64,000 bases of DNA, taken from NCBI GenBank assembly GCA_965224025.1, contig OZ245033.1, positions 3,584,001 to 3,648,000 of the forward strand. Reading direction: 5' to 3'. Within the stretch, counting starts at the first letter, position 1, and the number at the start of each line of letters is the position of its first letter. The translations under genes and the position numbers were made by a program. The notes below the pieces were generated by a model, which worked only from the letters and a program-made list of their open reading frames with translations, did not search any database and was not told the DNA's origin. This DNA comes from Candidatus Multivorans sp. (GTDB lineage: Bacteria; Acidobacteriota; Thermoanaerobaculia; Multivoradales; Multivoraceae). Positions 1 through 64,000 of the stretch are shown piece after piece.

Positions 1-2
1 GC

Positions 3-512
3 TACGAGGGGCTGGTCGAGCCGTTCCTGATTCGCGAAGACATCGAGATCGAGGCCGGCAAGTACGACGACTACGGCGTCTTCCTGTTCATGAATACGAA
101 CCGCGGGCGCGCAGTCAGTCTGTTCGCGATGGTCCAGGCCGGCGGTTTCTTCGGCGGCGACCAGTTCGCCATCAATCCCGCACTGAGCATCCGTCTTGGC
201 GACTACCTGACTTCGCAGATCAGTTGGTCCTACAACGACATCAAGGTCGCCGGCGGCGCGTTCAAGGCGAATCTGGGGCGTCTTCGCGTCACCTACGCCT
301 TCAGCACGAGCCTGCTGCTGCAGGCTTTGATCCAGTACAACGACACGACCGACAGCGTGTCGACGAACCTCCGCTTCAGTTGGCTGAACGAGGCGAACAG
401 GGGACTCTTCCTGGTCTACAACGAAATCTCCGAGTTCGGGCTCCTGGGCCGTGAGGAACCCGATCGCAGCCTCATCGTCAAGTACAACCGCGCCTTCGAT
501 GTGTTCCGGTAG
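3..512 (+). CDS. C-terminal part of an outer-membrane beta-barrel protein (DUF5916-like), 5' truncated by window edge
   Basis: Frame open from base 3 to TAG 510-512; amphipathic beta-strand pattern and C-terminal 'LQALIQYN...STNLRFSW...LFLVYNE...RSLIVKYN' resembling DUF5916 proteins. Confidence 0.6.
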   Translation, partial: YEGLVEPFLIREDIEIEAGKYDDYGVFLFMNTNRGRAVSLFAMVQAGGFFGGDQFAINPALSIRLGDYLTSQISWSYNDIKVAGGAFKANLGRLRVTYAFSTSLLLQALIQYNDTTDSVSTNLRFSWLNEANRGLFLVYNEISEFGLLGREEPDRSLIVKYNRAFDVFR

Positions 513-2151
513 CGGGACGCGACTCGCCAGCCCTCACCGGCCCGGCCGGAGCCTCGTCATGGCCCGCCGGGGCATGGCGGCGACATCCCATCCGCAGGCA
601 ACGCTTGCGGGCCTCGACATGCTGCGCGCCGGCGGCTCGGCGATCGACGGCGCGGTCGCGGCCGCCGCGATGCTGGCGGTGGTCGAGCCGATGATGACCG
701 GAATCGGGGGCGACGCGTTCCTGCTCTACTACCGGGCCGATCCCGAAGGCGGGCCCGGCGAAGTGCTGGGCCTCAACGGCAGCGGCCGCTCGCCGGCGGG
801 GCTGGCTCGCGAGGCGCTTAACGGAGAAGCGATCGAAGCCGACTCGTGGCCGGCGGTCACCGTCCCCGGCGCGGTCGATCTCTGGGCGACCGCGCACGAG
901 CGATTCGGCCGCCTCCGGTTTGCCGATCTGCTCGGCCCGGCGATCGAGACCGCCGAGCAGGGCTTCCCGGTCAGCGAGCGCGTGCAGAGCATGTGGCGCG
1001 CCTACGTGGACAGGTTGCGCCGCGACCAGGCGGCCGCGACGCATTGTCTCCCGGACGGCGACGCACCGGAACTCGGCGCTCTCTTCCGTTCCGCCGCCCT
1101 CGCGCGCTCGCTCCGTCGCATCGCACGGGACGGCCGGGACGCCTTCTACCGTGGACCCATCGCCGAGGAGATCGTCCGCTACGCCCATCGCACCGGCGGC
1201 TTCCTCCAGCTCGCGGACTTCGAGCGCCACGCGTCGACCTGGGTCCAGCCGATCGGCACCCGCTACCGAGGCCGCGAGGTCGCCCAGTTGCCGCCGAACG
1301 GACAGGGCCTGGGCGTGCTGCTGATGCTCAACCTGCTCGAGAACTTCGATCTGGCAGCCATGGACCTGGGAGGCGCCCTTCACACCCACCTGCTGGTCGA
1401 GGCGAAGAAACTGGCCTACGCCGACCTCCACGCTCACGTCGGCGATCCGGACGGCCATCCCCTGCACAGCGGCGGCGGCGTGCCGCTGCGCGAGCTGCTG
1501 GACAAGGGCTACGCCCGGGAACGAAGTCGACGGATCGATCCGCACCGCGCGGCATCGATCGTCGGGGCGGGCGAGATCCCCACCGGCGGAGGTCGCGTCG
1601 GCTCGGACACCGTCTACCTGGCGGTGGTCGACGGCGACGGCAATGCCGCCTCCTTCATCAACTCCCTCTTCGCGCCCTTCGGCGCCGCGATCGTGGGCGG
1701 AGACACGGGCATCCTGCTCCACAACCGCGGCGCCGGCTTCACGCTCGAGGCCGGACACCCCAACGAGTACCAGCCCGGCAAGCGTCCCTTCCATACGATC
1801 ATCCCCGGCATGGTCCTGAACGCAGGGAAACTGGAGCTCTGCTATGGCGTGATGGGCGGCCCCTTCCAGCCCCAGGGGCACGTGCAGCTCCTGACCAACC
1901 ACTACGATCACGGCCTTTCCCTGCAAGCGGCGGTCGACCGGCCGCGCTGGCGACACACCACGGGCCTGGAACTCCTGTGCGAACGCGGAACGGAACCGGG
2001 GACCGTCGCCGGCCTCGAGGACCTCGGCCACCATGTGCGGATCGCCGGCGGCGCCGAGTTCGGCGGCGCCCAGGCGATCGGCGTCGACCGCCACGGCACG
2101 CTGGCCGGCGCCTCGGATCCCCGCAAGGACGGAGCTGCGTTGGGTTACTGA
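499..2151 (+). CDS. ggt: gamma-glutamyltransferase
   Basis: Motifs EPMMTGIGGD, TVPG, PPNGQG, autoprocessing Thr in 'SDTVY', PGKRPFHTIIP, GVMGG, SDPRKDG. Start ATG499 or ATG559 uncertain. Confidence 0.92.
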   Translation: MCSGSGTRLASPHRPGRSLVMARRGMAATSHPQATLAGLDMLRAGGSAIDGAVAAAAMLAVVEPMMTGIGGDAFLLYYRADPEGGPGEVLGLNGSGRSPAGLAREALNGEAIEADSWPAVTVPGAVDLWATAHERFGRLRFADLLGPAIETAEQGFPVSERVQSMWRAYVDRLRRDQAAATHCLPDGDAPELGALFRSAALARSLRRIARDGRDAFYRGPIAEEIVRYAHRTGGFLQLADFERHASTWVQPIGTRYRGREVAQLPPNGQGLGVLLMLNLLENFDLAAMDLGGALHTHLLVEAKKLAYADLHAHVGDPDGHPLHSGGGVPLRELLDKGYARERSRRIDPHRAASIVGAGEIPTGGGRVGSDTVYLAVVDGDGNAASFINSLFAPFGAAIVGGDTGILLHNRGAGFTLEAGHPNEYQPGKRPFHTIIPGMVLNAGKLELCYGVMGGPFQPQGHVQLLTNHYDHGLSLQAAVDRPRWRHTTGLELLCERGTEPGTVAGLEDLGHHVRIAGGAEFGGAQAIGVDRHGTLAGASDPRKDGAALGY

Positions 2152-2182
2152 CGGCGCTTGGCGGACAGGCTTGCCCGAGCCT

Positions 2183-2404
2183 TCAGCCGAGCATCCACCG
2201 CAGTACGCCCACCGCCACCGACGCGAGACCAATTCCCCACAGCACCAGCCGCAGTTCCAGAGCCTTCAGGTCTGCCTTCGTAGCCACTCCCTCCGAGACG
2301 GCGGCGCGTACTGTCTCGACCATCGCCTCCGCCTGGGCGGCGGGTACGCCCGCCGCCTCCAGCTTGCGAGCAGCAGCCAAGGTGTCGAACATCGCGGTGC
2401 TCAT
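2183..2404 (-). CDS. small DUF1640/CCDC90-like coiled-coil membrane-anchored protein
   Basis: FDTLAAARKLEAAG..QAEA..ATKADL..hydrophobic C-tail; TAGACT -10 box 6 nt upstream of the ATG. Confidence 0.75.
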   Translation of the reverse strand: MSTAMFDTLAAARKLEAAGVPAAQAEAMVETVRAAVSEGVATKADLKALELRLVLWGIGLASVAVGVLRWMLG

Positions 2405-2535
2405 GGCGTCAGTCTACGACGACGGCACACGTTCGTCTACGAAGCGGCGCTTGGAGGCAACAAGAGCCTCCAGCAGTTGACGCCGGAGGCGGACCGCGGA
2501 CGGACCCGCCGAACGGACGTGCAAGACTCCGGGCG

Positions 2536-3729
2536 ATGGACGACGCACCGGCTCCGCAGCGTCAGGATGCCGGACAACAGGTCGAGCTCCGCATCGTCCA
2601 GTCGATGGCGGACATCCCGCGACCGAGCTGGGACGGCCTGCTCAAACCGGGCGACCGGCCCTTCCTGTCCTGGACCTTCCTGGAGGCGCTCGAGCGCGCG
2701 GGCTGCGTGGCCGGTGAGCGGGGTTGGCTTCCATTTCACCTGACCGCCTGGACCTCGGAAGACACGCTTCTCGCGGCCGCTCCCGCCTACATCAAGAACG
2801 ATGGGCTCGGCGACTTCTCGCGGGACTGGGCTTTCGGCGACGCGGTGCGCGCCGCCGGCGGCCGCTTCTACCCGAAACTCGTGGTGGGAGTGCCCTTCTC
2901 CCCTGTTACCGGGCGCCGAATCCTGGCTTCGAACGGCATCGATCCGGCGCTCGCCGCGCGAATGTTGGTCCAGCTTGCCGCCCACACCGCCCGGCAAGTC
3001 GGGATCGCCTCCGTCCACGTGCTCTACCACAGCGCTACGGAGGTCGATGCTCTCGCGGCCGCCGGCCTCGCCCAGCGCGTCATGGTCCAGTACCACTGGC
3101 GCAACTACGACTACCGGACTCCGGAAGACTGGCTGGCGAGACTGCGCTCCAAGCGGCGCACGCAATGCCGGCGCGAACGCCGCGAGCCGAAGAGGCAGGG
3201 GATCGACATCCGGACGGTAAGGGGCGAGGAGATCGTTGCCGATCCGGAGCGCTGGGCGGATACCGCCTTCGACCTCTACGGTACGACCTGCGACAGATAC
3301 ATGTGGGGCGGCCGCTACCTGAACCGCGAGGTGTTCCACACCCTGTTCGGGGAGCTCGGCAACGAGGTCGAGTTGGTGATCGCCGAGCGCCAGGACCGCG
3401 TCCTCGCCGGCGCCCTCAATCTGCGCTCCGACACCCACCTGTACGGCCGCTACTGGGGTTGCCACGAGCATCACCGTTTCCTGCACTTCAACGTCTGCCT
3501 ATACCACTCGATCGATGAATGCATCGAACGCGGCGTCCAGGTCTTCGAAGGCGGCGCCGGCGGCGAGCACAAGATCAGCCGGGGCTTCGAGCCCGCGCCG
3601 GTCTACAGTTCCCACCTGTTCATGGACGAGAAGCTCAATGCCCTGCTCGCCGCCGCCCTGGAGCGGGACGCGGTCCGGCACCTGCAGGGCATCGAGGCCT
3701 GGCGCCGCAACCGGCGCCAGCTCGGCTGA
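2536..3729 (+). CDS. FemAB-like GNAT-fold protein (DUF482 family)
   Basis: PFLSWTFLEALE, YPKLVVGVPFSPVTG, LYGRYWG, LHFNVCLY, FEGGAGGEHKISRGF. Confidence 0.85.
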   Translation: MDDAPAPQRQDAGQQVELRIVQSMADIPRPSWDGLLKPGDRPFLSWTFLEALERAGCVAGERGWLPFHLTAWTSEDTLLAAAPAYIKNDGLGDFSRDWAFGDAVRAAGGRFYPKLVVGVPFSPVTGRRILASNGIDPALAARMLVQLAAHTARQVGIASVHVLYHSATEVDALAAAGLAQRVMVQYHWRNYDYRTPEDWLARLRSKRRTQCRRERREPKRQGIDIRTVRGEEIVADPERWADTAFDLYGTTCDRYMWGGRYLNREVFHTLFGELGNEVELVIAERQDRVLAGALNLRSDTHLYGRYWGCHEHHRFLHFNVCLYHSIDECIERGVQVFEGGAGGEHKISRGFEPAPVYSSHLFMDEKLNALLAAALERDAVRHLQGIEAWRRNRRQLG

Positions 3730-3759
3730 CCGCGCTGCGCGCGGCCCTGTGCGGGAACC

Positions 3760-3765
3760 TATAAT
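3760..3765 (+). promoter_or_regulatory. sigma70 -10 box TATAAT for clpS (near-leaderless)
   Basis: Perfect TATAAT 10 nt upstream of ATG3776, no Shine-Dalgarno between them. Confidence 0.55.
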
Positions 3766-3775
3766 CTGGCAAGTC

Positions 3776-4171
3776 ATGCCGCACTTCGAAGACGACGCGC
3801 GCGGGGACAGCAAGGTCCTCACGAAGACAAAGACCCGGACCCGCCTGGCCCGGCCACGGCTGTACAAGGTACTTCTCCACAACGACGACTTCACGCCGCG
3901 TGAGTTCGTCGTCGTGGTTCTGCAGCACGTCTTCCACCTGACCGAATCGGACGCCTCGCGCCTGATGCTCTACGTCCACAAGAACGGCGTTGGCGTGGCC
4001 GGGCTCTACCCCTTCTCCATCGCCGAGACCAAGGTCGCCGAAGTCGGCAGCCTCGCCCAGCAGGCGGAAGTGCCGCTGCTCTGCACCATCGAGCCCGACG
4101 AGGGTGGCGGTTCCGGAGACGGCGACGGTTCCCGCGACGACGGCCGCTCGGATAGCGGCGACGTGAACTGA
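3776..4171 (+). CDS. clpS: ATP-dependent Clp protease adaptor ClpS
   Basis: YKVLLHNDDFTPREFVV..LMLYVH..G.GVAG..IAETKV..PLLCTIE; directly upstream of clpA. Confidence 0.95.
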   Translation: MPHFEDDARGDSKVLTKTKTRTRLARPRLYKVLLHNDDFTPREFVVVVLQHVFHLTESDASRLMLYVHKNGVGVAGLYPFSIAETKVAEVGSLAQQAEVPLLCTIEPDEGGGSGDGDGSRDDGRSDSGDVN

Positions 4172-4202
4172 AGGACTCGGGAGGGCCCTGACCATCGCTT
4201 CC

Positions 4203-6641
<2,439 letters not shown>

Positions 6642-6648
6642 CGATCAG

Positions 6649-6750
6649 GCCGGAGGCGGGCAGGATGCCCGCGTGCCAGTCCGTGCGCCCGATGACGGGC
6701 GCACGGACTGGTTCGCGTGTGGCGCGGGTCGCGCCACACGGGTTCCCAGG
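6649..6750 (+). repeat. ~100-bp triple-hairpin intergenic repeat, copy 1
   Basis: Hairpins GCGGGCA-gga-TGCCCGC, CAGTCCGTGCGCCCG-atga-CGGGCGCACGGACTG and CGTGTGGCGCG-ggt-CGCGCCACACG; reverse-complement match to 8834-8934 with 5 differences. Confidence 0.9.
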
Positions 6751-6785
6751 TCAGATCATGCTGCCGCGCACGCTGCTAGCCGGCG

Positions 6786-7961
6786 CTACGTGTCGTCGAT
6801 CCGGGGCAGGACCTCGCTGGCAAAGCGTTCAATCGTTGTCATCAGCCGCGCGTGCGGCAGAAGCCCGTTGTAGGCCCAGAAGTAGAGCCAGGTCACCGGC
6901 AGGCGCTCACACAGGGTCTCGAGCTGGCGCGTTACGGTGTCCACGGTGCCGACGAGCGCCATGCCCGAACCCATGAAGTCGTCGAACTCCTCCCCGGTGT
7001 CCGGGTCCAGCATGCCGCGGCTGAAGCCGAAGGGATCGAACCAGGCCGAGCCGCAGAAGGCGCCGCTTGCCTTCCACAGGCGCTCGGCCTCGGTGTCGGT
7101 GTCCGCGATCACGATGTCCCGCAGAACGCCGATCCCCTCGCCGAGCGGCCGCCCGGATTCCTCGGCGAACAACTCGAACAGCGCCCGCTCCCGCTTCGGG
7201 TGAAGCGGCGGCAGAATCGCCGTCACGCCCTCCCGCGCGCACCACCGGATGCTCGCCTCGGACGACGCGAAGGGTTGGAAGATCGGCGGATGCGGCTTCT
7301 GCACCGGCTTCGGCACCACGCCGACCTGCCGCAGCACGCCATCCTCGACCCCGGCGCCCCACTGCTCGGTGGCTTCGAGCGTCCACGGCGTGCCGCCCTC
7401 GGGACCGCCGACCGGGATCTTCCAGAACCGGCCGTCGTAGTCGAGCATCGGCTCGGTCCACGCCTTCTTGATGATCCGGAAGCACTCCTCGAACGCGGCC
7501 CGGTTCGTGCTGTCGATCTCGTCCCGCTGGTGCGGCAGGGCGCCGGAGATCCCGTGCGTCTGCTGCGCCATCACGTCGACCCAGCGGCGCTGGTAGCCGC
7601 GCGCGAAGCCCGCGTTTGCGCGGCCGCCGGTCATCCGGTCGAGCATCGCGATGTCTTCGGCAACCCGGATCGGGTTCCTTGCCGGCAGCACGATCCCCAA
7701 CTGCCCGACCCGGATGTTCTTCGTCTGCATGCCGATGAACAGGTCGAGCAGCACGGGGTTGTTCGAGAGCTCGAAGCCCTCGATGTGGAAGTGGTGCTCA
7801 GTGAAGCTGATCGAGTCGTAGCCGAGATCGTCGGCCAACCTGGCCTGCTCCGAGACCTCGGCCAGCATCCGGTCGTAGAGATCGCCGCGCAGGCCGGCCA
7901 TGCCCTTCTTGATCTCGGCCCGCGAGCCGATCGAGGGCAGGTAGAAGAGAGAGATCTTCAA
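6786..7961 (-). CDS. LLM class flavin-dependent oxidoreductase (luciferase-like)
   Basis: FTEHHF, NPIRVAEDIAMLD, GFARGYQ, PKPVQKPHPPI, IERFASEVLP; TTG start. Confidence 0.9.
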   Translation of the reverse strand: MKISLFYLPSIGSRAEIKKGMAGLRGDLYDRMLAEVSEQARLADDLGYDSISFTEHHFHIEGFELSNNPVLLDLFIGMQTKNIRVGQLGIVLPARNPIRVAEDIAMLDRMTGGRANAGFARGYQRRWVDVMAQQTHGISGALPHQRDEIDSTNRAAFEECFRIIKKAWTEPMLDYDGRFWKIPVGGPEGGTPWTLEATEQWGAGVEDGVLRQVGVVPKPVQKPHPPIFQPFASSEASIRWCAREGVTAILPPLHPKRERALFELFAEESGRPLGEGIGVLRDIVIADTDTEAERLWKASGAFCGSAWFDPFGFSRGMLDPDTGEEFDDFMGSGMALVGTVDTVTRQLETLCERLPVTWLYFWAYNGLLPHARLMTTIERFASEVLPRIDDT

Positions 7962-7975
7962 GAGAGGTACAGACG

Positions 7976-8800
7976 TCAGCCGCCGCGGTCGTAGCCCGGC
8001 AACTCGCGGATCCAGACGTTGCGGAAGCGGGTCGGGTTCCGGTGGTCCTGGAGGCCGATCCAGCCGCGCGGCTCGTGCGGCCGGTCGTAGACCCCCACGC
8101 GCCGGTGGCTCGTGCGGCCGATGTATTCCTTGCGATGATGGATCACGACGCCGTTGTGGATCACGGTGACGTGGGCCTTCTTCGTCAACTCGCCGTTCTC
8201 CCAGCGCGGCGCCTCGAAGATGATGTCGTAGGTCTGCCAGGCACCGGGCGGACGCGCCGAGTTGACCATGGGCGGCGTCTGGCCGTAGATCGCGCCCGCC
8301 TGGCCGTCGGCGTAGGTCCGGTTCTCGTGCGAGTCGAGGATCTGGACCTCGTAATCGCCGTAGATCATCACGCCGCTGTTGCCGCGGCCCTGGCTGTTGC
8401 TCTCGACCTTGGCGGGGGTGGCGAACTCAAGATGGAGCTGGAAGTCGCCGAACTCGTCCCGAGTACGGATCGACCCGGTCGGCGTAACTTCCATGTAGCA
8501 GTTCTCGACCTTCCACTCGGCGTCGTCGCCGTTTCCCTTCCGCCACTTGGAGAGGTCGGCGCCGTCGAACAGCACGACCGCGTCGGCCGGAGCTGCGGCC
8601 ATATCGCTGAACGAGGCGCCGGGAGTGACCACCGGCGGCACCGGCCGGTTCGGGTCATGCACCTTCCAGGGCAGTCCCGGCAACTTCGGCGTGTCCTCGT
8701 AGCCGACGGGCTGCTGCTGCGCCGCCGCAACTGCGGTCAGCAACAGGCCCGCGGCCAGCGGGCCCGTCGCCAGAAAACGGAACGTTCGCTTCAACGACAT
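7976..8800 (-). CDS. secreted DUF1080 (3-keto-disaccharide hydrolase family) protein
   Basis: Signal peptide; VLFDG..W, FGDFQLHLEF, GNSGV, YEVQILDS, WQTYDI, LQDH..FRNVWIREL; purine-rich SD upstream of ATG8800. Confidence 0.9.
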   Translation of the reverse strand: MSLKRTFRFLATGPLAAGLLLTAVAAAQQQPVGYEDTPKLPGLPWKVHDPNRPVPPVVTPGASFSDMAAAPADAVVLFDGADLSKWRKGNGDDAEWKVENCYMEVTPTGSIRTRDEFGDFQLHLEFATPAKVESNSQGRGNSGVMIYGDYEVQILDSHENRTYADGQAGAIYGQTPPMVNSARPPGAWQTYDIIFEAPRWENGELTKKAHVTVIHNGVVIHHRKEYIGRTSHRRVGVYDRPHEPRGWIGLQDHRNPTRFRNVWIRELPGYDRGG

Positions 8801-8833
8801 CTTTCTCTCCTCGGGCGCTGCGCCCGCATCCGG

Positions 8834-8934
8834 CCTGGGAACCCGTGTGGCGCGACCCGCACCCCACGCGAACCACTCCGTGCGCCCGTCATCGGGCGCA
8901 CGGATGGCACGCGGGCATCCTGCCCGCATCCGGC
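8834..8934 (-). repeat. ~100-bp triple-hairpin intergenic repeat, copy 2
   Basis: Reverse complement of 6649-6750; 13-bp GCCCGCATCCGGC occurs at 8822-8834 and 8922-8934, exactly 100 bp apart. Confidence 0.9.
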
Positions 8935-8971
8935 TATGTTTCAACGGTGAAGACGCTCTCCTCCAGGTCCC

Positions 8972-10525
8972 TCACCGCATCCGCGACGCGAGCAGCGGCT
9001 CGGACAGTTTCAGCCACTTGACGACTTCGGCACGGGTGCTCCGTGGGTCGATCAGGTCGTGGACCGAGAACCCCTCGGCCCTTGGGAAGGGAGTCCGCCG
9101 CTTGGCGAACTCGGCCTCGAGCTCGGCCCGCTTCCTGTCCGGGTCCGGCGCCGCGGCGATCTCGCGGCGGAAGGCCACCGCCACCCCGCCCTCGATCGGC
9201 AGCGCGCCGCTCTCGGCCGAGGGCCAGATCAGCACCCGACCGGAGGGGCCGTAGTGCGCCGCGGCGGCCACGCCGTACGCCTTGCGGATCTGCACCGAGC
9301 ACCAGGGCACGGTGGAACGCACGGTCGCCGCGACCGCCTCCATGCCGTAGCGAATCGTGCCGGACGCCTCCGACTCCGAGCCGATCATGAAGCCGGGCTC
9401 GTCGACCAGGCTCAGGATCGGCAGGTGGAAGGTCTCGCACAGCTCGACGAAGCGCCGGAACTTCTGTGCCCCGGCGGCGTCCATCGCGCCGCCGATGTGC
9501 CGGCAGTCGTTGGCGACCACACCGACCGTGTGGCCGTCGACGCGCGCGAGGCCCGTGATCTGGGACGGCCCGTACCCTGCGGTCATCTCGAAGAAGCTGT
9601 CCCGGTCGACGACCAGGGAGATCACCTCGCGCATGTCGTAGAGGAACCGCCGATCCCGCGGCAGGATGGAGAGCAGGCGTTCCTCGCGCCGGTCGACCGG
9701 ATCGCCGATGAAACGACGCGGCGGCAACTTGCCTGTGTTCGGCGGCAGGTAGCTCAGGAAGCGGCGAACCTGCTCCATCGCGTCGTCCTCGTCCTCCGCC
9801 ACGTTGTCGACGACGCCGCTCCGGCTGTGGACCTGCCAGCCGCCCAGCTCGTCCTTCGTCTTCTTCTCGCCCAGCGCCCGCTCGACCAACGCTGGACCGC
9901 CGATCAGAATCTGCGCCGTGTGCCGAGTCATCACCGAGAAGTGGGACGCGACCAGTCGCGCCGCCGGGAACCCGGCTACAGCGCCGACTCCGATCGAAGC
10001 CACCGGCGCCGTCCGGAGGATCTCGGCGATCGACCAGAAACGGGCCCGGGAGTAGACCGGCTCCCCCATCGGCCGGGGCGGCGTCTTGGGTGCCCCCTTC
10101 TGGCGGCCCGCGCTGCCACGGACGCTGCCGCCGCCACCCTCGAGGAAGCGCAACAGCGGCAACCGGTACTTCAGCGCTAGTTCCTCCGAGTAGACGCTCT
10201 TGCGTAACCCGGCAGGCGACGGCGAGCCCCCGGCCTGGGTGAAGTCCTCGCCCGCCACGATCACCCTCCGGCCATCGACGTCGGCAAAGCCGACGACGTA
10301 GTTCGCCGGCGTGAAGGCCACGACGCGACCTTTCTCGTCCACTTCGGCCGCCCCCGCCTGCCGGCCCTCCTCGATGAAGGAGCCCGGATCGGCGACTCGC
10401 TCGATCCGCTCGCGCACGGTCAGCCGGCCACGCTCGTGCTGCCGCGCCACCGCCTCGTCGCCGCCCATTTCGAGCGCCAGGCGCCGGCGCCGTTCGATCT
10501 CGTCGACCTCGGGCTGCCAGGACAT
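8972..10525 (-). CDS. acyl-CoA carboxylase carboxyltransferase (beta) subunit
   Basis: MGG..QH.RG.LTVRERI, DFT..GG, LVDEPGFMIG, RKAYG, LIDPRSTR; TACAAT 8 nt upstream of ATG10525. Confidence 0.9.
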   Translation of the reverse strand: MSWQPEVDEIERRRRLALEMGGDEAVARQHERGRLTVRERIERVADPGSFIEEGRQAGAAEVDEKGRVVAFTPANYVVGFADVDGRRVIVAGEDFTQAGGSPSPAGLRKSVYSEELALKYRLPLLRFLEGGGGSVRGSAGRQKGAPKTPPRPMGEPVYSRARFWSIAEILRTAPVASIGVGAVAGFPAARLVASHFSVMTRHTAQILIGGPALVERALGEKKTKDELGGWQVHSRSGVVDNVAEDEDDAMEQVRRFLSYLPPNTGKLPPRRFIGDPVDRREERLLSILPRDRRFLYDMREVISLVVDRDSFFEMTAGYGPSQITGLARVDGHTVGVVANDCRHIGGAMDAAGAQKFRRFVELCETFHLPILSLVDEPGFMIGSESEASGTIRYGMEAVAATVRSTVPWCSVQIRKAYGVAAAAHYGPSGRVLIWPSAESGALPIEGGVAVAFRREIAAAPDPDRKRAELEAEFAKRRTPFPRAEGFSVHDLIDPRSTRAEVVKWLKLSEPLLASRMR

Positions 10526-10577
10526 GGACGGGCATTGTAGATGCTTCGCTATCCTGCGCGGCCTGAAGGAGGTTCCG

Positions 10578-12209
10578 GTGACGTCACGACGCAAGCTCTG
10601 TGGTTGGGGTTACGAAGGGCAGGGACTCACGCCGGCGGAAGCGGACGCCTTCCGGGCCCAGACTGCCGCGCGGTTCGGCACACCGGTCGAACCGCGGGCG
10701 GCTGCGCCGCAGGTCGCCGACTTCGACCTGCGCCAGCCGCGGCTGCGGCCACCTTCCTCGCTCGCGACCCTGTTCCGAGACGACCCGTACGAACGGCTTC
10801 TCCACGCGTACGGCAAGTCCTTCCCCGATGCCGTGCGGATGTTCCGGCGCGAGGTGACGGAACCACCGGACCTCGTCGCCTATCCGGAGACCACGGAAGA
10901 CGTGATCCGCATCCTCGATTGGGCCGGTGACGCCGGCGCGGCCGCGATTCCCTTCGGCGGCGGTTCCAGCGTGGTCGGCGGCGTCGAGCCGGCGGTCGGC
11001 GGCAGCTACGCCGGCGCGGTAACCATCGATCTGCTCAAGCTCGACCAGGTGATCGAAGTCGACCGCGCCAGCCGTGCCGCGCGAATCCAGGCCGGCGCCC
11101 GCGGTCCGCATCTCGAGGCGCAGCTCCGGGAGCACGGGCTCACGCTCCGCCACTTTCCGCAGAGCTTCGAGCATTCGACCCTGGGCGGATGGATCGCGAC
11201 CCGTTCCGGCGGCCACTACGCCAGCCTCTACACCCACATCGACGACTTTGTCGAGGCGACGACCACGGTCACACCCCAGGGCATCATGGAAACCCGGCGC
11301 CTCCCCGGCTCGGGCGCCGGACCCTCGCCCGACCGGATGGTCATCGGCTCCGAGGGCATCCTCGGGGTCATCACGGAGGCATGGGTGCGCCTGCAGGACC
11401 GTCCGGTCCACCGCAGCTCGGCGGCGGTGCACTTCGCCGACTACGCCAGCGCCGTCGAAGCGGTGCGCATGCTCTCCCAGAGCGGCCTCTACCCGTCGAA
11501 CTGCCGCCTGATCGACGCGCAGGAAACCGCCGCCGCGGGTGCCGGCGACGGCTCGACCTCACTGCTCGTCCTCGGCTTCGAATCCGCCGATCATCCGGTA
11601 GAGCCCTGGATGAAGCGGGCGCTCGAACTGACCGCGGACTGCGGCGGCGATCACAGTGACTCAGCCGGCCGCTCGCACCGCGAGGGCGCCGCCGGGGCCT
11701 GGCGGGACGCCTTCATCAAGGGGCCCTACTTCCGCGAAGTCGGCGTGCCCCTTGGCGTGATCGGCGACACTTTCGAGACCGCGATCACCTGGGACCGCTT
11801 CACCGACTTTCACGCCCGGATTATGGCCCGGACCGCGGAGATCCTTGAGCAGGCGACAGGCAGGCCCGGCAGCGTCACCTGCCGCTTCACGCACGTCTAC
11901 CCAGACGGACCCGCGCCCTACTTCACCTTCTCCGCGCTCGGCGACTGGGATTGTCTCGCGGACCAGTGGCGCGAGATCAAGCTGGCCGCGAACGAGGCCG
12001 TTGTGGAAGCCGGCGGCACGGTGACGCATCACCACGCCGTGGGGCGGGACCACCGGCCGGCCGGCTACGACCGCCAGCGCCCCGACGTGTTCGCCCGTGC
12101 CCTCGCCGGTGCCAAGGCGGCTGTCGACCCCGACGGCCTGATGAATCCTGGCGTGCTGATCGATCCGCAGGGCCGGGACGTCGGCGTCACCGGCGCGATG
12201 GCGCCGTAG
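10578..12209 (+). CDS. FAD-binding oxidoreductase, alkylglycerone-phosphate synthase (AgpS)-like
   Basis: PFGGGSSVVGG, HFPQSFEHSTLGGWIATRSGG, GSEG.LG, THHHAVG; SD AAGGAGG before GTG10578. Confidence 0.85.
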   Translation: MTSRRKLCGWGYEGQGLTPAEADAFRAQTAARFGTPVEPRAAAPQVADFDLRQPRLRPPSSLATLFRDDPYERLLHAYGKSFPDAVRMFRREVTEPPDLVAYPETTEDVIRILDWAGDAGAAAIPFGGGSSVVGGVEPAVGGSYAGAVTIDLLKLDQVIEVDRASRAARIQAGARGPHLEAQLREHGLTLRHFPQSFEHSTLGGWIATRSGGHYASLYTHIDDFVEATTTVTPQGIMETRRLPGSGAGPSPDRMVIGSEGILGVITEAWVRLQDRPVHRSSAAVHFADYASAVEAVRMLSQSGLYPSNCRLIDAQETAAAGAGDGSTSLLVLGFESADHPVEPWMKRALELTADCGGDHSDSAGRSHREGAAGAWRDAFIKGPYFREVGVPLGVIGDTFETAITWDRFTDFHARIMARTAEILEQATGRPGSVTCRFTHVYPDGPAPYFTFSALGDWDCLADQWREIKLAANEAVVEAGGTVTHHHAVGRDHRPAGYDRQRPDVFARALAGAKAAVDPDGLMNPGVLIDPQGRDVGVTGAMAP

Positions 12210-12320
12210 CGCGGCACCCGCCCGACGCGGGCACAGTTCGGGCAGTCGTTCCAAGGTCTCTCTTGCGGAGTCCGCAGCAGGCGTTGGCGTTCCACAACGC
12301 CGTGGCGGTACCGCGAAGCG

Positions 12321-12533
12321 TCACGGGATCAGGCGGAGCAGAGCAACGACCGCGCCAACTATGACCCCGGCCTGAATGAGCAGTGCACGGTAGAGGTCGG
12401 CGCGCGTGACCAAGTCGCCGACCACATCTCGGGCAGCATCGTCAATCGCTCGCGCATGGGCGGTCGCTTGACGTTCCGGGACGCCGGCCTCCCGCAGCGT
12501 CTCGGCAGTGCGCAGCGTGTCGGTAGCGGTCAT
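12321..12533 (-). CDS. small DUF1640/CCDC90-like protein
   Basis: DTLRTAETLREAGVPERQA..LVTRADL..hydrophobic C-tail; paralog of 2183-2404. Confidence 0.7.
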   Translation of the reverse strand: MTATDTLRTAETLREAGVPERQATAHARAIDDAARDVVGDLVTRADLYRALLIQAGVIVGAVVALLRLIP

Positions 12534-12605
12534 GAGTAGCTCAGGTCCGTGTCCTGTCCGGTAAACGTGGTGCGGTCTCTCCGCGCCAGTGATTCCGCGA
12601 GGCTA

Positions 12606-13241
12606 TCAGGGGCGATTTCGCCCTCGCAACGACGGATGGCCGTAACGGACCCGTCCGCCAGTACCCTCTACGGGCTCGACGGCATCGAGCCTTGCGACCA
12701 GGGCGGCTACGTGGGGGTCCTCGACACCAAAGGCGTTGAGCGCCGCGTGCAGGTCGCGCACGTAGTCGGCGTTGGCGCCGCTCGGGCCTGTTGCTTCGCC
12801 GACTTGGGACGCGATCTCGGCGATTGGGGCCGGACCGGCGTAGTTCCGGTTGCCGGGCCAGCCCTGGTAGGTGAGGCCCGCAGCCGTTTGCGGCGACGCC
12901 GCTGAGGGGTCCGGCGCTCGCTCGGTAGACTCGTCCAGTTCAAAGTCGATCTTCATACGGACGTAGCCGCCGCGTTCTCGTATGTCCAGATCGGCGAGGA
13001 TGACGTCGGCGTCACCTTCGTCGAGACGATAGGCCATACCCCAGCAGGTGTCGTCCGGCGCCGGCGCCAGTGTCGCGACCCGGCCAGGCTGCCACGGTTC
13101 TCCGCGGTGGTCCGTCGACCACTGCCAGAAACGCCGCGCCCAACCCCGCAAGCGCGCGCGCCGGCGTTCGACGAAGGGAATGTCCGGCCGGAAGATCAGC
13201 GAGCCATAGCCGAATATCCACAGCGGACGCGGTCCATTCAC
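12606..13241 (-). CDS. chaC: glutathione-specific gamma-glutamylcyclotransferase
   Basis: WIFGYGSL, RRFWQ.S.DHRG...PGRVATL, LD.RE.GY, GPSG.N.DY; GTG13241 with TACAAT 8 nt upstream. Confidence 0.88.
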   Translation of the reverse strand: MNGPRPLWIFGYGSLIFRPDIPFVERRRARLRGWARRFWQWSTDHRGEPWQPGRVATLAPAPDDTCWGMAYRLDEGDADVILADLDIRERGGYVRMKIDFELDESTERAPDPSAASPQTAAGLTYQGWPGNRNYAGPAPIAEIASQVGEATGPSGANADYVRDLHAALNAFGVEDPHVAALVARLDAVEPVEGTGGRVRYGHPSLRGRNRP

Positions 13242-13320
13242 GGCGGGCGATTGTAGCCGGCAATTCACGGCGAACCACCGTGATAACTTGCGCGGCCCGC
13301 TGCGATCCTCCGCCGCCGCC

Positions 13321-14274
13321 ATGCGCCATCTCTTCGTCATCGATCCGATCGAGCGTCTGGATCCCGAGAAGGACACCACGATCGCATTCCTGCGCGAGGC
13401 GGACAGCCGCGGCCACGACCTCGCAGTGTGCACCATCGACACACTGGAGCTCGGGCCGGACGGCCGACCTCAGGCGGAAGCCATTCCCACCCGGACCGTC
13501 GACCCAGGCCCGGGCGGCCCCTGGTACGAGGTCGGGACCGGCCGGACCGCCTTCCTCGACGAGTACGACGTGGTATGGATGCGCGAGGATCCGCCCTTCG
13601 ACCTGGCGTTCTTCTACGTCACCCACCTGCTGTCCATGGTGGCGAAGAGCACTCTGGTCGTGAACGACCCGCTGGCGCTCAGGGACGCGAACGAGAAGCT
13701 GTTCGCGCTCCGCTTCCCCGCCGTGTGCCCGCCGGCGCGGGTGAGCAGGCGCATCCCGGAGTTGCTCGCATTCCAGGAGGAGATGGGCGGCGAGATGATC
13801 GTCAAGCCGCTCGACGGCGCCGGCGGCGAGGGCATCTTCCACTTGAAGGCGGGCGACCGGAACACCAGCGCCATCCTCGAGGCGGCCACCGCCCACGAGA
13901 GCCGCTACCTGATGGCTCAGCGCTACCTGCCTGAGATCCGACAGGGCGACAAGAGGGTGATCCTGGTCGAAGGCGAGGCCCTCGGCGCCGTGCTGCGAGT
14001 GCCGGCCGAGGGCGAATCGCGGGCGAACTTCCATGTCGGCGGCCAAGCGGCGGCCACGGAGGTCGACGACCGCGACCGCGAGATCGCCGCCGCGATCGGC
14101 CCGGAGCTGGTCCGGCTCGGGATCGTCTTCGCCGGCATCGACGTGATCGGCGGCTGGCTGACCGAGGTCAACGTGACCAGCCCCACCGGTCTGCGCGAGA
14201 TCGCAGACCTCGGCGGGCCGCGCCTCGAGGTCGACGTGCTCGACGCGGTCGAGCGCCGGCGAAGAGCGGACTGA
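13321..14274 (+). CDS. gshB: glutathione synthetase
   Basis: DP....KDTT, MR.DPPFD, VVNDP..LRDANEKL, KPLDG.GG, GDKR, GIDVIG..LTEVNVTSPTG. Confidence 0.95.
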   Translation: MRHLFVIDPIERLDPEKDTTIAFLREADSRGHDLAVCTIDTLELGPDGRPQAEAIPTRTVDPGPGGPWYEVGTGRTAFLDEYDVVWMREDPPFDLAFFYVTHLLSMVAKSTLVVNDPLALRDANEKLFALRFPAVCPPARVSRRIPELLAFQEEMGGEMIVKPLDGAGGEGIFHLKAGDRNTSAILEAATAHESRYLMAQRYLPEIRQGDKRVILVEGEALGAVLRVPAEGESRANFHVGGQAAATEVDDRDREIAAAIGPELVRLGIVFAGIDVIGGWLTEVNVTSPTGLREIADLGGPRLEVDVLDAVERRRRAD

Positions 14275-14285
14275 GCGTTGCCCGC

Positions 14286-14328
14286 CCGCGGCGGATGCGC
14301 GCCGGAAGGCCCCTGCATTCCGCCGCGG
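14286..14328. terminator. GC-rich hairpin between convergent gshB and gor
   Basis: CCGCGGCGGA (14286-14295) pairs with TCCGCCGCGG (14319-14328); no U-tract, so termination is inferred from position only. Confidence 0.45.
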
Positions 14329-14329
14329 A

Positions 14330-15718
14330 TCACCGGAGCGTCACGAACTCTTCGGCGGAGGTCGGATGGATCGCCATCGCCGCGTCGAAGTCGCTCTTCG
14401 TCGCGCCCATCTTCACCGCCACGGCGAGGCCCTGGATGATCTCCGGCGCGTCGGCGCCGAGCATGTGGGCGCCGAGGACTCGGTCGCTGCTGCGTTCGAC
14501 GATCAGCTTGACCAGGGTGCGCTCCTGGTTCTCGGTCAACGTCAGCTTGAGCGGCCGGAAGCGGCTGCGGTAGACGTCGACCTCGCCGTACCGTTCCCTC
14601 GCCTCCGCCTCGGTCAGACCGACCGCGGCCAGCGGCGGTTGGCTGAAGACGGCGGTGGCGACGGTCTCGTGGTCCACCGGTGTCGGGGCGCCGCCGAACA
14701 GCGTTCGAGCCAGACACATTCCCTCGTGGATCGCGACCGGGGTCAGGTTCAGACGGTCCGTCACGTCGCCGATCGCCCAGATGTTCGGGACGTTCGAACG
14801 CGAGAGCTCATCGACCCGCACCGCGCCGTTCTCACGCAGGGCGACGCCGCAGTCCTCGAGCCCCAGCCCCAGAACCTCGGGACTGCGGCCGGTCGCGAAG
14901 AGCGCCTCGCCGCACCGCAGCTCGCCGCCGCCCGTGAGCCGAAGCAGGAGACGGTCGCCGCCGGCCGACCCGCCGACTCCGTTGCCGGACGGCCCCGGCC
15001 CGGTCCACTCGATCGCCTCGACCTCGCAGCCGAACCGCAGGTCGATGCCGCGCGACCGCATCTCGTCGGCGAGATGGCGGCGAATCTCCTCGTCGAAGCC
15101 GCGCAGGAAGAGCTCGCCGCGGTAGATCAGGGTGACCTGGCAGCCGAGCCCGGCCAGGATGCCGGCGAACTCGACGCCGATGTAGCCGCCCCCGACCACC
15201 GCGAAGCGCTCCGGCAGACGCTTCAGGTGAAAGGCCTCGTTCGAGGTGATGGCGTACTCGATGCCGGGGATCAGCGGCCGGTGAGGCCAGCTACCCGTCG
15301 CCACCAGGATGTGCTTCGCGGTGACGTACTGCCACATTCGGTTGCCAAGATCGATCTCCACTCGATGCCGCCCGACCAGTCGCGCCCTGCCCTCGAAGAG
15401 TTCCACACCGGCGTCTTCGAGCAGGCCGCGGTAGATCCCGTTCAGGCGCTGGATCTCCCGGTCCTTGTTGGCGACGAGCCCCGCCCAGTCGAAGGCGGGA
15501 GGTCCCGCGGTCCATCCGAATCCAGGAGCTTCGCGGTAGTGGTCGGCAAATGCCGACGCACAGACGAAAAGCTTCTTCGGCACGCAGCCGACGTTGACGC
15601 AGGTGCCGCCCAGGTGGCGCGCCTCGGCGATTGCCGCCCGCGCGCCGTAGCCGGCAGCCATCCGGGCGGCGCGTACGCCGCCGGAACCGGCGCCGATCAC
15701 GAAGAGGTCGTAGTCCAC
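14330..15718 (-). CDS. gor: glutathione-disulfide reductase
   Basis: GAGSGGVRAAR, GGTCVNVGCVPKK redox disulfide, GGGYIGVE, LTPVAI.EG, HPTSAEEFVT. Confidence 0.95.
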   Translation of the reverse strand: MDYDLFVIGAGSGGVRAARMAAGYGARAAIAEARHLGGTCVNVGCVPKKLFVCASAFADHYREAPGFGWTAGPPAFDWAGLVANKDREIQRLNGIYRGLLEDAGVELFEGRARLVGRHRVEIDLGNRMWQYVTAKHILVATGSWPHRPLIPGIEYAITSNEAFHLKRLPERFAVVGGGYIGVEFAGILAGLGCQVTLIYRGELFLRGFDEEIRRHLADEMRSRGIDLRFGCEVEAIEWTGPGPSGNGVGGSAGGDRLLLRLTGGGELRCGEALFATGRSPEVLGLGLEDCGVALRENGAVRVDELSRSNVPNIWAIGDVTDRLNLTPVAIHEGMCLARTLFGGAPTPVDHETVATAVFSQPPLAAVGLTEAEARERYGEVDVYRSRFRPLKLTLTENQERTLVKLIVERSSDRVLGAHMLGADAPEIIQGLAVAVKMGATKSDFDAAMAIHPTSAEEFVTLR

Positions 15719-15755
15719 CGTGACCCGGAAGGAGTAGCGGGGAACTCCGGCGGCG

Positions 15756-15962
15756 CTAGCCGGGCAACCAGGCGGACAGCCGGAACAGAACCGCCAGCAG
15801 GCCGCCGCCGCCTAGCAGCCGCCACAGCAACCGAGACTCGACCCCGGCCACATCAGCACGCAACCGCTCAATGTCCGCGCGCAGCGTCTCGCGCAGCACG
15901 TCCAAGTCGGCGCGCGTTACCGGCGCCGCGTCTGGCGGCAGGGGTGAATCAGCCATTGCCAT
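15756..15962 (-). CDS. small DUF1640-like protein (short form)
   Basis: VTRADL..coiled coil..ESRLLWRLLGGGGLLAVLFRL; extended -10 TGt-TACCGT 7 nt upstream of ATG15962. Confidence 0.6.
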   Translation of the reverse strand: MAMADSPLPPDAAPVTRADLDVLRETLRADIERLRADVAGVESRLLWRLLGGGGLLAVLFRLSAWLPG

Positions 15963-16020
15963 GCACGGCACGGTAACACATGCTTCGATTCAAGAAATGC
16001 GGCCACTAGACTCGGATCCT

Positions 16021-17037
16021 ATGGCGACCGAACGCGTCCGGACCGACCGGCCGCTCCCCCTCTCCTGGGCAACCCGAGCCGTCGCCGGCGGCACCCTGAT
16101 GGGACTGGCGAACCTGGTGCCGGGGATCAGCGGCGGCACGATGCTGCTCGCGGTCGGCATTTATCCCCGCTTCATCGAGGCGGTGGCGGACACGACCCGG
16201 CTGCGGTTCCGGCGCCAGCCGCTCCTGCTCCTGATCGTGGTGGCGGCATTCGGCGGGCTGGCCATCCTGCTGCTCGCCGGCACGCTGCGCGATCTAGTGG
16301 TTAACCAGCACTGGATTGTGTACAGCGCCTTCATCGGCCTGACCCTGGGCGGCGTGCCCCTGGTGTGGCGCCTCGCCCAACCGGCCGGACGCGCCGTGTG
16401 GGGCGGTGCAGCGGGCGGCTTCGCTGCCATGACGGCGCTCGCCCTCCTCCAGAGTGCACCCGCAACAGGCGGGGCCGCGGCCAGCGGGCCGCTCCTCCTC
16501 GCCGTTGCCGGCGCCGCCGCCGCCGCCGCCATGATCCTGCCCGGCCTGAGCGGTGCCTACCTGCTGCTGGTCCTCGGTCAGTACGTGCCGATCCTCGGCG
16601 CGGTCGCCCATCTGCTCGTCGGGCTCAGCAGCCGCGATGCGGGGGCCCTGGTCGATGCGGCAGGTGTCCTGCTGCCGGTTCTCCTCGGCATCGCCGCCGG
16701 CGCCACGGTGATCAGCAACGCGGTGCGGCTCGCCATGCGCCGCTTCCGGCAGGCCACCCTGGGTGTGCTCCTGGGGTTTCTTCTGGGCGCCGTGGTCGGC
16801 CTCTGGCCGTTCCAGGCGCCGGTTCCGCCTGAGATCGGCGATCTGCTGGCTGGCCAGCCGGTCACTGCCGAGACCTTGGCGACCCTGCAGCCGGCGGACT
16901 ACCCGTTCGAGACCTTTGCGCCGACCGCGATCCAGGTCGGCTCGGCCCTGGTTCTCGTTGTCGGCGGCTTTCTCCTCGCCTGGGTCGTCAGCCGATTGGG
17001 CTCGGCGTCCACCGACCAGCGCGAAACGCATCCCTAG
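16021..17037 (+). CDS. DUF368 family membrane protein
   Basis: MGLANLVPGISGGT, AMILPGLSGAYLLLVLGQY, many TM segments; TAGACT 8 nt upstream. Confidence 0.9.
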   Translation: MATERVRTDRPLPLSWATRAVAGGTLMGLANLVPGISGGTMLLAVGIYPRFIEAVADTTRLRFRRQPLLLLIVVAAFGGLAILLLAGTLRDLVVNQHWIVYSAFIGLTLGGVPLVWRLAQPAGRAVWGGAAGGFAAMTALALLQSAPATGGAAASGPLLLAVAGAAAAAAMILPGLSGAYLLLVLGQYVPILGAVAHLLVGLSSRDAGALVDAAGVLLPVLLGIAAGATVISNAVRLAMRRFRQATLGVLLGFLLGAVVGLWPFQAPVPPEIGDLLAGQPVTAETLATLQPADYPFETFAPTAIQVGSALVLVVGGFLLAWVVSRLGSASTDQRETHP

Positions 17038-17105
17038 GAACTCGCGGTGGCACGGCTGCGCTACAGTCCCGCCGCCCAGACAGTTCAACCTGGAGTTCCT
17101 CGAAG

Positions 17106-18437
17106 ATGAGCACCCGACGCAAGCCCATGCTTTCAGCAACCGCCCTTTTCTCCCTGGGCCTCGTCCTGCTGCTTACCCCAATCGGGGTCTCAGCGGCGGA
17201 CGGCCGCACCGTCATCCATGCCGGTTCCCTGGTCGACGTAGAAGCCGGCGAGGTCCTTGGCCAGCACTCCATCCTGGTCGAGGGCGAGACGATCACCGCG
17301 GTCGAGGAGGGCTTCGTCGACCCGGAAGAGGGCGACACCCTGATCGACCTCTCCGGTCACACCGTCCTGCCCGGTCTGATGGACATGCACGTCCATCTGA
17401 CCTCGCAGCAGGCGGGCGCCGCCTCCTACCTCGAACGCTTCCAGCAAAGCCCGGCGGACGCGACCGTCAAGGCCCTGATCTACGCCGAGAGGACGTTGCT
17501 CGCCGGCTTCACGACGGTCCGCGACCTGGGGGGCGAAACGACGGCGATCCTCGCGGTGAGGAACGCGATCAACCGGGGCGAGATGCCCGGTCCCCGAATC
17601 TTCGCCGCCACGGCCTCGCTCGCCACCACCGGCGGCCACGGGGACCGGACGAACGGCATGCGGCCCGATCTTCAAGGCGACCCCGGGCCCAAGCAGGGCA
17701 TCGTCAACGGGATCGAGGACGCCCGCAAGGCGGTTCGGCAGCGCTACAAGGAGGGCGCCGACCTGATCAAGATCACCGCCACCGGCGGCGTGCTGAGCCT
17801 GGCCAAGAGCGGCCAGAACCCTCAGTTCACCGAGGAGGAGATTCGCGCGATCGTCGACACCGCAAAGGACTACGGCTTCATGGTCGCCGCCCACGCCCAC
17901 GGCGCCGAAGGCATGAAGCGGGCGATCCGAGCCGGCGTGGCGACGATCGAGCACGGCACGTACATGGACGAAGAGGCCTTCGAGCTGATGAAGGAGCACG
18001 GGACCCACTTCGTGCCGACGATCTCGGCCGGCAACTTCGTGGCCGAAAAGGCGGCGGTTCCGGGTTACTTCCCGGAGATCATCCGGCCCAAGGCGGCGGC
18101 GATCGGCCCGGTGATCCAGGACACCTTCGCCAAGGCCCACCGCGCCGGCGTGCCGATCGCCTTCGGCACCGACTGCGGAGTCTGTCCGCACGGCAGCAAC
18201 GGCCAGGAGTTCCTGTTCATGGTCGAGGGCGGCATGGCGCCGATGACCGCGATCCAGTCGGCGACCACGGTCACCGCGAAGCTGCTCGGCATCTGGAACG
18301 AAACCGGCTCGATCACCGCCGGCAAGGCAGCCGATCTGATCGCGGTCGAGGGCGACCCGATCGCCGACGTCACGCAGCTCCAGGATATCCGCTTCGTGAT
18401 GCGGGCGGGCCGGGTCCACAAGTCGCCGGCCGACTGA
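17106..18437 (+). CDS. secreted amidohydrolase family protein (Xaa-Pro dipeptidase/carboxypeptidase-like)
   Basis: Signal peptide; PGLMDMHVH, GFTTVRDLG, IK..TGGV, AHAHG, IEHG, FGTD. Confidence 0.9.
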   Translation: MSTRRKPMLSATALFSLGLVLLLTPIGVSAADGRTVIHAGSLVDVEAGEVLGQHSILVEGETITAVEEGFVDPEEGDTLIDLSGHTVLPGLMDMHVHLTSQQAGAASYLERFQQSPADATVKALIYAERTLLAGFTTVRDLGGETTAILAVRNAINRGEMPGPRIFAATASLATTGGHGDRTNGMRPDLQGDPGPKQGIVNGIEDARKAVRQRYKEGADLIKITATGGVLSLAKSGQNPQFTEEEIRAIVDTAKDYGFMVAAHAHGAEGMKRAIRAGVATIEHGTYMDEEAFELMKEHGTHFVPTISAGNFVAEKAAVPGYFPEIIRPKAAAIGPVIQDTFAKAHRAGVPIAFGTDCGVCPHGSNGQEFLFMVEGGMAPMTAIQSATTVTAKLLGIWNETGSITAGKAADLIAVEGDPIADVTQLQDIRFVMRAGRVHKSPAD

Positions 18438-18450
18438 AAGCCGGCGGTCC

Positions 18451-19203
18451 GTGACGCTCCAACTCCAGGTTCTCGGCTGCGGCGACGCCTTCAGCAGCGG
18501 TGGGCGGCTTCATACCTGCTTCCTGCTCCGGGGCGAGGCTGGTGACGGCCAACTGCCGCCCACCCTGCTCGACTGCGGCGCGACCTCGCTGACGGCGATG
18601 AAGGGCCGGGGGATCGAGCCGGCATCGGTCCGTACGACCCTCATCACCCACCTGCACGGCGACCACTTCGGCGGACTGCCCTTCCTGCTGTCGGATGCCC
18701 ACTACCGCGCTCACCGCACCGAGCCCCTGACCCTGGCCGGTCCCCCGGGTCTCGCGAAGCGACTCGCCCAGGCGCAGGAGGCCTTCTACCCGTCGTCTAC
18801 GAAGCGCGACCTCGCCTTCGAACTGGAGATCGTCGAACTCCACGAACGCCGGCCGGCCGACATTGGCGGCCTTCGGGTGACGCCGTTCGAGGTCGTCCAC
18901 CCGTCCGGCGCGCCCAGCTACGCCCTGCGAATCGAGTACGGCGGCCGCGTGCTGGCCTTCTCAGGCGACACCGAGTGGACGCAGGCCCTGGTCGATGCCG
19001 CCTCCGGCGCCGACCTGTTCATCTGCGAGTGCAACTCCTACGACCGGCCGATCCCGAACCACCTGAACTACCGCGATCTGCTCGCACGGAGGCACCTCTT
19101 CGACTTCCGGCGGATGCTGCTCACCCATCTCGGAGACGACATGGTGGACCGCCGCGGCCTCGAGATCGGAGCCCTGGTCGAGGGCCGGACCTACGACGTT
19201 TGA
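18451..19203 (+). CDS. MBL-fold metallo-hydrolase (RNase Z/BN-like)
   Basis: LGCGDAFSSGGR, LDCG, THLHGDH, SGDT, LTH. Confidence 0.85.
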   Translation: MTLQLQVLGCGDAFSSGGRLHTCFLLRGEAGDGQLPPTLLDCGATSLTAMKGRGIEPASVRTTLITHLHGDHFGGLPFLLSDAHYRAHRTEPLTLAGPPGLAKRLAQAQEAFYPSSTKRDLAFELEIVELHERRPADIGGLRVTPFEVVHPSGAPSYALRIEYGGRVLAFSGDTEWTQALVDAASGADLFICECNSYDRPIPNHLNYRDLLARRHLFDFRRMLLTHLGDDMVDRRGLEIGALVEGRTYDV

Positions 19204-19278
19204 CCGGGGCCAAGTAGCTGAGCCACGGCTCAACCTTCGCTGTTACACTCCGCGTCCGAAACCGACCCAGGAGCAGAA

Positions 19279-20391
19279 ATGAACTTCGATTTCTCGGATG
19301 CCCAAAAGGCATTGAAGCAGCAGACACGCGGCTTCCTCCGCGCCGCCTGCGACACGACCGTGCCGCGGCGCGTGCTGGAGAACGCGGACGAGCCCTTCGC
19401 CCGCGATCTCTGGCAGCAGATCTGCGCCAACGAGTCGCCCGGGATTGCGATCCCCGAGGAATACGGCGGCATCGGCTTCGGCTACCTCGAGCTCTGCGTC
19501 GTCGCCGAGGAACTCGGCCGGGCCATCGCGCCCGTGCCCTTCTCCTCCTCCGTCTACCTGGCCACCGAGGCGGTGCTGCTGGCTGGTTCGGAGGACCAGA
19601 AGCAGGCCCTTCTGCCGAAGCTCGCGGCCGGCGGGGCGATCGGCACCTTCGCTCTCTCCGAAGGACCCGGCCAAGCCACGGAAGCGAACCTGCAGGCCAC
19701 GCTCAAGGACGGCCGTCTTTCAGGCACCAAGATGCCGGTACCCGACGGCGATGTGGCGGACCTCTGCGTTGTCGTCGCCAGGGACGGTGGCGGCACGTCG
19801 CTGGCCGTCGTCGATCTCACCGGCGACGGCGTGTCGCGCGAACCGGTGGACACGCTCGATCCCTCACGCTCCAACGCCCGGATCACCTTCGACGGCGCCG
19901 AGGCCGAGCTTCTCGGCGAGTCCGGCCGGGGCTGGGCTCTCAAGGACCGCGTCTTCGACCGCGCCGCGGTGCTCTTCGCCATGGAGCAGCTCGGCGGCGC
20001 CGACGCCTGCCTCGAGATGGCGATCGGCTACGCCAAGGGACGCTACGCCTTCGGCCGGCCGATCGGCTCGTTCCAGGCGATCAAGCACAAGCTTGCCGAC
20101 ATGTACATCAAGAACGAACTGGCACGGGCCAACTGCTACTACGGCGCCTGGGCTCTTTCGACCGACGCCCCCGAACTGCCGGTGGCGGCGGCGGCGGCGC
20201 GAGTGGCGGCGATCCAGGCCTTCCATTTCGCCTCGAAGGAGAACATCCAGACCCACGGCGGCATCGGCTTCACCTGGGAGTCGGACTGCCATCTCTACTA
20301 TCGCCGCGCCAAGCTGCTGGCGCTCGGCATCGGCAGCGAGCGAGTATGGAAGGACCGGTTGATCTCGAGTCTGGAAGAGGAGGCCGCCTGA
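19279..20391 (+). CDS. acyl-CoA dehydrogenase, subunit of a probable two-gene (PimC/PimD- or FadE-type) pair
   Basis: PEEYGG.G, R.AFGRPIGSFQAIKHKLADM, IQTHGGIGFTWE; SD AGGAG. Confidence 0.9.
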   Translation: MNFDFSDAQKALKQQTRGFLRAACDTTVPRRVLENADEPFARDLWQQICANESPGIAIPEEYGGIGFGYLELCVVAEELGRAIAPVPFSSSVYLATEAVLLAGSEDQKQALLPKLAAGGAIGTFALSEGPGQATEANLQATLKDGRLSGTKMPVPDGDVADLCVVVARDGGGTSLAVVDLTGDGVSREPVDTLDPSRSNARITFDGAEAELLGESGRGWALKDRVFDRAAVLFAMEQLGGADACLEMAIGYAKGRYAFGRPIGSFQAIKHKLADMYIKNELARANCYYGAWALSTDAPELPVAAAAARVAAIQAFHFASKENIQTHGGIGFTWESDCHLYYRRAKLLALGIGSERVWKDRLISSLEEEAA

Positions 20392-21617
20392 TGGACTTCA
20401 ACGACACCCCGGAACAGGCCGCATACCGCAGCGAGGTTCGCGCCTGGCTCAGCGCCAACGCGGCGCCGCGCAAGGACCGCCCCAGCGTCAGCCGCAGGCT
20501 GGACGCCGAGGAAGGGCTCATCCTCGCCAAGAACTGGCAGAACAAAAAGGCCGAGGCCGGGTACGCCTGCCGCCACTGGCCGACCGAGCACGGCGGACAG
20601 AGCCGGCCCATGATCGAGACGATCATTTACGACCAGGAGGAGGCCCGGTTCGACGTGCCGACCGGCTTCTTCGGCATCGGGCTCGGCATGTGCGGCCCGA
20701 TCATGGCGAAGTACGCCACCGAGGAGCAGCAGGCGCGCTACATCCCGCCCATGATCCGCGGCCAGGAGGTCTGGTGCCAGTTGTTCTCCGAGCCGGCGGC
20801 CGGCTCCGACGTCGCCGGACTGCGGACCCGCTGCCACCGCGACGGCGACGACTGGGTGGTCAACGGCCAGAAGGTCTGGACGTCCGGCGCTCACTACTCC
20901 GACTACGGCATCCTGGTGGCCCGCCACGACTCGTCCCTGCCCAAGCACAAGGGCCTGACGTTCTTCTTCATCGACATGAAGTCGCCCGGAATCGACGTCA
21001 AGCCGATCAAGCAGATCAACGGCGGCTCCAACTTCAACGAGGTCTTCTTCACCAACGTCCGCGTGCCGGACGCCCAGCGTCTCGGCGCAATCGGCGAGGG
21101 CTGGCAGGTCGCGATCGCGACCCTGATGAACGAACGCCTCGCCGTCGGCGACGCTCCGCCGCCCGACTTCCGCGAAGTGATGAAACTGGCCGCGAGTTGC
21201 CTCCTCGACGGTAGGCCGGCGCTCGATGACTCCGCCGTGCGCGAGAAGATCGCCGACTGGTACGTCGAATCGATGGGCATGGTGCACACCAAGGCACGCA
21301 CTCTGACCGCCCTGTCGCAGGGCCGGGTCCCCGGCCCTGAGAACTCGATCGGCAAACTCGTCTCCGCCTCAAAGCTGCAAGACGTGTCCTCCTTCGGGGC
21401 CGACCTGATGGACATGGGCGGCGTGATCACCGACCCCTCCCTGATGCCGGCCTCGGCCCTTTTCCAGCAGTCCTACCTCTACTCTCCCGGCCTCCGCATC
21501 GCCGGCGGCACCGACGAGATCCTGCGCAACATCATCGCCGAACGCGTCCTCGGCCTCCCCGGCGAGATCCGCGTCGACCGCGACGTCCCCTACAGCGACA
21601 TTCCGACGGGCACTTGA
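20391..21617 (+). CDS. acyl-CoA dehydrogenase, partner subunit
   Basis: WCQLFSEP.AGSD, NGQKVWTS, FNEVFF, GGTDEILRNIIAERVLGLP; ATG overlaps the upstream TGA. Confidence 0.92.
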   Translation: MDFNDTPEQAAYRSEVRAWLSANAAPRKDRPSVSRRLDAEEGLILAKNWQNKKAEAGYACRHWPTEHGGQSRPMIETIIYDQEEARFDVPTGFFGIGLGMCGPIMAKYATEEQQARYIPPMIRGQEVWCQLFSEPAAGSDVAGLRTRCHRDGDDWVVNGQKVWTSGAHYSDYGILVARHDSSLPKHKGLTFFFIDMKSPGIDVKPIKQINGGSNFNEVFFTNVRVPDAQRLGAIGEGWQVAIATLMNERLAVGDAPPPDFREVMKLAASCLLDGRPALDDSAVREKIADWYVESMGMVHTKARTLTALSQGRVPGPENSIGKLVSASKLQDVSSFGADLMDMGGVITDPSLMPASALFQQSYLYSPGLRIAGGTDEILRNIIAERVLGLPGEIRVDRDVPYSDIPTGT

Positions 21618-22509
21618 GGCACTGAGCTTCGCATCTAAGCAACCACGGGAACAAGCAGCAATGGACGAAAGAGAGTTCGCGTACGATGTGGGCCTGTCGT
21701 TCGCCGGTGAGCAGCGCGGTTACGTCGAGAGCGTCGCTGACGCACTCCGGTCGCGGGGAATCCGGGTCTTCCTTGACAAATACGAACGAGCGGCTCTGTG
21801 GGGTAAGAACCTGTATGAACACCTAAGCGATGTGTATCAGAACCGCTGCCGCTACTGCATCCTGTTTGTGTCGGCCGACTACGCCCGGAAGGTCTGGATG
21901 AATCATGAGCGGAAGAGCGCCCAAGCCCGCGCCATTTCAGAGAAGAGCGAGTACATCCTCCCGGCAAGGTTCGACGACACAGAGGTTGATGGTCTCCTCA
22001 AGACCGTTTCCTACGTAGACCTCAGGGAGACTACTGCTGAGGAGCTCGTCGAGATCACCCTTGCGAAGATCGGGACACCGGAGCGTCGTAACTACTTGCC
22101 CCCTGTGCCCGATAGGCTCTTCGAGCTCCTGGGAATCGAGGAGGACGCCCAGGCACAGGAAGCCGCGCACTCCCAAGCATCGTCTTTCTTGCGGGCCCTA
22201 CGGCGAATGACAGCCGACGAACGTAACGCTGTACTTTGCCTGTTTCGCTTCGGGTGCGACGTAGACTTGCCTGAGAATGTCCATATCAACGCTGATCTTC
22301 TCCGCCGACACACGGGCAGATCGATAGCTACCCTTGAGCGCTTGCTTGGTGACGTCCAATCTCTCGGATTCACCTGTTCCGTCAGAAAGGCCACGGATGG
22401 CGATCACTCCGTCCATGGGACGCTCTTGGGCGAGTCCTACATGTTCGATCTGACTTGGATAGATCTACAAGCTATTCACGACTATCCGGAGGGGGATTAT
22501 ATATTAGGC

Positions 22510-22538
22510 TTGACACGGGCGCTGATTTCCCGTAGTGT
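22510..22538 (+). promoter_or_regulatory. sigma70 promoter for the transposase
   Basis: TTGACA (22510-22515), 17-nt spacer, TAGTGT (22533-22538); the -35 box overlaps the left inverted repeat. Confidence 0.6.
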
Positions 22539-22566
22539 CTAGGGACACTGGACGGGAGATGAAACG

Positions 22567-23553
22567 ATGAAGCACAAGGCACCCGGCAAGGCTTACCGCA
22601 AGGGACTGACGTTCGTGCAACTGGCGCGGATGTTCCCCGATGAAGCAGCCGCGCGAGACTGGTTCGAGACGTACCTTTGGCCCGATGGAGTGAAGTGGTG
22701 CCCGAACTGCGGCGGCGACAACACGCACGCATGCAAGCACAAGCAGATGCCGTACCGCTGCCGCGACTGCAAGCGGTACTTCAGCGTCAAGACCGGCACG
22801 CTCATGGCTGGTTCGCCGTTGCCTCTGTTGACGTGGCTCTACGCGATCTACCTCGAACTCACATCGCTCAAGGGCGTATCGAGCATGAAACTGCACCGTG
22901 ACCTAGGCGTCACTCAGAAGACCGCTTGGCACATGCTCCAGCGCATCCGCGAAGCGTTCGCCGCCGAAGGGCCGGAAGTCCGGTTCGACGGTCCCGCCGA
23001 AGTGGACGAGACGTACTTCGGCGGTCTGCGGAAGAACATGCCGAAGTGGAAGCGTGCGGAGCTTGAAGGTCGCGGCACGGTCGGCAAGACCGCCGTGGTG
23101 GGCATCAAGGACCGCGAGACCAAGAAGGTCGCGGCGAAGGTGGTCCGCTCCACCGACGGCGAGACCCTACAGGCGTTCGTGCGCGAGCACGTCGAACCCG
23201 GCGCGATGGTGTACAGCGACGATACCGGGGCGTACAGCGGTCTGACCGAGTACGAGCGTGGCACGGTGAAGCACTCGGTCGGCGAGTACGTGGACGGCAA
23301 GGTCCACACGAACTCGATCGAGAGCTTCTGGTCGATGCTCAAGCGGGCGCACAAGGGTGTGTTCCACAAGATCAGTCCGAAGCACCTGCAACGCTACGTC
23401 GATGAGTTCGCGGGTCGGCAGAACATCCGCGAGTACGACACGCTGGCGCAGATGGTCGCCGTCACGGAGGGACTCGCGGGCAAGCGGCTCCGCTATCGTG
23501 ACCTGATCGCCGACAACGGCCTGCCGTCGGGCGCGCGCGAGGCCGCCGCATGA
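22567..23553 (+). CDS. IS1595 family transposase
   Basis: Zn ribbon CPNCG..CRDC, HTH (SSMKLHRDLGVTQKTAW), catalytic EVDETY / YSDD / NSIESFWSMLKR, RYVDEFAGR. Confidence 0.95.
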   Translation: MKHKAPGKAYRKGLTFVQLARMFPDEAAARDWFETYLWPDGVKWCPNCGGDNTHACKHKQMPYRCRDCKRYFSVKTGTLMAGSPLPLLTWLYAIYLELTSLKGVSSMKLHRDLGVTQKTAWHMLQRIREAFAAEGPEVRFDGPAEVDETYFGGLRKNMPKWKRAELEGRGTVGKTAVVGIKDRETKKVAAKVVRSTDGETLQAFVREHVEPGAMVYSDDTGAYSGLTEYERGTVKHSVGEYVDGKVHTNSIESFWSMLKRAHKGVFHKISPKHLQRYVDEFAGRQNIREYDTLAQMVAVTEGLAGKRLRYRDLIADNGLPSGAREAAA

Positions 23554-24996
23554 CCATCCTCGGTTCGTTCAGTCTGGTTCCAAACAGCCTCTACTACGGC
23601 GACTGCCTCGAAGTCATGGGCGGTTGGCCAGCCGAGTCGGTGGATCTGATCTACCTCGATCCGCCGTTCAACTCGAAGGCGGACTACAACCAGTTGTTCG
23701 GCACCGAGAACGGCGTGCCGGCCCAAGTTCGGGCGTTCACCGACACATGGACATGGAACGACTCGGCGGCCGAGCGGTACGACCGTTTCAGCCGTGCAGT
23801 CGCGCATCCCGCGCACAAGGCGGTAGTCGGCCTGCACATGGCGCTAGGTCCATCGGGGATGCTCGCGTACCTCACCTACATGGCCGAGCGGCTCGCGGAG
23901 TGCAAGCGCCTGCTCAAGCCGACCGGCTCCATCTACCTGCACTGTGACCACACGGCGGGCGCGTACCTGAAGATGCTCATGGACGCGATCTTCGGAGCGA
24001 ACAATCGCCGAAGCGAACTCCACTGGTACTACTACAACAAGATGCACGACAGCCGGAAGAAGCTGTTTGCTGCCGCCACGGACACAATCTTCTTCTATGT
24101 CAAGGATGTGGACTCCGGTTTTTCGTTTGAACAACTTCAAGAACGCCGCGAAAAGCCCGTCAAGCAGCTTGTACGAGCCAAAGTCAACGGCCGCATGGTC
24201 AACAAGCGAGACGAAGACGGTCGGCTGATGTACCAGACCAAGACACATAGAACCATTGACAATGTGTGGCGGATACCCTGTTTGCAACCAGCATCGAGGG
24301 AGAGATTAGGCTATCCAACACAGAAGCCCCGTGCGCTGTTGGATCGCATCATCAAGGCGTCTTCTAGGGAAGGTGACTTGGTGCTTGACCCGTTCTGCGG
24401 TTGTGGCACGACGATAGACGCGGCGAATCGACTGCAACGGCAGTGGGTCGGCATCGACCTTTCACCGTTCGCCACTCGCCTTGTGCGTGACCGCAGGCTC
24501 AAGGATGCGAGTATCCAGATCTTCGGTATCCCGACAGATGTTGAAGGCGCACGGCTCCTGCTACGCAACAACCCGTTCGACTTCGAGGCGTGGATCGTTA
24601 CGTCGGTGGACGGGCTGGCGGCGAACGAGGTCCAGGTAGGCGACGGCGGCATCGACGGGCGCGGCAGGATGTTCACCGTGCCGGACGATGAAACAGGCTT
24701 GGTGCTCGCTCAGGTGAAGGGGGGGGTACACCGCATCGGCGCTGCGGGACTTCGAGGGCACGATGGGCCGCGAGAACGCCACGGCGGGCATCTTCGTCAC
24801 CTTGAAGCGCGTCACAACGTCCAGTGCCCGCGCGGCTGCCAAGGCGATGGGCGAGTACCGCGTAGGCGCGACGCGCTACCCTCGGCTCCAGTTCTGGTCC
24901 GCAGAGGAGTATCTGAGGGGCGTCCGTCCTCACCTACCCGCGATGGCCGACCCGTACACCGGCAAAGCAGTTCAGACCGACATGTTCACCGGATAG
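23550..24996 (+). pseudogene. beta-class N4/N6 DNA methyltransferase fused to an Mrr-like nuclease domain, frameshifted at G8 (24719-24726)
   Basis: Motif IV YLDPPF precedes YPTQKP and motif I LDPFCGCGT, then DGGIDG..QVKGG; the natural continuation YTASALRDFEGTMGRENATAGIFVTL lies in another frame ending at TAG 24994-24996. Confidence 0.8.
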
Positions 24997-25009
24997 CAGG
25001 GAGGAAGCG

Positions 25010-25192
25010 TTGCCCAAGAAGCCGAAGCGCCACACGGAACACAAGAAGGTGTACAAAGCCGAGTACGGCGGCGCTACGCCCGCGCAGGTCACGCTTGCGC
25101 TTCTACGCTACCGTCCAAACGCACCCGAAGCCGTCACGAAGCGTTTGCCACCGCAGGTTCAAGCCGACCCCGCTATCAAGTCTAGTGTATAA
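25010..25192 (+). CDS. small basic hypothetical protein inside the IS right end
   Basis: TTG start with SD GGAGG; 60 aa; stop codon lies within the right inverted repeat. Confidence 0.45.
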   Translation: MPKKPKRHTEHKKVYKAEYGGATPAQVTLALLRYRPNAPEAVTKRLPPQVQADPAIKSSV

Positions 25193-25562
25193 TCCCCATC
25201 CGGAGATGATGGTCGCTCATGCAATGGTAGTGGCGGCCACCGAGAACTACTGTGAAGAACACGGAGGCGAGTTCCTCGATCGTTTAGACTTCTCCCAGCT
25301 TGCTACCGCAACGGCGACCGCAGAAGATCACGAGGTGTAGGCTGAATCGTGCCGCAGGTCCTTCGGCGAGCCGGCCACTCTCGGCGAGGTGTTTAGGGGC
25401 GGGAGTTGCATCTCACTTCTCGGGTTTGCGGAAGTAGACGACGGAGTTCTTGCGGTCTCGCGTGGTCTTAAGGTCGGCCGCGAGCACCTCAATGTCGGGG
25501 GCAAGGGGCCGATGAAGTACCTGTACAATCGCGAGACCTCTACTTCGTCCTGGCCTCCGGGG

Positions 25563-27725
25563 CTAGAACAGGGGTTCTTGGGTCGCCACGTCGGTCCCGT
25601 TGGTCCGTTCTCGCGCAGGGAGCCTTGAGGGGCTCGGTGCGGCCGCCAGCGCCTCTAGAGCGGCTTCGACGTCATCGCTGAGAACGTCCATTTCCTCCGA
25701 CGATGTGATCGTCGTGAGGAGTTGGCCAAAGAGCACGATCTTCCGATCGTTGCGCGAGAGGGTGAAACCCGCATCAGCCAGCCGGAGCAGCTTTCGCTCT
25801 GCTACCTTGATCGCCACTTGGCGGCTGAAACTGCTCTCGGAGGCGGCGCCAACCTTACGGCACACCGTCGCTATGTCGAGCTGAATGGGTTCTTTCGCTT
25901 GCGCCTTCGGTGTCGCCACCGACATTTCAGCCTTCAACGGGTGGGCGTTTACGACTTGGAATCCGGCACTCAAGATCGCTTCGGCCAGCGCCGCCCACCC
26001 GGCATTTCGTGAATGGTGATATGTGAACACGAGTAGACCGTCATGCCTGAGCACGCGATGAGCCTCCCGGAACACCCCTGTGAGCTTCTCTGCGAACCGG
26101 TCAGCGTCGACATCCTGGACTTCACCCTTCGCCCGTGTCGATGACACCCCCTCGACAAAGCCACGCGGCGTTAGCTGCTGCCACGCAAAGAAGAAATCAG
26201 CCAACTCAGAGTAGTGAACGTTGTCGAAAAAGGGTGGATCAGTGAGAACTAGGTCGACGCTCTCCGGGGCCAAGTCTGTAAACGCCGAATCGCCGCAGGA
26301 GAGGTACAGGGAGCGCGGCGTGTAAGCTCCGTCATGCCGCCACGGCTTTATTGCGCCAGTGAATGGCCGCGAGCACACCACCGAACGCTTCCCGTTCGTT
26401 GCGCTCTTGAGCTCAGTTGGTGCCTTGTGATACTTAGCCGCACGCAGAAGCCGGCTACGGAAAAGACTCGCGAAAGATCCCGAACTCTTCGGTGTGCCCC
26501 AGAGATTCGCCTCAATGGGAGTGCGCTCCGGCTTCAAGATGTGGTGGGCGAACATGTGTCGAACCGCGCCGGTGCCTTCGCCCTTGTATGAGGCGAACAT
26601 GTTGTTGAACTCTAGTACGCCGGAGAAGAGGGTCAAGAATGCGTCGCGTCCCTTCTCCACAGGCAGGGCGGCGATGGCCTCGTGCAATCACCCTAAGGCG
26701 AGGAGCTGCCTCACGTTGAAGAAGTCGCGCCACTCCCGGAAACCGTAAGCCATCGCCTGCCGCGTGTTGTGGCCAGTCTGCAGCGCAAGTGTCGGAAGCC
26801 TGAAGCTCTCGCGTTCAAGTTCGCGCAGCAAGAGCTGCCGGCAGGCACCAAAGGCATAGTGATCATCCGTCGTCGCTGGCAGATACTCCTTTCGACCATC
26901 CTTGGTCAGTACAAGCTTGCCATACAGACGATAGCGCGGCGGCTTACCGCCTCTCAACGAAGCCGGCCGCACAGCGAAGCTCTCACCACAACTCCGGCGG
27001 GACGCCTTCGAGCCCCGCGCGATCCCTTCCCTCGGGTCAAAACGCAGCGCACATGACGGACACGTAGCCTCCTTGTCCGTGTAGAGCCCGGTGAACCAAG
27101 AGTCGCACCTAGGGCAGAGCACCTGAACTGCAGGCTTGCGCTTCGGATAGGCGTTGCGCGCCCGCATCCACGAGGAGAACAGGTCCACCGAGTTCCTACA
27201 GACTGGGCAGGCGGCTTGCATCACCCAGAAGAAGTAGAGAACCGTCGCCGGCCGGCCGCACAAGTCACGGGTCTCGTAGAGGCGCAGAATCCGTGCACCC
27301 ACATCCCGGCTAAGTGCCCTAAACGTCTCCTCAAGTACGTCGCTCTGCAAGCTCCCCAAAGCCACTCTTACGGCTTCTACCGCCACTGGATTGATGTCGC
27401 GGCCCAGCGCCGCGAGGCCGAGCTTGTGTGCCTCTCCCAACGTGGTACCGGAACCCATGAAGGGGTCGAACACGGTAATACCGGCGTAGTCCTGCGGCTC
27501 GTGGAACGCGTGCGTGAGGTCGTCATCCTCTCCGAGAATGCAGCCTAGCGTGATTCCCCGAAAGACGGATCCGAGACGCTTGGCCCACCACTTGTGGATG
27601 TGGTAGATCGGCCGGTGCACTTCCTTGCGCCAACTCTCGCGCCTCGCCAGCGCCGACAGGAACTCAAACGGGAAATGGTCGGTCTCGATCAGGCGGCGGC
27701 CAAGCATCTCAGCGCGCCTCCTCAT
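25563..27725 (-). pseudogene. Zn-ribbon-containing adenine DNA methyltransferase (DUF1156-like) with an internal in-frame TGA at 26688-26690
   Basis: HKWWAKR, motif I FDPFMGSGT, several CxxC, motif IV TDPPF; the two listed ORFs are in frame and separated only by TGA (LLALG*LHEAI). Start uncertain. Confidence 0.8.
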
Positions 27726-28464
27726 TCATCGTCACAGTCGAACCTGGCGGGCCTAGGCGCCAAGCGCGGAATCGGTGTTCCCGACCGGCATGCGGGTTCG
27801 TCACTCGATCTACGATGAGGTCGTTCGTGCGCAGGTCGAAGGCGTACGCCGCTACGAGTTCCGCAGCCTCGCTCCGAACCAACTCGCCAACTTCAACGAA
27901 CCGCTCCCCTGGCTCCTGCCCTTCCGGCAGAATCAGTGTGCGATGGTGCGCGAGACCATCCGCAAGTCGAAACGGCGTCGGGACCACATACATCTTCCGA
28001 TCGCGGATCATTAGGTCGCCGTAGGTCCCAAAGCCCCTCACGCTCTTATTCTTGTGTATGTAGTCATGGTCGGCGTTCAAGAAGTCGCCGTGAACGAAGA
28101 CCAAGTCCAGCACCGGATAGACGCTGCCGTCCGGATGCTTGGGATAGCGGCCGAACACGTAGTAGATTGCTCGACCGTTGTGGAATCCTGTCGGAACCTG
28201 GCTTTTGCTGTCGAAAGTAGCGTGTCGGCCCGGATACGCCAGCCCCTTCAGCTCGTAGCCCTCCGTGAATCGCACCAGCCGAAAGTCGGGATAGCTGTTC
28301 CGGCCGCCCTGTTCAAAGTTGAGCCCCGTTTCGCGAAGGCGCTCCTTGAACCAGTTCTGGAAGTGGAATTCCTTGTCGCTCAGACTCTCGCGCACGATCA
28401 GAGACCCACCTTCGATCGCCTTGACGCATTGCCGGAAGATGTTTGGGGCTTGCAGCGCCATCAC
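27709..28464 (-). CDS. putative type II restriction endonuclease (PD-(D/E)xK)
   Basis: YPDF..GYELK motif; overlaps the downstream methyltransferase gene; SD GAGAGG. Confidence 0.65.
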   Translation of the reverse strand: MMALQAPNIFRQCVKAIEGGSLIVRESLSDKEFHFQNWFKERLRETGLNFEQGGRNSYPDFRLVRFTEGYELKGLAYPGRHATFDSKSQVPTGFHNGRAIYYVFGRYPKHPDGSVYPVLDLVFVHGDFLNADHDYIHKNKSVRGFGTYGDLMIRDRKMYVVPTPFRLADGLAHHRTLILPEGQEPGERFVEVGELVRSEAAELVAAYAFDLRTNDLIVDRVTNPHAGREHRFRAWRLGPPGSTVTMNEEAR

Positions 28465-28939
28465 CGCCTCTCAACCGGATTCGACTGTACCAAGGTCTGC
28501 GGGGGCCAGACGAGACGAGCCGACGGTTCTCCTAACTGTCCATGTCCATCATGAGGCTCCGTGCCCTATTGTGTGCCTCGTTGGCCCCTCATGGTGGCCC
28601 CTCATGGTGGAACGCTACAGCATCGCCGGTACGCGGTCCACAGACAGCGAGGGATTTCGGCGGTTCCTCTAGTCCAAGTCAGTGGCGGAGTGTAGCCGCC
28701 CGGTTCGAGCTCGTGAGACTCACACGGCCCTGCGGGGATGCGGAAGTCCCATCGGGAGGTCTCTTGGGGAGTCTGGTCGTTCAATGCACATGAGCGTCAT
28801 GACGCATACGAGCGCTCCCCAGGACGGCTTCCGACCGCCGAGCGGGGCCCCGCAGTCCACAGCGTGAGGTCGAATCCGTCTAAGTCCTTGATGCCTCCGT
28901 TGCAGCGGGAGTATCGTCCCATAGGAAGAAGGGCGTGAC

Positions 28940-29275
28940 GTGAGCAGCCAGTCGCTTCAGGAAGCTAGCCGGGCTCTCCGCCGGGAACTTCCCCACATCA
29001 GGGCAGCGGTGCACCGCATCGTCCATGAGGTCTTCCCCGGCCTGCGGTTCACGAACATCTGGGTGCAGCCCGCCAGATCCTGGTACGGCGACGAGGTCGT
29101 CGACGTCTGGGCGATCTACGAGGGTGACGTTGAGGCTCAGGAACAAGCCGAGGGCCTGATCTCGTTCCGAAGAAGGGTCCGCGACCTGCTCTGGGACCAG
29201 GATCTGGAGGCAACACCCAGCATCCACATGGTCACGCAGTCCGATGCGGGAGATTGGCGCCCTGAAGGCCTCTGA
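28940..29275 (+). CDS. small nucleotidyltransferase-fold (MNT-like) putative antitoxin
   Basis: 111 aa, GDEVVDVWAIYEGD strand motif, overlapping a HEPN-like gene. Confidence 0.5.
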   Translation: MSSQSLQEASRALRRELPHIRAAVHRIVHEVFPGLRFTNIWVQPARSWYGDEVVDVWAIYEGDVEAQEQAEGLISFRRRVRDLLWDQDLEATPSIHMVTQSDAGDWRPEGL

Positions 29276-29725
29276 TCTTCTCGTCTCCGCCGGGCAGCAG
29301 CTCCCCTCCGGCCGCGGGCGGCCGCTGCGAACTCATCTTCGCCGTGCTGTGAGCACGGTCTACTACGCCCTCTTCCACTGTTTGGCGCAGTGCTGTGCAG
29401 ACACTCTGGTTGGGAAGACGCTCGAAGGACTCGTGCCTGGAATCTGGCCTACAGGTCGCTGTCTCACGGCCGAGCTCGTGAGGCATGCAGCCAGAAGCAC
29501 CTGGTCCGAAGCTTCCCCCGGGAGATTCAGGACTTCGCCGATCTCCTTGTTGACCTCCAGAAGGAACGCCACACGGCCGACTACGATCCGGCTCAGTTCT
29601 TCTTCAAGTCCAATGTCGAAGGCCACCTACGGAGCGCCCAAGCTACCGTCGAGCGATTCGAAAAAGCCGACATCCGAGACCGACGTGCGTTCGCGGCACA
29701 CGTCCTGTTCAAGGAACGGCCGTAG
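29244..29725 (+). pseudogene. HEPN-like protein, frameshifted near 29412-29420
   Basis: RRAVSTVYYALFH in one frame and AWNLAYRSLSHG..LQKERHTADYDP in another; one extra G in the GGG at 29412-29414 would join them. Confidence 0.7.
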
Positions 29726-29861
29726 CTGAACCCTCACTCAACTTCCGATAGTCATTGCCACCAACAAGGGCCGCCCGGACGCCACCCCGACACCCTCCGG
29801 TCTCCGGGAGGGCGGGTGAGCCCGACTCCGGTCCGCGCACCGCCGCGCAGCAGCGCAGGCG

Positions 29862-32800
29862 CTAGCTGTCGTTGGCGAGTTTGCGAAAGTACTCGTCGAC
29901 GAGTTCGCGGTAGCCGGCGGGAACTTGGTCGGAGTTGCCGAGGTAGACGCGTTCGGTGTCGGCGCCGCGCAGATCGCGCCACAGGCGGTACTCGAACTGC
30001 CGGAGCCCTTCGACGATGTCGCGGCGGAGGGACTCGAGGGCGAGGGGATCCCGGTTGAGCCCGAGCAGGTTCAGATCGCCCATCCGGCGCAGCACCTGAT
30101 CCAGGTCGGAGGTGTCCATCCGCTCGCGCCGGAGTTCGCCTCTCAAGGCCTCGAGGTCCTGCTGCCGCTGCTGCAACTCGCGATCGAACTGGCGCAGGTC
30201 CTCGGCGGTGAAGATGCCGGGCTGATAGTAGCCGCCGGAACTCGATCCGTACTGGTTGGCACGACCCCAGTCCCTGGCGCCGCCTTGCTGGTTGCGAGCG
30301 CCACCGCGCTCTGAAGCCTCGCCCGGTTGGCCACCCTCCTGGTTGCCGCCCCGCTGGTCGCCACCCTGTTGCTCGCCGCCCTGCTGCTGGCCACCTTGTT
30401 GGTCGCCACCCTGCTGCTCGCCGCCCTCCTGCCGGCCCTCCTGTTCGCCCCGCTGGCCGGGACGCTGGCCGAGCCTGGCGCCGGCCTCGGCCCGGTCGCG
30501 CAGACGGGCCTCGAATGAAGACAGGTTCTCGACCAGGTCGCGAGTCCGCTCAAGCATGTCATCCTGGCGCTGGCCTCCCCCTTCGCCGACGCTCTCCCGC
30601 GCTTCGGCGATCCGCTCCGCCACTTCGTCGATGTCTTGGCGGATCTGACCCTCGAACAGGCGCGCGAACTCCGCGTCACGGCCGGCCAGCACACCCTTCG
30701 AGTAGCGGATCTTTTCCTTCAACTGCTCGTCCCGGATCACCTCGGCCGAGGCCTGCAGCTTGCGCGCCGCCTCCGGCTGCTCGTCGCGGGCGCTTCTCGT
30801 CATCCGGTTGAGCTGGGCTTCCAGGCCGCCCACCTCATCGGTCAGGCGATCCTTGCGCTCCATGATCCGCTCGATGAACTCCGAACGTTCCCGCGCCGTG
30901 AGATCGCTCCGGCGCCGGCCGCCTTCGCCCTCCTGACCCGCCAGCTCTTCAACCTGCTCCTCGATCCGGCTCTGCATCTGCGATACGCGCTCGGCGCGCT
31001 GCTGCAGTTCCTCCATTTCCCGGCCGAGTTGCCGGCGGCGGTTGCGGTCCAGCAGCCGGCGCGCGTCGCGCAGCTTGTCCAGGGCCGCGATCCCCTGCGC
31101 CCCGGCACTCGACCGGGAACCGGAGGCGCCGGCCTGTGAGCGCTTCATCTGCTCGACCGCCTCCCGCAACGCCTGGGTCGTCTGCTGGAGTTCCGCACGC
31201 TGCTGCTCGCGCGCCAACCGTTCCAGCCGCCTCGCCAACTCCTCGGTTTCGTCGATCAGTTGCTGCTGACTGCCGCCGCCGCCGCCGCCCTGCTGCTGGC
31301 GACCCCGCAACCGGTTCTGGCGCTCGTTCTCACGCTGCTGGCGGCGGGCCAGCTCGCGCAACTTCTGCATCAGTTCGTCGATCTCGGCCTGCGCCTGCTC
31401 GGCGGCGCCCCGCTGCACCGTCTCGTACTGGTTGCGCAGCTTGTCGAGTTCCAGCTCGAACAGATCCGCGAGGTCCTCCGATAGCTGCTGGTTGCCGCCG
31501 CCACCGCCGCCGCCCTGCTGGAACGAGATCGTCAGTTCGCGGAATGCGGATTCCGCCCGCTGCAGCGACGCCAGGGCCTGCTTCTCCACCGTCATCGCCT
31601 CATCAGGCCGCTCCGCCTCGAGTTCCCGCTGGGCGGCCGCCATCTCCGTGCCGGCCTGCTGAAGGAATTCGATGATCTGGGAGAACTCCTCGTCCTCGAG
31701 CAACTGCTGGCCGCGGTTCCCCATCCGCGTGATCAGCGAGCCGACCTGGTCCCGCAGGCGTCCCTGCATCAGGGCGATCGTGGTCAGGTTCTCGGACATC
31801 TCCTTGCCGGAGTACTCCTCCGCGTCCCTGACCAGCCGGAAGGTGGCCGAGATGATCATCTTCTGCTGCACCGACAGCGTGTTGTCGAAACCGCCGTCGC
31901 CACCCATGCCGCCGCCGCCCTGCTCGGCCTGCCTGTAGTTCCGATCGAAGGGCCTGATCTCCAGGAAGTAGATGTCGCTGATCACGGGCTTCGAGCGCCC
32001 GCGGTCCCAGGCCTCGGCGTAGTAGGAGATCGAGTCGCCGATCTCGAGATCCATCTCTTCCAGGAAGAGCGTATGCCCGGCGGTGACCTTCTTCATCGAA
32101 GAGCGGCTGTCCAACAGGTTCAGCGCGATCTCCTCGCCGCCGTTCACCGTGTAGCGGATGCCCAGACGACTCACACCGTAGTCGTCCTCGGCTTCCACCT
32201 GGGCGAACACTTCATCCACCAGGGTCACCTGGATGTCCCGGCCGGGACTGGTGAAACGGACGATCGGGGGCTGGTCCTCGAGCGCGGTGATCATGTACTC
32301 CGCCGAAGCCCGGTGCCACCGGCCCTCGTCGTCCATCAACTCGATGCGGTAGTACGTGTTGCCGCTGATCGTGTAGGCGGCCGACAGTCTTTCACCTCCG
32401 GAACCGAGGTCGATCGGCGCCTCGTCCTCGATCAGGAGCCGTCCTTCCGGCACCTCGAAGATCGGCAGGATGCTGAACAGGACCTCCGTGCCCTCGAGCA
32501 CGGCGATGTCTCCGCCGTCCTCGACCGTCCGGTCGGACAGACCGCTGTACTCGGGGAACCTGTACTCCAGGTCGATCCGGTCCACGTAGGGCAGATCCTT
32601 GACCCGGATGCGGTAGATCGACGAGCGCACGCCGGACGCGTCGACGTAGTAGTCGGTGTCCGCGCGCAGGTTCAGGGCAATGAAGTCGTGGGTAGCCCGC
32701 ACATCGCCGATCATCAGCTCGGCGTCGAGGTCGATCTCGGCGTTCACGCGGTTCATGGGCCACTGCTGCCAGTCGCCCCGCGCGTCGCCGCTCGCATCCA

Positions 32801-33530
32801 GCGGGCGGAGTCCGACCTCGACGCGCTCCGGATCGAAACCCAGCACGGCCGCGCTGATCAACTGGTCCGATCCCCGCGCCACGGTCGCGTTGCCGGGCCC
32901 CACTCGCAACTGGTAGGGATTGTCCGCAGCGGCCGCCCGCCAGGGCGCGAACAGCAGCATGGCGCCGTGTTGCAGGAAGGCGGGGCTGAGCAGTACCGCG
33001 GCCATGCCGGCGCTCGCCACGCCCGCCAGGGCTGCCGAGAAGCGGCGAAGCGATCCGCGCTCGATCCGGGAAGCAAAGCCGCTGTTCTGGCAGCGCTCGA
33101 TCGCTTCTTCCAGGACCCGCCGCTGGAGTTCGGGCGATACTCGCTCCGTGTCGCGGGGCGAATCCTGCTGCACCGGTCCGAGTTCAACCGCGCTCAGGAC
33201 CGAGGCCTTGAGCGTCGGTTCGTGCTCTTCGACGTAGAGCGCCACCTGCTGCCTGGACACCTGCTGAACCAGGGGCGCCGCCAGCAGCCGGACGGCAAGC
33301 GCGATCAGGGCCAGGTAGGTGAGCCAGCGGAAGACAGAGACCGCCCGCTCGCTGTAGAGGAAGTAGTCCATGCCCCATACGGAGATCGCAAAGGCGGCGA
33401 ACCCGGCCGCCGCCAGCATGACGAGGCCGCGCAAGGCCACCTTCACCCGCCAGCGCGCGCGCACGCGCCGAACGACGCTCATCAGTTCGCCGTAAGTCGG
33501 GTCGTAGATGGGATCGAAGCTGGCTGCCAT
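29862..33530 (-). CDS. large membrane-anchored Ig-like plus coiled-coil protein (DUF4175-like)
   Basis: Three N-terminal TM helices, beta-rich middle (DQPP.V....P..D, AEDDYG), long Q/E/R coiled coil, C-terminal VPAGYRELVDEYFRKL; ATG33530 overlaps the upstream TGA, SD AGGAG. Confidence 0.8.
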   Translation of the reverse strand: MAASFDPIYDPTYGELMSVVRRVRARWRVKVALRGLVMLAAAGFAAFAISVWGMDYFLYSERAVSVFRWLTYLALIALAVRLLAAPLVQQVSRQQVALYVEEHEPTLKASVLSAVELGPVQQDSPRDTERVSPELQRRVLEEAIERCQNSGFASRIERGSLRRFSAALAGVASAGMAAVLLSPAFLQHGAMLLFAPWRAAAADNPYQLRVGPGNATVARGSDQLISAAVLGFDPERVEVGLRPLDASGDARGDWQQWPMNRVNAEIDLDAELMIGDVRATHDFIALNLRADTDYYVDASGVRSSIYRIRVKDLPYVDRIDLEYRFPEYSGLSDRTVEDGGDIAVLEGTEVLFSILPIFEVPEGRLLIEDEAPIDLGSGGERLSAAYTISGNTYYRIELMDDEGRWHRASAEYMITALEDQPPIVRFTSPGRDIQVTLVDEVFAQVEAEDDYGVSRLGIRYTVNGGEEIALNLLDSRSSMKKVTAGHTLFLEEMDLEIGDSISYYAEAWDRGRSKPVISDIYFLEIRPFDRNYRQAEQGGGGMGGDGGFDNTLSVQQKMIISATFRLVRDAEEYSGKEMSENLTTIALMQGRLRDQVGSLITRMGNRGQQLLEDEEFSQIIEFLQQAGTEMAAAQRELEAERPDEAMTVEKQALASLQRAESAFRELTISFQQGGGGGGGNQQLSEDLADLFELELDKLRNQYETVQRGAAEQAQAEIDELMQKLRELARRQQRENERQNRLRGRQQQGGGGGGSQQQLIDETEELARRLERLAREQQRAELQQTTQALREAVEQMKRSQAGASGSRSSAGAQGIAALDKLRDARRLLDRNRRRQLGREMEELQQRAERVSQMQSRIEEQVEELAGQEGEGGRRRSDLTARERSEFIERIMERKDRLTDEVGGLEAQLNRMTRSARDEQPEAARKLQASAEVIRDEQLKEKIRYSKGVLAGRDAEFARLFEGQIRQDIDEVAERIAEARESVGEGGGQRQDDMLERTRDLVENLSSFEARLRDRAEAGARLGQRPGQRGEQEGRQEGGEQQGGDQQGGQQQGGEQQGGDQRGGNQEGGQPGEASERGGARNQQGGARDWGRANQYGSSSGGYYQPGIFTAEDLRQFDRELQQRQQDLEALRGELRRERMDTSDLDQVLRRMGDLNLLGLNRDPLALESLRRDIVEGLRQFEYRLWRDLRGADTERVYLGNSDQVPAGYRELVDEYFRKLANDS
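30325..30445 (-). repeat. 15-bp (5-aa) degenerate coding tandem repeat
   Basis: Encodes EQEGR QEGGE QQGGD QQGGQ QQGGE QQGGD QRGGN QEGGQ. Confidence 0.8.
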
Positions 33531-35740
33531 CAAGTCTCCTCGCCGGTGGGGCTCCATGCTGTCACGATCGGCGCCGCGGCGGCCCGCCGGCGGTTGCCGA
33601 ACAGGCCCTCCGCCCCCAGAACCGCCGCCGCCGCGGCGATCAGATACCACCAGAGGCGCTGCCGCCGCTCCCGCTCCTCGGGCGTCACAGCGCTCTCCAG
33701 GTCGGCCGCTGTCTCTTCAGCCTGTTCCGGTCTGATGCGGGACGTGAACTCGTCGAGGTCCAGTGCGCCCAGGTTCGACTCCAACACCGGCACGTTGGCC
33801 GCAAGCGTCAGGCGCTCGGCTGTGACGTCCGCCCGGACTTCACGAAAGTCGTAGAAGCCCGGTTCCTCCACATCGAGCAGAAGATCACTTCCACCTGTGC
33901 CGAGGCGGCGTTCGCTGCCGGACGGAGCGACCGAGATGTAGCCGTCATCCTCGCCTCCCGCCGGTCCGGGCAACTCGACCGAGGCGACCTCGCCGACGCG
34001 GTACCACGAACGGGGCAACGAGTAACCGGCCAGGTACTGGACCGAACGATGCATGAAGGGCAGGAACACCGCCTGGACAGGCAGGGTGTTCCAGAACGTG
34101 TCGAACGACGTGGGCAACACGAGGACGCGCCCGCGCGCGCCGGCGACGGCATTGGAGACCCGGTCCTCCGACGCCGCGGGCATCAGGTCGAGCAGAGCCG
34201 GCGAGCCGTCGTCGAAGAGGGCGATCGCGACCGCGCCTTCGGGCGTCTCCAGCCGGTGGTAGCGGAAGAACGACGCCGACGAGAAGTCGCCGCTGCGGGC
34301 CGCGGCGAAGACGTCGAAGACCGGGTGGCCGGTATCGAACCAGGCCAGGGAACCGGGCGTGCCGGATAGCCGGTCCACCTGCTGCGAGCTTTCGACCCGG
34401 AACTCCCCAAGCAGAGCCGAAGTCGAGTTCAGACCGCGCTCGACGCCGAGCAGCAGGCCGCCACCTTCGCGGACGAAGCGGACGACCGCCGCGACGGCCG
34501 CGGAGGAAAGCTGCTGCGCCGCGTCGTTGATCACGAGGACGGACTTGCCTTCCAGCATCGTCGGCTCAACACCGGAAGCCTGAACTCTGTTCACCCTCAG
34601 GAACGGACGGCGGCCGAGCGACAGCGCCTCCTCGAGGTAACGCCCGCGGCGCCGGTCACCGCCGGGCTCGATGACCAGCACACCGACTTCGTGCGCGGGA
34701 GACAGCACGAAGTGGAACTCGTTGTCGGTGTCCAAAGCGTCCTCGCGGAGCCGCACCGTGCCCCGTGTGGTGCGTTCCCGCTCCAGGACCTCGGGCGCGA
34801 AGTTGACCATCGTCGACGAGTCGAGCGGCAGCTCCACAGCCCGGGTCTGGATGACCTCTCCGTCGAAGAGCAGGTCGACTTCCGCCTGCAGAGTTCCGAC
34901 CGCTCCATCTTCGCCGGCCGAGTCGTCCTCCTCGGCTGCTCCGCCGATGCCCTGGTAGCTCACGCGCGCCGCGATGCCCACCCGTTCGCGGTCGCCCCCT
35001 CCGGATTCGGAGGAAGACACACGAGAGTGATCGAACACCACGTCGGTGACGGCCGCATTGCCCTCGTCCTCTTCCTCCGAACGGACATCGACCAGACGCA
35101 GTTCGACGCCCTGGGGCAATGACGCCGCGTTGTCGGGCGCCCAGGACGAACGCTGGAAGTCGCTGACGATCACCAGCTCCCTCACGGCCAGGCTTTCCGC
35201 CTCCGCGAGCACCCCGCGGGCCACCTGAATCGCCGGCAGCAGGGACGTGGCGCGGGGGACGATTTCCGCCTCCCTCGCCAGCGTCGCCAGCAAAGATCCG
35301 TCCGACGTCGGCGCACTTACCATCTCCGCCTGATCCGAGTAGACGATCAGGGCGCCGCGATCTCCCGTACCCAGCCCGTCGAACTCCCTAGCCGCCGCCG
35401 TCACGGCACGCCGCCACCTGTCTCCGAAGCCCATACTGAACGAGTTGTCCAGCAGCACGAAGGTCAGCCGGTTGACGGCGGCGGCGTTGGCCGCTCCGTC
35501 GCCCTGAAACAGAGGCCGCGCAAAGGCCACCGCCAGGAGCGCCAGCGCCAGGCATCGCAGGGCCAGAAGCAGAAGATCGCGCAGACGGCGCCGGCGTACC
35601 GAGCGGTACGGCGCCCTGGAGATGAACATCAGGGACGGGAACGCGACCACCTGACTGCGGTGACGCAAGCGCATGTGGATGATCACCGGCACCGCGACCG
35701 CGGCCAGACCGATCAGGAACAGGGGCGCCAGCAGACCCAT
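33530..35740 (-). CDS. BatA N-terminal + vWA domain membrane protein
   Basis: PVIIH..FPSLMF..LLLALR..AFARP (BatA), MIDAS DNSFSM, VSDFQ, C-terminal TM LWWYL..E. Confidence 0.88.
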   Translation of the reverse strand: MGLLAPLFLIGLAAVAVPVIIHMRLRHRSQVVAFPSLMFISRAPYRSVRRRRLRDLLLLALRCLALALLAVAFARPLFQGDGAANAAAVNRLTFVLLDNSFSMGFGDRWRRAVTAAAREFDGLGTGDRGALIVYSDQAEMVSAPTSDGSLLATLAREAEIVPRATSLLPAIQVARGVLAEAESLAVRELVIVSDFQRSSWAPDNAASLPQGVELRLVDVRSEEEDEGNAAVTDVVFDHSRVSSSESGGGDRERVGIAARVSYQGIGGAAEEDDSAGEDGAVGTLQAEVDLLFDGEVIQTRAVELPLDSSTMVNFAPEVLERERTTRGTVRLREDALDTDNEFHFVLSPAHEVGVLVIEPGGDRRRGRYLEEALSLGRRPFLRVNRVQASGVEPTMLEGKSVLVINDAAQQLSSAAVAAVVRFVREGGGLLLGVERGLNSTSALLGEFRVESSQQVDRLSGTPGSLAWFDTGHPVFDVFAAARSGDFSSASFFRYHRLETPEGAVAIALFDDGSPALLDLMPAASEDRVSNAVAGARGRVLVLPTSFDTFWNTLPVQAVFLPFMHRSVQYLAGYSLPRSWYRVGEVASVELPGPAGGEDDGYISVAPSGSERRLGTGGSDLLLDVEEPGFYDFREVRADVTAERLTLAANVPVLESNLGALDLDEFTSRIRPEQAEETAADLESAVTPEERERRQRLWWYLIAAAAAVLGAEGLFGNRRRAAAAPIVTAWSPTGEET

Positions 35741-35746
35741 GGTTCC

Positions 35747-36636
35747 CTACCTTGCCCTCATCGCGTACAGGCGCGCCGACAGGTAGCTGTACAGCGCCGC
35801 GTCCAGGGGCTGCGACGTGTCGACCAGCGTGTAGTCGATGCCGGCCTCGACCAGTGACCGGTCGAGGGTCTGCGTGTGCTCGCGAATCAAGTCCAGGTAC
35901 TGGTCTCGCAGCACGTCCGGCATCACCGCCTGCCGCGTACCCGTCTCCAGGTCACGCAGGTCCAGTTCGCCCTCGAAGTCGAAGCGGAGTTCCGCCGGAT
36001 CGAGAAGGTGGAAGAGGATGACGTCGTTGCCCTTGTGCCGGAACCCCGCGGCCGCCTTGATCACCGTCTCGGGATCCTCGTAGAAGTCCGAGATCAGAAC
36101 CACCATGCTCCGCCGGCGCACCGAATCCACGACATCGAGCAGCGGTTCGCGCAGGCTGCCTCCCCCGCCCGGCTCGATGCGGTCGATCGTGTGCAGGACG
36201 ACCTGGAGGTGCTTGGCCGCCGGGGGAACGAAGTCGACGATCGAGCTGTCGAAAGTCACCAGGCCGATGCGGTCCTTCTGCTTGGACGCGAAGTAGCCCA
36301 GGCACGCCGCGAGGTAACGCCCGTAGTCCAGCTTGGTCAGCGCCCCGGTGCCGAAGTCCATCGAGCGGGAGACGTCGAGTGCAATGGTCAGGTTGGTGTT
36401 CGTGTCCGCCTCGAACTCCTTGACGTAGAACCGGTCCGTGCGGCAGAAGAGCTTCCAGTCGACGCGGCGGATGTCGTCGCCGGGCTGATAGGCGCGGTAC
36501 TCGGCGAAGTCCATCGAACGCCCCAGGAACGGCGAGCGGTGCAGACCGCTGACGAAGCCCTCGACCACCGCCCTGGCGAGCAGGTCCAGGCTGCTGATGC
36601 GACTCAGCGTCTCCGTGTCGACGAACCTGCCGTAGC

Positions 36637-36640
<4 letters not shown>
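35747..36640 (-). CDS. DUF58 domain (vWA-like) protein
   Basis: G.HRS...G.S.DFAEYRAYQPGDDIRRVDWK, DVSRSM, ISDF. Confidence 0.93.
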
Positions 36641-37710
<1,070 letters not shown>

Positions 37711-37747
37711 TGCTCGGGGATCAGATCCGTGCCGCTCCCCGAACGGT

Positions 37748-38551
37748 TCAGTGAGTCATGCCGTAGATCAGGTAGTTCACGCCCAGCTTGAAGCCCTTCT
37801 GGGTCACGTCCACCGGGTAGTAGGCGAATTCCGACCATTCCCAGAAGTCGCCGATGTCCATGTTGTAGTTGATGACGGCCATCAGCCGCCCGGTCGGGTC
37901 ATTGTCCTCGAAGACGCCGTAGATCTTGCCCCGCACCGGAAAGATGCCGGGAAGGTCGAGATCGAAGTTGATATCCTCAAGATGGAAGAAAACCCGGAAC
38001 ACCGGATGATCGATCGTCATCGGAACCAGCTCGTATCCGGGAAGGAGCCGCCCCATCTGCCGCTCGATGTTCTCCCAGTAGATCGGATAGCCAGGCCGGT
38101 CGAAGATGTCGTCGACCATCAGGAATCCGCCCTTGAGCAGGTAGGAGCGGAGGTTCGCGAGTCCCTCCTCGGTCGGGTTCCAGAACCCCGCCTCGCAGAG
38201 ATAGGCCCAGGGATGCTCGAAGAGCCGCGGATCGGTCAACGCCAGCACGTTGCCGCCGCCCGTGAAGACGTCGATGTGGGTCATTTCCTCGACGATCCGG
38301 GTGAAGTTCTCCTCCGCCATTGGATAGTCGTGGTTCCACTTGAGATCCAGGCCCCACATGAACGGGCCGCCGCCCCACTCCGTCGGCTCGAACTTGATTC
38401 GGGCGAAGGTGAAGCCGCCCGTGTAGGGAAACGACGGCGTCTCCACCTTGGGGGCCTTCCAGAAGTCGTCCCGGGCAAACAGGGCGCCGGCCAGCGCGGC
38501 GAGCGCGACGAGACCCGCCAGTACAGGGCGGCCGCTCCGCAACAGGATCAC
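37748..38551 (-). CDS. secreted DUF4159 domain protein
   Basis: Signal/TM; W.HDYP.AE, LR.YL.KGGF...DD, NYNMDIGD.WEW, GVNY..Y.MTH. Confidence 0.88.
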   Translation of the reverse strand: MILLRSGRPVLAGLVALAALAGALFARDDFWKAPKVETPSFPYTGGFTFARIKFEPTEWGGGPFMWGLDLKWNHDYPMAEENFTRIVEEMTHIDVFTGGGNVLALTDPRLFEHPWAYLCEAGFWNPTEEGLANLRSYLLKGGFLMVDDIFDRPGYPIYWENIERQMGRLLPGYELVPMTIDHPVFRVFFHLEDINFDLDLPGIFPVRGKIYGVFEDNDPTGRLMAVINYNMDIGDFWEWSEFAYYPVDVTQKGFKLGVNYLIYGMTH

Positions 38552-41316
38552 GAGCCCTTCCCGCCTGGGAACGCGGGCGTCTCGCCCGAATCCGGCCGAG
38601 CGTCCTTCCCTACCAGGTCGAGCAGGAGTTCCTGCGCCGGGTCGTACCGGGGCGCCACCTCGAGCGCCCGCAGCACGGTCCGGCGCGCACGCTCGAGCTG
38701 ACCGGCGTCACGCTGCGCCAGCGCCAGTTCGTACAGCGCGACCGCGCGATCGGGCGGATCGAGAGCGACCAGGGCCGCGCGTTCGCGCACGGCGAGGCCG
38801 AAGCGCCCGGAAGCCGAGGCGAGTTCGGCAAGACGGCGGTGCACGTCAAGATCGTAGGGCGAAATGTAGAGCGCCCGCTCCAGGATCTCGGCCTCCTGCT
38901 CGTCGCGGCCGGCGCCGGCGAGCAGCTCGGCAAGAGCCAGGTGCTCATCCCAGGCCATCTCGTTGCTTGCCACCAGCGTCATGAGCGCCGCGATCGCCTC
39001 CTCCTCGCGTTCCTGTTGCCGGTAGATTTCAGCCAGCAGAGTGTAGGCGTTTCCGACGCCGACGTACTCCGGGAACAGGTTGCGACCCCGCACCAGCGGC
39101 GCCTCCGCCTCGGCGATGCGCTCCTCCCGGAACAGCGCGTAACCGTACGTCATCTGGATTCTGAAATCGTCCGGATTCTCCTTCGCCGCCCGCGCCAGTG
39201 CCTCGAGATTCGGTTCGCGGTGCTCGAACGGGTTTCGCGTCGGCGCGCGGGACGGTCCGCCCTCGCCGGATTCCGGCCCTTCCTCGTCGGGCTCGGGCGG
39301 CGCATCGCCGAGTGCCGTCATGGCGCCGCCGAAGAGCGCGCGGAGATGGCCGAAGAACCGTTCGTCGAAGTCTTCGAGAGCGAGGGACATCGCCTCCTCA
39401 AACACCTCCTCCGTGCTCCTGCCGTCGCGATAGCCCGCGAGCATCGTTCGAATCGCGTCGAAGCCGTAGTTCTCCTCGATCCAGTCGCAGATCAGGGACG
39501 CCTGGAAATAGGACAGCGCAATCTGGTTCGGGAACTTCGGTCGCACGAAGCCGTCGTTGATCTCGGCGATGCCCAGCAGCTCCTGGTCGCGCAGCGCGGT
39601 GAGGAAGCCCACCTGCACGTCGTCACCCCAGCCGGGCCGCGCCCGCCGCTCCTCGAACACGGACAGACCCTCGGTCAACCAGCGGGGGATCTTCGCGTCG
39701 GTGGCGAGCAGGGTGAACGTGTGGGCGATCTCGTGCCAGAGGGTGCCGCCCCAGTTGAAGTGGCCCACCTGACGCGCCGACGGCGAGTCGAGAGCCACCA
39801 CCGGGCCGAAGCAGACGCCGAGCGCGCCGAGCCCGGCCAACCCGACGGTGCGAACCGAGAAGTCGGCGTGCGACGGATAGACCTCCACCCTGATAGGCGC
39901 CGGGGGCTCGAAGCGGTAGCGCTCGGAGAGCGTCGCCCAGGCCTCCTCGGCCAGCTCGACCATGTACGGCGCCAGCAGGTCCGCCTCGCGGTCATGAATG
40001 TGGAACCCGAAGTGCTCGCTCTCGACCTTCCGGTAGTCGCCGAAGGTGTCGAGCAGGTCGAGCGTGTTCTTGGTCCAGACGTTGTAGGGGTCGCCGGCGA
40101 AGGAGGTTTCAAGAGCGGCCCGTCCGGCCTCGATGTCGCCCAGCCGGAGCTGGTTCATGCCCAGCAGTCCGTAGCCGCGCCAGGACTTCGGATCGACGCG
40201 CACCGCCTCCGCCGCGAAATCGCGCGCCTGCGGGTAGAGCCGGTTGTCAACGCTGGCATCGGCCAGGTCGTTGAACAGATCGGCGTAGCTTGGGTTGTCG
40301 GCCAGCACGCCGTTCCGGAGACGCACAAAGTCCTCGCCGCGCCCCTCGAGGAACGCCGCCGCCGCCAGCAGCGTCCGGGCCGTGAGCGAACCTGGATCGA
40401 CCTCAAGCGCCTTCTCGGCCTCCTCCCGCGCCTCCCCGAACCGCTCCGCCTGAAATCGGAGCCGCGCCTGGAACACGCGCGCCGGAATCAGGTTCGGGTT
40501 GATCTCCAGGGCCGAGTCGAGGACTCCCTGGGCTCGCGGATTGCCGTCGAACCGCATCGTTCGCGCCATCGCGAGCAGCGCCTCCGGATGGCGCGGGTTC
40601 GACCGCAGCACGTCGGCCAGCGACGTACGCGCCTGGGTGCTGTCGTACTTCTCGAGGAACAGCTCGCCGATCCGGATGCGAGGCGCCGGCCAGGAGGGGG
40701 CTAGTTCCACCGACTCGTCGTAGGCGCGCAGGGCGTCCTTGAACAGCTCCGGATCGTCGCGCCCCAGCAACTGGCAGGCCTCCCCCACCGCCACGAGTTC
40801 CTCGGCCGTGTCGGCGGCGCCACGGTTGTAGGCGTCGATCATCTCGTAGAAGCCAGCCGTAGCCTCCTCGATTTCGCCCCGGTCCCAGGCAAGCTGGGCG
40901 AGTTCGAACGAAGCGAGAAGCGCGTCCGCACCCCGGGCGGCACGGGCCTCCTCGAAGGAGCGCCGGGCCTCCTCCCGGTCGCCGCCAAGGAGCGCGACCC
41001 TGCCCCTCAGCACGCCGAGACCGAGAGCCGGCGCGTCGACGCCGTCGAACGCTGCGGCCGCCTCCTCGTAGCGGCCAGTCGAGGTCAGCGCCTCCACGCG
41101 CAACCTCAGCGCCCGGGGATCGCCCGCCTCGCCGGCCCGCGCGTCGAGCTGCTCCACCGCTTCGTCGTAGCGGCCGGTCAGGATCCACTGTTCGATGTCG
41201 TCCAGCGACACCGGCTCGTCCTGAGCCGCGGTGGTCGCGGGCGACCCGAAGACCACCGCCAGAGAGACGACCGCCAGTCCGATCCACTGGCGGGTCGAAT
41301 CGATTCGGGCGTTCAT
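38548..41316 (-). CDS. secreted TPR-repeat protein with a central gluzincin (MA-type) metallopeptidase domain
   Basis: Signal peptide, TPR-like repeats on both sides of LWHEIAH..PRWLTEG (HExxH plus downstream E). Confidence 0.85.
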   Translation of the reverse strand: MNARIDSTRQWIGLAVVSLAVVFGSPATTAAQDEPVSLDDIEQWILTGRYDEAVEQLDARAGEAGDPRALRLRVEALTSTGRYEEAAAAFDGVDAPALGLGVLRGRVALLGGDREEARRSFEEARAARGADALLASFELAQLAWDRGEIEEATAGFYEMIDAYNRGAADTAEELVAVGEACQLLGRDDPELFKDALRAYDESVELAPSWPAPRIRIGELFLEKYDSTQARTSLADVLRSNPRHPEALLAMARTMRFDGNPRAQGVLDSALEINPNLIPARVFQARLRFQAERFGEAREEAEKALEVDPGSLTARTLLAAAAFLEGRGEDFVRLRNGVLADNPSYADLFNDLADASVDNRLYPQARDFAAEAVRVDPKSWRGYGLLGMNQLRLGDIEAGRAALETSFAGDPYNVWTKNTLDLLDTFGDYRKVESEHFGFHIHDREADLLAPYMVELAEEAWATLSERYRFEPPAPIRVEVYPSHADFSVRTVGLAGLGALGVCFGPVVALDSPSARQVGHFNWGGTLWHEIAHTFTLLATDAKIPRWLTEGLSVFEERRARPGWGDDVQVGFLTALRDQELLGIAEINDGFVRPKFPNQIALSYFQASLICDWIEENYGFDAIRTMLAGYRDGRSTEEVFEEAMSLALEDFDERFFGHLRALFGGAMTALGDAPPEPDEEGPESGEGGPSRAPTRNPFEHREPNLEALARAAKENPDDFRIQMTYGYALFREERIAEAEAPLVRGRNLFPEYVGVGNAYTLLAEIYRQQEREEEAIAALMTLVASNEMAWDEHLALAELLAGAGRDEQEAEILERALYISPYDLDVHRRLAELASASGRFGLAVRERAALVALDPPDRAVALYELALAQRDAGQLERARRTVLRALEVAPRYDPAQELLLDLVGKDARPDSGETPAFPGGKGS

Positions 41317-42362
41317 CGGTCCGGCTCCCCATTGGCGCCATCCGGACCATCGCCTCCGCCGTCCTCCTCCCCGGCCTCCTCAAGCTCCCGGTCGACCAGG
41401 GCCAGTTCCACCATCAGATCCTGGAGCTCGCTGAGATAGACCTCCTCGTCGAGCGTCTCCCGCTGCAGCCGGAGTTCGTCGATCCGGCGCTCGATTTCGC
41501 CGCGCCGCAGGGCGAGTTCCCGGCTCTCCGCCGTCAGCGCTTCCGGAAGCGCTTCCTCGCCGAGGAGAACAAGACTCGCAAGCCTCCCGTCGACCGGTTC
41601 GGAGGCACCGACGCCCGCCGGTTCCAGGCTTCCCTCACCGTCGCCGTCGTCCTCGAGAAGCGCATGTTCGGTGCGGATCTGTCCAGCCTGCCGGTAGTAG
41701 CGCTCAACCTCGCGCTGAGCGAACTCGAAAGCCTCGAGGGCGGACGTGCGCCCGTCCTTGTTCCGGTCTCCCGCGGCCCCGTCTAAGGCCTCCGCGATGT
41801 AACCGCCGAACAGCGCCTCGTTGCCCTGCGCGCCCGACCTGGTCGCGGTGATCACCACCCGGCCCTCCTTCGCCAGCGGCGCGATGAAGCCGCCGGATGC
41901 GGAACTCGCGTTGATGAACACCAGGCGGCGGTCCGCGAGCGGCTCGAGCGCGGCGGCGTACTGCTCGGCCACGAGATCCCGCCCCGGCAGGTTGAATCGC
42001 GGCGGGCCCGCCGAGCCGCTGCCGTGCCCGAAGAGCAGGATCCACAGATTGTCGCCGGCGCTCGACCGCTTGCTGAGCGCCTCGATCTCCGCGAGCAGGT
42101 TCTCGCCCGTGGAACGGCCCCGGATCCGTTCCGGATCGAGGTCCGGACGTTCGCCGAGGTAGACCACGTTGTCCTCGCTCAGGCCCGCTTCGAGCGCGGC
42201 CTCCACCACCCGTGTCGCCCAGGCGTGGAAACGCTCCGTGTAGACCTGCTCGCCGCCAACTCCGGTCACCACCAGAAGGTGGCTCTCCGCGCCGAGCGGG
42301 GCGACGGCAAGCGAGCACGCGAATGCCGCCACCGGCAACCCCATGCGTCCGCGGCGGCTCAC
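41313..42362 (-). CDS. secreted hypothetical protein, probable caspase/legumain-like fold
   Basis: Signal peptide; LFGHGS, VFINASSASGGF, VITAT, DRNKDGRTSALE, LLEDDGDG; C-terminal coiled coil; GTGA overlap with the upstream gene. Confidence 0.65.
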   Translation of the reverse strand: MSRRGRMGLPVAAFACSLAVAPLGAESHLLVVTGVGGEQVYTERFHAWATRVVEAALEAGLSEDNVVYLGERPDLDPERIRGRSTGENLLAEIEALSKRSSAGDNLWILLFGHGSGSAGPPRFNLPGRDLVAEQYAAALEPLADRRLVFINASSASGGFIAPLAKEGRVVITATRSGAQGNEALFGGYIAEALDGAAGDRNKDGRTSALEAFEFAQREVERYYRQAGQIRTEHALLEDDGDGEGSLEPAGVGASEPVDGRLASLVLLGEEALPEALTAESRELALRRGEIERRIDELRLQRETLDEEVYLSELQDLMVELALVDRELEEAGEEDGGGDGPDGANGEPDR

Positions 42363-44668
42363 GCCATCCCCAGACGGCGCCGAACCGCCCACTCGCCGCC
42401 CAGGAAGACGACCAGTAACAGGAACAGGATCGGCATGTCCCAGAGATCCCGCGTCTCACGCACCGTCGTGCCTTCGCGGCTGACCGAGAGGTCTTCGACC
42501 AGACCGTCCATTTCATCCAGCTCGTACTGTCGGCCACCGGTCTCGCGAGCGATCCTCCTCAGCACCGAGTCCCGGCGAGCGGCGCCGAAGAGTTCCTCGT
42601 TCAGCGTGTCGACCGCAAAACGCGACACCGCGACACCGAGCAGTTCGCCCTCCGACCGCGCGTCGACCTCGACCCGGTAGTGACCGCGCTCACCGGCCAC
42701 GAAGGCGCCGACGAACTCGCCGTCACGCTCCACCGACCAATCGAGCGGCACCTCGACCTCGTCGCCGGACGGCATCTCGATCGCCGCCGTGACCTGGGCC
42801 CGATTCACCTCCCGGAACGCCGCATCGCGCACCATGGCGCGCAGCGTGACCGTGCTGCCGGGCTCGAACCGGTCGCGGTCCGTCTCGACCTCGACCCGGT
42901 CCGGCACGTAGGACACCAGCCAGCGCAGCATCTGCCGCCACAGACGCTCGTGGGTCTGATCCTCGAGCGGGATCTCGGCGCTCATCTGCCAGTGCCAGGA
43001 GTCGTGCGGCGTGAAGGCGATCGCCCGTCCGCGGCCGATCCGCTGATGCGCCAGGGCGATCAACGGATCGCTCGCCATGGGAGTCTCCGCCCTCAGCAGC
43101 GCCGTGGCGCCGGCCTTCAGTTCGGTCGCCCGCTGGTACGCGGAGAGCCGCGGCAAGGTCGACCAGAGTTCGTTGGATTCGGCCCGGTCGTCCCGCAGCA
43201 GCATTGCGGGGTGGGCGCGTCCCTGGGGCGTCAACTCCAGTTGCAGGTCGTAAACCAGTTCAGGACGGCCGTCACCCGCCGGCGGTTCGTAGAGGACAAG
43301 CGGCGACAGCTCGGCGATCGGCGTACCGGCGAAGCCCCCTTCCGAGAACGACCTGTGGGTGCCCAGCAGCAGCACGCCGCCGCCGCGCTGGGCGGCGAAA
43401 TCGACCAGCATCCTCATCTGGTCGTGGGTGAAGAAGCTCGCCTCCATGCTGCCCAGAATGACGCCCTGGTACTCGAACAGATCCTCGCGGCGGGTCGGAA
43501 AACCGTCGAAGCGCTTCGTGTCCTCATCGAAGTTGATGCCGTAGAACTTGTTCGCCGCCTGGCGCGTCATGGACACGAGCTGGAGATTCTCGTCGAACTG
43601 GACCGCCCGCCGCAGGAACCTGGACTCGTGTCGTGGTTCGCCCTCGAAGAAGAAGATCTTCTCCTGCCTGTTCGTCACTTCCACCAGCGCGACCCGCTCG
43701 TTGTTCAGCGTCAGTTGCTCCCCCGGCTGGCCGGCGACCCGAAAGCGGAACTCACGCGCCCCCTCGGCGCTGGCCGCGAACATCACCCGGGCCGTGACCG
43801 CCGAACTCCGGCGCGGAAAGGCCACCGGCTGCACGTTCACGATCCGCCCGTCGTCCTCGACTTCGAGGTTCACGCTGCGGCCGCCGAACCCGGTTTGACT
43901 CAGTGTGACCTCGACCTCGACGGTTGAACCTTCGAGCACCCGCCGCGGAGCGACCACCCGGGACACTTCGATGTCTTTCTCCAGGCGCGGCCGCCCGAGG
44001 CCGATCGCGTGCACCGGCGTCCCGGCGGCCTTGAGCGCCAGCAAGGCATCGCCGAGCTCGGCCGGCGCCGAGTCGGCGCCGTCGGAGAGCAGGACGAGGC
44101 CCGCCAGGGGCAATCCGGCCAGTTCGTCCGAGGCCGCGCTCAGGGCTTCGCCGATGCGGCTGTCGGAGCGGGCGAACCGGAGCTGGTCGATGGACTCGAT
44201 CCGCTCGGCGCCGCGGCCGAAGGCAAGTTGGCGGACCTGGAAGTGCTGCCCGACGAGTTCCAGCAGCGACCCCGGCGCCCCGGAGAGCGCCTCCCGAACC
44301 GCCCCGGCCCGGGTGCCGTCCCCGGCGGCGTCCTCGTCCGGCATCGCCATGCTGCCGGAGTCGTCGATCAGGACGCCGACGAAGGACTCCTGCGGCACCA
44401 CCGTCGACAGGACCAGGGCCGGTTGCAGCAGGCACAGGACCAGTACAAAGGTAGCCAGTGAGCGCAGCGTCGGCGGCAGCCAGCGGTAGCGCTCGGCGCC
44501 GCCGCTCGGACCCGGACGCATCCGCCGGTAGGTGAAGGCGGCGAACACGAGCGCGCCACCGGCAAGCAGTGCCGCCACCTGCATCCAGCCCGGAGCGGCG
44601 AGGGCGAACCGGCCCTCGTCGAACAGAGGCGGCCGGTACTTGAACAGGAACTCGAAAAGGCCAGTCAT
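42359..44668 (-). CDS. membrane protein with vWA, Ig-like and glutamine-amidotransferase-like domains
   Basis: Two N-terminal TMs, MIDAS DDSGSM, LLSDG, GRGR..W.W..W.Q..RWL, C-terminal LWD..TM..EW..RR..G. Confidence 0.8.
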   Translation of the reverse strand: MTGLFEFLFKYRPPLFDEGRFALAAPGWMQVAALLAGGALVFAAFTYRRMRPGPSGGAERYRWLPPTLRSLATFVLVLCLLQPALVLSTVVPQESFVGVLIDDSGSMAMPDEDAAGDGTRAGAVREALSGAPGSLLELVGQHFQVRQLAFGRGAERIESIDQLRFARSDSRIGEALSAASDELAGLPLAGLVLLSDGADSAPAELGDALLALKAAGTPVHAIGLGRPRLEKDIEVSRVVAPRRVLEGSTVEVEVTLSQTGFGGRSVNLEVEDDGRIVNVQPVAFPRRSSAVTARVMFAASAEGAREFRFRVAGQPGEQLTLNNERVALVEVTNRQEKIFFFEGEPRHESRFLRRAVQFDENLQLVSMTRQAANKFYGINFDEDTKRFDGFPTRREDLFEYQGVILGSMEASFFTHDQMRMLVDFAAQRGGGVLLLGTHRSFSEGGFAGTPIAELSPLVLYEPPAGDGRPELVYDLQLELTPQGRAHPAMLLRDDRAESNELWSTLPRLSAYQRATELKAGATALLRAETPMASDPLIALAHQRIGRGRAIAFTPHDSWHWQMSAEIPLEDQTHERLWRQMLRWLVSYVPDRVEVETDRDRFEPGSTVTLRAMVRDAAFREVNRAQVTAAIEMPSGDEVEVPLDWSVERDGEFVGAFVAGERGHYRVEVDARSEGELLGVAVSRFAVDTLNEELFGAARRDSVLRRIARETGGRQYELDEMDGLVEDLSVSREGTTVRETRDLWDMPILFLLLVVFLGGEWAVRRRLGMA

Positions 44669-44704
44669 CAGGAACGAAGACAGGAACGAAGGCAGGAACG
44701 AAGA
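44669..44704. repeat. three tandem 12-bp units CAGGAACGAAG(A/G)
   Basis: Units at 44669, 44681 and 44693, directly abutting the start codon at 44668. Confidence 0.85.
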
Positions 44705-44737
44705 GACGCGGAGGTGAGTGGTCGCGGTGTCGCGGCG

Positions 44738-45619
44738 TCAGTGCGACATGGCGTAGACGACGAAGTTGACTCCCATCTGGTACGCGTAGTGGGAAAACCG
44801 CACCGGGTACCACTCGTCTTCCGCCCACTCCCAGGCGTCGCCCAGGTCGGTGTTCCAGTTGATCACCACCATCAAGCGGCCATGGTCATCGAAGATGCCC
44901 CGCACGTGCGGGGTGTAGCCGTCCTGCTCCCAGGTCGGGCCCCCGTGCCGACCCTGGCGCACGTTCGGCACCTGGAGGATCTCCTCGACGTCGTAGAAGC
45001 AGTGGAAGATCGGGTGCTCCAGGGGAATCTCGACGATCGGATACTCCGGCAGGAGCTCGGACAGCTCCCTCTCCAGGTTCGCCCACTCCCAACTGCCCCA
45101 GAAGTCGTCGATGACCCAGAAGCCGCCAGCCAGCAGGTACCGACGCAAGGCCTCCCGTTCGTCCTCGCTCAGCATCATGTAGCCGACCTCCACCGAGTAG
45201 AGGAAGGGGAAGCGGGACAGCTTCTCGTCCGTGGCCACGACTGCGTTGTCGTAGTCGTAGGCGTCCAACTGGTCTAGCAGTCGCTTGAGACCGGTCATGA
45301 ACTGCCGGTCGGCCTTCGGGAAGTCGACCGACCAACTGCCGCCGCCCATGTAGGTCCTGCCGCTGTAGGCGAGGCGGGTGAAGTAGAACTCCCGCAGCAC
45401 CTCATCCGGCCCGACCGGCCGCGGCAGGTACCGCTCGAACATCCTCATCGCCTGGGGCGGCAGAGAACGCCGGTAGCGGGTGCGGGGGTCGCGGCGATCG
45501 TCGGGCCCCCTGATCTGCGGGCCCGGCTCGGGCGCCGGGGCTCTGGCGACGAGGCCGGCCCCGGCGGCCGCCACGACAGCAGCGGCAACGACCATAGACG
45601 CTGTTCGCCGGATCGGCAC
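44738..45619 (-). CDS. secreted DUF4159 domain protein (first gene of the MoxR operon)
   Basis: W..DFP.AD, LR.YLLAGGF...DDFWG, NWNTDLGDAWEW, GVN...Y.MSH; GTG45619 lies 6 nt after TACGAT. Confidence 0.88.
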   Translation of the reverse strand: MPIRRTASMVVAAAVVAAAGAGLVARAPAPEPGPQIRGPDDRRDPRTRYRRSLPPQAMRMFERYLPRPVGPDEVLREFYFTRLAYSGRTYMGGGSWSVDFPKADRQFMTGLKRLLDQLDAYDYDNAVVATDEKLSRFPFLYSVEVGYMMLSEDEREALRRYLLAGGFWVIDDFWGSWEWANLERELSELLPEYPIVEIPLEHPIFHCFYDVEEILQVPNVRQGRHGGPTWEQDGYTPHVRGIFDDHGRLMVVINWNTDLGDAWEWAEDEWYPVRFSHYAYQMGVNFVVYAMSH

Positions 45620-45685
45620 GGCCGGATCGTACCGCACCGCCGAAGCGGGTTCGGCCGTCCGCCGGCGAGAGTCCCGCGCCGCCGA

Positions 45686-46375
45686 TCAGCGCTCTACCGC
45701 CTCCCAGACCTCGGGCAGCACTTCGACTCCGGTCAGGGACTCGACCAGGGTGAAGATCAGGTCGTCCTCGTCCGCGCCAAGCTGCGCGGCCAGGTTGCGC
45801 ATCACTTCGTCGATCGACGACACGAGCGCGCTGAACCGGAACTTCCAAGTCCCGTCCTCGTTCACGAAGCGGTACTCCAGTTCGTCGATGCCGCCGCCCA
45901 GCGCCGGATCCTCCAGGGACGCCCGCGTCCGAGCGGCGGCATAGGCCTCGTCGCCTTCGATCCGGACATCACCCACGGCGAGCTGCTCGATCGCCGCTCC
46001 GTTGATCCAGCCGATCTCCGTCGCCCGCACGATCACGTCGGCCAGGTCCATCCCGGTCAACTCCGCGGCGTCGAACTGGTGCCGGAAGGCGACGATCAGG
46101 AAGCGGTCGACGAAGGTCCGCCGCCGCACCTCCTCCTCACCGCCGTTCAGGACCAGCCGCTTCAACTCCCGGTAGTACTCGCCCGTCTTCCCGTCGACCA
46201 GGGCGGCCGCCCGCTCGCCGTCACTGCCGAGCAACGCCTCGCGGTAGGCCTCGAACGTCGCCCGCACCGCCGCCTCTGGGTCGCCCGAGCTCGGGGTCGT
46301 CGGCTGAGCGGCGAGAGGCGACGCCGCCAGGACCAACACCGCAGCCACGACCGTCAGCCGCACCGGGATGGTCAA
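45686..46375 (-). CDS. secreted hypothetical protein (possibly NTF2-like)
   Basis: Signal peptide, TTGA overlap with the isochorismatase gene, F.NEDG.WK motif. Confidence 0.6.
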   Translation of the reverse strand: MTIPVRLTVVAAVLVLAASPLAAQPTTPSSGDPEAAVRATFEAYREALLGSDGERAAALVDGKTGEYYRELKRLVLNGGEEEVRRRTFVDRFLIVAFRHQFDAAELTGMDLADVIVRATEIGWINGAAIEQLAVGDVRIEGDEAYAAARTRASLEDPALGGGIDELEYRFVNEDGTWKFRFSALVSSIDEVMRNLAAQLGADEDDLIFTLVESLTGVEVLPEVWEAVER

Positions 46376-46995
46376 GCGATCTGCCCCTCCCGGAGCAACC
46401 GGTTGACGCCCTTGAACTGGGGATGGTTCTTGTCGCGGGCGAGTTCGAAGGCGACGGATTCGTGGTTCGTTATCTGGGCGCCGGCAGCGCCCATCCGATC
46501 GAGAGCGTGGCGGCGGTACTCCTCGCCCCGTGAGCTGACACAGTCCCAGCACACGTGGACGTCCGTGCCGCGCGAGACGAGATCGAGCACCGTCTGCACG
46601 ACGCAGATGTGGGCCTCGATGCCCGCTACGACAACCTGCCGATCCGCCGGAGCGAGGCCCGGTCTCGCCGCCGCCAGGGCCTCCTCGAACGCCGGCTCGC
46701 CGCAGCAGCCGAAGGAGTCCTTCACCACCCTGCGTGTACGGCGGCCGTCCGGATCCGTTTCCTCGATCACCGCCGCCAGTTCCTCGCGCGTCGAACCCAG
46801 CCCCTGCGGGTACTGCTCGGTCACGATCACCGGCAGGCCGAACATCTGCGCCAGCCGCAGCAGCCGGGCCGTGCCGTCGATGATCATTCGGGGTCGATGC
46901 ATCAGGTCGACGAGGCGGCCCTGCATGTCGATCACGAGAACGACGGCGCGCTCCTGGTCCAGAGCAAGCATCGCGGCTGGAACGGATGATGTCAT
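46372..46995 (-). CDS. isochorismatase family hydrolase
   Basis: VIDMQ, TEQYPQGLG.T, K.SF, GIEAHICV.QT, D.VSSR. Confidence 0.92.
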   Translation of the reverse strand: MTSSVPAAMLALDQERAVVLVIDMQGRLVDLMHRPRMIIDGTARLLRLAQMFGLPVIVTEQYPQGLGSTREELAAVIEETDPDGRRTRRVVKDSFGCCGEPAFEEALAAARPGLAPADRQVVVAGIEAHICVVQTVLDLVSRGTDVHVCWDCVSSRGEEYRRHALDRMGAAGAQITNHESVAFELARDKNHPQFKGVNRLLREGQIA

Positions 46996-47056
46996 GGGAA
47001 CGGTCTCCGGATGTTCGCTGGATCGCTCGTGGCCGCCGGTTGCCGCGCGGCGCGGT

Positions 47057-48388
47057 CTACTGGATCAGATGGAGGGTGCGGCGCAGGGCCTCGGTCGCTT
47101 CGCGCCCCGAGATCGCCGCCTGGGGCCGGCATTCCGCCGGCTCGGAGATCAGCCGACAACGATGAGCCGCCTCGCACACGGCGTCCGTATCGTCCGCGGC
47201 CGGATCGCCGCCCTCTCCGACGCAGGCGGCGCCGCCGCCGAGCCGGCCGGGCATCCGAAGCAGGGTGGCCAGCGCCGGGCCCCGGCGCATGTAGTCGTTG
47301 GGAGCGAACCGGCGCACCGCCGCATCGACCGGCGCCATCAGGCCCAGGTTCAGGACTCGGGCGATCTCACGGCTCTGGGGATGCTCGACGATGTCGCTGA
47401 CGATCACCCTGCTCCCCGCCGGACCGGTCCGCACGCCCGGCACCAGCCAGTACGTCAGCGCCGCGAAGTCGCCCCGCAACAGGCTCGAAGCGTCGAGCAG
47501 ACGCGCCACGCTCGGCGGCAGCAGCTTCGTGCGCCAGGTGAACCGCGCGGCGGTCAGCGCCGCCGTGATCTCCACGTTGTCCGGATGGCGTTCCGCGAGC
47601 CGCTCGTAGAGATCGAGCCCGGCGCGGGCGTTACCGCTCTCGACTTCGAGCGCGGCCTGCCGTTGCAACAGGTCCAGCGACGCCCCGCCGGCGGCGATCA
47701 GGACCCGCGTCGCCTCCAACTCCTCCTCCGCGTCGCCGCGGGCGCGCGCCAGACGCCGCCGCAGATCGACCGTCGCCGTGTCGTCAGGCGCCCACCACCG
47801 CAGTGTCTCGAGCGCCGCGCCGGCTTCCGCCAACCGGCCCGCCTCAAGCCCCGCCCCGGTCCGCTGGCCGAGTTCCGCTGTCGCCCGGGTGCGAAGGGCC
47901 GCGGCCCGGGCGGCCGCCTCCTCGTCGAGGCCCGCTATGCCGCGATAGGCGCCGTAGGCGGCAACGGCATCGCCGGTGAGTTCCGCCGCCCGCGCGTAGA
48001 CGAGTTGGCCGGCGGTGTATTCGGGCCGTCCGGCCAACGGCTCAGCGAGGAGTTCGAGCGCCCGCTCCGGAGCCCCGGCGGCAAGGTGAGCCTGGGCCAA
48101 CACGACGGTGGCCGGCAGCAGCGTCGGATCGATTCCAAGCAGCGTCTCCGCACCGCTCCGCGCCGTTTCGAACTCGCCTCGGCTAAGCGCCTCCCACGCG
48201 GAAGCCAGTTCGTAGCGGCTCTGCTCGGGGATGTTCTCCGTGAAGCCTTCAAGCGGGGGACGGAGGATCGGACCGCCCCGATAGTCGAACGAGGCCGCCG
48301 GCCGCGGCGGCTCCGGCGTCAACGTTGAACCAGCGCAGGCAGCTAGAAGGACGGTCAGAACAGTAGCTGCTGGCCGCGGCGTCTTCAC
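47057..48388 (-). CDS. TPR-like lipoprotein with SLH-like C-terminus
   Basis: Lipobox LLAAC, helical repeats, SDIV.HP....I..V..LGLM..F.PN....R; GTGA overlap with miaA. Confidence 0.65.
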   Translation of the reverse strand: MKTPRPAATVLTVLLAACAGSTLTPEPPRPAASFDYRGGPILRPPLEGFTENIPEQSRYELASAWEALSRGEFETARSGAETLLGIDPTLLPATVVLAQAHLAAGAPERALELLAEPLAGRPEYTAGQLVYARAAELTGDAVAAYGAYRGIAGLDEEAAARAAALRTRATAELGQRTGAGLEAGRLAEAGAALETLRWWAPDDTATVDLRRRLARARGDAEEELEATRVLIAAGGASLDLLQRQAALEVESGNARAGLDLYERLAERHPDNVEITAALTAARFTWRTKLLPPSVARLLDASSLLRGDFAALTYWLVPGVRTGPAGSRVIVSDIVEHPQSREIARVLNLGLMAPVDAAVRRFAPNDYMRRGPALATLLRMPGRLGGGAACVGEGGDPAADDTDAVCEAAHRCRLISEPAECRPQAAISGREATEALRRTLHLIQ

Positions 48389-49377
48389 TCGCTCACCGCG
48401 TCCGTTCGGGTTCCGGCTACAGCCTCGACGATCCCCTGCAGAGCTCGCTCCACACATTCCCTGCGCGAGGCGTCGATCCAGCGCACTGCCGTCTCGCGGC
48501 GGAACCATGTCTCCTGCCGTTTGGCGTAGTGGCGAGTGGCGCGGATCGTCTCCTCCAAGGCCTGCTCCAGCGTCAACTTCCCCTCCAGGTGATCGGCGAA
48601 TTGCCGGTAGCCGATCGCTCGACACGCCGGCAACTCAGTCCAGGAACGCCCATGGCGACAGCCGGCCCGTTCCCGCAGGCGCATCACTTCGGCCAGCCAG
48701 CCACACTCCAGCATGCGTCCGGCCCGCGCCTCGATGGCATCGTACAGAAGGGCTCGCGGCAGGGTCAATCCGACCTTGAGCACCCGTCTGTCGAGCGCCA
48801 GTTCCCAGCCCGCGCGACGCCAGCTCGGGAGGGTGCGGCCGGTGAAACGAAACACTTCCAGCGCCCTCAGAACGCGTTGCGTGTCGCCGGCGGAGAGCGC
48901 CGCCGCGCTTTCCGGGTCGACTACCCGCAACTCCTCGAACAACACCTCGAGGCCCTCGGATCGCAGCTCGCTCCGCAAACCGGCCCGCACCTCGGGCGGA
49001 ACCGGCGGCACCGGCGCCAGACCCTCGAACAACGCACGAAGGTAGAAGCCGCCGCCGCCCACCAGGATCGGCAGACGTCCCCGCCCCTCGATTTCCTTCA
49101 CCGCGGCGCGCGCCCTGCGCGCGAACTCCCCCGCCGAAAAAGCCTGGTGCGGTTCGAGCACGTCGACCAGGTGATGCCGTACGCGGGTCCGCTCTCGCGG
49201 CCCCGGCTTGGCCGTGCCGATGTCGAAGCCGCGATAGGCCTGCAGCGCGTCGGCGCTGATCAGTTCCGTACCGACGCCCTTTACCGCGAGATCCCCGGCA
49301 AGCCGCATCGCGAAGGCACTCTTTCCGGTCGCCGTCGGACCCAGGACGGCGATCGCCTGCCACGGGAGTTCCCGCAT
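48385..49377 (-). CDS. miaA: tRNA dimethylallyltransferase
   Basis: GPTATGKS, ISADA.Q.Y...DIGTAKP, HHL.D, R..RALEV, AIGY, TR.YAKRQ.TWF. Confidence 0.95.
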   Translation of the reverse strand: MRELPWQAIAVLGPTATGKSAFAMRLAGDLAVKGVGTELISADALQAYRGFDIGTAKPGPRERTRVRHHLVDVLEPHQAFSAGEFARRARAAVKEIEGRGRLPILVGGGGFYLRALFEGLAPVPPVPPEVRAGLRSELRSEGLEVLFEELRVVDPESAAALSAGDTQRVLRALEVFRFTGRTLPSWRRAGWELALDRRVLKVGLTLPRALLYDAIEARAGRMLECGWLAEVMRLRERAGCRHGRSWTELPACRAIGYRQFADHLEGKLTLEQALEETIRATRHYAKRQETWFRRETAVRWIDASRRECVERALQGIVEAVAGTRTDAVSE

Positions 49378-49396
49378 GGGCGCAGGATAACCGGCC

Positions 49397-51622
49397 TCAC
49401 GGGACGCCCCTGCGCGGCGAGGCCGCAATCTGGTACACGGGCCGCCGAGCGCCCGAGCCGTAGCGCCGGAAGCGGACCGCGATTCGCCCGTGACGATCCG
49501 TGCGCAGAACGCGCACTCTCCGTCGTTCCATCCTGGCCAGGACGTCCGGCGACGGATGTCCGTACGCGTTGCGTCGGCCGGCCGACATCAGAGCCAGCCG
49601 CGGCTCGACGGCGTCGAGGAACTTCGCGCCGCTCGACGTGCGGCTGCCATGATGAGCCACCTTGAGAACCTCGCTTCGAAGCGACCTTCCCCGGCTTCGG
49701 GTCCAGGCCAGCAGTTCCCTCTCGCCAGCGAGATCGAGGTCGCCGGTGAACAAGACGCACGAGAGCTCGGCACAGGCGCGGACCACCAGGGACGCCGAGT
49801 TGCCGTCAGCGACCGGGTCCGGTCCCGGGTGATGGACCTCGAGCCGCCAGGCGGCGACTGCCTCAGCGTAGCCCCGTTCCACCAACTCCACGCGCCCCTG
49901 GAGCTGCTCGGCCAGATCCCGGCCGCAGCCGTCCTGGACTTCCACCCGCGCCGCCCACAGACGCTCAACCCATAGATACCGGGCGAGTTCCAGCAGACCC
50001 TGGCAGTGGTCCGCGTCGCCATGGGACAGGACCGCCAGGTCGATCCGACGGACACCTTCCGCGGCCAGGACCCGAAGCAGCGCCGCCTCCGCGAAGTTGC
50101 CCTGGCGGAACCCTCCGCCGTCGACCAGGATCACCGGGCCGCGGTCACCGCTCCGCAGCAACAGCGCCTCCCCCTGGCCCACGTCCAGCATCACCAGCCT
50201 CGGCTCAACGTCAGCCGGCGTCGGCGTGCATACAAGAACCAGCGACAGCGCGTAGGCGGCCCGCCGGAATCCGGACAGGAGGATCCCAAGCCAGACCGCC
50301 AGCGTCAGCGCGGCGCCGGATTCGACGCTCACCGGTACGGCCAACCAGGCGCCCGGAGGCAGTTCCGCGAGCCACGCGAAGGGCAGGCTCAGAGCGTCGA
50401 GAATCCCCAGGAGCACGGCCGCGACGGGCTCGGCGACCGTCGACACCAGGGGCACCGAGGTTCCGGCCGCCACGACGACCCAGAGCAGGGAAGCCCCCAG
50501 CGCCAACGCCGTCCAGGGCACGAACACGAGGTTGAGCGCCGGCGCCAGCGGCGTCAGGACGCCGATCCGGACGGCCGTGACGGGCAAGGTGGCGAGCTGG
50601 GCGGCGACAGTCACCGCCAGGGCGGCGGCCACATGCCCAGCCGGCCCCGCAACCCCGCGTCGCCGCCACGACTTGAGCAGCCGCGGCGCCAGCAGGAGAA
50701 TCCCCGCGGTGGCCAGGAAACTGAGCTGGAAGCCGAGATCGAAGGCCGCCGCCGGGTCGAAGGACAGGATCAGGATCAGCGCGGCGCAGAGGGAGTTCAG
50801 CGCCCGCGGCGGCCGTTCGAGGACCAACGCCAGGATGACCAGCAGGGCCATGACCGCCGCCCGCAGCAGCGACGGCCGCGGCCCGACGAGGCAGCCGTAC
50901 AGCAGGAGGACCGAGGCGCCGCCCAACGCGGTCAGTCGATTCGAGATCCCGCCGAAGAGCCACCAGAAGCCGCCCAGGATCAGTCCCACGTGGAGACCAG
51001 ACACCGCGAGCAGGTGGGAGAGGCCGGCGCGACGCAGGCCGGTCTTCCAATCCGGAGGCACGCGGCGGGCATCTCCGAACACCAGCGCCTGGGCGAGTAT
51101 GGCGCCCGGCCGGTCGGTCGACGCCACAGCTTCGAGGAGCCGCTGCCGCAATCGCGGCGCCGCCCGCTGAAGCCGACCCGGCGCTTCACCTGTGCCGGCC
51201 AGAAGCAGCCGGCTCTTCACGGTCAGCCCCCAGTCTCCCGGTACGGAAACGTCCAGATTCAGGTAGGACTGGCGACGGCTGAAGTACCCGCGCACGCGAA
51301 GCTGCCGCTCCGGCGGCGGCATACCGCCGCGCAGCCGGAGCCAGGCTCGATCCGGACTTCCAACTTGGCGCCCCGCCTGCTCGACCGCCATGACCCGGAC
51401 CCTCGCGATCCAGCCATCGTCGGCACGCTGCCAGGCCGCAGCGCCGAGCGCGGGGACGGCGACTTCGGCGGTGACCGGCCGCGCGGGGTCAAGGACACCG
51501 AGCTGCTCGCGGCCGCGCCCGTCAGCAACGAGCGCGACCACGAGCACTGCGGCCAGGGGCAGGAGCGGCGCCTGGACCAGCGCCGGGGTCCTCTTGGCTG
51601 ACCTTTGGGGCCGCGGCCACAC
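49397..51622 (-). CDS. comEC: DNA internalization competence protein ComEC/Rec2
   Basis: GLSHLLAVSGLH, PS..RA, GFQLSF, DVGQG, SHGDADH, KVAHHGS, NAYGHP, RTD..G. Start uncertain. Confidence 0.9.
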   Translation of the reverse strand: MWPRPQRSAKRTPALVQAPLLPLAAVLVVALVADGRGREQLGVLDPARPVTAEVAVPALGAAAWQRADDGWIARVRVMAVEQAGRQVGSPDRAWLRLRGGMPPPERQLRVRGYFSRRQSYLNLDVSVPGDWGLTVKSRLLLAGTGEAPGRLQRAAPRLRQRLLEAVASTDRPGAILAQALVFGDARRVPPDWKTGLRRAGLSHLLAVSGLHVGLILGGFWWLFGGISNRLTALGGASVLLLYGCLVGPRPSLLRAAVMALLVILALVLERPPRALNSLCAALILILSFDPAAAFDLGFQLSFLATAGILLLAPRLLKSWRRRGVAGPAGHVAAALAVTVAAQLATLPVTAVRIGVLTPLAPALNLVFVPWTALALGASLLWVVVAAGTSVPLVSTVAEPVAAVLLGILDALSLPFAWLAELPPGAWLAVPVSVESGAALTLAVWLGILLSGFRRAAYALSLVLVCTPTPADVEPRLVMLDVGQGEALLLRSGDRGPVILVDGGGFRQGNFAEAALLRVLAAEGVRRIDLAVLSHGDADHCQGLLELARYLWVERLWAARVEVQDGCGRDLAEQLQGRVELVERGYAEAVAAWRLEVHHPGPDPVADGNSASLVVRACAELSCVLFTGDLDLAGERELLAWTRSRGRSLRSEVLKVAHHGSRTSSGAKFLDAVEPRLALMSAGRRNAYGHPSPDVLARMERRRVRVLRTDRHGRIAVRFRRYGSGARRPVYQIAASPRRGVP

Positions 51623-51759
51623 AGACCTAGACGAAAAGACGCGCCGAAACCCGATTTCGGCGCTTGCGCCGGTGCCTCGGCGGTGAGAAGCTAGCGCCGT
51701 CACGGCGACGCGGCGCGGTCCCGGCCCATTCCCCGCGGCGTAGACTCTTCCCACCGAGC

Positions 51760-54700
51760 ATGGCCCCGGGCTTCGTCCACCTCCACCTCCACTCCGAGTA
51801 CTCGCTGCTCGACGGGGGCAACCGGATGGGACCCCTCGTCGACCGCGTCGAGGGGCTCGGCATGGACGCGGTCGCGCTCACGGATCACGGCAATCTGTAC
51901 GGCTCGGTCGCCTTCTACGAGGCCTGCCGCAAGAAGAGCGTCAAGCCGATCCTGGGCATCGAGGCCTACGTAGCGCCGGACATCAAGACGGAGACCTCCG
52001 ACCGCCGCTACAAGGAGAGTCAGGGCGTCGCCGACGGTGGATTCCACCTGGTCCTGCTGGCCCGCAACGAGACGGGATGGCGCAACCTGGTGAAACTCTC
52101 GTCGGACAGTTTCCTCGAGGGCTTCTACTACAAGCCGCGGATGGACAAGGAGACGCTCCGGCAGTGGAACGAAGGGCTGATCGCGATCAACGGCCACCTC
52201 GGCTCCTCTCTCGCCTACCACCTGAGACGGCACATCGAGACCGGCGCCGACAGCCACTGGGAGCGCGCCCGCGAGGAAGCCGAGTGGCACCGGCAGACCT
52301 TCCCCAACGACGAGCACGGCGAGCCCTGCTTCTACCTGGAGCTGCAACGGCACGACACGCCCGAGCAGGATCGGGTCAACGAGCAGATCCTGTGCCTTGC
52401 CGAAGAGCTCGACCTGCCTCTGGTGTGCGACAACGACTCCCACTTCCTGACCGCCGAGGACTGGGACAGCCACGACACGTTGATCTGCGTCTCGACCGGC
52501 AAGAACAAGCAGGACGAGGACCGGCTCCACTACCCGAAGGAGCTCTACGTCAAGAGCCCCGAGCAGATGGCCGAGTTGTTCGCCGACGAGGAGACGGCCG
52601 AGGCGTTCCAGAACACCCGCCGGATCGCCGACCGCTGCAACGTCGAACTCGACTTCTCCGCCAACCACGCTCCCCTGGTGCGAGTCGAGCGCACCGATCC
52701 GGAGGCGCTTCCGGCGGACACGGACGAACCGAGACCTGGCAGCACCGCCTGGTTCGATCGTTTCTGCGCCCGTTACCGGGTCGAGCCCCTGGCCGAGCAA
52801 CCCGGCGAGGAGGAACTCGCCGTCCTTCACGCCGACTGCGACCGGGCTCTGCGCGAACTCAGCGAAGCCGGCCTGGTCCGGCGCTACGGCGACCGGATCG
52901 AGGACGCGCACCGCCGCCGTCTCGACCACGAGCTGTCCGTGCTTGCCGGCAAGCGGATCAGCGCCTACTTCCTGATCGTCTGGGACTTCGTCAACGAGGC
53001 CCGCAAACGGAAGATCCCGGCCACCGCGCGTGGTTCGGGCGTCGGCACCATGGTCGGCTACGCCCTCGGCCTTTCGCATGCCTGCCCGGTGCGCTACGGA
53101 CTCCTGTTCGAGCGCTTCACCGACCCCGACCGCAGCGAGTACCCCGACATCGACATCGATCTCTGCCAGGACGGTCGCACCGAGATCCTCGAGTACGTCC
53201 GCGAGAAGTACGGCTACGTCGCGCAGATCATCACGTTCGGCACGATGAAGGCGCGCGCGGCGATCCGGGACGTCGGACGGGTGCACGAACTGCCGCTCGC
53301 CCAGGTCGACCGCATTTGCAAGCTGATCGGCGCCGAACTCGGCGTGACGATCGACCAGGCGCTGCAGCGCGAGAAGGAGCTCAAGGGGCTCTACGACGGC
53401 GACGAGCACGTCCGCGAGGTGATCGACACCGCGCGGGAACTCGAGGGGATCACGCGGCACAGCGGCGTCCACGCCGCCGGGCTCGTCATCGCGACCCAAC
53501 CGCTCGAGAACCTGGTGCCGCTGGCCACCAGCCGCAGCCAGGGGTCGAAGGACGTTCTGGTGACCCAGTGGGACGGCCCCACCGTCGAGAAAATGGGTCT
53601 GCTGAAGATGGACTTCCTCGGGCTGACAACCCTGTCCATCATCGAGCGCTGCCGCCAACTGGTGCGCGAGACCCTGCCGCCGGAGGCGATCGCGGAGGCG
53701 GTTCCCGGTACCGCTGAAGGCCGCGACCCCCTCGATCTCGACCACATTGATCTCGCCGACCCGAACGTGCTCGATGTCTTCGCCCGCGCGGACACGGCGG
53801 GCACCTTCCAGTTCGAGTCGGAGGGCATGCGAAACCTGCTGCTGCAGATGAAGCCCGACCGGCTCGAGGACCTGGTCGCCGCCAACGCCCTCTTCCGCCC
53901 GGGCCCCATGGCGCTCATAGGCACCTACTGCGACCGCAAGCACGGCCGGGAGGCGACGCCGCAAGTCCACGAAATCGTCGACCGCCACACCGCCGAAACC
54001 CACGGCATCATGGTGTTCCAGGAACAGGTGATGCAGATCGTCCACGAGCTGGGCGACGTGCCGCTGCGCGAGGCCTACACGCTGATCAAGGCGATCAGCA
54101 AGAAGAACCGCAAGACGATCAATGCCGCACGGAAACGTTTCCTGTCCGGCGCCCAGGACAAGGGACTGGGCAAGGTCCAGGCCACGAAGTTGTTCAGCCT
54201 CATCGAGGAGTTCGCGGGCTACGGCTTCAACAAGTCCCATTCCGTGGGCTACACCCTGCTCGCCTACCAGACGGCCTATCTGAAGACCTGTTTCCCGGTC
54301 CAGTACATGGCCGCGGTCCTCACCTACACCGCCGACAGCACGGACAAGCTCGTCAAGTACGTCGACGAGTGCGGCCGGGTGAAGCTTCCGGACGGCCGCA
54401 CCGGGATCGAAGTCGGCGCGCCCGACATCGACCGCTCCGGAGTGCGCTTCCACGTAGTCTTCGATCCCGGCGAGCAGCACGGCAACGCCAACGGGCACAT
54501 CCGCTTCGGCCTCTCCGCGGTGAAGGGCGTCGGCGAGAAGGCCGTGCGCGCGATCCTCGAGGCACGAGACGAAGGCGGCCCCTTCCGCAGTCTGTGGAAC
54601 TTCTGCCGGCGGGTGCCGCTGCAGATCGTCAACCGCACCGCGATCGACGCCCTGATCAAGTCGGGCGCTTTCGACGGAGTCCATGGCAAGGACGAGCGCG

Positions 54701-55572
54701 CGGCCATGCTCCAGGCTCTGGAACCGGCGATCAAGGCCGGCCAGCGGGCCGCGGCGGACCGCGAGAGCGGCCAGTCGAGCCTGTTGTTCGGCAGCACGGC
54801 CGACGCCGGCGAGGACGACGAGCCCGAACAGGACCTGCCGTCGGCGCCGCCCTGGAGCGCGAGCGAACTCCTGGCCCACGAGAAGGAGGCGCTCGGCTTC
54901 TTCGCCACCAGCCATCCCCTCGACGATCACCGGGAGCTCCTCCAGCGCTTCGGCAACGTGAATGTCGAGCAGTTGAAGGCGCTGCCGGCTGACACCGACG
55001 TCGTCCTCGGCGCGCTGCTCGGAGGGCTCCGCACCACGCGCACACGCAAGGGGCGCAATCCCGGCCAGAAGATGGCGGTGGTTCAACTCGAGGACCGCAG
55101 CGACCGGATCGAAGGTGTCCTCTTCGCGGACGCCTATGCCCAGTACGAAGCGGCGTTGGAGCGCGGCGCCGTGCTGTTCTTCACCGGACGGGTCGACCGG
55201 CGACGCGAGGATCCGAACCTGGTCGTCAGCAAGGTGATCGGCATTGCCGAGGCCGAGGCGAAGCTCGCCCGGCGCCTCCGCATCCACCTCGACGGCACGA
55301 GTACCGCCGGCGCCGGCGACAACTTCATCGGCGACGACCTGGAGCGCCTCCGCGACCTGCTCGACCAGCACCGTCATCGTGGCTCGAACGGCAGGCCGAA
55401 CGACGGCGTCGAGGTGGAATTCAGGATCGAACTCGACGACATGACCGTCACCGCGGGCGCTAACGGCAGCCGTGCGCCGGTGGATCAGGCGGTCAAGAAC
55501 GAGATCGACGAACTGCTCGGCAGCCGAGGCCACTGCGAGTACGTCGGCCCGCCGCCGCCCGGTCCGCGGTGA
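51760..55572 (+). CDS. dnaE: DNA polymerase III alpha subunit
   Basis: FVHLHLHSEYSLLDG, TDHGN, RGSG, PDIDID, KMDFLGL, YGFNKSH, C-terminal OB fold; TAGACT at 51741-51746. Confidence 0.97.
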   Translation: MAPGFVHLHLHSEYSLLDGGNRMGPLVDRVEGLGMDAVALTDHGNLYGSVAFYEACRKKSVKPILGIEAYVAPDIKTETSDRRYKESQGVADGGFHLVLLARNETGWRNLVKLSSDSFLEGFYYKPRMDKETLRQWNEGLIAINGHLGSSLAYHLRRHIETGADSHWERAREEAEWHRQTFPNDEHGEPCFYLELQRHDTPEQDRVNEQILCLAEELDLPLVCDNDSHFLTAEDWDSHDTLICVSTGKNKQDEDRLHYPKELYVKSPEQMAELFADEETAEAFQNTRRIADRCNVELDFSANHAPLVRVERTDPEALPADTDEPRPGSTAWFDRFCARYRVEPLAEQPGEEELAVLHADCDRALRELSEAGLVRRYGDRIEDAHRRRLDHELSVLAGKRISAYFLIVWDFVNEARKRKIPATARGSGVGTMVGYALGLSHACPVRYGLLFERFTDPDRSEYPDIDIDLCQDGRTEILEYVREKYGYVAQIITFGTMKARAAIRDVGRVHELPLAQVDRICKLIGAELGVTIDQALQREKELKGLYDGDEHVREVIDTARELEGITRHSGVHAAGLVIATQPLENLVPLATSRSQGSKDVLVTQWDGPTVEKMGLLKMDFLGLTTLSIIERCRQLVRETLPPEAIAEAVPGTAEGRDPLDLDHIDLADPNVLDVFARADTAGTFQFESEGMRNLLLQMKPDRLEDLVAANALFRPGPMALIGTYCDRKHGREATPQVHEIVDRHTAETHGIMVFQEQVMQIVHELGDVPLREAYTLIKAISKKNRKTINAARKRFLSGAQDKGLGKVQATKLFSLIEEFAGYGFNKSHSVGYTLLAYQTAYLKTCFPVQYMAAVLTYTADSTDKLVKYVDECGRVKLPDGRTGIEVGAPDIDRSGVRFHVVFDPGEQHGNANGHIRFGLSAVKGVGEKAVRAILEARDEGGPFRSLWNFCRRVPLQIVNRTAIDALIKSGAFDGVHGKDERAAMLQALEPAIKAGQRAAADRESGQSSLLFGSTADAGEDDEPEQDLPSAPPWSASELLAHEKEALGFFATSHPLDDHRELLQRFGNVNVEQLKALPADTDVVLGALLGGLRTTRTRKGRNPGQKMAVVQLEDRSDRIEGVLFADAYAQYEAALERGAVLFFTGRVDRRREDPNLVVSKVIGIAEAEAKLARRLRIHLDGTSTAGAGDNFIGDDLERLRDLLDQHRHRGSNGRPNDGVEVEFRIELDDMTVTAGANGSRAPVDQAVKNEIDELLGSRGHCEYVGPPPPGPR

Positions 55573-56990
55573 GTTTCCGGCCCTGGGTTTCGCGGCGCCG
55601 GGTCGCCCTTCTGATCGCCCTGACGGCGGTCGGAATCTGGGGTCACTGCCGCGGCGGCTCCTACCGGAACTTCTTCCAGCACGATCCGCGTCAGGCGCAT
55701 GACTACGCCCTCGAGCGGCGGGACGGCCAGATCTTCGAGGTTCGCCTTACCCGCAAGGGCTTCGATTGGCCACGGGAGGCCCCGGCCACCGGGGTCACCG
55801 CGTTCCTTGAACTCGACGTCAAGACCCGTCCGCTGCTGCCGTCGCTCGGCCCCTACATCGAGTTCCGATCCGGCGACCGCAGCGTCACCCAGTCCTTCGC
55901 CCCTCGCTCGACCGGTCGCCGTTATCTGAACGTCTCTCCCGCGGCAGGGCGCGGCACGATCGAGATGGTCGGCCGGCAGATCGGCTGGCGCACGGGATCG
56001 GCGCGACTGGTCGTGTTCGCGAACCAACCGATCGATGCCTCGACCCGGGTGCTGGTGGTCGCTCCCCACCCCGACGACGCCGAGATCGGTGCCTTCGGCC
56101 TCTACGCAACCACCCTCGCCGACGTGGTCACGGTGACCGCGGGCGACTACGGCGGCAAGAACTACGGCGGGCTGTTTCCCGACACCGGCGAGCACTACCG
56201 GATCAAGGGCCGGATACGCACGTGGGATAGCCTGACCGTGCCCTTCCTTGGCCACGTGCCCTTCAGCCGCATTCGCAACCTCGGGTACTTCGACGGCACG
56301 CTGGGCACCCTCTACCAGCGTCGGCCGATGGTCGTGCCGCCGATCCTGACCGACCTCGAGCACCCCGGCTACTTCCGCCGCCTCAACTCCGAGCCGCAGT
56401 TGGCCACCCGGCCATTCGAGTCGAGCTGGCCCGAACTCGTGCGCGACCTGCGCCGTGAGGTGGACTGGACGGGCGCCGAGCTGATTGCCGCGCCCAATCC
56501 CCTGCTGGACAACCACGCCGACCACCAATACACGACAGTTGCCCTGATCGAGGCTCTTGAGGAGAACGGCTGGGACGGCCTCCTGCTGCTCTACACAAAC
56601 CACCCGACCAACGCCGAGCCCTACCCGCTCGGGCCCAATACAGCGCTCGAGTCGCTGCCCCCATGGTTCGGCGACGAAATGCCCTTCACTTCCGTGCTGT
56701 CCTACCCGGTCGACGAGACGACGCGTCGCCTGAACTACCTGGCACTCGAGGCGATGCACGATCTGCGCCCGTTCGAGCACCGCGTTGCAACTCCGTTCCT
56801 GGAGCGCGCGAGGGACCTCGCAGAAGAGGCCGTCTGGCGCGCCCTCGGTCGCCACGACAAGCTGCCCGCCTACCTCTACGACTACCTGCGGCGCGGGCCG
56901 CGGCCCAACAAGATCTACCTGGTGCTCGATCTCGAGCAAGCGGTGCGCCTCAAGGAGCGGTTCCTGGAGATCGAAGCGGTCCGGCGCTAG
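55569..56990 (+). CDS. PIG-L family deacetylase with N-terminal membrane anchor
   Basis: VAPHPDDAEIG, HADH; GTGA overlap with dnaE. Confidence 0.85.
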   Translation: MSFRPWVSRRRVALLIALTAVGIWGHCRGGSYRNFFQHDPRQAHDYALERRDGQIFEVRLTRKGFDWPREAPATGVTAFLELDVKTRPLLPSLGPYIEFRSGDRSVTQSFAPRSTGRRYLNVSPAAGRGTIEMVGRQIGWRTGSARLVVFANQPIDASTRVLVVAPHPDDAEIGAFGLYATTLADVVTVTAGDYGGKNYGGLFPDTGEHYRIKGRIRTWDSLTVPFLGHVPFSRIRNLGYFDGTLGTLYQRRPMVVPPILTDLEHPGYFRRLNSEPQLATRPFESSWPELVRDLRREVDWTGAELIAAPNPLLDNHADHQYTTVALIEALEENGWDGLLLLYTNHPTNAEPYPLGPNTALESLPPWFGDEMPFTSVLSYPVDETTRRLNYLALEAMHDLRPFEHRVATPFLERARDLAEEAVWRALGRHDKLPAYLYDYLRRGPRPNKIYLVLDLEQAVRLKERFLEIEAVRR

Positions 56991-59715
56991 CGCCGCAGGA
57001 AGGCGAGCAAATCGGCCATGTCAGCCGGCTCGAGGCCCGCCTCCAGCTCTTCGGGCATCATGGACAGGCCGTCGCTGCGCACTTCCCGAATCCGTTCGGC
57101 GGGGACTTCGATCAGCACGTCTTCGGCCGCGCGCAGGACCACGCCGCCGCCTGAACCCTCCGCCAGGAGTCCGGAGAAGGCCTCGCCCTCGACGGTCTCG
57201 ACGATGTAGTTCACATAGCCGGTATCGACCGCGGCATTCGGATCCAGGATGTCGTGCAGCAGTGTCTCCGCGCTCTTGCGGCCGATGCCCGAGAGGTCCG
57301 GACCCGGCCCGCCTCCAGTCTCGCCGCTGCGGTGGCAACGGGCGCAGAGGTCGAGGAACAGGGTCTCACCTCGCTCCGGGTCCCCTTCGAGGTCGAGCGC
57401 CGGCCGCATCGCCGCGACGGCCTCGGGGCGGGAAACCACGCCGGCGTCATCGAACAGCGCCGCCGCCCGCCGCCGAACGTCCGCCTCGGGCGAACGCAGC
57501 AGGAAACGGCGCCGCTCGAGGATGAAGTTCATCTCGCCGAGCCGGATGCGGCCGCTCTCGATCGCGTCGAGGAGCGCGCCGTGCCGCCCTCTGCCCCGAA
57601 TCAGGTAGGCGCCGGCAGCCCGTCTGGCGGCCGGTCCCAGGTAGGGCCAGCGATCGACCAGGTAGCGGGTGACCGCGGCTTCCTCGCCACGGTCAGTTCC
57701 GCCATGGCTGCCCGCTGCACGGCCTCCGGAAGACCGGCATCGAGCAGCGCACCCATGCGTTCCAGCCAGGTCCCGCCGGGGAGCGCCGCCACCCGTTCGA
57801 TCACGTCGGCGGCACCAGGGTCGGCCGACCCTCCGGACTCGAGCAGCAATCTCAGTCCAGACGCCGGGTCGTCGGCCAGGACAGAGACGGCGGCCAGGCG
57901 CAGCCAGGGGCCGTCGCGCTCGACGTCCGTTCTCTCAGGCGGCGCCGCCGCTGACGAAGCGGGCGTCTCGCCCGCGTGGCGCGCCACCCCCGCCACGATC
58001 GCGGCCGCCACGGCACGGCCGAACTCCGGCCCCGGAGAGGCATCCGACCCGAGCAGCATGCCGGCGGTCAGGATCGCTTGCAGCCGAACGCCGGGATCCC
58101 GGTCCCCGATCATGGTCACCACGGCGTCCGCGAGTTCCGACGTATCGGCCGTCGGGCCACCGCCGCGAAGCGACTCCTCGAACGCCAGCACGGCGTTCCG
58201 GCGCAGCTCCGGATGACTGTCACGGAGTAGAACCCCCGGCGACTCGCGGTCGATCGCCCCGACGCCAGCCAGAGTCCACAATGCATGGAGTCGGCCCAGG
58301 ACATTGCCCGATTCCACGATGCGCTTTCGCAGGGCCTGCACCAGCGCAGCCGGAGGCGCCGCGGCGTGCTCTTCGACGAGGAGGCGCTGCGCCGTCAGAC
58401 GGCGCCACCTGTTCGCGTGACCAAGCGCTTCGACCAGATCGTCGGACCGCGCTCGGTCGAAGCCACCGAAGTCCGCCGCCCAGGCCGGCAGCCCGCCCGC
58501 CGGCACGACCCGGTAGATCCGTCCGCGATCGTCCCCCTGGTAGAGGTTGAGCGTGTTCTCGATCCGATCAGGAATCCACTCCGGGTGCTCGATCACGCCG
58601 CGGTGCATGTCCAGCACGTAGAGGGCGCCGTCCGGACCCACGCGCAGGTTAACCGGCCGGAACAGCGGATCGGTCGAAGCCAGGAACTCGACCCCGGGCC
58701 GCCCCCGGCTCGCCTCCGCTGCCGCGCCGCCCGCGTCCACCACCGCGCGGTGGACCACGTTCGCCTAAGGATCGGCAACGAAGACGGCAAGGTCCCGATC
58801 CGTCAGCCCGGCGCCTTCGAAGGCGCCGCCCCCGTACGCCGTCACCGCGCAGGCGGCCGAGAACCGGCTCGACTGTTCCGGGTGGTTGGGTCGGGTCTGC
58901 CTCACGCCGATGGGAAACAGCTCGGCGGGACCGCCGTCCGCGTGCGCGGCCAGACGCAGGCGCGCTTTCTGCCACGAGGCCGGGAGGCGAGCGAGGTACC
59001 GGCGCGGAATCACGAGCTGACTCAGGTGATCCAGGTTGTGGGTGCCGAAGGAACGGCCCCAGACGCCGAACGTCATGCCGAACCCGCCCGCACCGCGGCC
59101 CATCCGCTCGAAGCGGCCCGAACCGAAGTCCACCCGGAAGTCGTCCTGGCCGAGTTCGATGGCGTCGTCCGGCGCATCCGGCCAGAACGGGCGGCCGCCG
59201 TTGCCTCCGTTCACGCCGTAGACCCGGTTGTCCAGGCCGTAGCGGAGCGCGTTCACATTGTGCTGGGGATTGCCCTCGGCAAAGCCGCTCAGCAGCACCT
59301 CACGGCGCTCCGCCCTGCCGTCGCCGTCCGTGTCTTCGAGATAGACGATGTCAGGCGGCGCCGCCACCAGAAGGCCTCGACGCCACGGCAGGATCGAGTC
59401 CGCCATGCCAAGGTCGGCGGCGAACAGACGGCGGCGATCCCAGCGCCCGTCGCCGTCAGTGTCCGAGAGCGCGACGATGCGCGCCGGCCGCTCCATGTCC
59501 GGATAGCCCGGCAGCTCGAGCACGAACGCGCGGCCGCGTTCGTCAAAGGCGAGGTCGATGGGGTCGAGGACGACCGGCTCGGCCGCGGCGAGTTCGAGTT
59601 CGAAAGCCGGGTGAAGTTCAAAGCCCGCCGGCACCCCGTCAGGGGCCGGGGGAGCGCAGGCGACGAGACCTGTCGCCGCGGCCGCCGCCGCAAGGCTGGC
59701 GACGCGCCGACTCAG
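56987..59715 (-). pseudogene. PVC-type membrane-bound dehydrogenase with C-terminal heme c (CxxCH); in-frame TAG at 58765-58767 and frameshift near 57690
   Basis: Lipobox LVAC, AAEP...P....FD..GR, D.DGDG, F.PV....GPDGALY..D, HEAT-like repeats, CARCH, GPDL, S.MP. The three pieces join by TAG readthrough and a 1-nt insertion. Start uncertain. Confidence 0.8.
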
Positions 59716-59720
59716 AGTTC

Positions 59721-60878
59721 CTACTCGCCGCCAGTCGCCGCGGCCGCCGCGTCGGCTTCCAGCAGCCGGGCCCCGCGCATGATGTTCCCCATCGCGTAGT
59801 TCCCCTCGTGGCAGGCGTACTCGTAGACCCTGCCGCCCGCCGTCGGCCACGGGAACTCACCGCTCCAGGCCGACTCCCAGGTGTTGGGGTCCTCGACCGT
59901 GAAGCTGTAGTTCAACGTGTTCTCGTCGATCCGGCTGAAACGCTCCGTGACCTTGAGGCTCTCGCCCGCGCCATAGGCGTACATGCCCGGCTTCTTGCCG
60001 AAGTTCTTCGTCTCGACAACCAGGGTGTCGCCGTCCCAATGCCCGATCGAGTCGCCCATGTAGCTCGTCATCCCTTCCGGCAGGTGCCTGCCGCCGATTC
60101 GGATGATCCGGGCGTCGTGGATCATCTCGGCGAGGATCATCACGTAGTCCTCGATCTGGACCACCCGCTTCAGATTGTTGTAGGCGGTCGGCAGCATCGG
60201 CGGACCCGAGGTCGAGCCGAAGCCGAGAACGCAACGCTCACCGAGCGGCCGCTGCTCCATGTCGTCGTACGGACCCGGGCCTTCGTTCTCGAGCCACCAT
60301 GCCGTGCCCGTGTTCTCGCGAAACAGGGAGAAGAACGCCATCCGCGCCTGCTGGGCGGCAGGCTTCATCTTCGGCAGCCGGCCGTTCGGGGGATCGAACA
60401 CCAGGGAGGTGCGGAACTTGCCGTCCAAGGCAATCGAACCGCTGCCGTAGTCCAGCCAGAAGTCGTTGTAGCCGCCGACGTTACCCGCGGCGCCGGGAGA
60501 ACCGTCGCCGCCCGGCGGCGGCGCTTCGCGGGTCGGATCGCTTGCTACGAGCGCATCCGCCCGGCGGGTGGCGACCGCGTTTGCGATCTCCTCCGCTTCC
60601 TCCGGACTCAGGTACAGATTGTCGCTGAACTTCTCATCGCGTTCGAGCGGCGTCAGCGTGGCGATGTCGTAAGTGCCGGTGAGGTCGGGGCGACCGCTCG
60701 CGGTGCGGGGAACATCGCCGTCATCGGCGGCCGCCAGCGGGGCGGCGGCAAGCAGGGCCGCGGCGCAGAATGCCGCGCCGAGCGCTGTGAAACGCGTCCT
60801 GATCCCTTCGACGAAGCGGCCTTCGCTGCCGGCGGCGGCGACCTTGTCGGCCCGATCGATCTGGTTCAAACCCTTCAT
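59721..60878 (-). CDS. secreted conserved hypothetical protein
   Basis: [39 protein letters not shown]; SD AAGGAG. Confidence 0.8.
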
Positions 60879-61094
60879 CCGAGTCTCCTTTCCTCGCCGT
60901 TGCCGGCAACCGGTTCGATGGCCTCGTTCTGGGGACCCTCCAGCGCTTCGCCGAGTGGCCACCGCCTGATCGCGCAGTGTACAGCAGCCCCCGGCCAGGG
61001 TTGCTACACTCGCGGGTGTTTCCGCCCCCTGGCGCCGAACTCCGGTCCCGAAACGAACGAGAAAAGCACGCAATCCGAGAACCGGGAGACTTCC

Positions 61095-61619
61095 ATGATC
61101 CGCTGCACACCCCCGGCGCTCCTCCTTGCCGCCGCCGCGTTCGCCTCAACCTCCGCCAGCGGCGCTTCCCTCGCCGTCGGCGACGCGGCGCCGGACTTCA
61201 CGCTGCCCAGCACGGACGGCGCCGAGGTGACCCTGTCGTCGTTCGCGGGGCAGAAGAACGTCGTTCTGGCCTTCTTCCCCAAAGCCTTCACCAGCGGGTG
61301 AACGATGGAAATGAAGGGATACCAGGCTGGTATCTCCGACTTTGTGGACAGTGATTCCATCGTCTTCGGCATCAGCGCCGACAAACTGGACGACAACAAG
61401 AAGTTCGCAGCCGACCTGGAACTCGACTTCGCGCTCCTCAGCGATGTCGACGCCGCGGTAATCAACCAGTACGGCGGGACGATGGAGCAGTACGCCGGCC
61501 TCGCCAAGCGCGTGACCTACGTGGTCGGCAAGGACGGCAAGATCGCCTACATCGGCGAAGGTAGCGAGGCAATGGACCCGACCGGCGCGAAGAGTGCCTG
61601 TCAGGGACTGGGCGACTAG
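61095..61619 (+). CDS. exported peroxiredoxin (AhpC/TSA, BCP/AhpE-like) selenoprotein, Sec at codon 69 (TGA 61299-61301)
   Basis: SD GGGAG, signal peptide, [18 protein letters not shown][TGA]TME..GISAD..LLSD..R.TYVV..DG.I in one frame; TGA sits at the PxxxTxxC peroxidatic Cys position. Confidence 0.88.
61316..61336 (+). promoter_or_regulatory. bacterial SECIS-like hairpin
   Basis: GGGATACCA-ggc-TGGTATCTC stem starting 15 nt after the UGA, with G in the apical loop. Confidence 0.75.
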
Positions 61620-61634
61620 CGTCGGCGACCTGTC

Positions 61635-62090
61635 TCAGCCTTGGGTGGCCGCCGAGGCGGCTTCCGGCCTCGGCTGATACAACTCCACCCGATTCCCCTC
61701 CGCGTCCCTGATCCACGCGAACAGGGCATAGCCCTCGTCGTCCCGGCGCAGCGGCTCGACGCCGCGTTCTGCTAGGTGCGCCAGCACCATGCCCAGATCG
61801 CGCACCCGCAGGTTGACCATGAACGGCTGGTCGCCGTACATGTCCTCCTGGCCCGTGCCGTCGTTCGTGGCCATCCGCGGTACCGGCCGCTTGGCCTTCA
61901 TGATCGCGAAGGTCGTGTCCATGACCCAGTTCTCGTCATCCGGATCCGCGGCCACGTAGCGCACGTAGAAGGCACCGAACTCCTCGCCGCCCTCGAACTC
62001 GATGCCCAAGTGCTCCGTGTACCAGTCGGCCAGCAGCTTCGGAGCCTCGCTGAAGATGAAGGCGCCGCCAACGCCGTCGATCAGGCTCAC
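61635..62090 (-). CDS. VOC/glyoxalase family protein
   Basis: GVGG.F....P..L..WY...LG, FMVNLRV.DL, FAWI.D.EGNRVELYQP. Confidence 0.88.
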   Translation of the reverse strand: MSLIDGVGGAFIFSEAPKLLADWYTEHLGIEFEGGEEFGAFYVRYVAADPDDENWVMDTTFAIMKAKRPVPRMATNDGTGQEDMYGDQPFMVNLRVRDLGMVLAHLAERGVEPLRRDDEGYALFAWIRDAEGNRVELYQPRPEAASAATQG

Positions 62091-62154
62091 GAGGCGGCCG
62101 CGGGCAGCACCACGCCTCCCACTCTCCCCTGCGTCGCCCGGCTACGCCGCACGC

Positions 62155-63837
62155 TCATCGGAAGGAAACCCGCGTGCGCGTGCTGACGGTCTGGTCACTT
62201 ACCGGGTCGTGGATCGCGACAACGAGATCGTGGGGCTTGCGGCGCAGGGTCAACGTCGCATCGTAGGGCATCACGGCCTCCGGCGCCGGCCGGATCCGCC
62301 CGCGCAGGTTGATCGGGATCAGGGGGATCGGGGCCTGCTGGCCGTTGCGGTCGACGACCGCGAAGCGCAGTTCCAGCCTGGCGAAGAACCGGTCCTGGTA
62401 CGGGACCAGCGGGAAGTGGCCGATCGGAATGTAGACGGTCACGGGAACCAGCATCTTGCGCAGGCCGGTCCTCTTGGCAGCGCCGATCTCCACCTGCAGC
62501 ACCGGTTCGCCGCGGGTCAACTCCCCGCCCGGAAACAGGAGCCGTCCCTGCGTCTCCATGTCCGCCTCGGCCCGCCGCGAGAGATCGAGGTAGCCGCGGC
62601 GGGAACGCACCCGCAGGTCGGGCCTGAGGACCTGTACCTGCACGTCGTGGGCACGGTCGTCGCGCCGGTAGTGGGGAATGAAACCGAGCCAGTAGTAGTT
62701 CGCGGTGTCCCTGCTCGCGTTGCGCAGCGCTTCCAGGTTCGACCCGGCCAGGAACGCCTCGCCACCGGTGTCCCGGGCCATGTAGCGGAAGTTCCCCCAC
62801 CGCGCCATGCTCGGCTGGTTGCTCTGCTCGTCGATCGGGTAGATCGTGTACCCGAGCAGGTTCGCCGTATCGATCAGGCGATCGAGAACCTCGCGGTCGC
62901 TGCGCACTCCGATGTTGAGGCCTTGTGCCGGGAAGTTCCCCCGCGGCCAGTCGCCGGCGAGCAGTAGCAGCGCCTTGCGGCCCTCGGGTACGTCGAGCGC
63001 CTGCATCGTCGAGGTCACCGCCGTTATCGAGAATTCCAGCTCGCGCAGATTCCGGTCGACCTCCGCTTCGGCGCCGAGGGAGGGAATCCGCAGCCCGGGA
63101 AGGCGCGCCATCCTCGCCCCCGGCAGATTGTCGAACGCCGCGGACACTCCGTCGGCATTCGACAGATCGGGGAAAGGAAGACCAGTCTCTCCCGTCGGCA
63201 CGAGTCCCACTCCGACGTCGCTTCCCATGGCGCCGGGACCCCGTCTCGCCATCGCCGCCTGGCGTGTCGGCAGATTGGGCGACCCCAACTGACCGCGGAA
63301 GCCCTTGCCGGTGTCCAGTTGCTGAAGCGCCTCGCGGGTCCGCTCCCGATCCGTCGTGAAGGGGCTCAGCATCTCGAGCCGCGAGCCGCTCTGGACCACC
63401 ACCGCCACCTGATCCCGGGGGCCCAGTTCATCGAGCTGGTCGGCAAGCCCGCGCAGCACCGGTCGCCGGAACTGGACCAGCGTGTGGTCGTCATCGACGA
63501 AGACGACGTAGTTCGTCGGGACGCTGTCGCCCCCACCGACCGCGAGCGGCGCTTCGGCACCGGACGCCTCGATCGCCCGGTTCTCCAGGATCTCGGTGAA
63601 GTAGTCGACGTCGACCGGAAAGCCGTCCACGAAGATGCGGAAGTCGTGCGCCTCAAGACCGTGAACCCGGTTCCCGGCCTTGTCCTCGACGACGACCTCC
63701 ACGTTGACGACCCGGACATCGATCTCTTCGCCGAAGATGGCATCGAGCGGTGGGGCCGAATCGGGCTCCTGCGCGCCCGCGGGGACGCAGAGAACCAGGG
63801 CGGAGCAGGCAGAGAGCAGGAGTAGTTTCTTCAGCAT
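62155..63837 (-). CDS. secreted VWFA-related (Acidobacteria-type) domain protein
   Basis: Signal peptide, IDVRVVNVEVVV.D..G..V.GL...DF, GRKALLL, A.DTGG, YYWLG, H.V.V....L.VR.R.GY. Confidence 0.85.
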   Translation of the reverse strand: MLKKLLLLSACSALVLCVPAGAQEPDSAPPLDAIFGEEIDVRVVNVEVVVEDKAGNRVHGLEAHDFRIFVDGFPVDVDYFTEILENRAIEASGAEAPLAVGGGDSVPTNYVVFVDDDHTLVQFRRPVLRGLADQLDELGPRDQVAVVVQSGSRLEMLSPFTTDRERTREALQQLDTGKGFRGQLGSPNLPTRQAAMARRGPGAMGSDVGVGLVPTGETGLPFPDLSNADGVSAAFDNLPGARMARLPGLRIPSLGAEAEVDRNLRELEFSITAVTSTMQALDVPEGRKALLLLAGDWPRGNFPAQGLNIGVRSDREVLDRLIDTANLLGYTIYPIDEQSNQPSMARWGNFRYMARDTGGEAFLAGSNLEALRNASRDTANYYWLGFIPHYRRDDRAHDVQVQVLRPDLRVRSRRGYLDLSRRAEADMETQGRLLFPGGELTRGEPVLQVEIGAAKRTGLRKMLVPVTVYIPIGHFPLVPYQDRFFARLELRFAVVDRNGQQAPIPLIPINLRGRIRPAPEAVMPYDATLTLRRKPHDLVVAIHDPVSDQTVSTRTRVSFR

Positions 63838-63851
63838 CAGCGACTTCCCTC

Positions 63852-64000
63852 TCACTTGAAAGACACCATAACCCGCTCGCTGAGCGTTCTCCTGGTCAGA
63901 GGATCGTGCACCGAGACGACCAGATCGTGGGGTCGGCGGCGCAGGGTCAGGGTTGCGTGGTAGGGCATGACGGCATCGGGGGCCGGCCTGTTCCGCCCGC
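63852..64000 (-). CDS. C-terminus of a tandem paralog of the VWFA-related protein (5' truncated by window edge)
   Basis: Reads RPAPDAVMPYHATLTLRRRPHDLVVSVHDP..VSFK*, closely matching RPAPEAVMPYDATLTLRRKPHDLVVAIHDP..VSFR* of the next gene. Confidence 0.85.
   Translation of the reverse strand, partial: GRNRPAPDAVMPYHATLTLRRRPHDLVVSVHDPLTRRTLSERVMVSFK

Follow-up and report, generated by a model that had tools for sequence, protein, structure and literature searches.

A probably exported selenocysteine peroxiredoxin encoded by a single UGA-containing frame in Candidatus Multivorans (Acidobacteriota)

The window considered in the current analysis is a stretch of 64,000 nucleotides of Candidatus Multivorans sp., corresponding to C1:3584001-3648000 of a genome of 5.14 Mb that is available in 3 contigs and has a G+C content of 67.6%. 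Translation of positions 61095-61619 on the forward strand reveals a single frame of 174 codons followed by TAG (ATG at 61095, TAG at 61617-61619), of which the sole in-frame interruption is a TGA at 61299-61301, codon 69. Under translation table 11 this frame is split into a stub ending in ...FFPKAFTSG and an open reading frame of 104 residues at 61305-61619. The features of the locus are as follows.

61084 to 61089, forward strand: Shine-Dalgarno-like GGGAGA, read from the sequence, 5 nt upstream of the ATG
61095 to 61619, forward strand: complete selenoperoxiredoxin coding sequence, translated with UGA69 as selenocysteine (Sec), with a domain across the TGA and orthologues collinear over residues 1-172
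61095 to 61175, forward strand: putative export leader at the N-terminus (about 27 residues), in which a hydrophobic core is accompanied by small residues and one Arg; cleavage probably after SAS or SGA
61278 to 61301, forward strand: active-site motif P62-K-A-F-T66-S-G-U69 (PxxxTxxU) with the UGA at 61299-61301, known from the translation and from an alignment in which 19 Cys homologues all have their peroxidatic Cys at the position of U69
61302 to 61363, forward strand: possible lower helix around the hairpin, 61302-61310 pairing with 61355-61363
61316 to 61336, forward strand: predicted upper hairpin of a SECIS element, 9 bp with the loop GGC, judged by fold, codon identity, pairing and covariation
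61509 to 61511, forward strand: codon of Arg139, the arginine conserved among peroxiredoxins and found in all 54 sequences aligned
61599 to 61601, forward strand: codon (TGT) of Cys169 in KSACQG, the candidate resolving Cys of the last helix, kept in all 54 sequences aligned

The preliminary description of this DNA had proposed that two adjacent open reading frames hide one exported selenocysteine peroxiredoxin, and that they form one frame is borne out. The Pfam family AhpC-TSA (PF00578) has been assigned to residues 28-153 of the read-through protein over profile positions 1-124 of 124 (E-value 2.5e-33; 115.1 bits against a cut-off of 26), and the Redoxin profile matches the same protein. 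As the AhpC-TSA match covers residues on either side of codon 69, the domain spans the TGA. The entries of at least 70% identity found in a protein database search are all nameless fragments of 100-104 residues. The gene is confirmed to be real and is mis-annotated in the public databases.

Contigs from two RNA libraries, both derived from relatives, bridge the TGA; among the differences listed for them, which leave 52 aside, none falls at 61299-61301. They are record 10 of X19 (61040-61763, 66 differences) and record 18 of X22 (61194-61618, 34 differences), in each of which carry-over of DNA is possible. Such coverage by the libraries of relatives is no proof of transcription, and the parts left uncovered are uninformative. 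A scan for promoters and terminators predicted no promoter at the locus, and its sole predicted terminator there is the SECIS hairpin taken on the minus strand.

No partner gene adjoins the peroxiredoxin gene, the upstream gene being divergent and the downstream gene convergent. The divergent open reading frame (59721-60878, minus strand) encodes 385 residues with an N-terminal hydrophobic leader and has no match in Pfam or NCBIfam. The convergent one shows a marginal match to a glyoxalase fold (20.7 bits against 20.6). It is followed by a gene at 62155-63855 (minus strand) for a VWA protein that matches the acidobacterial TIGR03436 type (4.1e-41). Upstream of the VWA gene, an open reading frame at 63852-63999 (minus strand) has a C-terminal end very similar to the tail of the VWA protein (…HDPVSDQTVSTRTRVSFR compared with …HDPLTRRTLSERVMVSFK). 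These similar tails suggest that the two are tandem paralogues.

The TGA codon is conserved throughout the genus. A six-frame search revealed the orthologue in 25 of 25 genomes (own genome included; 66-99% identity), each with one TGA and all at the same codon; the orthologue L014, from G012, a genome that is 86% complete, is frameshifted or truncated at its 3' end. The 31 closest loci in named public genomes, titled Candidatus Multivorans, Thermoanaerobaculia, Vicinamibacteraceae, Holophagales or Acidobacteria, all have TGA at this codon, as do an Acidobacteriota locus of 61% identity and a Bryobacteraceae locus of 48% identity. Close orthologues with TGC or TGT, which the preliminary description had named as speaking against its reading, are thus encountered neither among the 25 same-genus genomes nor among the 31 named close relatives.

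A wider sample of the phylum comprised 401 genomes, 162 of them with a match at E <= 1e-22. Two genomes of this sample, G088 and G189, contributed no sequence to the comparison. From the better-scoring TGA matches outside the genus 36 distant loci were taken, some matches (that of G088 included) being passed over, and six loci among the better-scoring matches without a stop served for comparison. The peroxidatic codon is TGA in 36 of the 36 distant loci and TGC or TGT in all six stop-free loci, and the position of the TGA is kept down to 37% protein identity. Full-length homologues from the protein database (45-59% identity, called peroxiredoxin or redoxin in their sources) have a Cys at column 69 in 19 of 19 cases, and the alignment with Cys homologues that the preliminary description had recommended thereby places the UGA at the peroxidatic Cys. 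The alignment of the UGA with the Cys of homologues, together with its retention in orthologues, supports, at the level of sequence comparison, the reading of this gene as that of a selenoprotein.

The machinery for the insertion of Sec, predicted earlier to lie elsewhere in the genome, has been located. The genome encodes SelA (347.8 bits), SelD (257.4 bits) and SelB, the last recognised by its wing domain (wing-3, 67.7 bits) inside a frame of 589 codons, and a tRNA-Sec with the anticodon tca is situated on C1.

A hairpin of 9 bp with a G-containing loop about 23 nt after the UGA had been noticed in the preliminary description; it is present, conserved and covarying. Its 5' arm occupies 61316-61324, its loop GGC 61325-61327 and its 3' arm 61328-61336, the loop beginning 23 nt after the UGA. 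The 28-nt hairpin piece alone folds with -11.1 kcal/mol (z = -2.78, 1 of 200 shuffles being as good). For a 72-nt piece the energy is unexceptional (z = -1.25, 22 of 200 shuffles as good), so that it is conservation and covariation, and not energy, that speak for the hairpin. The apical codons TAC CAG GCT GGT are identical in all 23 distinct coding sequences of the genus (L014 excluded), and nowhere else in the gene does GCT form the majority at an Ala column or GGT at a Gly column. Within the genus 94.8% of the cells of the upper helix are paired; covariation is thin at this evolutionary depth, both sides changing in 3 of 18 pairs, a count reached by 91 of 500 shuffles.

The family alignment of the hairpin comprises 43 sequences, namely 7 members of the genus hand-picked for diversity from the 25, and all 36 distant Sec forms. 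Across it 7 of the 9 pairs change on both sides, with a covariation score of 0.223 as against 0.109 for shuffles (0 of 500 shuffles reach it), and slid registers all score below the true one (0.044-0.136). The helix is kept in distant members, mostly with a bulged U. The common hairpin is absent from 10 of the 43 sequences, 74.6% of the cells are paired, and some sequences fold into a different stem with a longer loop. Two other TGA-containing paralogues of the genome also have hairpins with GG-starting loops, situated about equally far from the UGA. A scan of 60500-62500 against Rfam (E <= 10) gave six weak matches and no SECIS family. Bacterial SECIS elements vary widely, and models exist for some of them only. 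Conservation and covariation support the identification of the hairpin as a SECIS element conserved at the RNA level. A lower helix (61302-61310 with 61355-61363) around the hairpin is possible only: the pair 61310/61355 changes from A-U to G-C in 6 of 17 distinct sequences, other pairs break in some of them, and the G-C pair at column 9/60 is broken in 6 of the 17. The distant relatives were aligned over the first 54 nt, which end before the 3' arm of this helix.

Pro62, Thr66 and Arg139 are present in the window protein, in agreement with the peroxidatic motif recognised earlier. Thr66, Sec/Cys69, Arg139 and Cys169 are invariant in an alignment of 54 Sec and Cys forms (37-55% identity), which leaves out two distant Sec loci, L066, whose start could not be placed, and L070, which is without the C-terminal Cys. 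Cys169 corresponds to the KSACQG cysteine that had been pointed out as the only one of the mature protein, and this holds, the other Cys of the frame (Cys4) being part of the leader. A C-terminal Cys occurs in 24 of 24 complete same-genus orthologues and in 35 of the 36 distant Sec forms.

The best solved relatives by sequence are PrxQ of Sulfolobus tokodaii (2ywn/4g2e; 2.4e-22) and AhpE of M. tuberculosis (7e-18). An AlphaFold model generated from the 54 sequences (pLDDT 88, pTM 0.81) places Sec69 at the start of a helix formed by residues 67-78 and Cys169 in the last helix, residues 163-173. A Foldseek search with the model has Bcp1 (3drn; 1e-15, TM 0.79) at the top and includes AhpE (1xvw; TM 0.81), at 32-37% identity. 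Domain, motif and predicted fold all assign the protein to the peroxiredoxins of PrxQ/BCP-AhpE type, and no NCBIfam model matches it at cut-off, the best being the BCP model (85.3 bits against 140). By its invariance, Cys169 is the probable resolving residue. Placement of the resolving Cys in helix alpha-5 characterises the Prx5 subfamily and is not known as the arrangement of PrxQ or AhpE.

The Pro of the motif is kept in all 19 Cys forms and in the genus of the window. Among the distant Sec forms (L040-L075) it is replaced in 29 of the 34 aligned, by Val in 27, Ala in 1 and Ile in 1, as in YVLAFTGGU. These Sec sequences are related to one another, and the replacement is given as an observation and not as a statistical test. 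A sister subfamily with the motif WFPKAFTGG-U/C (L115, L118, L124, L131 and L139) has no C-terminal Cys and likewise includes Sec forms. The metagenome-assembled genomes that encode these bear the titles Planctomycetota, Terriglobia and Gammaproteobacteria, and one of them is titled Klebsiella pneumoniae.

The N-terminal region, judged by inspection and simple scores, has the features of a signal peptide, as had been suggested. It contains no acidic residue, a run of 24 residues free of charged or strongly polar ones, and small residues before the start of the domain at residue 28. Leaders of 25-27 residues occur in the orthologues of the genus, of which 24 of 25 were scored (L021 was dropped as its start had not been captured): all 24 have a single Lys or Arg close to the N-terminus, are free of acidic residues over the first 20 positions, reach a 10-residue hydropathy mean of at least 1.9 and have small residues ahead of the domain. 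Leaders are also present in 19 of 19 Cys homologues, the starts of which come from independent gene callers. Residues 1-27 of the AlphaFold model are of low confidence and without secondary structure. Cytoplasmic AhpE aligns from residue 25 of the query and leaves residues 1-24 unaligned, and the first 24 residues are therefore an N-terminal extension. Extension and leader features support, without proving, the export of the protein, which is probably periplasmic. Export together with this arrangement of Cys had been called unusual in the preliminary description. A leader and the C-terminal Cys are indeed present, but they are traits of the family, common to 19 of 19 Cys homologues.

The leaders of the Sec forms contain a single Arg or Lys and are of the Sec (secretory) type. 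Five Cys homologues (P0028, P0029, P0034, P0040 and P0043) have leaders of the form S/T-R-R-x-x-x-L-G, which resemble twin-arginine (Tat) signals. Cys and Sec forms may be exported by different routes. A distant Sec form (L051, genome G360) has a lipobox-like leader (…LVSIGC-QK) and might represent a lipoprotein form of the enzyme.

A frame with an internal TGA could also be a damaged gene, in which a change of TGC or TGT to TGA or a sequencing error has broken a Cys peroxiredoxin, the pieces being dead or only the 104-residue piece being made. Gene callers do split the gene, its closest database entries are fragments, and L014 has its 3' frameshift or truncation; yet every one of the independent genomes in the three sets (25 of 25, 31 of 31 and 36 of 36) has the TGA at the identical codon, over the range of identity given above, protein-level conservation extends through both halves, and the Pfam domain runs across the codon. 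Moreover, a variant contig of run X1 (record 4, 61266-61408) shows four differences, all of them listed, and none is in the TGA. The conservation of the TGA effectively refutes a pseudogene or an assembly error, to which we attach hardly any probability. Just as improbable is a reading of TGA as Trp or Gly throughout the genome (codes 4 or 25) in place of a site-specific Sec. In-frame TGA codons do occur in several thioredoxin-fold genes, including 3 of the 14 AhpC-TSA matches of the genome; however, TGA terminates 2290 of the 3768 open frames of at least 400 codons, the sel genes themselves are free of internal stops, each affected gene has one TGA, always at the position of a redox Cys, and a tRNA-Sec is encoded along with the full Sec pathway.

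A further explanation accepts the selenoprotein and differs in its type: the enzyme would be of the 1-Cys kind, like AhpE, or a thiol-disulphide oxidoreductase, with Cys169 in a structural or partner-binding role, and perhaps anchored to the membrane by an uncleaved leader. The presence of the 1-Cys enzyme AhpE among the closest solved relatives by sequence and structure, and the sister subfamily that is devoid of the C-terminal Cys, are in line with it. On the other hand the mature protein has no Cys besides Cys169, which is invariant in 54 of 54 sequences across the Sec and Cys forms, at 37-55% identity, and small residues precede the domain in all the leaders scored. We consider this explanation unlikely. 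The reading preferred here is that the locus is very probably one gene for an exported, probably periplasmic peroxiredoxin of PrxQ/BCP-AhpE type with Sec as the peroxidatic residue. The UGA, the SECIS hairpin, the Sec machinery, the peroxiredoxin residues and the leader all support the periplasmic Sec-peroxidase proposed in the preliminary description.

In the mechanism suggested by these features, SelB with Sec-tRNA(Sec) would bind the hairpin while the ribosome is positioned at the UGA, and Sec would be inserted. The N-terminal leader of Sec (secretory) type would then direct passage through the inner membrane. Once the enzyme is in the envelope, Thr66 and Arg139 would position the selenolate of Sec69, which may reduce H2O2 or an organic hydroperoxide and thereby turn into a selenenic acid; attack by Cys169 of the last helix would yield a selenenylsulphide. 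By analogy, a periplasmic thioredoxin-like protein might reduce the latter with electrons from the three-domain DsbD of the genome. This protein (DsbD_N, DsbD_TM and Thioredoxin_7) is encoded by the only DsbD_TM gene of the genome. According to the available text of PMC3322552, experiments have shown that PprX, an exported Cys enzyme, is reduced by TlpA, which receives its electrons from ScsB, and also by the DsbD gamma domain.

Two more leader-bearing peroxiredoxin-like selenoprotein genes have been identified in the genome. The one at C1:591607-592032 (minus strand; L027, 823..2262, minus strand) has the motif W-U-P-Y-C (UxxC) and a C-terminal DsbD_N-like domain (AhpC-TSA 3.6e-30, DsbD_N 8.6e-12), and a hairpin with the loop GGUCG follows its UGA; a TGA is present in all of the roughly 20 same-genus matches listed for it. 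The other, at C1:3795040-3795525 (plus strand; L028, about 1438..2064, plus strand), has the motif G-W-U-P-Y-C (AhpC-TSA 3.6e-26) and a 7-bp hairpin (loop GGU, z = -3.71) after the UGA.

In an unrooted maximum-likelihood tree of the 54 sequences the window protein groups with a clade of Cys forms (99/90). Its group is nested in a clade of Pro type that comprises 19 Cys forms and 4 Sec forms (100/99), and all the Val-type sequences are Sec forms. The tree requires 4 switches between Sec and Cys, at least 2 of which are forced by well-supported branches, and as it is unrooted the direction of the switches is not shown. The sampling is uneven: the Cys sequences come from a database of called proteins, which is unable to contain Sec forms, and the Sec sequences from genome scans. 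In the set of loci drawn from the sampled species genomes, every member of the family that has the last-helix Cys is a Sec form.

The close orthologues are nameless fragments and no NCBIfam model matches at cut-off; a selenoprotein has therefore been missed in Acidobacteriota, and the use of selenium in this phylum is underestimated. We tentatively propose, with a confidence that falls a little short of probable, that the protein belongs to an uncurated phylum-wide family of extracytoplasmic Acidobacteriota selenoperoxiredoxins with Sec and a last-helix resolving Cys, which together with the two exported Sec peroxiredoxin-like proteins and DsbD would constitute a selenium-dependent peroxide defence of the envelope. 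The protein would place a selenoenzyme on a peroxiredoxin scaffold outside the cytoplasm. The natural Sec/Cys pairs within one clade and the Sec variants without the Pro could be used to test the contribution of Sec to peroxiredoxin catalysis.

Sec-peroxiredoxins with TxxU have long been known, as the available text of PMC1088965, PMC1794560 and PMC13188914 indicates; the first was PrxU in 2001 (cited in PMC13188914). In its available portion, PMC1794560 counts 12 Sec-peroxiredoxins in bacterial genomes with 5 Cys-to-Sec events, and credits Acidobacteria with 3 selenoprotein families and 4 selenoproteins. Sec-peroxiredoxins and the exported Cys peroxiredoxin PprX having already been described, no new principle is involved; some features of the window protein are variant, namely its probable export, the last-helix Cys and the lack of a curated model. 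In the literature found, as far as its text is available, there is no exported Sec-peroxiredoxin and no member of the window clade, Table S3 of PMC1794560 being a place where members may be listed. Candidatus Multivorans is not mentioned in the papers listed by a search for exported Sec-peroxiredoxins.

The TxxU Sec-peroxiredoxins of the surveys (Zhang and Gladyshev 2005, PMC1088965; Zhang et al. 2006, PMC1794560; the 2026 review PMC13188914) share with the window protein the AhpC/TSA domain, PxxxTxxU, Sec in place of the peroxidatic Cys and a SECIS element after the UGA. The interconversion of Sec and Cys described in PMC1794560 is shared too, with 2 to 4 switches in the present tree. The available text of these surveys does not mention export or a last-helix Cys, whereas the window clade has the latter and is probably exported. 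PrxU of Eubacterium acidaminophilum (NF040737) and Prx-SUH (NF045827) are likewise Sec-peroxiredoxins; with 41 bits against 270 and 22.8 bits against 298, respectively, the window protein is a member of neither family.

AhpE (1xvw) and the archaeal Bcp1/PrxQ proteins (3drn, 2ywn/4g2e), the best matches to the window protein in sequence and structure, are cytoplasmic, leaderless and Cys-using, and AhpE is a 1-Cys enzyme. PprX of Caulobacter crescentus (Cho et al. 2012, PMC3322552), as described in the available text, has a signal sequence on a peroxiredoxin of BCP/PrxQ type, to which the putative leader of the window protein would correspond, and a resolving Cys distant from the peroxidatic residue, like the candidate Cys169. 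This likeness is one of description and not of sequence comparison, and PprX uses Cys where the window protein has Sec. The electrons of PprX are provided by a membrane protein of the DsbD family (ScsB, via TlpA, with DsbD-gamma also effective), and the genome of the window has its three-domain DsbD.
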